In this document: piece after piece, positions 1 to 7,257 of the stretch
How positions within the stretch are numbered: position 1 is the stretch's first letter
How the letters are laid out: every line of letters starts with the position of its first letter
Virus record (IMG/VR): IMGVR_UViG_2609459831_000014
Source of the DNA: a virus
Taxonomy: Duplodnaviria > Heunggongvirae > Uroviricota > Caudoviricetes
DNA length: 7,257 nt
Direction: 5' to 3' (one strand)
The notes under the pieces: generated by a model
The model's input: only the letters and a program-made list of their open reading frames with translations
Database searches by the model: none
What the model was told of the DNA's origin: nothing
Translations under genes and position numbers: made by a program

Positions 1-7
1 AAGAAAT

Positions 8-40
8 AGGGCTTCCACCTGGGAAGCCCTTTCTTTTTAT
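8..40. terminator. GC-rich hairpin (stem 8-16 / 22-30, loop ACCTG) followed by TTCTTTTTAT on the + strand; intrinsic-terminator-like, possibly bidirectional
   Basis: Seen directly: AGGGCTTCC / GGAAGCCCT perfect 9-bp inverted repeat, T-run at 31-40 on +, A-rich tract before it. Would terminate a + strand gene ending left of the window and may also serve pspG on the minus strand. Confidence 0.5.
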
Positions 41-165
41 AGTTCGGCTGTATGTAGGGTACAGCACGATGAATCTGTTAGAGGCGCAATAGTGACAGAT
101 TTGATTATCAATTCCTATTTTGTTCTAAGGATAAAACCTTAGGTTGTGATCATCCGCACAATCCC

Positions 166-408
166 TTAGTAACGCCAGCGGTCATAACGCTGATATTTCG
201 GCACTTTTGGTGCTTTAATCGCCTTAATAACCCACACCACCGCAATCGCCAGTAGTAACCACGGCAGCAACTTAATCATCAATGCCAGCATACCGCCGAG
301 GAACATAATGGCCGTCGCCACAACCAGCGCGGCGATAATGCCCAGCAACGAAACGCCGGTGACCATCAGCATGACAAAAAAGCCAATCACAAAAAGTAGT
401 TCCAGCAT
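166..408 (-). CDS. pspG: Phage shock protein G (80 aa small inner-membrane protein)
   Basis: Product MLELLFVIGFFVMLMVTGVSLLGIIAALVVATAIMFLGGMLALMIKLLPWLLLAIAVVWVIKAIKAPKVPKYQRYDRWRY is strongly hydrophobic and matches PspG as I recall it. ATG at 406-408 is preceded by GGGAG at Shine-Dalgarno distance. It lies immediately downstream of dusA, the conserved E. coli arrangement. The 150-aa track ORF 166..618 is an over-extension running through the promoter into dusA. Confidence 0.85.
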   Translation of the reverse strand: MLELLFVIGFFVMLMVTGVSLLGIIAALVVATAIMFLGGMLALMIKLLPWLLLAIAVVWVIKAIKAPKVPKYQRYDRWRY

Positions 409-443
409 GATGCACTCCCAAATATGAAATCTCTTGCTGGCAT

Positions 444-459
444 TACAAGAATCATGCCA
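444..459 (-). promoter_or_regulatory. Candidate sigma54 (-24/-12) promoter for pspG
   Basis: Minus strand reads TGGCAT-GATTC-TTGTA, against the sigma54 consensus TGGCAC-N5-TTGCA (GG at -24, GT in place of GC at -12). It sits ~35-50 nt upstream of the pspG ATG. pspG is a known sigma54/PspF-dependent gene (established knowledge). Confidence 0.5.
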
Positions 460-463
460 AAAA

Positions 464-476
464 TAATCTATTGATT
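464..476 (-). promoter_or_regulatory. IHF-consensus-like site upstream of the candidate sigma54 promoter
   Basis: Minus strand AATCAATAGATTA fits WATCAANNNNTTR. IHF-assisted looping is typical of sigma54 promoters. Sequence match only. Confidence 0.35.
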
Positions 477-488
477 TAACAGCAAAAC

Positions 489-510
489 GCCCCGCGACGG
501 TGCGCAGGGC
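489..510 (-). terminator. Possible intrinsic terminator after dusA
   Basis: On the minus strand GCCCTGCG / CGCGGGGC form an imperfect 8-bp stem (one mismatch) with a 6-nt loop, followed by GTTTTGCT. It lies 30-50 nt past the dusA stop, before the pspG promoter. Confidence 0.35.
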
Positions 511-541
511 GTGGTGAATTTGACTATTTTTTGGTGAAAAG

Positions 542-1579
542 TTAACGCTTATCCGCCACCAGTTTGAGCGCGTGTTCCAGCACATTAATGTCTGCACCCG
601 CTTTATGGGCATTTTCACTTAAATAACGCCGCCACTGCCGCGCGCCAGGAATACCCTGGAACAAGCCCAACATATGCCGGGTAATATGACCGAGATACGT
701 CCCCTGGCTGAGTTCACGCTCAATGTACGGATACATGGCGCGCACTACCGCCACCGGATCGGCATCGATATCCGAGGAACCAAAGATCTCCCGGTCTACC
801 GCCGCCAGAATACCCGGATTCTGATACGCCTCGCGCCCGACCATCACGCCATCCATATGTTGCAGGTGTGCTTTGGCCTCTTCCAGCGACTTGATACCAC
901 CGTTAATCGACATTGTCAGATGCGGAAAGTCACGCTTCAGTTGATACACACGCGGATAATCGAGCGGCGGGATCTCACGGTTTTCTTTCGGACTTAACCC
1001 CGAAAGCCAGGCTTTACGTGCATGGATGATGAACATCTCACACTCGCCTTTGCCGGAAACGGTGTTGATGAAATCGCAGAGAAATTCATAGCTGTCCTGG
1101 TCGTCGATGCCAATACGCGTTTTCACCGTCACCGGAATCGACACCACATCGCGCATCGCTTTCACGCAGTCGGCAACCAGCTGCGCATTACCCATCAGAC
1201 ACGCACCAAACATGCCGTTCTGCACCCGGTCAGACGGGCAGCCGACATTCAGGTTGATCTCATCATATCCACGCGCTTCTGCCAGCTTCGCACACTGCGC
1301 CAGCGCCGCCGGATCGCTACCGCCGAGTTGCAACGCTACCGGATGTTCTTCTTCACTATACGCCAGGTAATCACCTTTACCGTGAATAATCGCCCCTGTA
1401 GTTACCATTTCAGTATACAGCAACGTATTGCGGGAAAGCAGACGCAAGAAATAGCGGCAATGTCTGTCCGTCCAGTCGAGCATAGGAGCAATGCTAAACC
1501 GAGAATTCCAGTAAACACCAGTTTTTTCAGGCATCACGCTGGTTTGATTAATTTTTTGTGTTTCATGATTATCGTGCAT
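542..1579 (-). CDS. dusA: tRNA-dihydrouridine synthase A (Dus family flavin oxidoreductase), 345 aa
   Basis: Full-length ORF with Dus-family hallmarks ([32 protein letters not shown]). ATG at 1577-1579, stop TAA 542-544. Alternative internal start at 1532-1534 (MPEKTG...) would give 330 aa. No clear SD before either start. pspG synteny supports the call. Confidence 0.9.
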
Positions 1580-1612
1580 TTTTGAACATTTCAGGCTATT
1601 TTTCTCGCGTTA

Positions 1613-1648
1613 GGTTCCCGCACAGGTTCCCACGTTTTATGGGAACCC
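1613..1648. repeat. GGTTCCC repeat cluster in the dusA-int divergent intergenic region: direct copies at 1613-1619 and 1626-1632, and a perfect 8-bp inverted repeat GGTTCCCA(1626-1633)-N7-TGGGAACC(1641-1648)
   Basis: Seen directly. It lies 20-55 nt upstream of the int start and 34-70 nt upstream of the dusA start, so it could be an operator, recombinase-binding sites or att-associated sequence. Confidence 0.5.
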
Positions 1649-1667
1649 GAAATAACGAGGTCGTGTA

Positions 1668-2765
1668 ATGGCGTACTATAACATAGAGAAACGACTAAAA
1701 TCCGATGGCACACCACGCTATCGCTGTAATGTGATTATCAAAGAAAAAGGTGTTATCACTTACAGGGAAAGCAAAACATTCCCTAAACATGCTCATGCCA
1801 AAACATGGGGCACACAGAAAGTGATGGAATTAGATCTATATGGCATTCCATCATCAAATGCAGTTGACGGACTTACAGTCCGTGACTTACTACACAAATA
1901 TTTAAATGACCCAAATGCCGGAGGTAAAGCAGGCCGTACTAAAAGATATGTGCTGGAACTGCTTATGGATAGTGACATCTCCGCGATCAAACTATCTGAA
2001 CTGACAGAAAATGACGTAATTGAACATTGCAGGCTAAGAAACAACGCTGGTGCAGGTCCAGCTACAGTTAGCCACGATGTTAGTTATCTTGGCAGTGTTC
2101 TGGATGCTGCCAAACCTGTATATGGAATTAATTACACATCAAACCCAGCAAAAGCCGCTCGTCCATATCTACTTAAACTTGGTTTAATTGGTAAATCAAA
2201 TCGTCGTAATCGTAGACCGGCATCTGATGAACTGGACATGCTCATTGAAGGTCTTCAACAACGATCTACACATAAATGCTCAAAAATTCCGTTCGTTGAT
2301 ATCCTCAAATTTTCTGTGTGGTCATGTATGCGAATCGGTGAAGTATGCCGATTACGATGGGAGGATCTCGATCAGGAACAAAAATCCATACTCGTAAGAG
2401 ACAGGAAAGATCCACGTAAAAAGGAAGGCAACCATATGAAAGTAGCCTTGCTTGGGGAAGCCTGGGATATCGTCCAACGACAACCCAAAAAATCAGAATT
2501 CATTTTTCCATATAACAGCACTTCTGTTACTGCGGGATTCCAGAGGGTAAGAAGCAAATTAGGTATTAAAGATCTGCGATACCATGATTTGCGTAGAGAA
2601 GGGGCAAGTCGCTTATTTGAGGCTGGTTTTAGTATTGAGGAAGTCGCCCAGGTTACAGGGCATCGTTCATTAAACGTGCTATGGCAGGTATATACCGAAC
2701 TGTATCCGAAATCTTTACATAATCGTTTTGAAGAGCTCCAAAGGAGCAGAAATAAGACCTCTTGA
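1668..2765 (+). CDS. int: Tyrosine site-specific integrase, 365 aa, candidate dusA-targeting family
   Basis: ATG 1668 preceded by GAGG (1657-1660). C-terminal catalytic region has the tyrosine-recombinase signature (RYHDLRREGASR with H-x-x-R, then GHRSLNVLWQVYTELY with candidate catalytic Tyr). Divergent from and adjacent to the dusA 5' end. By eye more AT-rich than the dusA/pspG flank. Confidence 0.9.
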   Translation: MAYYNIEKRLKSDGTPRYRCNVIIKEKGVITYRESKTFPKHAHAKTWGTQKVMELDLYGIPSSNAVDGLTVRDLLHKYLNDPNAGGKAGRTKRYVLELLMDSDISAIKLSELTENDVIEHCRLRNNAGAGPATVSHDVSYLGSVLDAAKPVYGINYTSNPAKAARPYLLKLGLIGKSNRRNRRPASDELDMLIEGLQQRSTHKCSKIPFVDILKFSVWSCMRIGEVCRLRWEDLDQEQKSILVRDRKDPRKKEGNHMKVALLGEAWDIVQRQPKKSEFIFPYNSTSVTAGFQRVRSKLGIKDLRYHDLRREGASRLFEAGFSIEEVAQVTGHRSLNVLWQVYTELYPKSLHNRFEELQRSRNKTS

Positions 2766-2767
2766 CA

Positions 2768-2783
2768 CTGTTTATCCATACAG
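2768..2783. promoter_or_regulatory. LexA box 1 (SOS operator), CTGT-N8-ACAG
   Basis: CTGTTTATCCATACAG matches the LexA core CTGT-N8-ACAG. It directly follows a perfect -35 hexamer TTGACA (2762-2767) that overlaps the int stop codon. A -10-like TAAAAA(T) lies at 2785-2791. Confidence 0.65.
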
Positions 2784-2795
2784 TTAAAAATAATG

Positions 2796-2811
2796 CTGTA
2801 TACAAACACAG
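2796..2811. promoter_or_regulatory. LexA box 2 (SOS operator), CTGT-N8-ACAG
   Basis: With flanks TGCTGTATACAAACACAGTA, a close match to the 20-bp consensus TACTGTATATATATACAGTA. Positioned over the predicted transcription start, 16 nt upstream of the dinI-like ATG. Confidence 0.75.
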
Positions 2812-2826
2812 TATAGAGGGACTTTT

Positions 2827-3075
2827 ATGCGTATTGAAATCTGCATAGCCAAAGAAAAAATGACTAAAATGCCAACCGGTGCTGTGGATGCGTTAAAGGA
2901 AGAATTAACCCGACGCATCAGTAAACGTTATGACGATGTAGAGGTGATCGTAAAAGCCACCAGCAACGATGGCCTTTCTGTTACACGCACCGCAGATAAG
3001 GATTCTGCAAAAACTTTTGTTCAGGAGACTCTGAAAGATACCTGGGAATCTGCTGACGAGTGGTTTGTTCACTAA
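2827..3075 (+). CDS. dinI: DinI-family damage-inducible protein (RecA modulator), 82 aa
   Basis: MRIE..IAK...P.GA.DAL..EL.RRI...LSV.....[16 protein letters not shown] follows the DinI pattern including the C-terminal TWESAD-WFV motif. SD AGAGGG 2815-2820. Two LexA boxes immediately upstream. Confidence 0.85.
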
Positions 3076-3141
3076 TTAACACGTAAAATCGGTAACGGCT
3101 GGAAATCATTCAATACTCGCACTATCGAAAGTTCGCCAGCC

Positions 3142-3179
3142 AGCCGCAGCACGTTCTTGCATACGACGTGGCTGCGGCT
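3142..3179. terminator. Interrupted 12-bp hairpin between convergent dinI-like and invertase genes; possible bidirectional terminator
   Basis: AGCCGCAGC(3142-3150)/GCTGCGGCT(3171-3179) plus ACG/CGT with a one-base bulge and 13-nt loop. No convincing U-tract on either strand, hence low confidence. Confidence 0.3.
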
Positions 3180-3218
3180 TCCAACATTAGACAAATAACT
3201 CTTTAAATTGCTTTTAAA

Positions 3219-3782
3219 TTATTTCGTTTGAATGCCAGTAACAGGAAATCGTTTATATAGGGTTGATAGCCCAACGTTATAGATACGTGCAACATAACGC
3301 CGTGATTTCCCTGCCGCTATGAGCGCTCCCATCTGTTGCCACTGCTCGTCGCTAAACTTCGGTCTACGCCCACCAATCCGGCCTTTGGATCTGGCAATAG
3401 CCAAACCAGCTAAAGTTCGCTCGCTATTCAAATCAGATTCATACTGCGCAGCAGAAAGAATATTACGGAAATTATAGCGACCACTTGCTGTTTTCAGGTC
3501 TACGCCATCTGTAATACTCCGAAAATTAACACCTTTTTCGTGCAGATTTTGAAACATCAATAGCGCATGCAGCACATTTCTCCCTATCCGATCTAACTTC
3601 CAGACAATCAACTCATCTCCACTTTTCATCACCGTAATTAATTCCTTTAACACAGGGCGATTAGCTGTTCTGCCACTGGCATATTCTTCATAAATTCGCT
3701 CACAGCCAGCTGACTCAAGTGCAAGACGTTGCAACTCTGTATCCTGATGATTTGTTGATACACGAACATACCCGTAAATCAT
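3219..3782 (-). CDS. pin: Serine recombinase / DNA invertase of the Pin-Gin-Hin-Cin family, 187 aa
   Basis: N-terminus MIYGYVRVSTNHQ carries the catalytic Ser in the YVRVST motif; VWKLDRIGR and a C-terminal helix-turn-helix region (GRIGGRRPK ... STLYKR) are present. Length is typical for this family. Adjacent to an invertible tail-fibre segment. Confidence 0.9.
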   Translation of the reverse strand: MIYGYVRVSTNHQDTELQRLALESAGCERIYEEYASGRTANRPVLKELITVMKSGDELIVWKLDRIGRNVLHALLMFQNLHEKGVNFRSITDGVDLKTASGRYNFRNILSAAQYESDLNSERTLAGLAIARSKGRIGGRRPKFSDEQWQQMGALIAAGKSRRYVARIYNVGLSTLYKRFPVTGIQTK

Positions 3783-3787
3783 GAGTG

Positions 3788-3814
3788 CTTCTCCTGTTGT
3801 AAAAACAGGAGAAG
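3788..3814 (-). promoter_or_regulatory. Perfect 11-bp stem-loop sequestering the invertase Shine-Dalgarno
   Basis: CTTCTCCTGTT(3788-3798) and AACAGGAGAAG(3804-3814) with a 5-nt loop. On the minus-strand mRNA the 3' arm AACAGGAGAAG holds the SD AGGAG, 8 nt before the pin AUG. No U-tract follows, so it is not a terminator. Confidence 0.5.
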
Positions 3815-3850
3815 AGGCGAAATATCACCTGATTCAGAAAAATATTTGAA
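3815..3850 (-). promoter_or_regulatory. Candidate sigma70 promoter for pin
   Basis: Minus strand TTCAAA (fwd 3845-3850) - 17 nt - GATATT (fwd 3821-3826). The -35 overlaps the outer half of the left crossover site. Weak match. Confidence 0.25.
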
Positions 3851-3867
3851 AGGTTGGTTTGGGAGAA
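3842..3867. other. Invertase crossover site, left (gix/hix-like 12+2+12)
   Basis: ATATTTGAAAGG-TT-GGTTTGGGAGAA. The inner half GGTTTGGGAGA is identical, in inverted orientation, to the inner half of the site at 5930-5955. AAACC/GGTTT arms flanking a central dinucleotide resemble Gin/Hin-type sites. Confidence 0.5.
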
Positions 3868-4356
3868 GACTCTGCATTACCTGTTGGGGTGCCTGTTCCG
3901 TGGCCTTCAGCCACTCCGCCTACAGGCTGGCTGAAATGCAATGGTGCAGCTTTTTCTGCTGAAGAATACCCGGAACTGGTAAAGGCTTATCCGACAAATA
4001 AATTGCCTGATTTACGTGGTGAGTTTATTCGTGGCTGGGATGATGGGCGTGGTATTGATGCTGGACGTGCCTTGCTAAGTCTTCAGAATGGAGGAGTGGA
4101 ATCACACACCCACCAGGGACAGCTCTTCAGAGTCAGTGATTATCGTACAAAAGAAATACCAGCATCAGAAGTTATGGGAAGAGGATATATTGCAAGCCTG
4201 ACGCCGGGTGCTGATAGCCCACTTGATTTTGATGATTATTCTGTATCCTCTAATCCAAATGGATATTTTGTCGGGAATCAGAGAACAACAGCATATGGGG
4301 TAAATGAAACCCGCCCACGGAATATTGCATTTAACTATATCGTGAGGGCTGCATAA
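3850..4356 (+). CDS. Silent alternative tail-fibre C-terminal cassette (Sv'-like), promoterless with no own start codon; ~168 codons
   Basis: Frame opens right after TGA at 3847-3849. The track start at 3859 is TTG, an in-frame Leu within K-V-G-L-G-E-D. Product (PVGVPVPWPSATPPTGWLKCNGAAFSAEEYPEL...GEFIRGWDDGRG) is a typical variable tail-fibre C-terminal domain. Stop TAA 4354-4356 overlaps the next ATG (TAATG). Confidence 0.75.
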   Translation, partial: KVGLGEDSALPVGVPVPWPSATPPTGWLKCNGAAFSAEEYPELVKAYPTNKLPDLRGEFIRGWDDGRGIDAGRALLSLQNGGVESHTHQGQLFRVSDYRTKEIPASEVMGRGYIASLTPGADSPLDFDDYSVSSNPNGYFVGNQRTTAYGVNETRPRNIAFNYIVRAA

Positions 4357-4958
4357 TGGATAACGCTGTATTAAATAGCGAGCTTATTGCCACGAAGGCG
4401 GGAAATATTCCTGTCTATAACTATGATGGTGAAACACGGGAATATATTTCCACTTCAAATGAATATCTTTCCGTTGGTGTCGGCATTCCGGCATGTTCCT
4501 GTTTAGATGCCCCTGGCACACATAAGGCTGGTTATGCAATCTGCCGTTCTACAGATTTTAACTCATGGGAATATGTGCCAGATCATCGCGGTGAAATCGT
4601 CTATAACACCGAAACGGGAGATGCCAAAGAAATCACAGCTCCGGGTGATTACCCTGAAAATACAACCACTATCGCACCGTTAACGCCATACGATAAATGG
4701 GATGGTGAGAAATGGGTGACAGATACTGAGGCACAACACGGTGCCGCAGTAGAAGTGGCAGAAGCACAACGCCAGTCACTGATTGATGCAGCAATGGCTT
4801 CCATTAGTCTGATTCAGCTGAAATTGCAGGCCGGGCGGAAGCTGATGCAGGCAGAAACCACCCGACTTAACATTGTGCTGGATTACATTGACGCGGTGAC
4901 GGCAACAGATACCAGCACCGCGCCGGATGTCATCTGGCCTGAACTGCCGGAGGCGTAG
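4356..4958 (+). CDS. Tail fibre assembly protein (Tfa/U'-like chaperone), 200 aa, silent orientation
   Basis: ATG 4356 with SD GAGGG (4344-4348), translationally coupled to the upstream cassette. C-terminus ...DTSTAPDVIWPELPEA carries the conserved Tfa terminal motif. Confidence 0.8.
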   Translation: MDNAVLNSELIATKAGNIPVYNYDGETREYISTSNEYLSVGVGIPACSCLDAPGTHKAGYAICRSTDFNSWEYVPDHRGEIVYNTETGDAKEITAPGDYPENTTTIAPLTPYDKWDGEKWVTDTEAQHGAAVEVAEAQRQSLIDAAMASISLIQLKLQAGRKLMQAETTRLNIVLDYIDAVTATDTSTAPDVIWPELPEA

Positions 4959-5367
4959 GCCATTCAATATCTGGCACACTGGAGGTATCAACCAGCTCCA
5001 GTGCGTCCAGATAATCCAGCCACGAATTATATTGCGCCAGTTCCTCGCCTTTCAGACGACCAATAGCGGCTTTACCGGGCCATTGTTTACTGTTCATGTA
5101 TTCGTTGGCCTGATTAATTAATAGCTGTCTTTTTGACTCAGAAATTTCAATAAGTTCTTCATGCGTGGGTGAAGGAATATCTGCCCACGCAGGCATTCCG
5201 TCTGCACCTGCAATACGTCGCTTACCCTGCGGAGGTGTCGCCATAAACGACTCGGCACGTCGGGTTTCAATATCTTTTGCATCATCAGGCCATGTGCCGG
5301 AATCGCGGTATACGGCCTCATTACCAGCCAGATAAAACGCATTTTTTTTAGCACTGTATTTGTACAT
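4930..5367 (-). CDS. Tail fibre assembly protein (Tfa/U-like chaperone), 145 aa, expressed orientation
   Basis: ATG 5365-5367 lies 1 nt after the tail-fibre stop, with a GGGA-type SD inside the fibre 3' end. C-terminus ...DTSSVPDIEWPTPPAVQAR carries the Tfa motif. Its 3' end overlaps the convergent tfa' by 29 nt. Confidence 0.8.
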   Translation of the reverse strand: MYKYSAKKNAFYLAGNEAVYRDSGTWPDDAKDIETRRAESFMATPPQGKRRIAGADGMPAWADIPSPTHEELIEISESKRQLLINQANEYMNSKQWPGKAAIGRLKGEELAQYNSWLDYLDALELVDTSSVPDIEWPTPPAVQAR

Positions 5368-5368
5368 A

Positions 5369-6232
5369 TTATTTCCCTACCGCAATCCAGAAAAATGAAC
5401 TCATGCTGGCTACTGGTGCTCCGCCCGCTGTTGGAATCATCAGATTTCGGACGCCGCATCCTAAATTAGTTATCGTTGGCGCTGAAATTACTGGCGACTG
5501 AACTACGTTAGGAAGCGATACCTGCTGAGGACCAAATCCCACATACATCGGGTATGCAGAGAACGCGACAGGAAACGTAATAAAGATCTCTCCAGTTGAT
5601 GATGGATTGGCTGTCCCCCACTGAATAATCAGACCTGACGGTAATTTTTGCCAGCCAGGGCTGGTCAGGCTGGATGTGAAGTCATTCATATCCGGAATCT
5701 GATTTGCCCCTGAGCCAACATCCCTTTGAGCCGCACTTTTCAGATCAAGATAAGTTCTTAGTTCAGCCTTATCCTTACCGCTTAAATCTGTCAGTGTCTG
5801 GTCTTTTGGTTGCGCATAGTCTTTTGTTGCCAGACGAACTACTGTATTTGTTCTGGCGAATCGCATATACGGGGCATTGACGTTACTACTGTCAAACCCT
5901 GCAATTTTACATTCATCACCAATTAATGCATCTCCCAAACCAAGGTTTTCGAGAGCCGTTTTCACCGTGCCATCCGATTTGATATCGCCAAACGGATTCT
6001 TGCGGCTTAACAGCAGCGCACGAAGCGCGGTAAGCAACTGGTCGTGCCGCGCCTTCTCCAGGCTGGCACCGGATGCCTCCACCACGCTGCAGAGTTCTTC
6101 CTGCAACATATCAAAGTAGTCATCATCCAGATCGGTGGCAGGTGTGCCGGTCTGGGGGTTACCACGGGTAAAACCGTTCTTCCCCGCGCCGAACTTATCC
6201 TTCTGCGCGGTTTTCGTGTCTATACGATGCAT
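5369..6232 (-). CDS. Phage tail fibre protein, 287 aa: constant N-terminal part (6232 to ~5944) plus variable C-terminal part (5943 to 5369)
   Basis: ATG 6230-6232 with SD GGAG 7 nt upstream, starting 3 nt after the stop of the upstream tail gene. The crossover site lies inside the gene at codons ...ENLGLGD.... Size and position match an e14 StfP / Mu S-like fibre (from memory). Confidence 0.85.
5930..5955. other. Invertase crossover site, right (inside the tail fibre gene)
   Basis: ATCTCCCAAACC-AA-GGTTTTCGAGAG, an imperfect dyad. Its inner half is the reverse complement of GGTTTGGGAGA at 3856-3866. Confidence 0.5.
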
Positions 6233-6235
6233 GGA

Positions 6236-6820
6236 TTACTCCGGATATTTAAAAATCACATAGGTATGCGACGGGCAGAGTTTGTTAAGAACACACTCGA
6301 CAACGGTGTCGCCCCAGATACGCAGGGCAGAATCACAGGGATCGCCACATGTCATCCAGGTGGTGTTGGTGGCGGCTGGCATGTTGATCTGCCAGTAATA
6401 CCGCCATTCCGGCGCATTCACCGCGTCAGTACAGGCCGATGAGCAGGTGAAGGTGCTTTTGTCGTATCGCGTGATGGTGGCATCTGGCCTGCCCAGGGCA
6501 GCAAGCTGTGCAAGATAAAAATCCTCGTTGATGCCGCCCGCCAGGTTAACCTTCGCATCCAGCCGTTGCTGACGCTGGCGAAGAGTCTGCGTTCCCGCCG
6601 GAATACATTCATCCGGCAGACCGCACAGACGCTCCCAGCGGTTTATCAGTTCAGTGGTGGTGCGCGGATCCAGCTCCCGCATCAGGGCATCCGCACGCTG
6701 ATGAACGCGGGTTAATGACGGTGCCGCACCGGCAATCGCCGGATCTCTGGCTGACCACGCCGGACCGGGTGGCAACAGTGCCGACAACAGACGGATGTAA
6801 TCATCGTTTGTCACGTCCAT
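6236..6820 (-). CDS. Phage tail/baseplate protein, 194 aa (Mu gp48 / e14 YmfQ-like by position and size)
   Basis: ATG 6818-6820 and stop TAA 6236-6238, 3 nt before the tail fibre start. Its start overlaps the stop of the upstream gene by 10 nt (ATGGACGTGA). Product assignment rests on synteny and size, not on a recognised motif. Confidence 0.7.
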
Positions 6821-7257
6821 GAAATCGTCCCCAGAACCGCCAGTTCATTTTTCGCAATGGAGATATTGTCTGCCGGTGCAAGCAACTGATGGCTATATTC
6901 CCCGTTCGCACCGGAAATCGCCTCACTGATACGCGATACCTTCAGTTCTCCCTGCGGATAACCATCACGCAGAAGAAACGAACGCAACTCCGCGGTGATG
7001 GCGGCTCGTATTTCTGGTGTGTCCGGCGTCACGCGGATATGAAAATCCACCGTATGTGCCACCGGCCTGAATACATACAAATCAGAGCCTGCCACCGGGG
7101 CCAGTGGCACGATATGTTGTCTTGCTGCCGTTTCCGTTGATTCTTCCGGAATGGGATTAATCAGGTCACTGCTGGCAATCATCACACCGACAGTTCCCGT
7201 TCCCATCCAGTGACGGTATGTCCATGCGCGGGTAATGCCGGGCACTTCTTTAGCCCA
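6811..7257 (-). CDS. Phage baseplate protein, C-terminal part only (baseplate J-like by synteny); 5' end lies beyond the window
   Basis: Minus-strand frame is open to the window edge: codons upstream of the track start (GTG at 7243-7245) read W-A-K-E with no stop. Stop TGA 6811-6813 overlaps the next gene start. Family assignment is inferred from the gp47-gp48-S order of Mu-like tail modules. Confidence 0.65.

Follow-up and report, generated by a model that had tools for sequence, protein, structure and literature searches.

A gene for a tyrosine integrase that begins close to the start codon of dusA, on the opposite strand, raises the question of where the host gene ends and the integrated element begins. 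We asked this of a 7,257-nucleotide (nt) window, the whole stretch of DNA that was analysed. The list of open reading frames (ORFs) places dusA at 542 to 1579 on the minus strand (345 amino acids; Pfam Dus, E=2e-104; NCBIfam DusA TIGR00742, 580 bits) and an intact integrase gene, int, at 1668 to 2765 on the plus strand (365 amino acids; Pfam Phage_integrase PF00589, E=1e-20). The gap between this divergent pair, 1580 to 1667, is exactly 88 bp, and Mu/P2-like tail genes lie past the integrase. The ORF list and the Pfam matches thus confirm the arrangement described in the original prediction, an integrase 88 bp from the dusA start with tail genes beyond it. Because the dusA-integrase junction was found in 740 of 5426 complete E. 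coli genomes, it is a real and recurrent structure. We conclude that the window almost certainly contains attL, the junction on the integrase side of a temperate phage that has integrated in E. coli dusA.

The breakpoint and crossover core within dusA

We aligned the window with the dusA allele of an unoccupied strain, E. coli CUVM53. All 334 of 334 positions were identical over 1150 to 1483, identity dropped to 78 of 96 positions over 1484 to 1579 (dusA codons 1 to 32), and no homology to CUVM53 was found over 1580 to 1667. This alignment puts the divergence breakpoint after base 1483. The G+C content also changes, from 0.54 to 0.57 within dusA to 0.40 to 0.44 from about position 1500 on. When the segment from 1484 to 1579 was compared with another lysogen, 96 of 96 positions were identical. 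The free phage mEp460 bears the same 96-bp dusA-like 5' end and 88-bp spacer beside its int, and in this phage the 96-bp segment is contiguous with the P' arm. The suggestion that the first codons of dusA and the region upstream of it are element derived is therefore upheld: 1484 to 1579 (minus strand) is an element-borne replacement of codons 1 to 32 that joins host dusA in frame, and the 345-amino-acid ORF with these element-type codons is uninterrupted. The host-derived portion, CDS nucleotides 105 to 1038, occupies 542 to 1475 (minus strand), as judged by its identity to CUVM53 over the aligned part from 1150 on and its matches to Pfam Dus and NCBIfam DusA.

To place the crossover, we made a four-way alignment in which the window served as attL, free phage mEp460 as attP, lysogen 23CRST025 as attR, and K-12 as attB. 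The sole stretch identical across all four sites was the 8-bp core ATGCTCGA (dusA sense), at 1476 to 1483 on the minus strand, and strand exchange is therefore confined to these positions. The core corresponds to CDS nucleotides 97 to 104, so that attL does lie just inside the dusA 5' end; position 1480, the start coordinate of the prediction, falls within it. The GenBank record of phage Phi1720a-02 begins exactly at this core. A 21-bp semi-conserved attL repeat, TTGCTCCTATGCTCGACTGGA (dusA sense), spans 1471 to 1491 on the minus strand, and its length and position agree with the att motif in Farrugia 2015 and Balasubramanian 2019.

The matching att copy had been expected at the other end of the element, beyond the window, and we observed it there in a relative. 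In the closest lysogen, 23CRST025, a second repeat of about 21 bp, TTGCACCAATGCTCGATAGGA, lies about 38 kb from attL. Here the native dusA 5' end has been displaced and is annotated as a pseudogene of 105 bp; it is followed by the same core, beside yjbLM/zur. The attR of the window's own copy is beyond the window; in the source strain it would read the core ATGCTCGA and then TAGGATGTA.

The integrase and the arms of the att site

Comparison with known dusA-associated integrases showed that the window integrase (Int) belongs to the family predicted for it. It differs by a single change, S365P, from the Int of Phi1720a-02, a published dusA integrator, and is 98.4% identical to mEp460 Int. It is also 36.2% identical to the BcepIL02 integrase, 34.5% to that of BcepMigl, and 34.8% to that of H66, over 93 to 94% of its length; these three and mEp460 Int are all named as homologues of the dusA-associated integrase (DAI) family in Farrugia 2015 (PMC4482086). 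The catalytic residues R222, H306, R309, H332, and Y342, placed by alignment to XerA (5hxy), are invariant or at least 90% conserved among 30 homologues. In the AlphaFold model, residues 2 to 58 form a three-stranded sheet and a helix (block-mean pLDDT about 78 to 93), and full-length lambda Int aligns to the model over 362 to 371 columns. Thus, Int is a tyrosine recombinase of the DAI family, and the model predicts that it is heterobivalent, with three domains and a lambda-like N-terminal sheet and helix. Its generic annotation is due to the lack of an NCBIfam model that reaches cutoff: NCBIfam has no DAI-specific model, and Int gave only subthreshold Xer and integron matches. With regard to a possible relation to the Rci shufflon recombinases, the mEp460 record labels its Int INT_Rci cd00796, and weaker phage matches (about 26% identity) bear the annotation shufflon-specific recombinase. 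The arrangement is conserved beyond E. coli: we compared 52 loci from other species, and at roughly 33 of them dusA is divergent from int, with about 88 to 90 bp between the two in most.

The 88-bp divergent control region (1580 to 1667) is element derived and corresponds to the P arm of attP. All three copies of GGGAACC in the 7,257-nt window fall within it, at 1613 to 1619 and 1625 to 1631 on the minus strand and at 1641 to 1647 on the plus strand. This layout of two direct copies and one inverted copy, in which the motif itself co-varies from element to element, was found in 28 of 51 related spacers, compared with 21 of 2000 shuffles. The element-specific motif also occurs on the P' arm of mEp460 and of YeP3, where its YeP3 version is GGGGTGCT. 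From these repeat patterns we predict that the co-varying repeats on both att arms are arm-type integrase sites, and this observation may be new. A TATTTT box at 1597 to 1602, conserved across genera, lies 17 bp from a conserved GTGCAT at 1574 to 1579. A scan of 1400 to 1800 for sigma-70 promoter and terminator consensus sequences found nothing, and we regard the two boxes as candidate promoter elements only. The promoters of both dusA and int may lie in element-borne DNA.

Beyond int, a DinI-like gene (2827 to 3075, plus strand; Pfam DinI, E=1e-19; PHROG 189) travels with the integrase module and occupies the equal position in mEp460, Phi1720a-02, and Serratia elements. The remainder of the prophage in the window spans 3219 to 7257. 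Pfam matches identify a Pin/Gin-type serine invertase (3219 to 3782), a tail-collar fibre fragment (3859 to 4356), two tail-fibre assembly genes (4356 to 4958 and 4930 to 5367), a gp53-like fibre (5369 to 6232), and a Mu Gp48/YmfQ protein (6236 to 6820), and the window ends in the start of a baseplate J gene. Inverted repeats at 3849 to 3866 and 5931 to 5948 delimit an invertible tail-fibre cassette.

The prophage junction within dusA is already known, and a near-identical integrase module has been studied experimentally. Window positions 1475 to 2759 differ by 1 nt from Phi1720a-02 (KF030445), an Stx2dact phage that shares the core, the phage-borne dusA 5' end, the 88-bp spacer, and the neighbouring dinI-like gene. 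From about 2950 on the identity falls off, and it ends near 3073. Phi1720a-02 belongs to the lambdoid Stx2 phages, whereas in the window element the contractile-tail module is Mu/P2-like and includes an invertible fibre cassette; unlike Phi1720a-02, this element has no stx within the 7,257 bp of the window. Phi1720a-02 integrates 100 bp into dusA at a 21-bp motif whose core is 7 bases long (Balasubramanian et al. 2019, PMC6328086); an in-frame PhidusA' fusion, an excision defect upon deletion of int, and regeneration of attP in vivo were reported in the same work (PMC6328086). Phage mEp460 (NC_019716), among the DAI-encoding phages in Farrugia 2015 (PMC4482086), has a contiguous attP with the same dusA-like 5' end and arm repeats as the window, but it is a lambda-like siphovirus, and its tail fibre is of the lambda type.

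More broadly, the window shares with the DAI family (Farrugia et al. 2015, PMC4482086) a tyrosine recombinase that has the RHRH/Y residues and is divergent from dusA, a semi-conserved 21-bp att repeat within the dusA 5' end, and an element-supplied replacement 5' end that includes the beta-1 strand. We observed no substantial difference from this family in a comparison that covered members other than the Acinetobacter and Pseudomonas ones tested in that study; the phage homologues outside E. coli (BcepIL02, BcepMigl, and H66) stand at about 35% protein identity to the window Int. The dusA 5' end is also the target of IMEVchUSA3, for which a new promoter and a restored dusA ORF with an altered N-terminus have been demonstrated (Durand et al. 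2021, PMC8409611). This element is not a phage; it is a mobilisable island that resembles SGI1. Its directionality factor was identified as RdfN, a PrtN-like protein (PMC8409611); rdfN would lie beyond the window here, and both mEp460 and the related 23CRST025 prophage, the latter at its attR end, carry PrtN-family genes.

Alternative readings and a model for integration

Could the element boundary instead lie in the 88-bp intergenic region, with the entire dusA gene, including its 5' end, being native host DNA? K-12-type unoccupied strains remain alignable to the window up to base 1582, just past the start codon (1579), at 92 to 95% overall, and this looks at first like unbroken homology through the whole gene. 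However, all 18 mismatches to CUVM53 fall in 1484 to 1579, with none in the preceding 334 bases, and the displaced native 5' end is still present at the lysogen attR. The 96-bp segment is carried by free phage mEp460 itself, and the leftover 81% identity would be explained by the K-12 allele being element type. The mEp460 attP and the distribution of mismatches refute this placement, to which we assign next to no probability. The same holds for the proposal that the integrase is of a family directed at some other site and adjoins dusA by coincidence. In Xenorhabdus, Serratia, and Pseudomonas lundensis, relatives that share about 60% identity do adjoin srmB-like, pgl, upp, or pyrD rather than dusA, and the missing NCBIfam assignment would fit as well. 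Against this, the junction is common to 740 E. coli genomes, dusA holds the same position at about two-thirds of the loci examined across genera (the 33 of 52 above), and experiments have proven integration into dusA for integrases to which Int is nearly identical. For the Int of the window, a coincidental neighbourhood is refuted and has a negligible chance of being correct.

A further question is whether the prophage is intact. The identical junction (window 1250 to 1900, 100%) is present in strain 730V1, where an IS-riddled island rather than a phage lies beyond dinI; the junction alone is therefore no proof of an intact prophage. Because of this different island, 730V1 was not taken as the source of the window and was set aside in locating attR. 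The window could come from a decayed, immobile remnant in which the int-attL end persists. In Farrugia 2015, 46 of 94 dusA islands were genomic islands or phage remnants, S. enterica subsp. diarizonae retains just 30 int codons, and the best coverage of the window by any complete genome is 87%. However, Int is full length with every catalytic residue present, and the ORFs of the window's tail genes are intact. The closest architecture, that of 23CRST025, extends over about 38 kb as an apparently complete prophage that has tail, head, terminase, lysis, and regulatory genes. We consider a remnant unlikely, at perhaps one chance in a few; it would be compatible in part with a temperate phage integrated in dusA, agreeing with that origin and conflicting with present activity.

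We propose the following course for a temperate phage that integrates in dusA. The attP of the free phage spans about 260 bp and contains, in order, int, the 88-bp control region with three repeats, the 96-bp dusA 5' imitation, the core ATGCTCGA, and a P' arm with two repeats. Like lambda attP, it has short repeats on both arms, to which the sequence pattern predicts that Int binds; unlike in lambda, the P arm holds a 96-bp coding imitation of the target gene and would double as coding sequence. Int would exchange strands within the core, in the conserved dusA codons Met-Leu-Asp. Integration would displace the first 32 codons of the host gene and its promoter to the far prophage end (attR) and would fuse the remainder of dusA in frame to the phage-borne 32 codons and upstream DNA. 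Because the fusion is in frame, full-length DusA (345 amino acids, with the beta-1 strand RFSIAPML kept) can still be made. Excision would require Int and a PrtN-like directionality factor (RdfN) encoded near attR, beyond the window. Integration, excision, and the in-frame fusion have been shown in the literature for the near-identical module, and the window's own copy may be capable of recombination.

A possible older element at dusA

The resemblance of the K-12 allele to the element-borne 5' end bears on E. coli dusA as a whole. The K-12-type 5' end is present in 4303 of 5426 complete E. coli genomes (79%), and the other 1123 keep a short 5' end. We think it somewhat probable that the K-12-type "native" dusA 5' end is the fossil attL of an older DAI element and that the co-varying arm repeats are previously undescribed DAI arm-type sites. 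The older element would have inserted and replaced the ancestral short dusA 5' end. It would then have lost int, its cargo, and attR, so that a phage-derived 31-residue DusA N-terminus, together with a promoter and the yjbLM segment, became fixed. Present-day phages, including that of the window, would re-use the core that survives in the fossil. This, too, may be a new side observation.

A tblastn search of the K-12 region upstream of dusA with the window Int and about 120 homologues found no significant remnant at the protein level (best Int E about 0.03), and a blastn search of K-12 for a displaced B2-type dusA 5' end found none. The latter result favours a relic whose attR side was deleted, and an intact relic with both att sites in K-12 was dropped for the same reason. 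We also rejected the idea that B2-type strains are not lysogenisable, since a chimeric attR query found occupied B2-type sites. A separate observation in K-12 is a weak, short nucleotide resemblance to the start of int, upstream of dusA at the expected distance.

For the window itself, the exact left boundary of the prophage is now fixed at the core, and the annotated DusA is a host-phage chimera. Since Stx2 phages such as Phi1720a-02 use this integration module, occupancy of dusA in the strain that carries the window affects whether it can be lysogenised by such phages. We regard the fossil attL and the co-varying repeats as slightly weightier than the annotation value of the junction. The repeats offer a direct handle on how DAI integrases assemble at attP. 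If it is true that the N-terminus and promoter of most E. coli DusA are phage derived, then work on K-12 DusA expression and its debated start codon would concern a chimeric gene.

Junction of the element with dusA

The window is E. coli chromosomal DNA: its dusA part was matched in all 5426 complete E. coli genomes, and the same dusA-integrase junction was found in 740 of the 5426 (80% or more of a 651-bp query spanning the junction). The minus strand carries pspG (166-408) and dusA (542-1579). An 88-bp spacer (1580-1667) separates dusA from a plus-strand tyrosine recombinase gene, int (1668-2765; 365 aa; Pfam PF00589, E=1e-20). Next come a DinI-like gene, a Pin/Gin-type serine invertase gene, a tail-fibre and tail-fibre-assembly cassette, a gp53-like fibre gene, a YmfQ/Mu-gp48 gene and, at the window end, the start of a baseplate-J gene. 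Thus, the divergence of int from dusA, the 88-bp gap and the tail genes beyond int are all present as originally described. The G+C content is about 0.55 in dusA and drops to about 0.42 from position 1500 or so on.

The original prediction was that the first dusA codons and the spacer might be element-derived, that attL (the int-proximal junction) should lie within or just inside the dusA 5' end and that a matching copy would lie at the far end of the element, outside the window. We aligned the window with two unoccupied K-12-type strains (RP437 and CUVM53), an unoccupied B2-like strain (OZ121081) and a lysogen carrying a related prophage (23CRST025), and then counted identities. The window was identical to CUVM53 at 334/334 positions over 1150-1483 and at 78/96 over 1484-1579 (dusA codons 1 to 32); the match was essentially random over 1580-1667. 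Against 23CRST025 we counted 96/96 and 88/88 identities in the latter two segments. Thus, the element's boundary is not intergenic: it lies inside dusA, at base 1483 or right after it, and the first codons and the spacer are the element's own.

The far junction, attR, was found in 23CRST025. There, about 38 kb of prophage separates the dusA junction from a 105-bp pseudogene ("tRNA-dihydrouridine synthase, missing C-terminus") that adjoins a DUF2713 (yjbLM) pseudogene and zur. The sequence of the 105-bp pseudogene is the K-12-type dusA 5' end, with phage DNA directly after ATGCTCGA. In the free phage mEp460, the identical 88-bp spacer, the 96-bp dusA-like stretch, ATGCTCGA and then the attR post-core DNA are contiguous with int. 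On the dusA-sense strand, attL (window) reads ...GCATTGCTCCTATGCTCGA joined to CTGGACGGACAG, the free-phage site attP (mEp460) ...GCATTGCTCCTATGCTCGA joined to TAGGATGTACCG, attR (23CRST025) ...GCGTTGCACCAATGCTCGA joined to TAGGATGTATCG and the unoccupied host site attB (K-12) ...GCGTTGCACCAATGCTCGA joined to CTGGACGGACAG. All four share only the core ATGCTCGA (window 1476-1483; CDS nucleotides 97-104, codons Met-Leu-Asp), which has diagnostic mismatches on its flanks. Therefore, strand exchange is confined to these 8 bp, and attL lies within the dusA 5' end as predicted. The 21 bp around the core (1471-1491) match in size and position the semi-conserved att repeat of Farrugia et al. (2015, PMC4482086), and the GenBank record of the Stx2 phage Phi1720a-02 has its first base exactly at the core.

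As these results and the cited papers on a near-identical module show, Int-mediated exchange within ATGCTCGA seats the phage between dusA codon 32/33 and the remainder of the gene. Integration moves the native 5' end and promoter to attR, and the phage-borne 32-codon 5' end keeps the ORF open and preserves the RFSIAPML beta-1 strand pointed out by Farrugia et al. (PMC4482086).

The 5' end of the 345-aa dusA ORF (window 1535-1579) leads to another in-frame ATG, codon 16 (MPEKT...). No Shine-Dalgarno sequence is evident at either ATG (codon 1 or codon 16), and in NCBIfam DusA profiles the match starts only at residues 19-27. The chimeric DusA may therefore begin at either codon.

Integrase family and candidate arm-type sites

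Comparison with known dusA-associated integrases (DAIs) places Int in that family. It is 98.4% identical to mEp460 Int. Two Burkholderia phages (BcepIL02, BcepMigl) and Pseudomonas phage H66 have integrases that share 34-36% identity with it over 93-94% of its length; all four of these integrases are listed as DAI homologues (Farrugia et al. 2015, PMC4482086). Catalytic residues R222, H306, R309, H332 and Y342 align with their XerA counterparts and are invariant or nearly so in 30 homologues. The Int protein recovered 52 loci from other species. In about 33 of these, dusA lies on the strand opposite to int and in most starts about 88-90 bp upstream of int. Most of the DusA alignments there begin at residue 1 of the 345-aa form and the others close to it, up to residue 27 in the most distant.

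Window 1475-2759 differs from Phi1720a-02 by 1 nucleotide, and the Int proteins differ by S365P alone. Phi1720a-02 integrates 100 bp into dusA, with a 21-bp junction motif that has a fully conserved 7-base core; its ORF PhidusA' is joined in frame to the remaining dusA, attP is regenerated in vivo, and an int deletion mutant has an excision defect (Balasubramanian et al. 2019, PMC6328086). For another dusA-specific element, a new promoter is supplied, the ORF is restored with an altered N-terminus and the directionality factor is the PrtN-like RdfN (Durand et al. 2021, PMC8409611). PrtN-family genes are present in mEp460 and in the 23CRST025 prophage, where they lie at the attR end. Several STEC papers list dusA among Stx-phage integration sites. 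The original interpretation stood up on each point that could be checked. The element is of a standard, already characterised kind, with an integration module virtually identical to an experimentally studied one.

Int relatives of about 60% identity (Xenorhabdus, Serratia, Pseudomonas lundensis) do not lie beside dusA. They diverge from the 5' ends of a srmB-like helicase gene, pgl, upp and pyrD, among others, which suggests a subclade with changed target specificity; they keep the GTGCAT and TATTTT boxes and two direct repeats.

In the window, GGGAACC occurs only in the spacer, as two direct copies and one inverted copy (1613-1619, 1625-1631, 1641-1647). Two direct copies 12 bp apart plus an inverted one were found in 28/51 related spacers, compared with 21/2000 shuffles. 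At least six different motifs occur among these spacers, and the copies within one element agree. In free phages, the motif of the element is seen two more times on the P' side, about 45-65 bp beyond the core: as GGGAGCC/GGGAACC in mEp460 and as GGGGTGCT, twice, in YeP3. Repeats of this kind lie at about 2255-2285 in the mEp460 locus (L059) and at about 1245-1270 and 1445-1480 in the YeP3 locus (L061). Motifs that differ between elements and are consistent within each are as expected for arm-type integrase sites, and we infer that the three spacer repeats are candidates for such sites. In an AlphaFold model of Int (mean pLDDT 84.7), a three-stranded sheet and a helix at the N-terminus precede the core-binding and catalytic domains, and Foldseek aligned full-length lambda Int to it over 362-371 columns. 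A TATTTT box (1597-1602), 17 bp from a conserved GTGCAT, is conserved across genera and may serve as the int promoter, as the -10 element of dusA on the opposite strand or as both; a sigma-70 consensus scan of 1400-1800 found no promoter.

Origin of the K-12-type dusA 5' end

Two native dusA 5' ends occur in E. coli, and each of the 5426 complete genomes has one or the other, never both. The B2 type (1123 genomes) has a 133-bp segment, with dusA (331 aa) directly beside zur; the K-12 type (4303 genomes) encodes a 345-aa DusA with N-terminus MHGNSEMQKINQTSAMPEKTDVHWSGRFSVAPMLDW. The two alleles part exactly at the att core, with 1686 bp including yjbLM in K-12 versus 133 bp in B2 (RP437 locus L002, 3234-3480 and 3243-4928; OZ121081 locus L003, 4243-4375; corresponding to window 1484-1579). 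Both serve as attB today.

Across Enterobacterales, the N-terminus of DusA is either short or long. The short class has a species-typical 10-18 residues before PMLDW (Klebsiella, Enterobacter, Salmonella enterica, Atlantibacter, Cronobacter, Serratia); in K. oxytoca the order is zur-cupin-dusA, without an integrase. The long class has a fixed 31 residues, mostly with an MHxN start, and is the form beside DAI integrases, as confirmed in Erwinia pyrifoliae and Serratia liquefaciens. The long class includes the K-12 allele, which is 83-86% identical in nucleotides to element-borne 5' ends (the window, Kosakonia and Phytobacter elements, and a Salmonella diarizonae relic). Judged from these sequences, an older dusA-specific element probably left the K-12-type 5' end behind as a fossil attL. 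Ahead of the dusA start in K-12, at a distance of about 76-98 bp, there is a short, weak resemblance to the int start codons (best E=0.001 before correction for 15 queries). No displaced B2-type 5' end remains in K-12, so on the fossil reading the attR side must have been deleted. Phage capture of a K-12-like host 5' end could instead explain why host and element 5' ends resemble each other, but is the less parsimonious reading: in many genera the long class goes with elements, and hosts that lack int carry short forms.

A relic in Salmonella enterica subsp. diarizonae (locus L057, 3800-4100) has an element-type dusA 5' end, decayed arm repeats and only the first 30 int codons; the DusA of S. 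bongori (339 aa, MVKTHQTS...) is a possible further relic of this sort. Neither a fossil attL nor arm sites are mentioned in Farrugia 2015 (PMC4482086), and among papers naming dusA with yjbL or yjbM none matched a K-12 fossil attL by title or abstract. Only the fossil-attL reading and the co-varying arm repeats may be new.

Contexts of the integration module

The element occupies 5.8 kb of the window. The int-dinI module is 97-99% identical in nucleotides to lambdoid phages mEp460 and Phi1720a-02, with similarity ending near 3073-3177; we place a mosaic joint at about 2950-3180. Beyond the module, the window carries a Mu/P2-like myovirus tail module, as does 23CRST025, to which it is 99.6% identical over 1-4059; the fibre cassette is lower in identity and rearranged. 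Beside the serine invertase gene (3219-3782), 18-nt inverted repeats (3849-3866, 5931-5948) bound an invertible segment of about 2.1 kb that encodes alternative C-termini of the tail fibre and holds two tail-fibre assembly genes in opposed orientation. Together, 3849-5948 and the invertase form a cassette for switching host range, similar to Mu G or e14 P.

Strain 730V1 (NZ_CP061764.1, 4558500-4608400) has the identical dusA/int/dinI junction, but there an IS-riddled island takes the place of a phage; the cargo of this island includes type II Zorya, McrBC and a group II intron. Since the integration module occurs in lambdoid, myovirus and IS-rich contexts, it moves between very different elements.

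Follow-up and report, generated by a model that had tools for sequence, protein, structure and literature searches.

A probable prophage moron cassette with a dinI-like gene behind two predicted LexA operators

Does the dinI-like gene that follows the integrase gene of this prophage belong to a unit of its own, and is that unit controlled by the SOS system of the host? The question was raised by a preliminary description of the window (the whole stretch of DNA analyzed here, 7257 bp), made from the sequence alone, in which two tandem LexA boxes were read upstream of the gene. The analysis indicates that positions 2762-3179 very probably form a self-contained prophage "moron" cassette, composed of a sigma-70 promoter, two LexA operators, a DinI-like ORF, a 3'-UTR stem-loop, and a terminator, which would serve as a LexA-gated modulator of RecA filaments. 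Table 1 lists the features of the cassette and its upstream neighbor.

Table 1. Coordinates of the cassette features and of the adjoining integrase gene in the window
Feature	Position	Strand	Basis and remarks
dusA-associated tyrosine integrase	1668-2765	+	ORF list; Pfam Phage_integrase, E=1e-20; context only
-35 hexamer TTGACA	2762-2767	+	promoter scan; coincides with the left edge of the mobile cassette
LexA box 1 (predicted), CACTGTTTATCCATACAGTT	2766-2785	+	core CTGT-N8-ACAG at 2768-2783; takes up the promoter spacer, directly next to the -35
-10 hexamer AAAAAT	2786-2791	+	promoter scan; spacer of 18 nt
LexA box 2 (predicted), 20-mer TGCTGTATACAAACACAGTA	2794-2813	+	core at 2796-2811
Shine-Dalgarno GAGGG	2816-2820	+	direct reading; ATG 6 nt further on
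82-aa DinI-like protein, putative RecA-filament binder	2827-3075	+	Pfam PF06183, E=1.1e-19
Conserved 3'-UTR stem-loop	3097-3141	+	GGCUGG, loop AAAUCAUUCAAUACUCGCACUAUCGAAAGUU(C/G), CCAGCC; RNA fold z=-3.6
Terminator hairpin	3142-3179	+	folding; right boundary of the cassette

For the promoter, the scan returned TTGACA-18 nt-AAAAAT with 10 of 12 matches. Direct reading together with the ORF list placed the integrase TGA (2763-2765) within the TTGACA hexamer (2762-2767), and the Shine-Dalgarno sequence and the dinI-like ATG (2827) were found behind the boxes, as the preliminary description had it. The -35 thus does share bases with the integrase stop codon, but the overlap is incidental, since the cassette starts exactly at the -35 and elsewhere adjoins unrelated sequence, with different genes beside it in dusA-, ssrA-, and yecE-integrated and in cdt phages. 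It is a by-product of the point at which the cassette joined the int of this phage. The dusA gene lies directly upstream of the integrase (542-1579, minus strand), and a dusA 5' fragment adjoins the same int in phage SKA5. The scan of the window found no terminator downstream of int and ahead of the cassette. Transcripts from int could thus extend into the cassette independently of LexA, and such read-through may weaken the earlier claim of tight SOS control.

The boundaries of the cassette were sharp. Against unrelated phages, the left homology ended at 2759-2762 (39 loci) and conservation changed from 0.96 to 0.63 just upstream of 2762, and the right homology ended mostly at 3169-3181 in other phages. 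The neighbors differed among phage cdtI, CP-1639, and the dusA-, ssrA-, and yecE-integrated prophages. The locus appears as a unit with an autonomous promoter and terminator between otherwise unrelated flanks, located in the tail-fibre/att region and not in the immunity or nin region. The lambdoid morons share the own promoter, the own terminator hairpin, the sharp boundaries, and the variable neighbors in the late/att region; however, they are constitutive in the lysogen, whereas the cassette is predicted to be under host LexA. Of 5426 complete E. coli genomes, 1408 contained at least 80% of the cassette, with up to nine matching places per genome, a count that includes a chromosomal relic described below, and it was found in many Stx1, Stx2, and cdt phages. 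A scan of genome contigs gave four near-identical loci only.

The two LexA boxes are the features on which host control would depend. The pattern CTGT-N8-ACAG matched exactly twice on both strands of the 7257 bp, against 0.09 matches expected, and two of 200 shuffled windows reached two matches. Both palindromes, CTGTTTATCCATACAG at 2768-2783 and CTGTATACAAACACAG at 2796-2811, lie less than 60 nt upstream of the Pfam DinI ORF; box 2 follows the -10 at a distance of 4 nt, and the boxes bracket the AAAAAT element. With a matrix derived from 23 operator sequences, which gives approximate values, the heterology index was 4.9 for each box and 13.6 for the next best site of the window, and the median best site of the shuffled windows had 13.1. 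With the same approximate matrix, known operators ranged from 1.1 to 13 (leave-one-out), the boxes fell in the range of sulA, recA, and lexA, and the common box 2 variant TACTGT... had an index of 2.9. Both sites are 16-bp palindromes, AT-rich in the middle, with an index in the binding range, and they overlap the core promoter; the tandem boxes of the preliminary description were thus recovered as perfect matches with the scores of strong operators.

The layout was also conserved. Both CTG-N10-CAG boxes, the -35, and AAAAAT occurred in unchanged order in 63 of the 66 distinct promoters of related prophage genes, which cover 67-100% protein identity. Within this set, TTGACA was retained in 56 and AAAAAT in 64, and the distance from the end of box 2 to the ATG was 15 nt in 62. 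The inner bases of the boxes varied, giving 11 variants of box 1 and 8 of box 2, and the CTG/CAG cores were invariant. The spacing of the boxes varied from 26 to 29 bp, start to start, which argues against phase-dependent cooperativity. These alignments support purifying selection on the two-operator layout across diverged relatives. Given the strong-operator scores and the conserved layout with invariant cores, LexA very likely represses the cassette promoter, and it is plausible that the double operator provides tighter control. Transcription would start at about 2798, a position covered by box 2. On the double operator, or on the function of DinI-like proteins of E. coli prophages, the searchable literature yielded passing mentions and association studies only.

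SOS promoters with more than one LexA box include those of lexA, recN, ydjM, and the colicin genes. The placement of the boxes in the cassette, one in the spacer and one at the start, resembles that of recN. The cassette geometry, -35, box, -10, and box with the spacing given above, differs from that of the multi-operator SOS promoters. Box counts for recN and lexA are given in PMC8072944.

The encoded protein was assigned to the DinI family. The PF06183 match scored 70.9 bits against a cut-off of 24.2, with residues 16-80 covering profile positions 1-63 of 63, and all 282 homologues carried PF06183. In the phmmer comparison with the E. coli DinI structures 1GHH/7YWA (E=3.7e-13), query residues 1-81 aligned to chain residues 1-79, and ETWESAD+WFV was kept; the motif of the acidic C-terminal helix, TWESADEWF, is conserved. 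The whole-domain profile match and the end-to-end alignment over about 80 aa, including the acidic helix, substantiate the dinI-like gene of the preliminary description. We infer that the 82-aa protein binds RecA filaments.

Two groups of known genes are close to the cassette gene. The chromosomal dinI of E. coli (b1061) belongs to the same family, has the TWESAD(D/E)WF helix, and is preceded by a LexA-boxed sigma-70 promoter, whose box core, CTGTATAAATAACCAG, is identical to the box 1 variant of the Enterobacter/Salmonella-type cassettes. However, it has a single box overlapping the -10 (TTGTCA-17 nt-TATAAA), whereas the cassette has two; the similarity between the two proteins is modest (HMMER E=3.7e-13); and the chromosomal gene, with its own U-rich terminator, is not mobile, unlike the cassette. 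In the Salmonella prophages Gifsy-1, -2, and -3, a dinI homologue leads an operon under LexA control, dinI-antirepressor-irsA (Lemire et al. 2011, PMC3121763). Experiments showed that expression of these homologues depends on LexA and rises with mitomycin C or nalidixic acid (PMC3121763, PMC8072944). They are, like the cassette gene, prophage-borne and located directly behind a LexA-boxed promoter, although the proteins are only 44% identical to the cassette protein and the single Gifsy box lies over the -10 and the transcription start. The Gifsy gene follows the replication genes and has an antirepressor gene next to it, whereas the monocistronic cassette is found at the tail-fibre/att end. 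[quoted passage not shown] These two are the only tested prophage homologues, and they belong to a subfamily different from that of the cassette protein.

Behind the ORF, the stem-loop of the 3'-UTR has the loop sequence CAUUCAAUACUCGCACUAUC, and the loop is kept even in the Salmonella/Enterobacter-type cassettes; the stem-loop may be an RNA element or may belong to a phage attachment-site block. The terminator hairpin of the window is a variant without a good U-tract (CUUCCAAC), and its stem is maintained by compensatory changes; many relatives have a U-tract, the stem being followed by UUUUUCUUUU. This covariation was visible only on folding each sequence separately, and from the alignment of the 3'-UTR, RNAalifold returned no more than the first stem, which is nearly invariant. 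The 3'-UTR was not assigned to a known RNA family, as Rfam gave sub-threshold matches only (CssrB, E=0.05 and 0.16). An antisense ORF of 42 aa (2981-3109, minus strand), with its start codon in the conserved loop, was rejected as a gene, being 6 aa long or frameshifted in many relatives. The SKA5 genome was searched for an in-phage target of the loop, setting aside the opposite strand of the locus itself; one 12-nt and a few 10-nt complementary words were found, none of them in the loop.

Toward its 3' end, between about 3018 and about 3170, the cassette matches the sequence that separates ykgJ and ecpE, and nearly all E. coli chromosomes carry a relic of the 3'-UTR behind the ecp fimbrial operon. 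In this relic, the 3'-UTR is about 95% identical, whereas the coding part is about 75% identical with indels. STEC prophages are reported to contain a 309-bp block homologous to ykgJ/ecpE that includes a 96-bp att site, att-in-PP_2 (Nakamura et al. 2021, PMC8112680), and an extent of 307 bp in an O111 prophage fits the length of this block. The authors infer a movement of the block from the chromosome to the phage and leave dinI unmentioned (PMC8112680). Since the copy in the chromosome is a dinI-like pseudogene, decayed and truncated at its 5' end, the opposite direction is suggested, at least for this part. Among ecpE-ykgJ loci, a spread search for interrupted copies yielded no usable example.

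Different readings of the promoter and of the downstream region were weighed against the LexA-gated cassette. If only box 2 were a working operator, box 1 would be a duplication relic or be conserved merely as a promoter spacer, as might be expected from the single boxes of Gifsy-1 and chromosomal dinI and from box 1 itself, which departs from CTGT more often (CTGG in 14 of the 66 promoters) and is lost in a few copies. We consider this reading improbable, since the approximate heterology index is equal for both boxes, the CTG/CAG cores of box 1 persist through all its variants, including the wholly different inner sequence CTGTATAAATAACCAG, and promoter spacers are normally free of sequence constraint. 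It is hardly credible that both palindromes are chance or structural features not bound by LexA, with the gene constitutive or under phage regulators. The mEp460 GenBank record does annotate a promoter only, and no operator, at the locus; however, the sites exceed the number expected by chance, match the consensus well, keep their position among relatives, and lie upstream of a gene of a classic SOS family.

The protein itself could be part of a prophage induction switch, as an antirepressor or its partner, on the model of 186 Tum, with its DinI-like C-terminal half, or of the Gifsy operon, given that DinI domains accompany antirepressor modules under LexA control in 186, PSP3, Fels-2, and Gifsy phages (PMC3121763). 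This is very unlikely for a bare DinI domain (Pfam residues 16-80) encoded outside the immunity and nin regions: the cassette has no fused or co-transcribed antirepressor ORF of the 186 Tum or Gifsy GfoA type, the plus strand holds no ORF of at least 20 aa from the stop codon (3076 onward) to the convergent invertase gene, and the whole phage SKA5 has a CI-type repressor of 216 aa. Selection might instead act chiefly on the downstream DNA or RNA and not on the protein, either as the att-in-PP_2 block or as a DinR-like small RNA from the 3'-UTR, made damage-inducible by the LexA promoter. The 309-bp prophage block with its att site (PMC8112680), the Klebsiella DinR precedent (PMC10907235), the better preservation of the 3'-UTR than of the coding part in the chromosomal relic, and a loop conserved above the sequence just past the stop codon in distant cassettes all point that way. 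We nevertheless give this explanation a low probability, as more than 200 loci have an intact ORF, with one stop-codon exception, the stem-loop shows almost no covariation, SKA5 offers no convincing target complementarity, the Rfam match is absent, and some cassettes are wholly without this 3'-UTR.

For the LexA-gated cassette, the arrangement of its parts suggests the following course of events. In an undamaged lysogen, LexA dimers would occupy box 1, in the spacer next to the -35, as well as box 2, which spans the transcription start, and the two bound dimers would jointly block RNA polymerase binding and open-complex formation. Upon DNA damage, RecA filaments would lead to LexA self-cleavage, both operators would clear, and the strong promoter would fire. 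The 82-aa product would then bind RecA filaments through its acidic C-terminal helix, like E. coli DinI, and would alter filament stability and co-protease activity. The preliminary description proposed that the element may use this gene to adjust the SOS response of the host and, through it, the induction of the element itself. This is a speculative extension of the scheme, and one that finds no backing in the Gifsy-1 and Gifsy-3 deletions.

We regard it as doubtful that the cassette is more than a spare dinI copy, acting through a damage-inducible small RNA from the 3'-UTR and/or as a multi-copy, dose-dependent brake on the RecA co-protease. By analogy with Klebsiella DinR, the stem-loop at 3097-3141 and the terminator hairpin could be released from the LexA-gated transcript as such an RNA. 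The multi-copy brake, if true, would set the induction threshold of co-resident prophages, Shiga-toxin prophages included.

The observation is real, well supported, and ordinary: the cassette is a well-conserved accessory gene of a usual type, very probably inducible by DNA damage, and not a new kind of system. As a conserved and clear-cut case of regulation along known lines, it is of use chiefly in annotation, as the LexA boxes carry no annotation in the database records inspected. If LexA control is confirmed, the cassette adds SOS-inducible RecA-modulator genes to the single dinI of the host, and this could bear on the strength with which antibiotics or DNA damage induce toxin-carrying prophages, as well as on SOS mutagenesis.

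By its ORF list and Pfam matches, the window spans the dusA region of an E. coli chromosome and the left end of a prophage. Escherichia phage SKA5 is 99.4% identical to it across 2700-3220 and combines lambdoid regulatory genes (a 216-aa cI, Q, and ymfL/ymfM) with a myovirus tail. The int-dinI pair of SKA5 adjoins a phage-borne dusA 5' fragment, i.e., attP; this fragment comprises 123 nt (L002 4758-4880) and restores dusA upon integration. In the window, 89 bp separate the start of int from the start codon of dusA (1579-1668), and int transcription is directed away from attL. As attP lies upstream of int, the prophage-state int is separated from the phage early operon and must own a promoter; scoring of the window with the heterology index gave no LexA-like site at 1579-1668, upstream of int.

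Features of the window around the dinI-like gene
Feature	Position	Strand	Remark
pspG and dusA		minus	first genes in the window
dusA-type tyrosine integrase (int)	1668-2765	+	
LexA box 1	2768-2783		CTGTTTATCCATACAG; direct reading
LexA box 2	2796-2811		CTGTATACAAACACAG; direct reading
Shine-Dalgarno GAGGG	2816-2820		6 nt 5' of the ATG at 2827
DinI-family ORF	2827-3075	+	82 aa
DNA invertase, Pin/Gin-type	3219-3782	minus	convergent with the dinI cassette
Invertible tail-fibre segment, then Mu/P2-like baseplate genes	after the invertase		

The preliminary description placed a dinI-like gene under two tandem LexA boxes, with a -35 overlapping the integrase stop codon, and direct reading of the sequence located all the elements it listed; TTGACA (2762-2767) includes the TGA of int (2763-2765). 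The motif CTGT-N8-ACAG occurs in the window only at the two boxes, against 0.09 occurrences expected, and a relaxed CTG-N10-CAG search of the window resulted in just two further sites, both unrelated. A consensus promoter scan paired TTGACA with AAAAAT (2786-2791) at 10 of 12 matches and a spacer of 18 nt, so that box 1 fills the spacer; box 2 begins 4 nt past the -10 and spans the expected transcription start, predicted near 2798. The heterology-index matrix is a reconstruction based on 23 E. coli operator sequences, and its values are approximate; both boxes scored 4.9, comparable to the sulA, recA, and lexA operators (leave-one-out). No other site in the window did better than 13.6, and the median best site of shuffled windows was 13.1. 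No terminator-like site was detected between int and the cassette (2762-3179, from the promoter to the terminator hairpin) by the window scan, so read-through from int, independent of LexA, is possible.

For the conservation analysis, loci encoding protein relatives (67-100% identity) were collected from IMG/VR, GenBank phages, and genomes, yielding 66 distinct upstream regions. Of these regions, 63 carry both CTG-N10-CAG boxes in the order -35, box 1, AAAAAT, box 2, 15 nt, and ATG; in the three exceptions one or both boxes are lost, and two of the three also have an altered protein N-terminus. The regions comprise 11 sequence variants of box 1 and eight of box 2, some with very different inner sequences (CTGTATAAATAACCAG, CTGGTTATCCATACAG, and CTGTACATAACTACAG); the CTG/CAG cores persist across them, with TTGACA in 56/66 and AAAAAT in 64/66. 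Among 33 representatives less than 96% identical, column conservation over 2762-2811 was 0.91-0.96, equal to the ORF level, and fell to 0.63 directly upstream. The start-to-start spacing of the boxes is 28 bp (n = 49), 29 bp (n = 14), 26 bp (n = 2), or 27 bp (n = 1). Helical phasing is thus not fixed, and this variation argues for two LexA dimers bound independently and against a cooperative pair in strict phase.

The similarity of the Stx1, Stx2c, cdtI, 2H10, and CP-1639 phages to the window starts at 2759-2762, exactly at the -35, and stops at about 3170-3183. Over the 210 loci compared, the non-truncated left ends of homology cluster at 2759-2762 (39 loci) and the right ends at 3169-3181; smaller groups of right ends fall at 3145-3149 or on the stop codon. 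Upstream of the cassette stand the dusA-type int in the window, mEp460, and SKA5, a divergent small ORF and a different int in phage cdtI, an ssrA junction in CP-1639 and an O157-like strain, and a yecE junction in one other strain; the 3' neighbours are highly diverse, including an invertase, tail fibres, T3SS effectors, and cdt genes. The cassette is a mobile unit, packaged as a moron, i.e., an autonomous promoter-gene-terminator insertion. In the phage family of the window, the dusA-type int runs into it and stops at the TGA inside TTGACA or, in one variant, at a TAA inside TTAACA. Since other phages join the cassette at the -35 to different neighbours, the sharing of bases between the -35 and the int stop codon is an incidental junction artefact.

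The 82-aa protein matched Pfam DinI (E = 1.1e-19) and could be aligned over its full length to E. coli DinI (PDB 1GHH, 7YWA; E = 3.7e-13), the C-terminal ETWESAD(D/E)WFV helix included. PF06183 was found in all homologues listed, mostly of 82 aa, and identity to the Gifsy-1 DinI homologue was only 44%. We infer RecA binding by this protein solely from its family membership. Some E. coli genomes encode DinI-like proteins of 108-112 aa (P0001-P0003) in which an internal segment of about 30 residues is duplicated in tandem.

The K-12 chromosomal dinI promoter (TTGTCA-17 nt-TATAAA) has a single box (ACCTGTATAAATAACCAGTA) over the -10; in the promoter region compared (L214, NC_000913.3, 1489-1560, minus strand), the box CTGTATAAATAACCAG is followed by TATATTCAACAG. 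The Enterobacter-type cassette promoter (cf. the L175 upstream region) has two boxes, reading CTGTATAAATAACCAG-TTAAAAATAA-CTGTATATTCAACCAG, and the K-12 promoter resembles it minus 13 nt, a deletion that takes out both the -10 and box 2's CTG; from this likeness, the chromosomal and prophage dinI promoters are probably homologous. The Gifsy-1 dinI homologue also has a single box (TACTGTGTTTATATACAGTG) over the -10; the gene lies downstream of replication genes, and an antirepressor gene is next. Lemire et al. demonstrated that the Gifsy dinI operon is under LexA-dependent control (PMC3121763), and a Salmonella SOS survey reported 4.6- to 23-fold induction of the Gifsy homologues, with one box each, by nalidixic acid (PMC8072944). 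In the literature that could be searched, neither an account of the two-box promoter nor a functional study of the 82-aa subfamily of E. coli was found; what there is consists of brief mentions and of association studies. In the GenBank record of mEp460, the promoter is annotated and the operators are not.

At the 3' end, the RNA 3070-3225 folds into two hairpins better than shuffled controls (z = -3.6). Folding across relatives showed that the distal hairpin (3142-3179) is retained in almost every variant via compensatory changes (stem pairs CCGCAGC/GCUGCGG, CCGUGGC/GCUACGG, CCGCGGU/ACCGC.., CCGCCGC/GCGGCGG, and CUGCAGC/GCUGCAG), and in many relatives UUUUUCUUUU follows it, which makes it an intrinsic terminator. 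The variant of the window, common to 38 loci, has a poor U-tract (CUUCCAAC). Because the invertase is convergent with the cassette and only this hairpin separates them, SOS-induced transcription could run antisense into the invertase. Window 3219-5367 is a predicted invertible segment switching host range; next to the invertase, alternative genes for the tail-fibre C-terminus and for assembly occupy the two strands, at 3859-4958 (+) and 4930-5367 (minus).

The proximal stem-loop (3097-3141) shows almost no covariation; its loop CAUUCAAUACUCGCACUAUC is nearly invariant and is kept even in Salmonella/Enterobacter-type cassettes whose sequence has diverged just past the stop codon. The loop is complementary to the Shine-Dalgarno-plus-AUG-like string GAGUAUUGAAUG. 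No target-like complementarity to it was found in phage SKA5, and no Rfam family was found for the stem-loop. An antisense 42-aa ORF starting in the loop was not conserved and was dropped. The stem-loop may act as a small RNA, as Klebsiella DinR does, or may belong to a phage attachment site.

Of 5426 complete E. coli genomes, 5245 carry between ecpE and ykgJ an unannotated counterpart, about 86% identical, to the final 58 nt of the ORF and the 3'-UTR (window 3018-3169; e.g., REL606, NC_012967.1, L090 3001-3152). By alignment, this relic is a 5'-truncated dinI-like pseudogene without promoter or LexA boxes, decayed to about 75% identity in the coding part, with indels (deletions), and about 95% identical in the 3'-UTR. 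It immediately follows the ecp fimbrial operon, shares its orientation, and might act as a terminator or 3'-UTR of that operon. Nakamura et al. described a 309-bp ykgJ/ecpE-like block in STEC prophages that holds the 96-bp secondary attachment site att-in-PP_2, and inferred a chromosomal origin, i.e., transfer from chromosome to phage, without mention of dinI (PMC8112680). This block overlaps the 3' part of the dinI cassette (window ~3018-3180). That the chromosomal copy is a dinI pseudogene suggests the opposite direction, from phage to chromosome, at least where the block consists of dinI sequence. In a PPompW/Stx2a nested prophage record, about 240 nt separate the junction of the inner phage from the dinI of the outer phage, which is downstream of it, so some phages have attachment-site-like sequences on both sides of the cassette. 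The conserved 3'-UTR element, together with the chromosomal relic, is the most interesting loose end.

The sequence anatomy, its conservation, and the family membership are observed directly. In the most likely mechanism, LexA would sit on both operators in the lysogen, RecA-stimulated LexA cleavage would free the near-consensus promoter, a monocistronic mRNA starting at the predicted site would terminate at the hairpin, and the DinI-like protein would bind RecA filaments. The product may stabilise these filaments and prolong the signal, or it may instead damp co-protease activity, which would shield CI-type repressors and restrict the processing of UmuD. The host phage has a CI-type repressor, so that induction might in principle be influenced in turn by either of these effects, as the preliminary description supposed. 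Such feedback is speculation, and the sole related experiment was negative: non-polar deletions of the dinI homologues of the Gifsy prophages did not significantly change induction (Lemire et al., PMC3121763). The preliminary observation is real, and its regulatory reading is sound. As a prophage-borne dinI homologue with SOS boxes, the cassette is a well-conserved case of a logic already known, and its two-operator geometry is a minor variation.

Follow-up and report, generated by a model that had tools for sequence, protein, structure and literature searches.

The probable attL end of an SfV/e14-type prophage in the 5′ end of dusA, an already described kind of Escherichia coli prophage

The stretch of DNA analysed here, hereafter the window, comprises 7,257 nucleotides of a viral sequence (IMGVR_UViG_2609459831_000014). 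ORF listing combined with Pfam and PHROGs searches established the gene order as dusA (−), int (+), dinI (+), pin (−), an invertible tail-fibre cassette and Mu/e14-type baseplate genes (−). This agrees with the preliminary description, in which int and dinI were followed on the opposite strand by pin and the tail genes. Its statement that excisionase, repressor and lysis genes are absent in between was equally borne out, as the ORF listing of the window contained no such ORF between dusA, int, dinI, pin and the tail genes. A search of the window against Rfam returned no family at gathering threshold. The features of the window are the following:

542–1579, minus strand: dusA (Pfam Dus, E=2e-104)
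1476–1483: attL crossover core, left boundary of the prophage inside dusA, reading TCGAGCAT on the plus strand
1484–1579, minus strand: first 32 codons of dusA, brought in by the phage in place of the chromosomal 5′ end, which is displaced
1612–1648: GGTTCCC in three copies, two in direct and one in inverted orientation, in the interval from attL to int
1668–2765, plus strand: int, tyrosine integrase of the dusA-specific type (Phage_integrase, E=1e-20)
2762–2811, plus strand: promoter-like site upstream of dinI with two perfect CTGT-N8-ACAG palindromes resembling LexA boxes
2827–3075, plus strand: dinI-like gene for a RecA-filament binding protein (Pfam DinI, E=1e-19; phrog_189)
3142–3179, plus strand: strong hairpin, folding at −35.5 kcal/mol (z=−3.2), where the int-dinI module ends on the right
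3219–3782, minus strand: pin-type serine DNA invertase of the Gin/Hin/Pin kind (Resolvase and HTH_7)
3849–3866: left crossover site of the invertible segment (18-nt inverted repeat)
3859–4356, plus strand: silent alternative tail-fibre C-terminus without an N-terminus of its own (Pfam Collar, E=1.5e-15)
4356–4958, plus strand: tail fibre assembly chaperone of the silent fibre variant (Caudo_TAP, E=4e-30)
4930–5367, minus strand: tail fibre assembly chaperone of the expressed fibre variant (Caudo_TAP, E=2e-29)
5369–6232, minus strand: expressed tail fibre (Gp53-like_C, E=7e-13; phrog_1396)
5931–5948: right crossover site of the invertible segment (18-nt inverted repeat)
6236–6820, minus strand: Mu gp48/YmfQ baseplate wedge protein (Phage_Mu_Gp48, E=2e-26)
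6811–7257, minus strand: C-terminal part of baseplate J/Mu gp47, cut at the window end (Baseplate_J, E=2e-15)

Only 61 bp separate int from dinI, and 143 bp lie between the convergent dinI and pin genes. The complete baseplate J gene, as read in an identical Logan contig (L005), encodes 352 aa.

The left boundary of the element was established by a four-way alignment of attL (the window), attB (K-12), attR (23CRST025) and attP (phage SKA5), in which the partners switch at 1476–1483. This core, rather than position 1668, where the region singled out in the preliminary description begins, is the true left end of the element. It agrees with the attB reported for Φstx2dact, TCCAGTCGAGCATGGGAGC (PMC6328086). 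Over 1476–1582 the window shares 99.6% identity with SKA5 but only 83% with the chromosomal dusA′ remnant that 23CRST025 carries at attR, so that attL and the attR of this relative form an imperfect direct repeat of 107 bp (83% identical). The dusA gene stays intact because the phage brings a new 5′ end for it; the 5′ end of dusA is replaced likewise by the dusA islands (PMC4482086). Between attL and int, AGGTTCCC occurs twice in the 1612–1648 region, against 0.1 occurrences expected, and in SKA5 four of the eight GGTTCCC copies in the whole genome fall within 233 bp around attP. The GGTTCCC repeats are candidate arm-type integrase sites.

The catalytic motifs R222, H306-x-x-R309, H332 and Y342 were found in the integrase, the gene for which is 97% identical at the nucleotide level to int of mEp460 and Φ1720a-02. 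It is divergent from dusA and lies 88 bp off the dusA start at 1579. The dusA-associated integrases (DAI) are an established family, with prtN present in 64% of the islands (Farrugia et al. 2015, PMC4482086), and the integrase of Φ1720a-02 has been assigned to this group (PMC6328086). As in the DAI islands (PMC4482086), a tyrosine recombinase is located directly beside the 5′ end of dusA, this 5′ end is replaced, and imperfect direct repeats lie within dusA (attR being taken from the relative). Position, att site and the identity to int of Φ1720a-02 point to membership of the group, and the element, in which we see no essential difference from the islands, would be one of its prophage members. 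The likeness probably extends to prtN: relatives of the element carry a PrtN-family gene near attR (23CRST025 and H10407), which the annotation of mEp460 calls excisionase, and the PrtN protein is presumably the excisionase. A simple promoter scan revealed no strong sigma-70-like promoter upstream of int; the gene may nevertheless have a promoter of its own.

The product of pin is a small serine recombinase with the N-terminal catalytic serine (Ser9 within YVRVST) and C-terminal helix-turn-helix domain that are characteristic of Gin, Hin, Cin and Pin. It matches Resolvase (E=3e-36) and HTH_7 (E=7e-12) in Pfam and aligns with the Gin structure 3uj3 over residues 2–180 (E=3.6e-56). Orthology to pinE of e14 was considered and rejected, since the DNA identity is ~79% and limited to the 5′ part of the gene. 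The two crossover sites are complementary at 89%, the right one reading ATCTCCCAAACC-AA-GGTTTTCGAGAG, and similarity to the relatives and to the corresponding cassette of E. coli B stops exactly at the left one. The right site lies inside the ORF of the expressed fibre, which consists of a constant N-terminus (6232–5949) and a variable C-terminus within the invertible segment. When the segment is inverted in silico, the silent C-terminus fuses in frame to the constant N-terminus, yielding a 263-aa fibre followed by a 200-aa chaperone. Inverted sites thus bound oppositely oriented fibre C-termini and chaperones with the reading frame kept, as in the Gin/Hin/Cin/Pin switches. Homologous chaperone DNA is oppositely oriented in H10407 and 23CRST025, the two cassettes not being identical. 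Pin would be expected to flip the 2.1-kb cassette, swapping the fibre C-terminus together with its chaperone.

The G, C and P segments of Mu, P1 and e14, served by Gin, Cin and Pin, are built in the same way, with a serine invertase beside a segment that is bounded by short inverted sites, crossover within the fibre gene, and exchange of fibre C-terminus and chaperone. Unlike these segments, the cassette described here is 99.7% identical to one on a P2 gpH-type fibre in E. coli B. An exact 63-mer spanning the fibre/cassette junction had no match among species-representative genome contigs, which do not include the source strain, and our literature search retrieved nothing specific on dusA, tail fibre and invertase combined.

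Full-length relatives of the element are available. The closed genome of 23CRST025 carries a dusA prophage of ~38.1 kb that is 99.4–99.6% identical to the window over positions 1–4086, and the closed genome of ETEC H10407 carries one of ~39.6 kb. Both contain head, terminase, lysis, Q, cI/cro and PrtN genes, with replication genes likewise on the far side, and both end in a dusA′ remnant. In the deposited genome of Escherichia phage SKA5 (OR670062.1; 37.6 kb), on which our literature search found no paper, the order dusA′-int-dinI-invertase-fibres is the same as in the window, with 98.1% identity across 1476–4052. HK97-type capsid/protease, portal, P27-type terminase, Q and cI/cro genes are present in all relatives inspected. 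SKA5, H10407 and 23CRST025 share with the window the succession dusA′-int-dinI-invertase-invertible fibres-Mu-like baseplate, the baseplate being 95–96% identical; they differ in the content of the invertible cassette (window positions 4059–4306 and 5133–5928 have no match there), and their cargo near attR varies. SfV/e14-type myoviruses typically have a short fibre gene after baseplate genes of the Mu gp47/gp48 type, as does the window, and the baseplate/fibre region is 96.5–96.7% identical at the nucleotide level to orf19–21 of SfV and jayE-ymfQ-stfP of e14. It is therefore highly likely that the window represents the attL end of an SfV/e14-type temperate phage that a dusA-specific tyrosine integrase has inserted at the 5′ end of dusA, that is, of a phage with a Mu-like contractile tail, an HK97-type head and lambdoid regulation.

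The preliminary description had left three readings side by side: a differently organized complete prophage, a degraded remnant and a tail-only, tailocin-like element. The first of these is favoured by the relatives of 38–40 kb and by SKA5, and the other two lacked support. It is improbable that only int, dinI, pin and a partial tail are left at dusA, in the manner of the deleted e14 relic at icd. The window does hold just the end of the tail module, with the source record (JOQG01000009.1) stopping 96 bp beyond it; e14 shows that this type of phage decays to relics; and in E. coli B the same fibre cassette resides in a defective P2-like prophage, the invertase of which is broken. However, none of the ORFs in the window is disrupted, which holds for int, pin and the two fibre variants alike, all close relatives inspected are full length, and a Logan contig of 33.4 kb (13 kb of it read) is 100% identical over 3089–7257 and then runs on through a complete tail module. 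Cluster representatives homologous to the tail sheath of this contig differ from it by 4–7 residues. The break in the source contig is itself explicable, because baseplate J repeats e14-type copies (96–97% identical) that are common in E. coli. As the source contig ends so close to the window, completeness of the prophage copy in the source genome is something we infer from these comparisons: the copy is presumably complete.

Domestication of an R-type tailocin beside dusA would account for contractile-tail baseplate and fibre genes in a window from which head genes are absent, but this possibility is extremely remote. R-type tailocins are tail clusters without integrase, capsid and packaging genes, whereas the window contains an intact site-specific integrase, a host-range invertase and an attL at which the 5′ end of dusA is of phage origin, all of them phage features. 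Moreover, relatives with 95–99% identical DNA possess portal, protease, capsid and terminase genes, and none devoid of head genes was seen.

The junction between int-dinI and pin could also be suspected of being a chimeric assembly that joins an int-dinI module to the tail module of another prophage, given that the Logan contig breaks at window position 3089, between dinI and pin, and that the int-dinI block recurs in many genomes (712 of the 5426 complete E. coli genomes). The version of the block with pin adjoining is, however, present in 67 of these genomes, with identity of up to 100% over 1450–3860 in H10407, as well as in the genome of phage SKA5. We rejected an artefact, the probability of which is close to nil, because the dusA-int-dinI-pin junction is carried by closed genomes.

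The integrated SfV/e14-type phage offers a simple explanation for the order of its modules, which had been considered unusual unless the very same order were already on record for some known type of complete prophage. Such prophages are present in 23CRST025 and H10407, the phage SKA5 shares the order, and int adjoining attL has been noted before in Φstx2dact, a phage of dusA whose int is 97% identical and in which the orientation was termed noncanonical but previously observed (PMC6328086). The gene organization is thus not new, but that of an already described kind of E. coli prophage. The arrangement given for e14 in the preliminary description proved correct, with int at one end and pinE-mcrA at the other. 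e14 shares with the window a Pin-type invertible fibre cassette and, as does SfV, baseplate J, YmfQ and a fibre N-terminus that are 96.5–96.7% identical, but it is integrated at icd and its intE-xisE genes lie opposite the pinE end.

The order appears odd because attP sits upstream of int, which makes the prophage a circular permutation of a conventional map. In lambda and e14 attP is located downstream of int, and SfV has attP-int-xis in the lambda arrangement. The circular map of the phage would be conventional, running from the early-left operon through a PrtN-type excisionase gene, attP, int and dinI to the converging pin, tail fibre and tail genes. Integration would open this circle between xis and int, so that int-dinI would be left beside the invertase/tail end at attL, while xis, immunity, replication, Q and lysis genes would be sent past the structural genes to adjoin attR. 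In mEp460 the excisionase gene is followed by attP, int and dinI, and these in turn by the tail fibre end. mEp460 and Φstx2dact/Φ1720a-02, which are lambdoid siphoviruses in dusA, share with the window a 97% identical int-dinI-attP module, the att core, the replacement of the dusA 5′ end and the location of int at attL beside the tail-fibre end. They differ in having lambda-type non-contractile tails with an Stf/J fibre and no invertase; in addition, Φstx2dact carries stx2.

A mosaic origin had been suggested from the AT-richness of the int-dinI block and is supported directly by sequence comparison: the block shares 97% identity with siphovirus mEp460, the fibre cassette matches the P2-like prophage of E. 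coli B at the 99.7% mentioned above, and the baseplate, including ymfQ, shows 96.7% nucleotide identity to e14. The compositional observation stands only in part. At 0.42, the GC content of int-dinI is lower than that of the chromosomal part (0.51; dusA 0.54) and of the baseplate genes (0.56), but the values for pin (0.44) and the fibre cassette (0.47) show these to be almost as rich in AT.

The dinI product belongs to the DinI family of ~80-aa proteins, matching both the profile (63 of 63 Pfam positions) and the structure (PDB 1GHH, E=3.7e-13). A promoter upstream of dinI is marked in the annotation of mEp460 as well, and the gene is probably a separately promoted moron that travels with int under the control of LexA, SOS control being predicted from the LexA-box-like palindromes. 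Identity to mEp460 ends at 3180, which places the module junction at ~3180. A terminator scan found no terminator in the dinI-pin interval, where there is instead the strong hairpin, which has no T-tract. Most E. coli chromosomes keep a decayed dinI 3′ end and its downstream sequence between ecpE and ykgJ.

Under a further, rather doubtful reading, the int-dinI block (1476–3180) may constitute a portable unit complete in itself, an 'integration plus SOS-tuning' cassette that sets the induction threshold. Integration would then uncouple int from xis and the pL operon by placing them at opposite ends of the prophage. The tandem-LexA-box promoter would drive DinI upon DNA damage, DinI would damp the RecA-stimulated cleavage of the LexA-family repressor of the phage, and the cassette would in this way set the induction threshold for any head and tail modules joined to it, with the conserved hairpin at 3142–3179 marking the recombination junction.

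As a discovery, the prophage in dusA matters little, and its value is mainly that of a worked example. Mildly useful to phage biology, although not new in kind, are the three-way mosaic with sharp junctions (lambdoid siphovirus, P2-like, and e14 plus SfV) and the apparently SOS-wired dinI. The example illustrates that a complete prophage can be mistaken for a tail-only fragment when the window stops where the contig does, and that the map of a prophage is that of the phage circularly permuted, so that where attP lies with respect to int determines which modules come to adjoin one another.

Three sources, an ORF list, Pfam and PHROGs, agree on the gene content of the window and bear out the layout proposed in the preliminary description:

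542–1579, minus strand: dusA (Dus, E=2e-104)
1668–2765, plus strand: tyrosine integrase (Phage_integrase)
2827–3075, plus strand: dinI-like gene (PDB 1GHH, E=4e-13)
3219–3782, minus strand: Gin/Pin-type serine invertase (Gin 3uj3, E=4e-56)
3859–4356, plus strand: promoterless fibre C-terminus (Collar domain)
4356–4958, plus strand: fibre chaperone, alternative-fibre side (Caudo_TAP)
4930–5367, minus strand: fibre chaperone, expressed-fibre side (Caudo_TAP)
5369–6232, minus strand: expressed fibre (Gp53-like_C)
6236–6820, minus strand: Mu gp48/YmfQ (Phage_Mu_Gp48)
6811–7257, minus strand: baseplate J, C-terminal part (Baseplate_J)

The int-dinI gap (61 bp) and the dinI-pin gap (143 bp) hold no further gene according to the same sources. 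Just upstream of dinI lie two perfect LexA-box-like palindromes, CTGTTTATCCATACAG (2768–2783) and CTGTATACAAACACAG (2796–2811), which overlap and follow a promoter-like site, TTGACA-18-AAAAAT (region 2762–2811). The dinI gene of the prophage is therefore probably a moron that has its own promoter and is induced by the SOS response. An unannotated relic ∼86% identical to window 3018–3169 is found between ecpE and ykgJ in most E. coli chromosomes (L012, 2431–2652); it contains the 3' end of a dinI-like gene with its downstream region, and tblastn recovers decayed DinI residues 34–82.

Alignment of attL (window), attB (K-12), attR (23CRST025) and attP (phage SKA5) displays a classical partner switch at TCGAGCAT (1476–1483). 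The prophage therefore begins within dusA and provides its first 32 codons; in the relatives, the ousted chromosomal 5' end persists as a pseudogene at attR. An identical att core has been published for the dusA phage Φstx2dact (PMC6328086), and the dusA-associated integrase family is characterised by just such an exchange of the 5' end of dusA (PMC4482086). GGTTCCC repeats flank the core on both sides, with three copies at 1612–1648, between attL and int; in SKA5, four of the eight genome-wide copies fall inside 233 bp around attP (18013–18245). These repeats are candidate arm-type integrase binding sites.

Of 5426 complete E. coli genomes, 712 carry the int-dinI block at ≥80% coverage, and in 67 pin adjoins it. 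Closed genomes, which rule out an assembly chimera, include 23CRST025 (prophage of about 38.1 kb, 99.4–99.6% identical over window 1–4086) and ETEC H10407 (about 39.6 kb, 100% over 1450–3860). Both elements are complete prophages of known type and carry exactly the module order of the window at their left end. In full they run as follows: dusA, int, dinI, pin and fibres; Mu-like baseplate and tail; HK97-type head; portal and terminase; HNH, lysis and Q; replication genes, cro and a LexA-family repressor; early-left genes and a PrtN-family protein; cargo genes; and the dusA' remnant. The cargo near attR differs between related prophages (L002, 14828–15872; L010, 4532–6906); it encodes a Panacea-domain protein, joined in H10407 by a CoiA-like protein, and may represent toxin-antitoxin or defence morons placed between attP and the excisionase. 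The presence of head genes in the relatives, together with the integrase and attL of the window, contradicts the view that the element is a tailocin.

The window is identical to positions 97–7353 of E. coli draft contig JOQG01000009.1 (GCA_000713975.1), which stops 96 bp past the window end, within baseplate J. Because the contig ends there, a degraded remnant keeps a small probability for the source-strain copy. Against it, all window ORFs are intact, all relatives inspected are complete, and a 33.4-kb Logan contig from a second assembly, 100% identical to window 3089–7257, extends across an entire Mu-like tail module (J, gp46, gp45, gp44, DNA circularisation protein, tape measure, tube and sheath), nearest among complete genomes to that of 23CRST025. 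In the Logan assembly, the break falls at 3089, in the stretch that separates dinI from pin. As the modules at both break points are repeated in E. coli genomes, repeat-induced assembly breaks are likely.

Block-by-block identities give direct evidence for the mosaic origin that had been proposed from composition. Window 1476–3180 (int-dinI) is 97% identical to mEp460 and other lambdoid siphoviruses, 3849–5954 (invertible cassette) 99.7% to one in a defective P2-like prophage found in E. coli B, BL21 and C, and 5931–7257 (baseplate) 96.7% to e14 and 96.5% to SfV. Int-dinI is indeed AT-rich (GC 0.42) relative to the chromosomal part (0.51) and the baseplate (0.56), but this property is shared by pin (0.44) and the fibre cassette (0.47). 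A strong GC-rich hairpin lacking a T-tract (3142–3179; region fold −35.5 kcal/mol, z=−3.2) separates the convergent dinI and pin, where mEp460 identity stops (3180).

The cassette is bounded by an 18-nt inverted repeat (3849–3866/5931–5948; 89% complementary), one arm of which lies within the fibre ORF. In-silico inversion of 3867–5930 preserves the reading frame and gives an alternative fibre of 263 aa, with its 200-aa chaperone immediately behind it; homologous chaperone DNA is oppositely oriented in H10407 and 23CRST025. In E. coli B (REL606; L011, 6001–8106), the cassette is instead joined to a P2 gpH-type fibre, and the invertase next to it is a pseudogene. Identity with E. coli B ends at the crossover sites, suggesting cassette exchange between unrelated tail types.

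The circular order seen directly in the deposited genome of Escherichia phage SKA5 (37.6 kb, 98.1% identical over window 1476–4052) is early-left genes, dusA 5' fragment (attP), int, dinI, invertase, fibres and tail. In mEp460, which matches window 1476–3180 at 97.2% identity across int-dinI, it is exonuclease, PrtN-family excisionase, two small reverse ORFs, attP, int, dinI and a converging tail fibre gene. Seen on the circle, int thus keeps its usual position, flanked by the early-left operon on one side and the distal end of the late operon on the other. The sole difference from lambda and e14 (the latter having its pin end, pinE-mcrA, opposite int, as the preliminary description correctly states) is that attP lies upstream rather than downstream of int. 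Because of this, integration cuts between xis and int: int-dinI ends up at attL beside the tail end, and the xis, immunity and lysis genes are carried to the far side. For Φstx2dact, an orientation with int adjacent to attL has been described as noncanonical but previously observed, and formation of attP was shown to require int (PMC6328086). We infer that the PrtN homologue is the cognate directionality factor, which fits the presence of prtN homologues in 64% of dusA islands (Farrugia et al., PMC4482086). The arrangement, initially regarded as unusual, is in fact a known and fairly common way for dusA-integrating phages to be organised.

Follow-up and report, generated by a model that had tools for sequence, protein, structure and literature searches.

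A probable two-state tail-fibre switch, with a serine invertase of the PinL-like branch, in an Escherichia coli dusA prophage

Analysis of a 7,257-nt stretch of viral DNA (hereafter the window; IMGVR_UViG_2609459831_000014) led us to conclude, with high confidence, that it carries a tail-fibre switch with two states, of the type known from e14 P, Mu G and P1 C, within an E. coli prophage at dusA. Devices of this type are well known from phages, and the present one is ordinary yet intact; its single unusual part is the enzyme, which comes from a little-studied branch of its family. The window sequence was 100% identical to the NCBI assembly GCA_000713975.1 and to the Logan assembly of SRR14012094. 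The host element would be a prophage with a Mu-like baseplate, related to phage SKA5 and inserted at the 5' end of dusA. The features identified are listed in Table 1.

Table 1. Coordinates of the switch and its neighbours, counted from the first letter of the window
Feature	Position	Strand	Basis or detail
Serine DNA invertase, 187 aa, PinL-like branch	3219-3782	-	Pfam Resolvase + HTH_7
Leader hairpin, 11-bp stem, 5-nt loop	3788-3814	-	RNA fold
Invertase-proximal 26-bp crossover site, ATATTTGAAAGG-TT-GGTTTGGGAGAA	3842-3867	+	core TT 3854-3855
Predicted invertible segment, 2086 bp between core dinucleotides	3856-5941	.	in-silico inversion, relatives
Silent fibre C-terminus Sv', Collar type	3856-4356	+	Pfam Collar E = 1.5e-15
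Tfa', 200-aa TfaE-like chaperone, partner of Sv'	4356-4958	+	Pfam Caudo_TAP E = 4e-30
Tfa, 145-aa chaperone, partner of expressed tip	4930-5367	-	Pfam Caudo_TAP E = 2e-29
Expressed fibre C-terminus Sv, Gp53-like_C type	5369-5941	-	Pfam Gp53-like_C E = 7e-13
Fibre-internal 26-bp crossover site, ATCTCCCAAACC-AA-GGTTTTCGAGAG	5930-5955	+	core AA 5942-5943
Constant fibre N-terminal part Sc, outside segment	5944-6232	-	shared prefix; e14 StfP match
YmfQ / Mu gp48-like gene	6236-6820	-	Pfam Phage_Mu_Gp48
Baseplate J gene, 3' end	6811 to window end (7257)	-	Pfam Baseplate_J

The original prediction had placed two convergent pairs of a fibre C-terminus and a Tfa chaperone on a segment of about 2.1 kb, a promoterless pair on the plus strand and the pair in use on the minus strand. 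The ORFs and protein families were found as described, and the central dinucleotides lay 2086 bp apart. The whole expressed fibre gene (5369-6232, minus strand) encoded 287 aa and contained the right-hand site, while the ORF of the promoterless fibre C-terminus (3859-4356, plus strand) had no start of its own and an in-frame TGA at 3847-3849. When the segment was inverted in silico, an uninterrupted in-frame fibre of 263 aa was obtained, in which the Collar tip replaced the Gp53-like_C tip; the two fibre forms shared their first 100 aa, made up of the constant part and residues from the inner half-site. Natural 263-aa proteins with 95-98% identity to this predicted alternative fusion were found in the expected gene context.

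The two variable C-termini had no significant similarity to each other (BLASTP E = 0.09), and the family search proposed with the prediction assigned the silent tip to Collar and the expressed tip to Gp53-like_C, in agreement with the claim that these domains are unrelated. Their being unrelated suggests two receptor specificities. The Collar tip matched the T4 gp37 tip 2XGF (E = 4e-18), and the constant part was weakly similar to the Mu fibre protein S (5YVQ/8JU3). Each variable C-terminus was followed within the segment by its own Caudo_TAP gene; the two chaperone genes were convergent with a 29-nt overlap, and their products were related solely in the C-terminal halves (34% identity, E = 5e-12).

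The crossover sites were then defined. The sequence GGTTTGGGAGA occurred exactly twice in the window, at 3856-3866 on the plus strand and at 5931-5941 on the minus strand, against a chance expectation of 0.10, and the broader site pattern AAASSWWGGTTTNNGAGA matched three times, with 0.01 matches expected. The predicted inverted sites with a shared sequence were indeed present at the ends of the segment, as two inverted copies within pix-like sites of 26 bp. The sites were in inverted orientation, their TT and AA cores being one dinucleotide read on opposite strands, and the inner half-sites agreed at 11 of 12 bases, that of the right site having T as its last base, against A in the sister prophages. 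On proper alignment, both sites lined up with pix, cix and gix and were nearly identical to e14 pix, and hence were not unrelated to serine-invertase sites. By itself, the 18-nt inverted repeat is unexceptional, as the window has 33 inverted pairs and several of these are longer; it is significant because it matches the invertase-site motif and because of its position, with one copy at the boundary between the constant and variable parts inside the fibre ORF and the other, in a compatible frame, at the 5' end of the promoterless one. In the 287-aa ORF, the fibre-internal site covered codons 93-101 and had its core dinucleotide within codon 97; its outer half and flank were identical to the e14 site within stfP, while the proximal site was identical in SKA5, M8, SM107 and phi80. 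A third crossover site did not occur in the window even when three mismatches were tolerated. Shufflons use a tyrosine recombinase, and multi-site systems have at least three sites and more than two arrangements. A multi-site system such as p15B Min or the Rci shufflon was rejected, since the window has two sites, not three or more, and a serine recombinase.

At the place where a serine invertase had been predicted, we found a full-length ORF whose product comprised a Resolvase domain (residues 2-135, E = 3e-36) and an HTH_7 domain (residues 138-179, E = 7e-12), that is, the domain make-up and the size of about 185-195 aa expected of serine DNA invertases of the Hin/Gin/Cin/Pin type. Its nearest solved structure was Gin 3UJ3 (E = 1e-56; residues 1-181 aligned). 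The invertase was identical to Hin at all eight aligned positions compared (Y6, R8, S10, Q14, R43, D65, R66 and R69); the Hin numbering used here fits the residues that PMC3798978 names. Every catalytic residue checked was intact, with no inactivating change among them. The protein was 100% identical to those of phage SKA5, E. coli M8 and E. coli SM107, and the invertase of RSHH22 has the same WP accession as that of M8 and is hence also protein-identical.

The designation of this enzyme as Pin-family held in that it is a serine invertase, but not in the sense of a Pin orthologue. It was 55% identical to PinE, 50-53% identical to Gin and Cin, and 45-55% identical to Pin, Cin, Gin and Hin as a group, outside the range of 63-85% that the members of this group have among themselves. 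It clustered instead with phi80 PinL, mEp237, Omnitron and mEpX1 at 74-80% identity (79-80% for phi80 PinL), and we therefore do not class it as a Pin orthologue. We place the enzyme among the serine DNA invertases, in a PinL-like sister branch that would include, besides the window enzyme, phi80 PinL and the enzymes of mEp237, Omnitron and KpGz_1.

Evidence for inversion in nature came from the sister prophages. Between M8 and RSHH22, the flanks were 99.98-100% identical and a 1827-nt centre was inverted at 100% identity, with the breakpoints inside the two sites. M8 and RSHH22/SK6988 differed by this exact inversion alone, which demonstrates that sites of this type recombine in nature. The prediction would have been undermined by a lack of orientation heterogeneity together with an inactivated invertase; both orientations, nucleotide-exact, were found among sister prophages with an identical, intact invertase. 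Furthermore, in SM107 the Collar cassette of the window (window 3854-5133) lies in the opposite orientation and is joined to the constant fibre part. For the homologous e14 segment, inversion has been shown experimentally (PMC4272514, PMC12529663). As for the cassette pair of the window itself, no complete E. coli genome carried it at this locus (best window coverage, 87%), nor was its opposite orientation there found in complete E. coli genomes; the opposite orientation was also absent from metagenome contigs, where the native junction was absent too.

These data are consistent with the following mechanism. Transcription probably enters the fibre gene from the same-strand tail genes upstream, the baseplate J and ymfQ transcription running on into it; the same upstream order (baseplate J, ymfQ, fibre) was also found in SKA5, M8 and e14. 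The first 100 fibre codons, the last few of which come from the shared half-site, are common to both forms, and the remaining codons and the chaperone gene sit within the segment. In the captured orientation, the fibre has the Gp53-like C-terminus and is paired with the 145-aa chaperone. Having bound both 26-bp sites, the neighbouring invertase would cleave them at the central TT/AA and religate the strands after rotation; with the 2086-bp segment reversed, the same N-terminus would be fused in frame to the Collar C-terminus and accompanied by the 200-aa chaperone. We infer that the window enzyme performs this inversion in its own strain, that the two tips bind different receptors, and that inversion alters the host range.

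Three other explanations were weighed. The first would be a frozen relic, its parts seemingly intact but its segment fixed in this strain. The two assemblies containing the exact locus (GCA_000713975.1 and SRR14012094) have the same orientation, with no inverted copy found, and decay is seen in relatives: the same segment adjoins a truncated invertase in E. coli B, where it is probably frozen, and phi80 retains one site and a truncated PinL. The one base change in the inner half of the right site points the same way. However, two assemblies are too few to establish fixation because an assembly shows only the majority orientation, and the invertase is full length, has all its catalytic residues and is protein-identical to the enzyme of the exactly inverted sister prophages. 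With matching cores and inner half-sites agreeing as given above, we consider a relic quite improbable. Alternatively, the inversion could be driven in trans, other resident Pin-type invertases mainly using the sites and the adjacent PinL-like gene contributing little. The sites are practically pix sites, E. coli genomes typically carry several such loci (a median of three places per genome matched parts of the window), and e14 sites are acted on in trans by PinQ, an enzyme with no more than 38% identity to PinE, so that the e14 segment is inverted (PMC12529663); the inversion in the sister strains could likewise have been catalysed by another resident invertase. Against a minor role of the adjacent gene, the proximal site, leader and gene are conserved together, the sequence between site and ATG being identical in phi80, SKA5, M8 and SM107, and the DNA-binding region of the window invertase (GRIGGRRPK ... 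STLYKRFP) matches that of PinE. We consider a mainly trans-driven switch quite improbable too.

The remaining explanation concerns who benefits. In a host-domesticated switch, inversion would chiefly serve the bacterium, for example through a fibre chimera that blocks other phages, rather than the host range of the prophage. PinQ-driven inversion of e14 P is reported to yield a chimeric fibre that blocks T2 adsorption (PMC12529663), and the window resembles e14 in its constant part (97% identity to the StfP N-terminus) and, at 69%, in its alternative fusion. Unlike e14, however, the window element lies within a full Mu-like baseplate gene set, and SKA5, the nearest phage record, has this module in a phage genome of 37.6 kb that was deposited as complete. 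Each tip also has its own intact chaperone, as expected of fibres that are really assembled. Bacterial and prophage roles are not mutually exclusive, and we assign little probability to a chiefly bacterial one.

The unusual enzyme raises the question of its control. In Gin, Cin, Pin and Hin, a Fis-bound recombinational enhancer acts in cis from the 5' part of the invertase gene. The part of the window invertase gene that corresponds to the enhancer annotated in P1 (cin nt 19-90) was partially conserved, and no clear pair of Fis sites was recognised in the 5' end of the gene; where the two classical Fis sites would fall in the alignment, the outer G or C was altered in each, although Fis sites are so degenerate that sequence is a weak guide. 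Nor did synonymous sites in this region show extra conservation within the PinL-like clade. Six Hin residues are required for activation by Fis and the enhancer (K47, R48, K51, Q151, R154 and L155; PMC3798978). Half of them were kept in the window invertase (K47, Q151 and L155) and half were changed (R48 to E, K51 to T and R154 to A), and neither the basic patch of helix B nor the Fis-contact residue R154 was conserved in the PinL-like clade. Throughout this clade, alignment to Hin placed Arg at the position of H107 and Tyr at that of M115. Hin with an H107Y substitution is Fis-independent.

Output of the enzyme may be limited at another level. The 3' arm of the leader hairpin included an AGGAG ribosome-binding site (RBS) located 5 nt upstream of the invertase ATG, and the RNA of 3770-3845 (minus strand) folded at -24.8 kcal/mol (z = -5.0), a stability reached by none of 200 shuffled sequences. 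The leader upstream of phi80 pinL was 100% identical to that of the window, and the phi80 record annotates the repeat as IR3. This conserved hairpin may sequester the RBS and so throttle invertase translation. A tentative wider proposal, which we consider rather unlikely, would be that PinL-like invertases form a separate branch whose control differs from the classical Fis/enhancer mode, whose output may be hairpin-limited and which can swap cassettes between prophages.

Because the mechanism is a textbook one, the locus adds little that is new on phage host-range variation. Its practical value is for annotation: RefSeq labels parts of it merely "recombinase family protein" and "phage tail protein", and a silent C-terminus is easily miscalled as a separate gene or a pseudogene. 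The leads to follow up are the PinL-like branch with its changed Fis-interface residues, the RBS hairpin, and the movement of entire invertible cassettes between Mu-like and P2-like prophages, with the crossover sites as breakpoints. If the branch were naturally Fis-independent, it might interest engineers of genetic switches based on serine invertases.

The architecture is, as predicted, that of Mu G, P1 C and e14 P. Mu G/Gin and P1 C/Cin follow the same logic, with a constant N-terminus outside and two convergent pairs of C-terminus and chaperone inside the segment, and in both, as in the window, the invertase gene lies just beyond the segment and is transcribed away from it. Their sites are also 26 bp long and sequence-related, the cix core matching that of the window and the gix core being TC rather than TT. 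The Mu and P1 segments are larger (3-4.2 kb), with much longer fibres, and P1 cin has an annotated Fis-bound enhancer, whereas none was recognised in the window invertase gene. The closest system is e14, on account of its constant part, near-identical sites and gene order. The P region of E. coli K-12 reads ymfQ-stfP-tfaP-tfaE-stfE'-pinE, and the window has the same order and orientation, with the same 29-nt chaperone overlap; the Collar and TfaE cassette was 91-95% identical to e14 DNA over parts, with the Tfa' region 91% identical to tfaE. The two differ in segment length (2086 bp versus approximately 1.8 kb), in the expressed tip sequence and in the integration site, which is dusA for the window element and icd for e14, and the latter is a decayed element.

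With regard to the enzyme, the closest relatives (74-80% identity) are those of phi80, mEp237, HK225, mEpX1 and the Citrobacter phage Omnitron, which share with it a distinctive helix-E region, SGRYNFRNILSAAQYESDLNSERT. A DinI-family gene lies near the invertase in phi80 and mEp237 too. In the lambda-like siphovirus phi80, PinL is truncated to 172 aa and is accompanied by a single site and just a Collar-domain pseudogene fragment, whereas in the window a PinL-like enzyme adjoins a complete switch. The mEp237 and mEpX1 records, compared at the level of genes, showed no alternative fibre cassettes. SKA5 (OR670062) and the dusA prophages of E. coli M8, RSHH22, SK6988 and SM107 share with the window element the chromosomal site, integrase, DinI-like gene, invertase (100% identical protein), crossover sites, constant fibre part and baseplate genes, but the cassettes inside their segments differ in sequence and length.

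The reverse holds for the P2-like prophage remnant of E. coli B (BL21(DE3), REL606). There, a 2106-nt segment including both sites was 99.67% identical to and collinear with window 3849-5954, in the same expressed state, whereas the constant part was that of a fibre of P2 H type with a total length of 540 aa, the baseplate genes were of P2 type and the invertase was a truncated pseudogene. The expressed tip of the window was 99.3% identical to the C-terminus of this 540-aa fibre, the similarity stopping at the crossover site, and similarity of the segment as a whole stopped at the outer site edges. Since a P2-like prophage has a 99.7% identical segment and its similarity reaches no further than the sites, comparison of the two loci suggests that PinL-like enzymes can also swap whole fibre cassettes between unrelated prophages residing in one cell.

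The gene map of the window was drawn from an ORF listing and Pfam scans, and all coordinates of the original prediction were recovered. The tyrosine integrase gene is transcribed away from the dusA 5′ end (542-2765), which is the layout expected of a dusA-integrating element. This dusA-integrase junction is likewise present in the prophages of Escherichia coli SM107, M8, and RSHH22, and the record of the related phage SKA5 contains a short dusA 5′ fragment beside its integrase. Just upstream of the DinI-like gene lie two CTGT-N8-ACAG motifs of the LexA-box type (2768-2783 and 2796-2811; 0.09 expected by chance), and in the equivalent module of phi80, predicted LexA sites adjoin dinL. A literature search for dusA prophages with invertases gave nothing relevant.

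Genes and crossover sites in the window
Feature	Coordinates	Strand	Sequence or basis
pspG, then dusA	542-1579 (dusA)	-	ORF listing, Pfam
Tyrosine integrase	1668-2765	+	ORF listing, Pfam
DinI-like gene	2827-3075	+	ORF listing, Pfam
Serine recombinase, 187 aa, Resolvase + HTH_7	3219-3782	-	ORF listing, Pfam
26-bp left site	3842-3867		ATATTTGAAAGG-TT-GGTTTGGGAGAA
Promoterless ORF, Collar domain	3859-4356	+	ORF listing, Pfam
Caudo_TAP chaperone, 200 aa	4356-4958	+	ORF listing, Pfam
Caudo_TAP chaperone, 145 aa, convergent with the 200-aa one	4930-5367	-	ORF listing, Pfam
Fibre, 287 aa, Gp53-like_C domain at the end	5369-6232	-	ORF listing, Pfam
26-bp right site	5930-5955	other strand	CTCTCGAAAACC-TT-GGTTTGGGAGAT
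Mu gp48/YmfQ homologue	6236-6820	-	ORF listing, Pfam
End of baseplate J gene	beyond the YmfQ homologue		Pfam

The sequence GGTTTGGGAGA occurs exactly twice in the window, on opposite strands (0.10 copies expected), and a core plus half-site pattern matched three times (0.01 expected); no third site was found in the window with three mismatches allowed. When aligned with reference sites taken from the annotated records of e14, P1, and Mu/D108, the window sites proved almost identical to both e14 pix sites and clearly related to P1 cixL and the Mu/D108 repeats. The flanking sites are therefore related to known serine-invertase sites, contrary to the condition that would have refuted the prediction. 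Furthermore, the e14 site inside stfP has the same sequence as the fibre-internal (right) site, flank included. With only two sites and a serine recombinase, the window does not fit a shufflon or other multi-site system, and this reading was rejected. An 18-nt inverted repeat with 83% complementarity (4877-4894 and 5003-5020) was also dismissed as an extra site, because it mirrors the homologous 3′ ends of the convergent chaperone genes, where it encodes the LDYIDA and LDYLDA chaperone ends; equivalents of this repeat pair were found in e14 and SKA5.

Inversion of 3856-5941, the 2086 bp between the central dinucleotides, was then performed in silico. The 287-aa fibre was thereby converted to an uninterrupted 263-aa protein with its first 100 residues unchanged and a Collar-type C-terminus. 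E. coli assemblies encode natural proteins of 263 aa that match the predicted fusion at 95-98% identity; their genes follow ymfQ directly and precede that of the 200-aa chaperone. As had been predicted, the two C-termini are unrelated (BLASTP E = 0.09 between the variable parts), and likeness between the two chaperones is limited to their C-terminal halves. The Collar-type tip resembles that of T4 gp37 (PDB 2XGF, E = 4e-18). The two tips would presumably bind different receptors.

Switch activity was examined by comparative genomics in place of reads. This invertase with its proximal (left) site is carried by about 142 of the 5,426 complete E. coli genomes, and the invertase proteins of the M8 and SM107 dusA prophages are 100% identical to that of the window. 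Upon in silico inversion, the M8 locus was matched in a single piece at 100.0% over 2,601 nt in RSHH22 and SK6988. When M8 was compared directly with RSHH22, the flanks agreed at 99.98% identity over 4.4 kb and at 100% over 3.4 kb; between them lies an inverted centre of 1,827 nt at 100% identity, with the breakpoints inside both sites. Similarly, window 3854-5133 is inverted in SM107 while both flanks are collinear. The exact M8/RSHH22 inversion and the SM107 inversion together show that sites of exactly this type recombine in nature. One caveat is that another resident invertase could act in trans: the e14 segment is inverted by PinQ, whose identity to PinE is only 38% (PMC12529663). Inversion of e14 within clonal cultures has been documented (PMC4272514).

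The opposite orientation of the window's own cassette pair, each cassette being a variable C-terminus with its chaperone gene, was not found in complete E. coli genomes, metagenome contigs, or the Logan assembly. Among the 5,426 complete genomes, only the invertase half of the inverted left junction was matched; this search is uninformative, because none of the 5,426 carries the cassette pair at this locus. An exact-match scan of metagenome contigs detected neither the inverted junction nor the native junction used as a control, indicating that the collection is without this locus.

Two related loci carry switches that may be altered. In SM107 (L005 5070-5591), the gene comprising the constant part, that is, the fibre N-terminus outside the segment, and a Collar-type tip bears the annotation of an incomplete pseudogene, and the expressed fibre may therefore be damaged in this copy. 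In a related prophage (L017 8270-10384; also L018 and L019), a Collar-type fibre occupies the expressed position and a Gp53-like fragment is silent; its invertase is cut to 63 aa and followed by a GmrSD-family gene (type IV restriction), an arrangement that looks like a frozen switch beside a defence gene.

Together with its two sites, the whole invertible segment (3849-5954) aligns collinearly, at 99.67% identity, with part of a P2-like prophage remnant of BL21(DE3) (L007 2481-4586), which other E. coli B strains carry too. This 99.7% identity raised the suspicion of an assembly artefact. However, the window is matched at 100% identity over its full length by contig JOQG01000009.1 of NCBI assembly GCA_000713975.1, and at 100% over 4.2 kb by the Logan assembly of public run SRR14012094; two separate records thus exclude an artefact. 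In E. coli B, the segment is fused to a P2-type fibre of 540 aa, with a truncated invertase next to it; its flanks are unrelated to those of the window, and similarity goes no further than the outer edges of both sites. The segment identity and this abrupt stop suggest that the cassette was exchanged en bloc between two unrelated tail or prophage types. A low-coverage metagenome contig (L020 6001-9212; ENA ERZ1744522 NODE_890, coverage about 3) links the Mu-like constant part to a P2-type fibre gene across one segment: one side carries a Mu-like baseplate, ymfQ, and a Collar-type fibre, and the other, convergent with the first set, a 467-aa P2-type fibre, P2 gene I, and baseplate genes. Either two prophages have undergone a chromosomal inversion at their crossover sites, or the metagenome assembly is chimeric.

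Every catalytic residue checked in the window invertase is conserved, and Gin is its closest solved structure. The protein is 55%, 53%, 50%, and 45% identical to PinE, Cin, Gin, and Hin, respectively, which are 66-83% identical among themselves, whereas it shares 79-80% with phi80 PinL and the homologues of mEp237, HK225, and Citrobacter phage Omnitron, and 74% with that of mEpX1. The PinL-like clade has a distinctive helix-E region in common, with Arg at Hin H107 and Tyr at Hin M115. Hence the assignment to the Pin family holds in the broad sense but not as closer membership, and these identities place the window invertase on a branch that is sister to the classical group.

Within this branch, the first ~60 residues of the mEpX1 invertase (L011 3501-4049) are classical Pin/Gin-like (MQIGYVRVSTNDQNTDLQR...), the positions of Hin residues 48 and 51 being basic, and the remainder is PinL-like; this pattern suggests recombination within invertase genes. 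The phi80 region (L009 4233-5019) contains a single crossover site and, beside the invertase, only a Collar-domain pseudogene fragment; its PinL ORF ends at 172 aa, short of the end of the recognition helix, and the invertase looks orphaned. The mEp237 (L010) and mEpX1 records show no alternative fibre cassettes. Literature searches found no dedicated study of SKA5 or pinL.

McLean et al. described six Hin residues needed for Fis/enhancer activation (PMC3798978); the window invertase keeps K47, Q151, and L155 and has R48 replaced by E, K51 by T, and R154 by A. Alignment with the annotated P1 enhancer determined only partial conservation, and together with a scan of the gene's 5′ end for a Fis-site pair gave an ambiguous outcome. 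Synonymous-codon conservation along the invertase genes, profiled for an embedded enhancer, gave no signal in the PinL-like clade, in which the region aligned to the P1 enhancer did not stand out, and only a weak one, from too few sequences, in the classical clade.

The 60-nt leader between the proximal site and the invertase ATG includes a hairpin (3788-3814, minus-strand RNA; fold z = -5.0) with an 11-bp stem and a 5-nt loop; the AGGAG ribosome-binding site lies in its 3′ arm. The leader of phi80 pinL is 100% identical over this whole stretch, and the phi80 record annotates the repeat as IR3. This hairpin may plausibly keep invertase translation low. No convincing promoter for the invertase emerged from a scan for consensus promoters; a weak TTCAAA-18-GATATT visible by eye overlaps the left site in its outer half, and one may speculate that it serves as such.

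Of the known systems, e14 P is matched by the window in layout, constant-part sequence, sites, and one cassette, which bears out the predicted invertible tail-fibre switch. On this evidence the locus is an e14 P-type switch that would work like Mu G, P1 C, and e14 P. Unlike in e14, the window switch lies within a fuller, SKA5-like prophage at dusA and its invertase comes from the sister branch. It is a further example of a known mechanism, with an invertase branch that differs from the classical group.

Follow-up and report, generated by a model that had tools for sequence, protein, structure and literature searches.

A distinct lineage of prophage serine DNA invertases with e14/Pin-type crossover sites, predicted to bypass the canonical Fis invertasome

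Gene organization of the locus

The window, that is, the whole stretch of 7,257 nucleotides analysed here, is a segment of an E. coli chromosome carrying pspG and dusA, followed by a prophage inserted at dusA (Table 1). The prophage is e14/SKA5-like and dusA-integrated, and its genes are arranged in the order integrase, DinI-like gene, serine recombinase, invertible tail-fibre region, and YmfQ/Mu-gp48-like and baseplate-J genes; the same dusA arrangement is also found in complete E. coli genomes. The protein annotated as 'DNA invertase' in the deposited complete genome of Escherichia phage SKA5 matches the serine recombinase (hereafter, the window invertase) with 100% identity. The exact sequence of the window invertase is present on at least 1000 contigs, where database names are limited to 'recombinase family protein' and 'DNA invertase Pin-like'. 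The lineage to which it belongs is present in 214 of 5426 complete E. coli genomes (~4%), and the databases searched contain it in at least 15 genera. A literature survey on SKA5, dusA prophage invertases, and the window-type lineage found nothing specific.

Table 1. Positions of the genes and sequence elements in the window
Feature	Position	Strand	Remarks
dusA	542-1579	-	Prophage integration locus
Tyrosine integrase	1668-2765	+	Prophage gene
DinI-like gene	2827-3075	+	Prophage gene
Serine DNA invertase gene, window-type (WIN-type) lineage	3219-3782	-	Intact ORF, 187 aa; helix E, GRYNFRNILSAAQYESDLN
Fis site II equivalent (CDS nt 71-85), degraded	3698-3712	-	CAGCTGGCTGTGAGC; sequence-level test
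Fis site I equivalent (CDS nt 23-37)	3746-3760	-	TATCAACAAATCATC; 12-13/15 identical to cin/pin/gin site I
11-bp perfect hairpin	3788-3814	-	3' arm holds invertase Shine-Dalgarno; fold -25.6 kcal/mol, z -4.15
Second small stem	3816-3829	-	Beside hairpin
Left (invertase-proximal) 26-bp crossover site	3842-3867		Reverse-strand reading TTCTCCCAAACC AA CCTTTCAAATAT; core dinucleotide 3854-3855
Invertible segment, ~2.1 kb	3855-5942	.	Two alternative tail-fibre C-termini and assembly chaperones
Sv', silent alternative tail-fibre C-terminus	3859-4356	+	Pfam Collar, E 1.5e-15
U', tail-fibre assembly protein for Sv'	4356-4958	+	Pfam Caudo_TAP, E 3.7e-30
U, tail-fibre assembly protein for currently expressed Sv	4930-5367	-	Pfam Caudo_TAP, E 2.2e-29
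Tail-fibre gene, present configuration	5369-6232	-	Pfam Gp53-like_C
Right 26-bp crossover site, within tail-fibre gene	5930-5955		ATCTCCCAAACC AA GGTTTTCGAGAG; core dinucleotide 5942-5943

Invertible segment and crossover sites

The tail-fibre gene encodes a constant N-terminal part of 100 residues outside the invertible segment and a variable gp53-like C-terminus inside it. Inversion in silico joins Sv' to the constant part in frame, giving an intact fibre of 263 residues, of which the first 100 are common to both configurations. Both orientations of the segment were found among loci with an invertase at least 99% identical to that of the window, L028, L033, L040, and L041 being flipped and L001, L025, L034, and L039 unflipped, with the same flank outside; the annotation of L003 is consistent with the orientation evidence. 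These population-level orientations indicate that the segment inverts in nature.

An inverted repeat in the window (3849-3866 and 5931-5948) marks the two crossover sites. The left site consists of the outer half CCTTTCAAATAT and the inner half TTCTCCCAAACC. The right site matches the Sc-side pix site of e14 (CTCTCGAAAACC TT GGTTTGGGAGAA, reverse complement) at 25 of 26 positions, the mismatch being one base of the inner half, and in sister loci it is mostly an exact match. The inner halves of both sites are those of e14 and pro483. The initial annotation had described the sites as apparently diverged, with non-standard outer halves; the first description is not supported for the sites as a whole, and the second applies to the invertase-proximal outer half, which has CC for the consensus GG beside the core (15/24 to the hix consensus), and not to the right outer half, which is standard. 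The CC is kept in nearly all loci of the clade described below, and at the equivalent position of their proximal outer halves, e14, pro483, and 500465-1 likewise depart from the consensus, with CG.

Comparison of 77 distinct upstream sequences of related loci shows the stretch from the central AA to the invertase gene to be constant, with at least 10 different cassettes abutting on its inner side; the exchange point is thereby located at the core dinucleotide. The outer half-site always adjoins the invertase gene and co-varies with it. A search for extra crossover sites, as in a multi-inversion shufflon, gave these two sites only, with the remaining matches at chance level (4.75 expected), and a res-like three-subsite array is absent. 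The Pin-type sites fit the DNA-binding domain of the window invertase, which is 70% identical to that of Pin and has the recognition region GLSTLYKRFP. As in the Din group, two inverted sites of the hix/gix/cix/pix type are present with the invertase gene beside one of them, and the crossover sites can be assigned to the e14/Pin type.

Domain structure and catalytic residues

The window invertase starts with MIYGYVRVSTNHQ and contains the internal stretch SGRYNFRNILSAAQYESDLN. Residues 2-135 match the Pfam Resolvase family (PF00239; E, 3.3e-36) and residues 138-179 the HTH_7 family (PF02796; E, 7.3e-12). The closest solved relative in the PDB is Gin (E, 1e-56 over residues 1-181), the match to the Hin DNA-binding domain (1HCR) has an E-value of 2e-4, and the protein belongs to PHROG 125, 'DNA invertase', with 245 bits; among the NCBIfam models, none was found for Pin or for the window invertase. 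Y5, R7, S9, R42, D64, R65, and R68 align with their counterparts in Hin and Gin and are invariant in the 25 non-redundant genes of the clade, as is G138-R139 of the minor-groove arm across the clade; the arm (GGRRPK) and the catalytic residues are the same as in Gin and Cin. The catalytic and DNA-binding elements are therefore retained, as first proposed, with all catalytic residues, the GR arm, and the HTH domain in place. The protein has both hallmarks of a small serine recombinase, namely, a resolvase domain with a Ser nucleophile and an HTH domain after the GR arm. The ORF very probably encodes an active serine invertase of a distinct lineage.

A separate clade in Enterobacterales

For comparison, the sequences of Gin, Cin, and Pin were taken from the Mu, P1, and K-12 records, and that of Hin is an exact match to HIN_SALTY. 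These four proteins are 65-82% identical to one another, and the window invertase is 49.7% identical to Gin, 52.7% to Cin, 54.3% to Pin, 44.4% to Hin, and 33% to gamma-delta resolvase. The invertases of the E. coli phages pro483, P88, and 500465-1 resemble Gin, Cin, and Pin (72-85% identity) and Hin (63-69%) more closely than they do the window invertase (47-55%). When membership of the Din group is taken as 60-80% mutual identity within a single clade, the window invertase lies outside the group (44-54% against 65-82% within it). In a neighbour-joining (NJ) tree with 200 bootstraps, the canonical group (Gin, Cin, Pin, Hin, pro483, P88, and 500465-1) forms a clade with 98.5% support that excludes the window invertase, and the window-type sequences form their own clade with 84-99.5% support; the branching that links the two is not resolved in this tree. 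Against representatives of protein clusters formed at 50% identity, the window invertase scores 406 bits with its own cluster and 159 bits with the next full-length protein (47% identity). Divergence from Gin, Hin, Cin, and Pin and the existence of a distinct sublineage had both been suggested by the initial annotation, and both are borne out: an identity as high as is usual among the group members, which would have spoken against them, was not observed.

A search of 5.8 billion proteins gave about 120 cluster representatives with 76-99% identity to the window invertase, from Escherichia, Salmonella, Citrobacter, Klebsiella, Enterobacter, Serratia, Kluyvera, Yokenella, Trabulsiella, and Atlantibacter. 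Genome scans added further members in Shimwellia, Pseudocitrobacter, and Apirhabdus (80-82% identity), and a more distant subclade (65-72%) in Morganella, Erwinia tracheiphila, Citrobacter murliniae, and Kluyvera. At the nucleotide level, 24 of the 25 non-redundant clade genes are 58-72% identical to the window gene, and the other one is 86% identical. Residues 100-125 are invariant over these 25 genes despite a synonymous divergence of 0.5-0.7 in the same stretch, which argues for strong purifying selection rather than the recent spread of a single allele. Altogether, the sequences place the window invertase in a separate clade found across Enterobacterales. In a test for gene conversion from a resolvase, 150 representatives gave no closer relative of the divergent core (residues 59-136) outside the clade, the best having 47-54% identity.

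Residues for Fis control and the dimer lock

In Hin, K47, R48, and K51 contact the enhancer DNA and are needed for Fis/enhancer activation; Q151, R154, and L155, located in helix 1 of the DNA-binding domain, form the Fis-contact patch, which is also needed for activation, and both sets have been reported as uniquely conserved among DNA invertases (PMC3798978). The helix-B triad corresponding to K47/R48/K51 is K-[KR]-[KR] in all seven canonical sequences and K-E-T in the window invertase, with two of the three residues non-basic, and the residue at Hin position 51 is basic in only one of the 25 clade genes. K46 is invariant in the clade, and the next helix-B position is occupied by Arg or Lys in 19 of the 25 genes, not including that of the window; the conserved K46 and the basic residue at Hin position 48 in most clade members are observations on the side of retained Fis control. 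The Fis-contact patch, invariably Q-R-L in the canonical group, is Q-A-L in the window invertase, Ala replacing the equivalent of R154, and in the clade the positions of Q151, R154, and L155 are occupied by 8, 8, and 6 different residues, respectively. The basic helix-B triad and Q-R-L together were found in none of the 120 clade cluster representatives, and in seven of seven canonical sequences.

Mutational studies have also identified the residues of helix E that restrain the dimer. The F105N mutant of Hin performs Fis-independent cleavage and inversion and induces the SOS response, H107Y is the strongest hyperactivating change, and F106 is essential for the active tetramer (PMC4513852); Gin M114V no longer needs Fis (PMC3575834). 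The canonical helix-E motif is GRFFFHVM..ALAEMEREL, comprising the Phe105 lock, His107, Met109, and Met115. In the window invertase, it carries F104Y, F105N, H107R, M109I, L112A, and M115Y (Hin numbering), all of them invariant in the clade, as is the retained Phe106 (F105 of the window invertase), and neighbours of the Phe88 pocket are replaced as L67I, L77M, and I/V78F. In its own numbering, the lock consists of Y103, N104, F105, R106, I108, A111, and Y114, and the pocket of I66, M76, and F77. At position 114, where wild-type Mu Gin has Met and the crystallised Gin (3UJ3) has Val, the window invertase has Tyr. The resulting motif, GRYNFRNI…AAQYESD, was absent from the 40 other small serine recombinases examined as representatives. 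The substitutions that hyperactivate Hin may, on the other side, be neutral in a co-evolved background (L67I, L77M, and V78F). The window invertase is thus devoid of three features of the Din group, i.e., the basic residues of helix B, the Fis-contact patch, and the helix-E motif, and the dimer lock formed by helix E and the Phe88 pocket, by which Hin and Gin dimers stay inactive before Fis acts, is rebuilt as a clade-invariant set.

The region of the Fis enhancer

The enhancer had been expected at codons ~30-60; the canonical location is codons ~7-30, as the cin enhancer is annotated at nt 19-90 of the gene in the P1 record. Canonical Fis sites are spaced by 48 bp, and an alignment of canonical-type genes contains two conserved 15-mers 48 bp apart, one centred on nt 30 (site I, T[AG]TCAACAAATGA[AC]C) and the other on nt 78 (site II, G[CT]GC[AG]GGATG[TC]GA[AG]C). 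We assigned the 15-bp Fis cores by combining the enhancer annotated in P1 with the spacing of 48 bp and with the ATTTA/TAATG spacer that separates the Fis sites of Hin (PMC3798978); Fis sites are degenerate (PMC4784862).

The window gene has a site-I equivalent (Table 1) and, overlapping it, a G..C 15-mer at 3749-3763. At site II, the G at -7, the A at -3, and the central A are all lost. The G at -7 is found in none of the 25 clade genes as against seven of seven canonical-type genes, and the C at +7 in 16 of 25 as against seven of seven. Third-codon positions in site II are fixed or nearly so in the canonical genes (A at nt 75 in 6/7 and at nt 78 in 7/7) and free in the clade. Over site II, both Cin and the window invertase read SAGCE, and only the choice of codons distinguishes the two genes. 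Synonymous divergence is 0.21 (canonical) and 0.25 (clade) at site I, 0.39 and 0.52 at site II, and 0.55 in both over the rest of the gene, the canonical control set consisting of only 6-7 related genes. These values indicate that a site-I-like nucleotide constraint survives in the clade and that the site-II constraint is gone; judged from the sequence, the 5' coding region does not contain two Fis sites 48 bp apart. The retained site-I-like element with its nucleotide constraint lies ~100 bp from the crossover site, an observation that points toward continued use of Fis.

A relocated enhancer was sought as a dip in synonymous divergence, and the sole clear dip in the clade genes covers nt 1-48; two milder ones (nt 145-192 and 229-276) lack a conserved nucleotide pattern. 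With a home-made Fis score, in which canonical site I itself reaches only 4.6, no Fis-like 15-mer scoring at least 5.5 was found between -100 and +250 of the window gene apart from the one at nt 23/27. By this score and a simple pattern scan, no second site is conserved in the clade; some members have weak recurrent matches at nt 132, 173, and 185, which the window gene lacks. Because canonical site I is poorly recovered by the motif scan, the scan was counted as weak support only. In view of the degeneracy of Fis sites and the home-made scoring, a cryptic second site is conceivable.

Natural chimeras and the hairpin over the ribosome-binding site

Several natural chimeras combine the clade core with canonical modules. 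The chimera P0017 is located at dusA in locus L104 and at a different place in L105. Its 5' third is canonical in type, with KKR in helix B and two intact Fis sites, and is joined at about codons 60-90 to a remainder that is 100% identical to the window gene. In two others, P0103 and P0114, the clade core is combined with a DNA-binding domain of the Pin/Cin kind that includes Q-R-L. The clade core therefore occurs with or without each canonical Fis-related module, as would be expected if the core is independent of the modules; this suggests that the core works whichever Fis-related module is attached. In the canonical clade, the modules invariably occur together.

Upstream of the gene, the Shine-Dalgarno sequence, 5 nt before the invertase ATG, is sequestered in a perfect hairpin (Table 1). 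The hairpin is kept in all loci of subclade A, with 99% of the cells paired; covariation is minimal, amounting to one compensatory pair with the rest invariant. It is a candidate for an alternative restraint on the invertase. A scan with the sigma-70 consensus gave no convincing promoter for the invertase gene.

Proposed inversion mechanism and its control

A dimer of the window invertase would bind each of the two inverted e14/Pin-type sites (3842-3867 and 5930-5955), Ser9 would cut at the central AA/TT dinucleotide, and the 2.1-kb segment would flip, exchanging the module joined to the constant 100 residues between gp53-like Sv plus U and collar-type Sv' plus U'. Activation is proposed to bypass the canonical two-Fis enhancer invertasome. 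In one option, the enzyme would be Fis-independent and its activity restrained otherwise, for example, by the hairpin that sequesters the ribosome-binding site (RBS); in the other, Fis would be used non-canonically around the retained site-I-like sequence.

From the loss of site II, K-E-T in helix B, Ala at the Fis-contact Arg, and the replaced lock, taken together, we infer that the canonical invertasome is not used. Provided that the protein is an active invertase of a distinct lineage, it is likely that the canonical two-Fis enhancer has been given up; the whole reading, namely, an active invertase of a distinct lineage acting on e14-type sites without the canonical Fis invertasome, we hold to be probable with moderate confidence. 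That the enzyme is truly Fis-independent is a more doubtful proposition, on which we lean toward the negative. Equally tentative, if not slightly more so, is the wider view of a widespread natural lineage with a rebuilt helix-E/pocket lock and without the Fis/enhancer checkpoint, in which translational occlusion of the RBS, perhaps with autoregulation at the proximal site, would take the place of the checkpoint. All hosts found belong to Enterobacterales and have Fis. Chemistry, site type, gene-site geometry, and purpose are those of Gin, Cin, and Pin, whereas the control layer appears to differ; the invertase is ordinary in function and probably unusual in control.

An alternative is that the window invertase is an ordinary Fis/enhancer-dependent member of the Din group that has merely drifted, with two Fis dimers still binding the 5' coding region, one at the retained site I and the other at a degenerate or shifted second site, and activating the enzyme just as in Gin and Pin. 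The same site type and gene-site geometry, the Pin-like DNA-binding domain, and the distance of ~100 bp between the crossover centre and the site-I equivalent are all in keeping with such drift, as are the 12-13 of 15 identities and low synonymous divergence of that equivalent, the invariant K46 with Arg or Lys next to it in 19 of 25 genes, the Enterobacterales hosts with their Fis, and the degeneracy of Fis sites (PMC4784862). Drift does not account well, however, for a site II without conserved G/C ends or synonymous constraint throughout the clade, when canonical genes have both, nor for the unconstrained R154/L155 patch and K51; the helix-E lock is replaced, including Asn at Hin position 105, which makes Hin partly Fis-independent (PMC4513852), and between -100 and +250 the window gene has no Fis-like 15-mer of at least 5.5 other than that at nt 23/27. 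We therefore regard simple drift as unlikely.

E. coli strains often carry several cross-complementing Pin-type invertases, cross-complementation being established for Gin, Cin, Pin, and Hin. With such enzymes acting in trans on the e14-type sites of the window, or with homologous recombination, both orientations could arise beside a recombinase that is of the resolvase type or decaying and has ceased to invert the segment, and helix E does share ILSA..AQ..E with gamma-delta resolvase; yet this is very improbable given the intact ORF with all catalytic residues, which at least 1000 contigs carry in the exact same sequence, the strong purifying selection seen across genera, a gene always beside a co-varying outer half-site with cassettes changing exactly at the core dinucleotide, the absence of a res-like three-subsite array, only 33% identity to gamma-delta resolvase, and the occurrence of the gene in SKA5, a deposited complete phage genome.

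Comparison with known invertases

Gin, Hin, Cin, and Pin are textbook recombinases gated by a host protein on an enhancer, and to our knowledge all characterised enteric tail-fibre and flagellar invertases share Fis control and are interchangeable. The window-type lineage, beside e14-type sites, has replacements at exactly those residues that mutational studies assigned to the Fis/enhancer interface and the dimer lock, and is thus a natural experiment in rebuilding or losing the checkpoint. If the Fis checkpoint has indeed been dispensed with, the lineage would be the wild-type counterpart of the laboratory Fis-independent mutants of Gin, Hin, and Cin. The enzyme, being compact, could also be of use in switches for synthetic biology, where it may function without Fis. 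With its occurrence in ~4% of complete E. coli genomes and at least 15 genera, the lineage affects the annotation of host-range switching in prophages.

The system nearest to that of the window is Pin (PinE) with the P-segment of the E. coli cryptic prophage e14, which has the same module of YmfQ, tail fibre, two Tfa chaperones, and invertase, an Sc-side site matching at 25 of 26 positions, the same inner half-site TTCTCCCAAACC with AA core, and an invertase gene starting ~70-75 bp from the proximal site. The DNA-binding domains are 70% identical, but the whole proteins only 54%, and the two canonical Fis sites, KKR in helix B, Q-R-L at the Fis-contact patch, and GRFFFHVM..AEMERE, all present in Pin, are missing from the window. 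The proximal outer half-site is CGTTTATGAAAA in e14 as against CCTTTCAAATAT, and the strong RBS-sequestering hairpin is found in the window and not in e14.

Gin of Mu and Cin of P1 likewise invert a segment between 26-bp sites and thereby switch tail-fibre C-termini and chaperones. They are 50-53% identical to the window invertase, which lies outside their clade; only half of the cin enhancer (nt 19-90) is recognisable in the window gene, and M114 of Gin, whose change to Val removes Fis dependence (PMC3575834), corresponds to Tyr. Hin, which supplies the reference map of regulatory residues (PMC3798978, PMC4513852), has the same fold and chemistry, with Phe106 kept as F105 of the window invertase, but the identity is 44% and R154 is replaced by Ala. 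At the Hin positions where substitutions relax the need for Fis, the window invertase naturally has Asn (105), a residue other than His (107), and residues other than Met (109 and 115). Hin also differs from the window system in that it controls a promoter instead of a tail fibre, and in that the hin gene is located inside its own invertible segment.

Cassette exchange and natural chimeras of the invertase

In the related loci (L024–L103), one and the same invertase and outer half-site were found with more than 10 different inner half-sites and tail-fibre cassettes, indicating extensive inter-prophage cassette exchange at the crossover site. The variation is located ~115 nt before the invertase gene begins, and the variants preceding the AA core include AAACC, AAACG, AATTG, ATAGG, AAAGC, and AAATG, among others. 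The invertase gene itself is also mosaic in some loci. In the gene for the related protein P0017, at positions 3001–3564 of both L104 and L105, the 5′ third is of canonical type: Fis sites I and II are both intact, and helix B carries the KKR residues. Beyond a fusion point near codons 60–90, its sequence is 100% identical to the window gene. In two further proteins (P0103 and P0114), a Pin/Cin-like DNA-binding domain is carried on the core of the clade to which the window invertase belongs. All three are natural chimeras of invertases.

Conserved elements adjacent to the invertase gene

The outer half of the invertase-proximal crossover site (3842–3867) has CC in place of GG beside the core, and this dinucleotide, non-coding yet conserved, is retained at the equivalent loci of nearly the whole clade, whereas the e14-type Pin elements have CG at the same position. 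If the CC has a function, it might be to weaken binding, to allow autoregulation of an overlapping promoter, or to give a directional bias.

Between this site and the invertase start are a perfect hairpin, the 3′ arm of which contains the invertase Shine-Dalgarno sequence 5 nt ahead of the ATG, and a preceding short stem. Both are kept in every locus of subclade A, with G–U-tolerant variation and a single compensatory pair, and neither is present upstream of gin or in the Morganella/Erwinia subclade. This region (3788–3829) probably serves for translational damping of the invertase, or as an operator.

Structural features and a mechanical ORF in the window
Feature	Position	Strand	Description
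Perfect 11-bp hairpin	3788–3814	−	arms CTTCTCCTGTT / AACAGGAGAAG, loop TTTAC
5-bp stem	3816–3829	−	GGTGA/TCGCC; precedes the 11-bp hairpin
Imperfect GC-rich inverted repeat	3137–3185		AGCCGCAGCACGT ... ACGTGGCTGCGGCT
150-aa mechanical ORF	166–618	−	overlaps the dusA 3′ end

The DinI-like gene and the invertase gene converge, and the inverted repeat that lies between them may act as a bidirectional terminator, although it contains no T-run and the terminator scan gave no call for it.

Integration at dusA

In the region 542–1667, the 5′ end of dusA is the insertion point of the prophage, and 88 bp separate the integrase from the start of that gene. In the SKA5 phage record (L001), a 123-nt “tRNA-dihydrouridine” CDS (8204–8326) adjoins the integrase and is the phage-borne substitute for the dusA 5′ end, a replacement typical for dusA-specific integrases. 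Only the C-terminal ~80 residues (166–408) of the 150-aa ORF match pspG as annotated in related genomes, and the longer frame is therefore an ORF-calling artefact.

Follow-up and report, generated by a model that had tools for sequence, protein, structure and literature searches.

The dose of a DNA invertase sets the rate at which the tail-fibre genes of phages and prophages are flipped, and hence host hedging. The textbook control of Gin, Hin, Cin and Pin is exerted by Fis, an enhancer and DNA topology. In the stretch of Caudoviricetes DNA analysed here (IMG/VR record IMGVR_UViG_2609459831_000014; 7,257 nucleotides, in the following called the window), a perfect inverted repeat that includes the ribosome-binding site lies directly in front of the start codon of an invertase gene, which raises the question of whether synthesis of this enzyme is also limited at the level of translation.

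The inversion module

The window represents the end of a prophage inserted beside dusA and pspG. The dusA reading frame (542..1579, minus strand) is directly followed by a divergently oriented gene for a tyrosine integrase (1668..2765, plus strand), an arrangement consistent with an integrative element that targets dusA and, on insertion, provides the gene with its 5' end. The same dusA/integrase junction recurs in other E. coli strains. In window order, a DinI-like gene lies between the integrase gene and a serine recombinase gene, which encodes a pin-like DNA invertase of 187 residues starting MIYGYVRVST (3219..3782, minus strand; ATG at 3782..3780). The protein, here called Pin, consists of a resolvase domain (PF00239, 3.3e-36) and a C-terminal HTH_7 domain (PF02796, 7.3e-12) according to Pfam; it is 50-54% identical to Gin, Cin and PinE, and the catalytic N-terminus is conserved.

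An inverted-repeat search located two crossover sites of 26 bp, one proximal to pin (3842..3867, minus strand, TTCTCCCAAACC AA CCTTTCAAATAT) and one distal (5930..5955, plus strand, ATCTCCCAAACC AA GGTTTTCGAGAG). They are in inverted orientation and enclose a tail-fibre segment of about 2.1 kb, made up of two opposed sets of tail-fibre C-terminus and assembly genes (Collar, Caudo_TAP and Gp53-like_C in Pfam); the constant part of the tail fibre and the baseplate genes are encoded beyond it in window order. Judged by this architecture the segment is invertible, and the locus as a whole has the organisation of a Gin/Pin-type tail-fibre inversion module. Within pin, a 5' coding stretch (3692..3763, minus strand) is homologous to the part of P1 cin that is annotated as its recombinational enhancer (+19..+90), the conserved blocks in the alignment being GTATCAACAAA and (T/C)T(G/A)CAAC, and is by this homology a putative Fis-dependent enhancer.

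The evidence that Pin of the window is active is only indirect. When the window is compared with the corresponding dusA locus of two further E. coli strains, homology is lost precisely at the crossover sites (3868 and 5937); a stretch of tail-fibre-assembly sequence (tfa) that is shared with one of them, strain 97.3, is reversed there; and the identical leader is joined to many different cassette ends in IMG/VR contigs. Among 5426 complete E. coli genomes, none contained an exact flipped isomer or junction of the window segment.

A perfect hairpin that encloses the ribosome-binding site

Read in the mRNA sense (minus strand, 3814..3780), the pin leader is CUUCUCCUGUU-UUUAC-AACAGGAGAAG-CACUC-AUG, and the bases just upstream of it are ...UCGCCU. 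The 5' arm CUUCUCCUGUU (3814..3804, minus strand), recovered by repeat search and in the folds, includes the SD-pairing sequence CUCCU. It is separated by the loop UUUAC (3803..3799, minus strand; GTAAA in plus-strand reading) from the 3' arm AACAGGAGAAG (3798..3788, minus strand), which holds the Shine-Dalgarno (SD) sequence AGGAG. The latter (3795..3791, minus strand; -13..-9 relative to the start codon) lies wholly within the arm and all its bases are paired. Between SD and AUG there are 8 nt (AAGCACUC), the last five of which form a spacer, CACUC (3787..3783, minus strand), that is outside the stem and unpaired.

A preliminary description of this DNA had claimed a perfect 11-bp hairpin directly upstream of the pin ATG, with AGGAG at an 8-nt spacing within the 3' arm and paired to CUCCU, and both statements proved accurate to the base: the repeat search returned arms at 3788-3798 and 3804-3814 that are 11 nt each, 100% complementary (11/11) and 5 nt apart. 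This is the sole perfect stem of at least 11 bp in the window (loop of 3-8), and any such stem was present in only 1.0% of 1000 dinucleotide-preserving shuffles of the window.

Several familiar kinds of element were considered and rejected. The palindrome is not an intrinsic terminator, which had already been claimed because it lacks a U-tract: there are 0 terminator-like sites on both strands of 3600-4000, and the stem is followed by CACUCAUGA in the sense and by AGGCGAAAU in the antisense direction, with no T-run on either strand. RNA thermometers of the ROSE and fourU types are similar in that the SD is sequestered by a 5' UTR hairpin; they differ, however, in having mismatches or bulges and marginal stability and in melting at 37-42 C, whereas the pin stem is a perfect helix of 11-12 bp with no internal weakness and is not marginally stable. 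A LexA box (CTGT-N8-ACAG) is excluded by its spacing, as the sequence reads CTGT-TTTTACA-ACAG with N7, and the element is unmarked among the LexA sites annotated nearby in phage phi80. A further crossover site, which would be a 12-2-12 dyad with TTNTCNNAAACC half-sites, is excluded as well: the outer TTCTCC alone matches, the geometry is 12-1-12 and AAACC is absent. Rfam 15 gave no match at 3780-3830, even at E <= 1.

Predicted occlusion of the start site

Folding of the leader, proposed in the preliminary description as a check, agreed with the idea of a sequestered SD. The 91 nt comprising leader and gene start fold at -31.2 kcal/mol (z = -4.7; -4.7 to -5.3 across runs) with the SD paired, and 0 of 200 shuffles were as stable. 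The hairpin by itself has -14.9 kcal/mol, and values for the perfect stem of 11-12 bp range from -14.1 to -14.9 kcal/mol at 37 C. For RNA 5' ends anywhere from -89 to -32, unpairing of the five SD bases is calculated to cost 13.8-14.6 kcal/mol, which leaves a predicted unpaired SD fraction of about 1e-10 at equilibrium; the SD:anti-SD duplex is worth -7.4 kcal/mol. The cost drops as the 5' end enters the 5' arm, being 11.5, 7.1, 3.9 and 1.5 kcal/mol for 5' ends at -30, -28, -26 and -21, so that the position of the transcription start is decisive.

The start-site opening energy, defined as the energy to open -17..+3, was computed for all 60 CDSs of phi80, the pinL gene of which has a leader identical to that of the window. 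With 17.4 kcal/mol, pinL has the highest value of the set (median 7.9, sd 3.0). On thermodynamic grounds, a very strong occlusion of the SD is predicted for transcripts that start at or upstream of -32. In the work of de Smit and van Duin, translation is said to be lost about 10-fold for every 1.4 kcal/mol of start-site hairpin stability, while in the empirical model of Salis the rate is reportedly proportional to exp(-0.45 x deltaG), corresponding to a reduction of about 500-1000-fold at 14-15 kcal/mol. Relations of this kind predict that the translation of Pin would be cut by at least two to three orders of magnitude.

Occurrence and conservation of the hairpin

Upstream of pinL in phi80 (NC_021190), the leader is identical to that of the window from the crossover-site remnant to the ATG. 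In this RefSeq record the two arms (23919-23929 and 23935-23945) are annotated as repeat_region 'IR3', with no function given. The tail-fibre cassette beside pinL is a pseudogene remnant, whereas the segment in the window is intact. Another copy of phi80 pinL with the identical hairpin is present beside yciI/tonB in the cloning strain XL10-Gold (NZ_CP081008, 1856365-1856943), and leaders of the window type were found in 94 of 5426 complete E. coli genomes, XL10-Gold among them; the module is thus common and easily tested. Published transcriptome or ribosome-profiling data for phi80-bearing strains such as XL10-Gold might already hold the transcription start site (TSS) and the ribosome occupancy. 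A second haplotype family, with the stem UUUCUCCUGUU / AACAGGAGAAA, occurs in phages HK225 and mEp237, in many IMG/VR contigs and in prophages of Kluyvera, Trabulsiella, Pseudocitrobacter, Shimwellia and Apirhabdus.

Conservation was assessed on 18 distinct leader haplotypes, i.e. the phi80/window type and 17 others. All 18 retain the stem, with opening energies of 13.5-17.7 kcal/mol, and when the upstream part is shuffled, the observed opening energy is attained no more than once in 100 trials. Variation affects only 3 of the 22 stem columns, whereas outside the stem 36 of 48 non-coding columns are variable (Fisher p = 1.6e-6). The 5' arm, itself without an SD function, is similarly constrained (2 of 11 columns variable, p = 8e-4), while variation was seen at 5 of the 6 third-codon positions sampled and at all five columns of the spacer, the length of which is 4-5 nt among relatives. 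The loop is U-U-N-A-Y throughout (18/18), positions 1, 2 and 4 being fixed while positions 3 and 5 vary. It resembles the YUNR motif that is typical of loops engaged in fast RNA-RNA pairing, although in 5 nt chance is an equally possible explanation. The hairpin is a real feature that is not due to chance and is conserved selectively.

Between the window/phi80 type and the remaining haplotypes, the lone stem difference is a compensatory double change that replaces the outermost pair C-G by U-A; a singleton stem mismatch occurs in one contig. In the 17 non-window haplotypes the stem is lengthened by a G.U pair, which is formable only in the sense-strand RNA. Overall, 98.4% of the cells are paired, there is one compensatory pair and 9 of 12 pairs are invariant. 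As the covariation amounts to a single event, with an observed score that was matched in 24 of 500 shuffles, what the data demonstrate is that the sequence is conserved, more than that the pairing is. Viral contigs were scanned with a gapped pattern, which yielded 16 distinct stem-spacer-first-codon sequences but no new stem variants for covariation analysis, and a scan of metagenomes returned almost only unrelated soil recombinases, plus one gut contig with a known stem. A small complementarity further upstream, GGUGA-UAUU-UCGCC (3816..3829, minus strand), was also seen in the folds; its pairs are kept in 96.7% of cells with zero compensatory changes, and it overlaps a candidate -10 element, GATATT (3826..3821), and a GC-rich stretch.

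Two side observations concern neighbouring sequences. In phi80 pinL, a leader of the window type (100% identical) is joined near the start codon to a coding sequence of the HK225 type, and this mosaic implies a recombination joint at or near the hairpin. The serine recombinases from soil- and peat-type metagenomes, which start MIYGYARVST, have direct repeats (GATGCA-n7-GATGCA) 15-40 nt upstream of the ATG and no SD hairpin; these repeats are probably binding sites of the recombinase, either autoregulatory or res-like.

Comparison with the classical invertases

The module shares with Gin, Cin and Pin of e14 the protein family, the crossover site, a short leader, the enhancer homologue in the 5' coding region and the tail-fibre cassettes. 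It differs from them in the leader: among the three classical leaders examined (Mu gin, P1 cin and e14 pinE), none has a stem comparable to the pin hairpin. Their opening energies are 11.4, 10.3 and 9.4 kcal/mol, respectively, and values as high are reached by 5-10 of 100 shuffles. In the remaining relatives, with 65-72% identity, structure ranges from none to moderate. A family-wide RBS-occluding fold in the Din invertases was considered and rejected as unsupported: RNAalifold on 28 leaders of the gin/pinE type produced just four invariant pairs (GCAU/AUGC) and no covariation. In such leaders GGCAU can pair with AUGCU and opening energies are somewhat raised; no covariation links GGCAU(C/G) to the base that precedes the AUG.

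As judged from the leaders compared, the perfect stem is a trait of one clade, the invertases that start MIYGY. Compared with leaders of the gin/pinE type, it may represent an inverted copy of the SD region that was inserted. Leaders of the gin/pinE type (Mu gin, e14 pinE and about 30 IMG/VR loci) have at -36..-18 the motif TGGCATNAT, 6-7 GC-rich bases and TTTT. The combination of TGGCATNAT, GC-rich run and TTTT is more readily interpreted as an extended -10 promoter, in which the GC-rich run would be the discriminator and transcription would begin near -20; no annotation of the TGGCATNAT motif was found in the records fetched.

That such a structure had not been described for Gin, Hin, Cin or Pin, as the preliminary description supposed, is broadly right. 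The leaders of gin, cin and pinE are indeed without a comparable stem, and among the full texts searched there was no paper on translational control of DNA invertases or on such a hairpin; the repeat itself, though, was already on record as 'IR3' in phi80. As far as searched, we are dealing with a familiar type of control, the RBS-sequestering hairpin, on an invertase gene where it is apparently undescribed.

Where pin transcripts may start

Promoter candidates were obtained with a crude sigma-70 matrix, which gives 35 matches with a score of at least 8 in the 7-kb window. One candidate is positionally conserved among the relatives: it combines a -35 element TTCAAA/TTTATA at about -67, a distance of 17-18 bp and a -10 element GAYNYT at -44..-39, and would start transcription at about -32, which is the first base of the stem. 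Its -35 sequence TTCAAA (3850..3845) lies inside the outer half of the pin-proximal crossover site, and its -10 element is poor (GATCTC) in one subgroup. The other candidate abuts the crossover site, with TATTTT/TATAAC as -10 element and a start at about -50. Both score 7.6-8.4, which is the background level for this matrix. Either of them would put both arms into the transcript, and a start from the conserved one would turn the stem into a blunt 5'-terminal hairpin. The TSS tables of two Cappable-seq papers list none in the region of e14 pinE, which has a different leader type.

A proposed translational throttle on invertase synthesis

We favour an interpretation, already suggested in the preliminary description, in which the hairpin is a constitutive translational throttle on any transcript that contains both arms. 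What the analysis establishes is the sequence, its predicted stability, its placement with respect to SD and AUG, and its selective conservation. The probability we assign to the throttle is only slightly better than even (about 0.55), as we infer every functional step: transcription of both arms, a limitation at translation, and a switching rate that is set thereby. Any pin transcript with a 5' end at or upstream of about 3812 would fold the 11-bp stem (9 bp would still be enough), and AGGAG would then be locked against CUCCU within it. As the 5' arm is transcribed first, the stem would close once the SD emerges, so that binding of the 30S subunit would be left to rare opening or to standby binding. 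Very little Pin would be made per transcript whichever promoter is used, including read-through from the late tail-fibre operon, and with Pin scarce, inversion of the tail-fibre segment would be rare. If transcription starts at about -32, the stem would also form the very 5' terminus of the mRNA, where it could shield the transcript from 5'-end-dependent decay. Several considerations speak against a throttle: at equilibrium, a perfect stem of -15 kcal/mol is predicted to almost abolish translation of a gene that otherwise looks functional; the classical relatives function without such a stem; covariation amounts to a single event; the promoter candidates score at background level; and the exact flipped isomer of the window segment did not turn up in the genomes searched.

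The role of the stem is most likely ordinary in kind, that of an RBS-sequestering hairpin; its strength and its target are what is unusual. In the mRNAs of the IS10 and IS50 transposases, fold-back structures inhibit the translation of read-through transcripts. There, too, a DNA-rearranging enzyme is kept scarce by pairing of its RBS with an upstream segment, which protects against transcription from outside. In IS10 and IS50, however, transcripts from the element's own start lack the 5' arm, which is located further upstream, and read-through RNAs alone are blocked, whereas transcripts from both candidate promoters of pin would include both arms. A second likeness is with the MS2 coat gene series of de Smit and van Duin, where a simple stem-loop likewise holds the SD in its 3' arm and an exponential drop of expression with stability is expected. 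That series is an engineered or viral model, and the pin stem with its -14.9 kcal/mol is at the extreme end of its scale.

A translational lock, if true, would add a promoter-independent layer to invertase control, and it would explain why Pin is scarce in this clade despite a strong late operon reading towards pin. The hairpin may also be of use as a compact natural part for cutting leak in recombinase-based genetic switches. The general understanding of translation control would be left unchanged by it.

Alternative explanations

Where transcription begins bears on two of the alternatives. The stem might serve for insulation only, as in IS10 and IS50, if pin had its own promoter starting within or downstream of the 5' arm, in which case just the transcripts from outside (the late tail-fibre operon or the antisense of the silent cassette) would be blocked. 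We regard this as unlikely. In its favour, read-through is plausible with pin downstream of the tail-fibre operon on the same strand, and the SD is freed stepwise (11.5 to 1.5 kcal/mol) when the 5' end enters the arm. The best positionally conserved promoter candidate starts just at the edge of the stem (about -32), so that an imprecision of a few bases matters. There is, however, no -10-like hexamer placed for a start at or beyond -26, the DNA there being CTCTTC / CGTTTC, and CUCCU is contained in the transcript from both candidate promoters. The same predicted start at the first stem base would suit a very unlikely alternative, according to which the hairpin is mainly a 5'-terminal stabiliser, a blunt stem-loop against entry of RppH and RNase E, with translation by the standby route. 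It is known that 5'-terminal stem-loops, e.g. that of ompA, stabilise E. coli mRNAs, and the G at -32 of HK225-type leaders would give a blunt stem of 12 bp; but the promoter call is at background level, and inclusion of the SD would be unnecessary for stabilisation, as known stabilisers leave the RBS free.

The strong conservation of primary sequence with little covariation would also suit a protein-binding site in the DNA, i.e. a palindrome to which a dimeric protein, perhaps Pin itself, would bind as to a pseudo-crossover site or an operator, repressing transcription early in the transcribed region. In each arm TTCTCC, the outer hexamer of the crossover half-site TTCTCCCAAACC, is followed by an A/T-rich run, and TTCTCC-N13-GGAGAA spans 25 bp, close to the 26 bp of a true crossover site. 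Yet TTCTCC is largely dictated by the pairing with AGGAG (once CTCC is fixed, TT is expected in front of it in about 1 of 16 cases), the geometry and the core-proximal AAACC of a crossover site are missing, the N7 spacing is not that of LexA, and the inner half-sites of the relatives vary while the arms do not. Furthermore, the one paired change is outside the would-be half-site and nevertheless compensatory, and the G.U extension functions in RNA alone. We consider a DNA-level site distinctly improbable. That the palindrome has no function at all, being a by-product such as a template-switch duplication of the SD region carried along on a mobile pin module, we consider quite unlikely. The module is a mosaic spread by recombination, as the composite phi80 gene illustrates, and all known stems trace to two haplotypes; however, the stem is invariant in a setting where 75% of the non-coding columns around it are variable, as are 5 of the 6 third-codon positions sampled, and neutrality is hardly to be expected of so strong a stem when it covers the RBS of a functional gene. 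Very little weight, finally, is given to a regulated switch, in which the stem would be opened either by translation of an upstream ORF, with termination and reinitiation at AUGA, or by an antisense RNA starting from the base of the stem. An ORF at 3877..3779 ends in a UGA that overlaps the pin AUG and has an in-frame AUG available in both orientations of the segment; its AUGs, though, are without an SD and upstream of both candidate promoters, and stop codons close the frame in HK225-type and other leaders. The antisense version could draw on the YUNR-like loop U-U-N-A and on a promoter-like sequence on the plus strand, TTGATA-16-AATCAT (3755-3782), with an RNA start at about 3789, but its elements are the reverse of conserved codons in the enhancer homologue, the score is at background level and no terminator follows.

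The upstream reading frame and the antisense site

The upstream ORF (3877..3779, minus strand) has 32 codons, MQSLLPNQPFKYFSESGDISPLLLFLQQEKHS*. It begins in the invertible segment, crosses the hairpin and ends with a TGA that overlaps the ATG of pin (ATGA). After inversion, an in-frame ATG (..AATGCATCTCCC.., at about 5925-5927) would yield MHLPNQPF... in the same frame. The ORF was rejected as a conserved coupling device, as it lacks conservation beyond the window/phi80 leader type. It is hardly probable that the stem acts as a gate, with Pin made mainly when a ribosome that translates the ORF melts the stem and reinitiates at AUGA, an AUG being supplied by the segment in either orientation. 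If true, such a gate would couple invertase synthesis to transcription and translation leaving the tail-fibre segment, i.e. the DNA switch would be self-sensing; an antisense RNA from the base of the palindrome could play a similar role. The promoter-like antisense site at 3755-3782 (plus strand) overlaps the start codon of pin, and similar sequences, TTGACA/TTGATA-16-AAGCAT/TAGCAT, are found in pro483, e14 and P1 cin.

Follow-up and report, generated by a model that had tools for sequence, protein, structure and literature searches.

The 7,257-bp stretch of viral DNA analysed here (the window; IMG/VR record IMGVR_UViG_2609459831_000014) very probably encodes a Pin-type (Din-family) switch with two states, in which site-specific DNA inversion exchanges the tip of a tail fibre. 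A switch of this kind, carried by an E. coli prophage, is of the ordinary textbook sort known from Mu, P1 and K-12 e14. The host element is a prophage with an e14-like/Mu-like tail, integrated into dusA at its 5′ end, with pspG-dusA adjoining a tyrosine integrase in the window. The dusA prophage itself is undescribed, and a literature search found no paper combining a dusA prophage, an invertase and a tail fibre. The original prediction held that the crossover sites are placed so that inversion fuses the constant fibre N-terminus in frame to a silent C-terminus; this is the known Gin/Cin/Pin design rediscovered, since the in-frame placement of the sites is conserved across the whole family.

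The switch is delimited by an exact 13-bp inverted repeat, TTGGTTTGGGAGA, located at positions 3854-3866 (plus strand) and 5931-5943 (minus strand). Each strand of the window carries the 13-mer exactly once, the shuffled expectation being 0.20 matches when up to two mismatches are permitted, and no third site-like sequence, which would suggest Min-type multiple inversion, was found in the window. The repeat bounds an invertible segment of 2090 bp (3854-5943), and the homology to other genomes begins and ends at these points. Two 26-bp crossover sites in inverted orientation surround the two copies. The invertase-side site (3842-3867) is composed of the outer half ATATTTGAAAGG (3842-3853), the core TT (3854-3855) and the inner half GGTTTGGGAGAA (3856-3867), and the fibre-side site (5930-5955) of the inner half ATCTCCCAAACC (5930-5941), the core AA (5942-5943) and the outer half GGTTTTCGAGAG (5944-5955). 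Both sequences quoted in the original prediction were found in the window where it had placed them, and the conservation it described for the inner half-sites (11/11) holds, except that the exact repeat extends to 13 bp, that is, TT plus those 11 positions.

The two 26-mers were compared with known pix, gix and cix sites, and the AA/TT core is identical in both. The fibre-side site matches the fibre-side pix of K-12 e14 at 25 of 26 positions, and the inner half and core of the invertase-side site match e14 pix at 14 of 14; both are pix sites. The fibre-side site has a dyad symmetry of 9/12. The half-site ATATTTGAAAGG is, as had been noticed, a poor dyad partner, matching its partner half at 5/12 positions, compared with 7-9/12 in eight other sites. 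It also agrees with the family consensus at only 5/12 positions, which makes it the poorest among the 18 half-sites compared. Three further genomes with a dusA prophage share the invertase-side site (±1 nt).

The fibre-side site lies inside the fibre gene, which in its current state encodes 287 aa (5369-6232, minus strand) and reads, at 5950-5930, E95 N96 L97 G98 L99 G100 D101 (GAA AAC CTT GGT TTG GGA GAT). On the invertase side, the plus strand reads TGA AAG GTT GGT TTG GGA GAA from position 3847. The codon map confirmed that GGT TTG GGA is in one codon phase at both sites, and that the central TT/AA is directly 5′ of it, the TT occupying positions 2-3 of the preceding codon in both copies (CTT, Leu97, in the fibre and GTT in the silent cassette). 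Since the fibre gene contains the fibre-side site, and since G-L-G is read in one phase through both inner half-sites, the constant N-terminus can be joined to either tip. Inversion of 3854-5943 in silico, followed by translation, gave an uninterrupted in-frame fibre of 263 aa with no out-of-frame junction, which terminates at the cassette's own stop, overlapping the ATG of the cassette's chaperone gene. The fusion without frameshift thus stands as originally proposed, with the lengths of its parts corrected from about 96 and 165 aa to 97 constant and 166 collar-cassette residues. The two junctions contain …TTGAAAGGTTGGTTTGGGAGATGCATT… and …GTCTTCTCCCAAACCAAGGTTTTCGAG…. The crossover dinucleotide is not resolvable in silico, because any exchange inside the 13 identical bases yields the same product.

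The constant part of the fibre is an StfP-type N-terminus comprising, by the codon map, codons 1-97 (5942-6232, minus strand), and the expressed variable C-terminus is gp53-like, forming residues 98-287 (5369-5941, minus strand; Pfam Gp53-like_C, E 7e-13). The silent variable C-terminus is a collar domain of 166 codons starting at G98 (3856-4356, plus strand; Pfam Collar, E 1.5e-15), which has no ATG of its own, its frame being closed upstream by the TGA at 3847-3849, and which becomes fibre residues 98-263 after inversion. The two cassettes converge, and each has, downstream of its C-terminus, a tail-fibre assembly chaperone gene of its own, encoding a TfaE-like protein of 200 aa in the silent cassette (4356-4958, plus strand; Pfam Caudo_TAP, E 4e-30) and a protein of 145 aa in the active one (4930-5367, minus strand; Pfam Caudo_TAP, E 2e-29). 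The upstream tail genes of the fibre operon (6236-7257, minus strand), identified by Pfam Phage_Mu_Gp48 and Baseplate_J and by homologue annotation, encode a YmfQ/Mu gp48-like protein (6236-6820, minus strand) and a baseplate J/gp47-like protein (6811 to the window end, minus strand), and the region 5944-7257 is 98-99.6% identical to the ymfQ-stfP regions of many E. coli genomes. Related genomes annotate the silent cassette as a separate 'tail fiber protein' or as a pseudogene, and intact 263-aa fibres are flagged 'incomplete', or named 'integrase' or 'RNA polymerase beta'.

The phase [N/Y]-L-G-L across the site is common to Mu S, P1 S, e14 StfP and the P2-like H protein. The protein-level conservation across five different fibres would fit a repeat that is merely a conserved coding motif, N-L-G-L-G, held by protein-level constraint and serving as no recombination site. 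We consider this very improbable, as the invertase-side copy has no ATG and a stop two codons upstream, yet does not differ at a single base, not even at synonymous positions. Furthermore, the core is the exact point at which homology from one genome to another ends, which already contradicts a purely coding origin, and the 26-bp context matches pix sites with an invertase gene adjoining.

This gene encodes a Din-family serine DNA invertase of 187 aa (3219-3782, minus strand; Pfam Resolvase, E 3e-36, and HTH_7, E 7e-12), with the catalytic-serine motif GYVRVST, and lies 72 bp from the crossover repeat. The protein is 56% identical to K-12 PinE, and its closest solved structure is that of Mu Gin (3uj3, E 1e-56), the alignment being gap-free in both cases. 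At least 1000 E. coli and Salmonella contigs encode exactly this protein. Over aa 31-180, Pin, Gin and Cin share 76-83% identity, whereas the present invertase reaches only 48-53%, and its helix E is strongly diverged relative to PinE and Gin; on these comparisons it appears as an outlier within the Din family.

In the P1 annotation the recombinational enhancer is at nt 19-90 of cin, and the positionally equivalent stretch of the present gene (nt 19-90; 3693-3764, minus strand) is a putative enhancer that is 69-71% identical to cin, gin and pinE, against 55-56% for the rest of the gene. By position and pattern, it holds two Fis-like 15-mers, a proximal one matching at 13/15 and a distal one at 9/15, the latter without the flanking G. 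By homology, inversion would be expected to depend on Fis and the enhancer. Because the distal Fis site is not recognisably conserved and helix E is diverged, both the inversion rate and the cofactor dependence could differ from those of the classical enzymes. The invertase leader contains a perfect 11-bp hairpin (3788-3814, minus strand), an inverted repeat that pairs with the AGGAG Shine-Dalgarno sequence, with a predicted RNA fold of -24.8 kcal/mol (z = -4.9). The hairpin is kept in dusA-type prophages, whereas the leaders of e14, Mu and REL606 lack it. When the stretch from the site to the ATG was scanned for a sigma-70 promoter of the invertase gene, the minus strand gave no match, and the one weak plus-strand match is inside the invertase gene.

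Inverted repeats can support rare RecA-dependent inversions, and on this general ground the segment might flip by homologous recombination across the repeat and not via the invertase. This route is improbable in the extreme: the identity is only 13 bp, efficient RecA exchange requires far more, and a dedicated invertase with the matching site type is encoded 72 bp away. In e14, deletion of pinE and pinQ locks the segment (PMC12529663).

In the Pin-type inversion that we favour, dimers of the serine invertase (3219-3782) would bind the two inverted 26-bp sites. Din-family invertases cleave with a 2-bp stagger, and by homology the cuts would be expected at the central dinucleotide, the identical and non-palindromic TT/AA core, after which one half-site pair would rotate by 180° and religate, flipping 3854-5943. 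The 97-residue N-terminus would then be joined either to the gp53-like tip (287 aa, the present state) or to the collar tip (263 aa), and with each tip the assembly chaperone that follows it would come under the late tail operon; a change of host range would be the consequence expected by homology.

Both junction types exist in nature. In complete E. coli genomes there are intact 263-aa fibres with the junction ...ALENLGLGE(G/D)SALPVG... that match the prediction at 98% identity; SM107 encodes one of them in the same dusA prophage, with an identical invertase protein. In 514 complete genomes at least 80% of the predicted inverted-state junction DNA is covered, and full-length relatives of the predicted fusion in the protein collection have 95-98% identity. 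The invertase-side junction is joined to a collar cassette in 158 genomes, and to a gp53-like cassette in others (SM107, SOI121 and strain 998), and in 23CRST025 and SM107 the homologous segments (96% identity) have opposite orientations, with the same flanks on either side. Draft genomes carry the present state, for example GCA_000713975.1, and SRR14012094 is a sample with the prophage. Among 5,426 complete E. coli genomes searched for the window's flanks together with the exact segment, in either orientation, no record covered 80% or more; likewise, no inverted copy of the exact segment was found in the genome searches, and the exact 263-aa fusion was absent from the protein collection on exact look-up.

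The orientation differences between genomes could come from cassette replacement and not from in-place inversion, in which case the architecture would be a frozen relic that no longer flips, owing to its weak site next to the invertase gene or to divergence of the invertase itself. The missing inverted twin of the exact segment in complete E. coli genomes and in the protein collection agrees with this, as do the 5/12 outer half-site, the diverged helix E and distal Fis site, and the whole segments that have clearly been exchanged between prophages. We nevertheless consider a relic improbable, given that the invertase ORF is intact, with its catalytic motifs kept and the identical protein on at least 1000 contigs, and that members of the prophage family share the odd outer half-site. 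Moreover, the same invertase flank carries both junction types, and in the Hin system a comparably poor outer half, that of hixR, is tolerated.

Among the known inversion systems, the closest counterpart of the proposed Pin-type switch is the P segment of the cryptic K-12 prophage e14 (PinE; stfP/ycfK-tfaP and stfE-tfaE cassettes; pix), in which inversion at TTGGTTTGGGAGAAGG was demonstrated experimentally (PMC12529663; PMC4272514). The gene order is the same (ymfQ, fibre N-terminus, cassette and chaperone, chaperone and cassette, invertase), the crossover is at the same residue (ENLGLG, aa 95-100), e14-type prophages have the constant region and ymfQ at 98-99.6% identity, and the silent collar cassette has its homologue in stfE-tfaE (89-91%). 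In contrast, the present prophage is at dusA with its own tyrosine integrase, whereas e14 is at icd, its invertase and PinE share only 56% identity, its leader and invertase-side outer half-site are unrelated to their e14 counterparts, and the active gp53-like cassette differs from K-12 stfP. In addition, no short leader ORF runs across the present invertase-side site, because of the TGA at 3847-3849. The dusA site, the PinE identity and the unrelated outer half and leader rule out e14 proper (icd, PinE, pinE-side pix). The switch works like that of e14 and the tail module is shared, but the prophage is a different one.

The Mu G-segment (Gin; gix; S/U and S′/U′) resembles the present system in its Mu-type baseplate genes upstream (gp46/47/48 homologues), in an invertase gene outside the segment with its 5′ end adjoining the site, in a constant N-terminus with two variable C-termini that each have a chaperone, and in the identical codon phase (Q-N-L-G-L). 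It differs in the gix core, which is GA and not AA, in the half-sites, in a constant part of 170 aa, in far larger cassettes, and in Gin itself, which is about 55% identical to the present invertase. The P1 C-segment (Cin; cixL/cixR; enhancer annotated within cin) shares the AA core, the 26-bp imperfect dyads and the codon phase (Q-Y-L-G-L), with the crossover placed by annotation between the two T's at the centre of cix, but cin is transcribed toward the segment, with cixL overlapping its 3′ end, and the constant part is about 454 aa.

A different relationship is seen with a P2-like prophage remnant of E. coli B/C, in which the invertible segment is identical to that of the window at 2086 of 2090 positions, both inner half-sites included, with identity no better than random beyond 1-3 bp from the core at either end. 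There, however, the outer half-sites differ, the flanks are unrelated, a P2 H-type shaft of 350 aa forms the fibre N-terminus, and the invertase is PinE-like and truncated. Similarly, SM107 has two prophages 880 kb apart, with different invertases and different baseplates, whose segments are identical (1891/1891) and in opposite states. Segment sharing among Mu, P1 and Shigella was noted already in the early 1990s. We tentatively raise the possibility that the crossover sites also act as the joints of a horizontally mobile cassette, in a natural recombinase-mediated cassette exchange between unrelated prophages in one cell. The whole invertible segment would move by two site-specific exchanges at pix-type sites, and one receptor-binding tip pair could thereby be plugged onto different fibre shafts. 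Alternatively, the segments may be shared by gene conversion through short homology.

The placement of the sites, as originally stated, matters little in itself, and confirms that a tool-free reading can recognise the classical invertible tail-fibre design. It has value for annotation, given the mislabelled silent cassettes and 263-aa fibres of related genomes, and host-range predictions for such prophages should weigh both fibre isoforms. A diverged invertase with a weak site, together with identical cassettes in unrelated co-resident prophages, could bear on the spread of receptor-binding modules between prophages.

This stretch belongs to the E. coli chromosome and carries pspG (166-408, minus strand), dusA (542-1579, minus), a tyrosine integrase gene (1668-2765, plus), a DinI-like gene (2827-3075, plus), a gene for a small serine recombinase (3219-3782, minus), a short tail-fibre gene (5369-6232, minus), and Mu-gp48/YmfQ-like and baseplate-J genes (6236 to the window end, minus), with two convergent cassettes between the recombinase and tail-fibre genes. 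The left 3.85 kb, with the integrase, DinI and invertase arrangement, was found at a coverage of at least 80% in 635 of 5,426 complete E. coli genomes, and ymfQ-stfP regions of prophages of the type of e14, the cryptic prophage of K-12, match the right 1.3 kb at 98-99.6% identity. Judged from these matches, the locus forms the end of a prophage that is integrated within the 5' end of dusA and carries an e14/Mu-type tail module. The 345-aa DusA open reading frame ends 88 bp from the divergent tyrosine integrase gene (542-2765), which suggests that the 5' end that dusA now has comes from the element. The 3' ends of the convergent chaperone genes overlap by 29 bp (4930-4958), as do those of tfaP and tfaE in e14.

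We identified a 13-bp exact inverted repeat, TTGGTTTGGGAGA, at 3854-3866 (plus) and 5931-5943 (minus), which is present exactly twice in the window; shuffled sequences gave a mean of 0.2 matches to this 13-mer, with two mismatches permitted, and a search of the window for a third site-like sequence returned none. The original prediction, that inversion fuses the constant N-terminus of the fibre in frame to a silent C-terminus, agrees with the codons at both ends: the fibre reads GAA AAC CTT GGT TTG GGA GAT (E95-D101) over 5950-5930, the plus strand reads TGA AAG GTT GGT TTG GGA GAA from 3847, and GGT TTG GGA has the same phase in both, the central TT forming positions 2-3 of the preceding codon. 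Inverting 3854-5943 in silico, the check proposed with that prediction, yields an open, in-frame fibre of 263 aa, in which 97 constant residues precede 166 from the collar-domain cassette; its stop codon overlaps the ATG of this cassette's own Caudo_TAP chaperone. At the reciprocal junction, the gp53-like cassette (5369-5941, minus) is left without a start codon, behind a TGA.

The frame of the silent collar cassette (3856-4356, plus) is closed upstream by a TGA at 3847-3849 (plus). The cassette has an AAGG five bases ahead of a TTG at 3859 (3847-3861, plus), which is why ORF callers and PGAP call it as a separate 'tail fiber protein' of 164-165 aa. For e14, PMC12529663 reports a functional product of the invertase-side locus.

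Written as inner half, core and outer half, the crossover sites of the window are ATCTCCCAAACC AA GGTTTTCGAGAG on the fibre side (5930-5955) and TTCTCCCAAACC AA CCTTTCAAATAT on the invertase side (3842-3867), and those of K-12 e14 are TTCTCCCAAACC AA GGTTTTCGAGAG on the fibre side and TTCTCCCAAACC AA CGTTTATGAAAA on the pinE side. By this alignment the fibre-side site is a pix site, matching that of e14 at 25 of 26 positions, and e14 has its inner half and core in common with the invertase-side site. The 12-2-12 layout is also that of Mu gix and P1 cix, and in the P1 record the two central bases flank the annotated crossover. Codon phase across the site is identical in the fibres of Mu (QNLGL), P1 (QYLGL), e14 (ENLGL), the P2-like prophage of E. 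coli B (AYLGL) and the window (ENLGL), the core being positions 2-3 of a Leu codon in all five, so that in-frame placement is the family's conserved design and nothing peculiar to this locus. Inversion at TTGGTTTGGGAGAAGG in e14, fusing stfP to stfE, has been demonstrated experimentally (PMC12529663; PMC4272514). The conserved inner and divergent outer halves pointed out beforehand follow from the architecture of the switch, since the inner halves move with the segment, and the outer ones diverge because one is constant-region coding sequence (ALEN) and the other lies in the invertase leader. The half-site already singled out as a poor dyad partner, ATATTTGAAAGG, indeed scores 5/12 against the family half-site consensus, the poorest among the 18 compared (8-12 for the remaining ones), and the other dusA-type prophages that we compared keep it to within 1 nt.

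At a coverage of at least 80%, 514 complete genomes contain the predicted active junction (400 nt) and none contains the present junction, whose matches stop at the crossover site. Intact 263-aa fibres, differing from the prediction at five positions, are encoded by strains SM107 and 15.03CC, the former having the same dusA prophage and an identical invertase protein. The protein collection contains full-length 263-aa relatives with 95-98% identity to the predicted fibre, the exact sequence being absent from it, and five contigs encode the present-state fibre of 287 aa in the same neighbourhood. PGAP flags the intact fibres of SM107 and 15.03CC as 'incomplete, missing C-terminus' (loci L004, 3968-4489, and L006, 5813-6334), and public records name relatives of both isoforms 'integrase' or 'RNA polymerase beta' (P0003, P0123-P0125).

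On the invertase flank of the dusA type, a collar cassette is joined in 158 genomes and a gp53-like cassette in others, and 23CRST025 and SM107 carry homologous segments (96%) in opposite orientation between the same flanks. The two cassette types on one flank and the opposite orientations indicate that recombination at the invertase-side site has happened in this prophage lineage. The main rival would have the switch frozen in the window prophage and the orientation differences produced by cassette replacement, which we consider improbable. The intact natural product, the pix-type sites and the Din-type invertase support in-frame fusion by inversion, and a Din-type inversion switch of the tail-fibre tip is, in our view, very probable: two matching 26-bp sites with an identical non-palindromic core are inverted relative to each other, the gene of a Din-type invertase is 72 bp away, each cassette has one chaperone, and the alternative product, in frame through the equal phase of the sites, occurs in nature. 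As in the family, invertase dimers would assemble on each site and synapse, followed by cleavage of the core with a 2-bp stagger, rotation of the subunits through 180 degrees and religation (summarised in PMC3798978). The cassette facing the late tail operon would be the expressed one, and inversion would change receptor specificity.

Resolvase and HTH_7 domains are present in the recombinase; its alignment to PinE is gap-free (56% identity), and Gin is its closest solved structure. Over residues 31-180, Pin, Gin and Cin are 76-83% identical among themselves and the window enzyme is 48-53% identical to them, so that by sequence identity (48-56% to Pin/Gin/Cin) it is an outlier of the Din family. 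Divergence is strongest at residues 101-120, the start of helix E, where F104, H106, M108 and M114 of Gin are N, R, I and Y; we take this region to be the equivalent of the Hin oligomerization helix. A passage in PMC4513852 describes the hydrophobic Phe105 and Met109 of that helix as controlling tetramer formation and subunit rotation. The stretch equivalent to the annotated P1 enhancer (gene nt 19-90) shows higher conservation than the remaining gene sequence; its distal Fis-like 15-mer, matching at 9 of 15 positions, is not conserved. Regulation of this invertase may differ from that of the classical enzymes. Directly upstream of its ATG, a perfect 11-bp stem with a 5-nt loop (3788-3814, minus) pairs with the AGGAG Shine-Dalgarno (RNA fold z = -4.9); the hairpin is conserved among prophages of the dusA type, is missing from the leaders of e14, Mu and REL606, and may hold down translation of the invertase.

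Sharing of invertible segments among Mu, P1 and Shigella was noted long ago. The P1 record lists similarities of such segments. In sequence comparisons, the whole invertible segment behaves as a module with the crossover sites as boundaries. Window 3854-5943 is identical at 2086 of 2090 positions to 4006-6095 of L003, the REL606 locus with the P2-like prophage remnant of E. coli B and C, where the segment is fused to an unrelated 350-aa P2 H-type shaft beside a truncated PinE-like gene; the flanks are at random identity, with breakpoints 1-3 bp from the core dinucleotide on both sides. In SM107, the 1,891-bp segment of the dusA prophage (L006, 4155-6045) is identical (1891/1891), in opposite orientation, to that of a second prophage 880 kb away (L011, 3006-4896), which has a PinE-type invertase, another baseplate and another fibre N-terminus, only ~80 bp of constant region being common to the pair. 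Identical segments in such different settings suggest that cassettes are exchanged or homogenised between co-resident prophages. Both cases of sharing fit exchange at the crossover sites themselves, although short-homology gene conversion could also have produced them. Our literature search found no paper on a dusA prophage with an invertase and tail fibre; the switch in the window is an undescribed member of a thoroughly known class.
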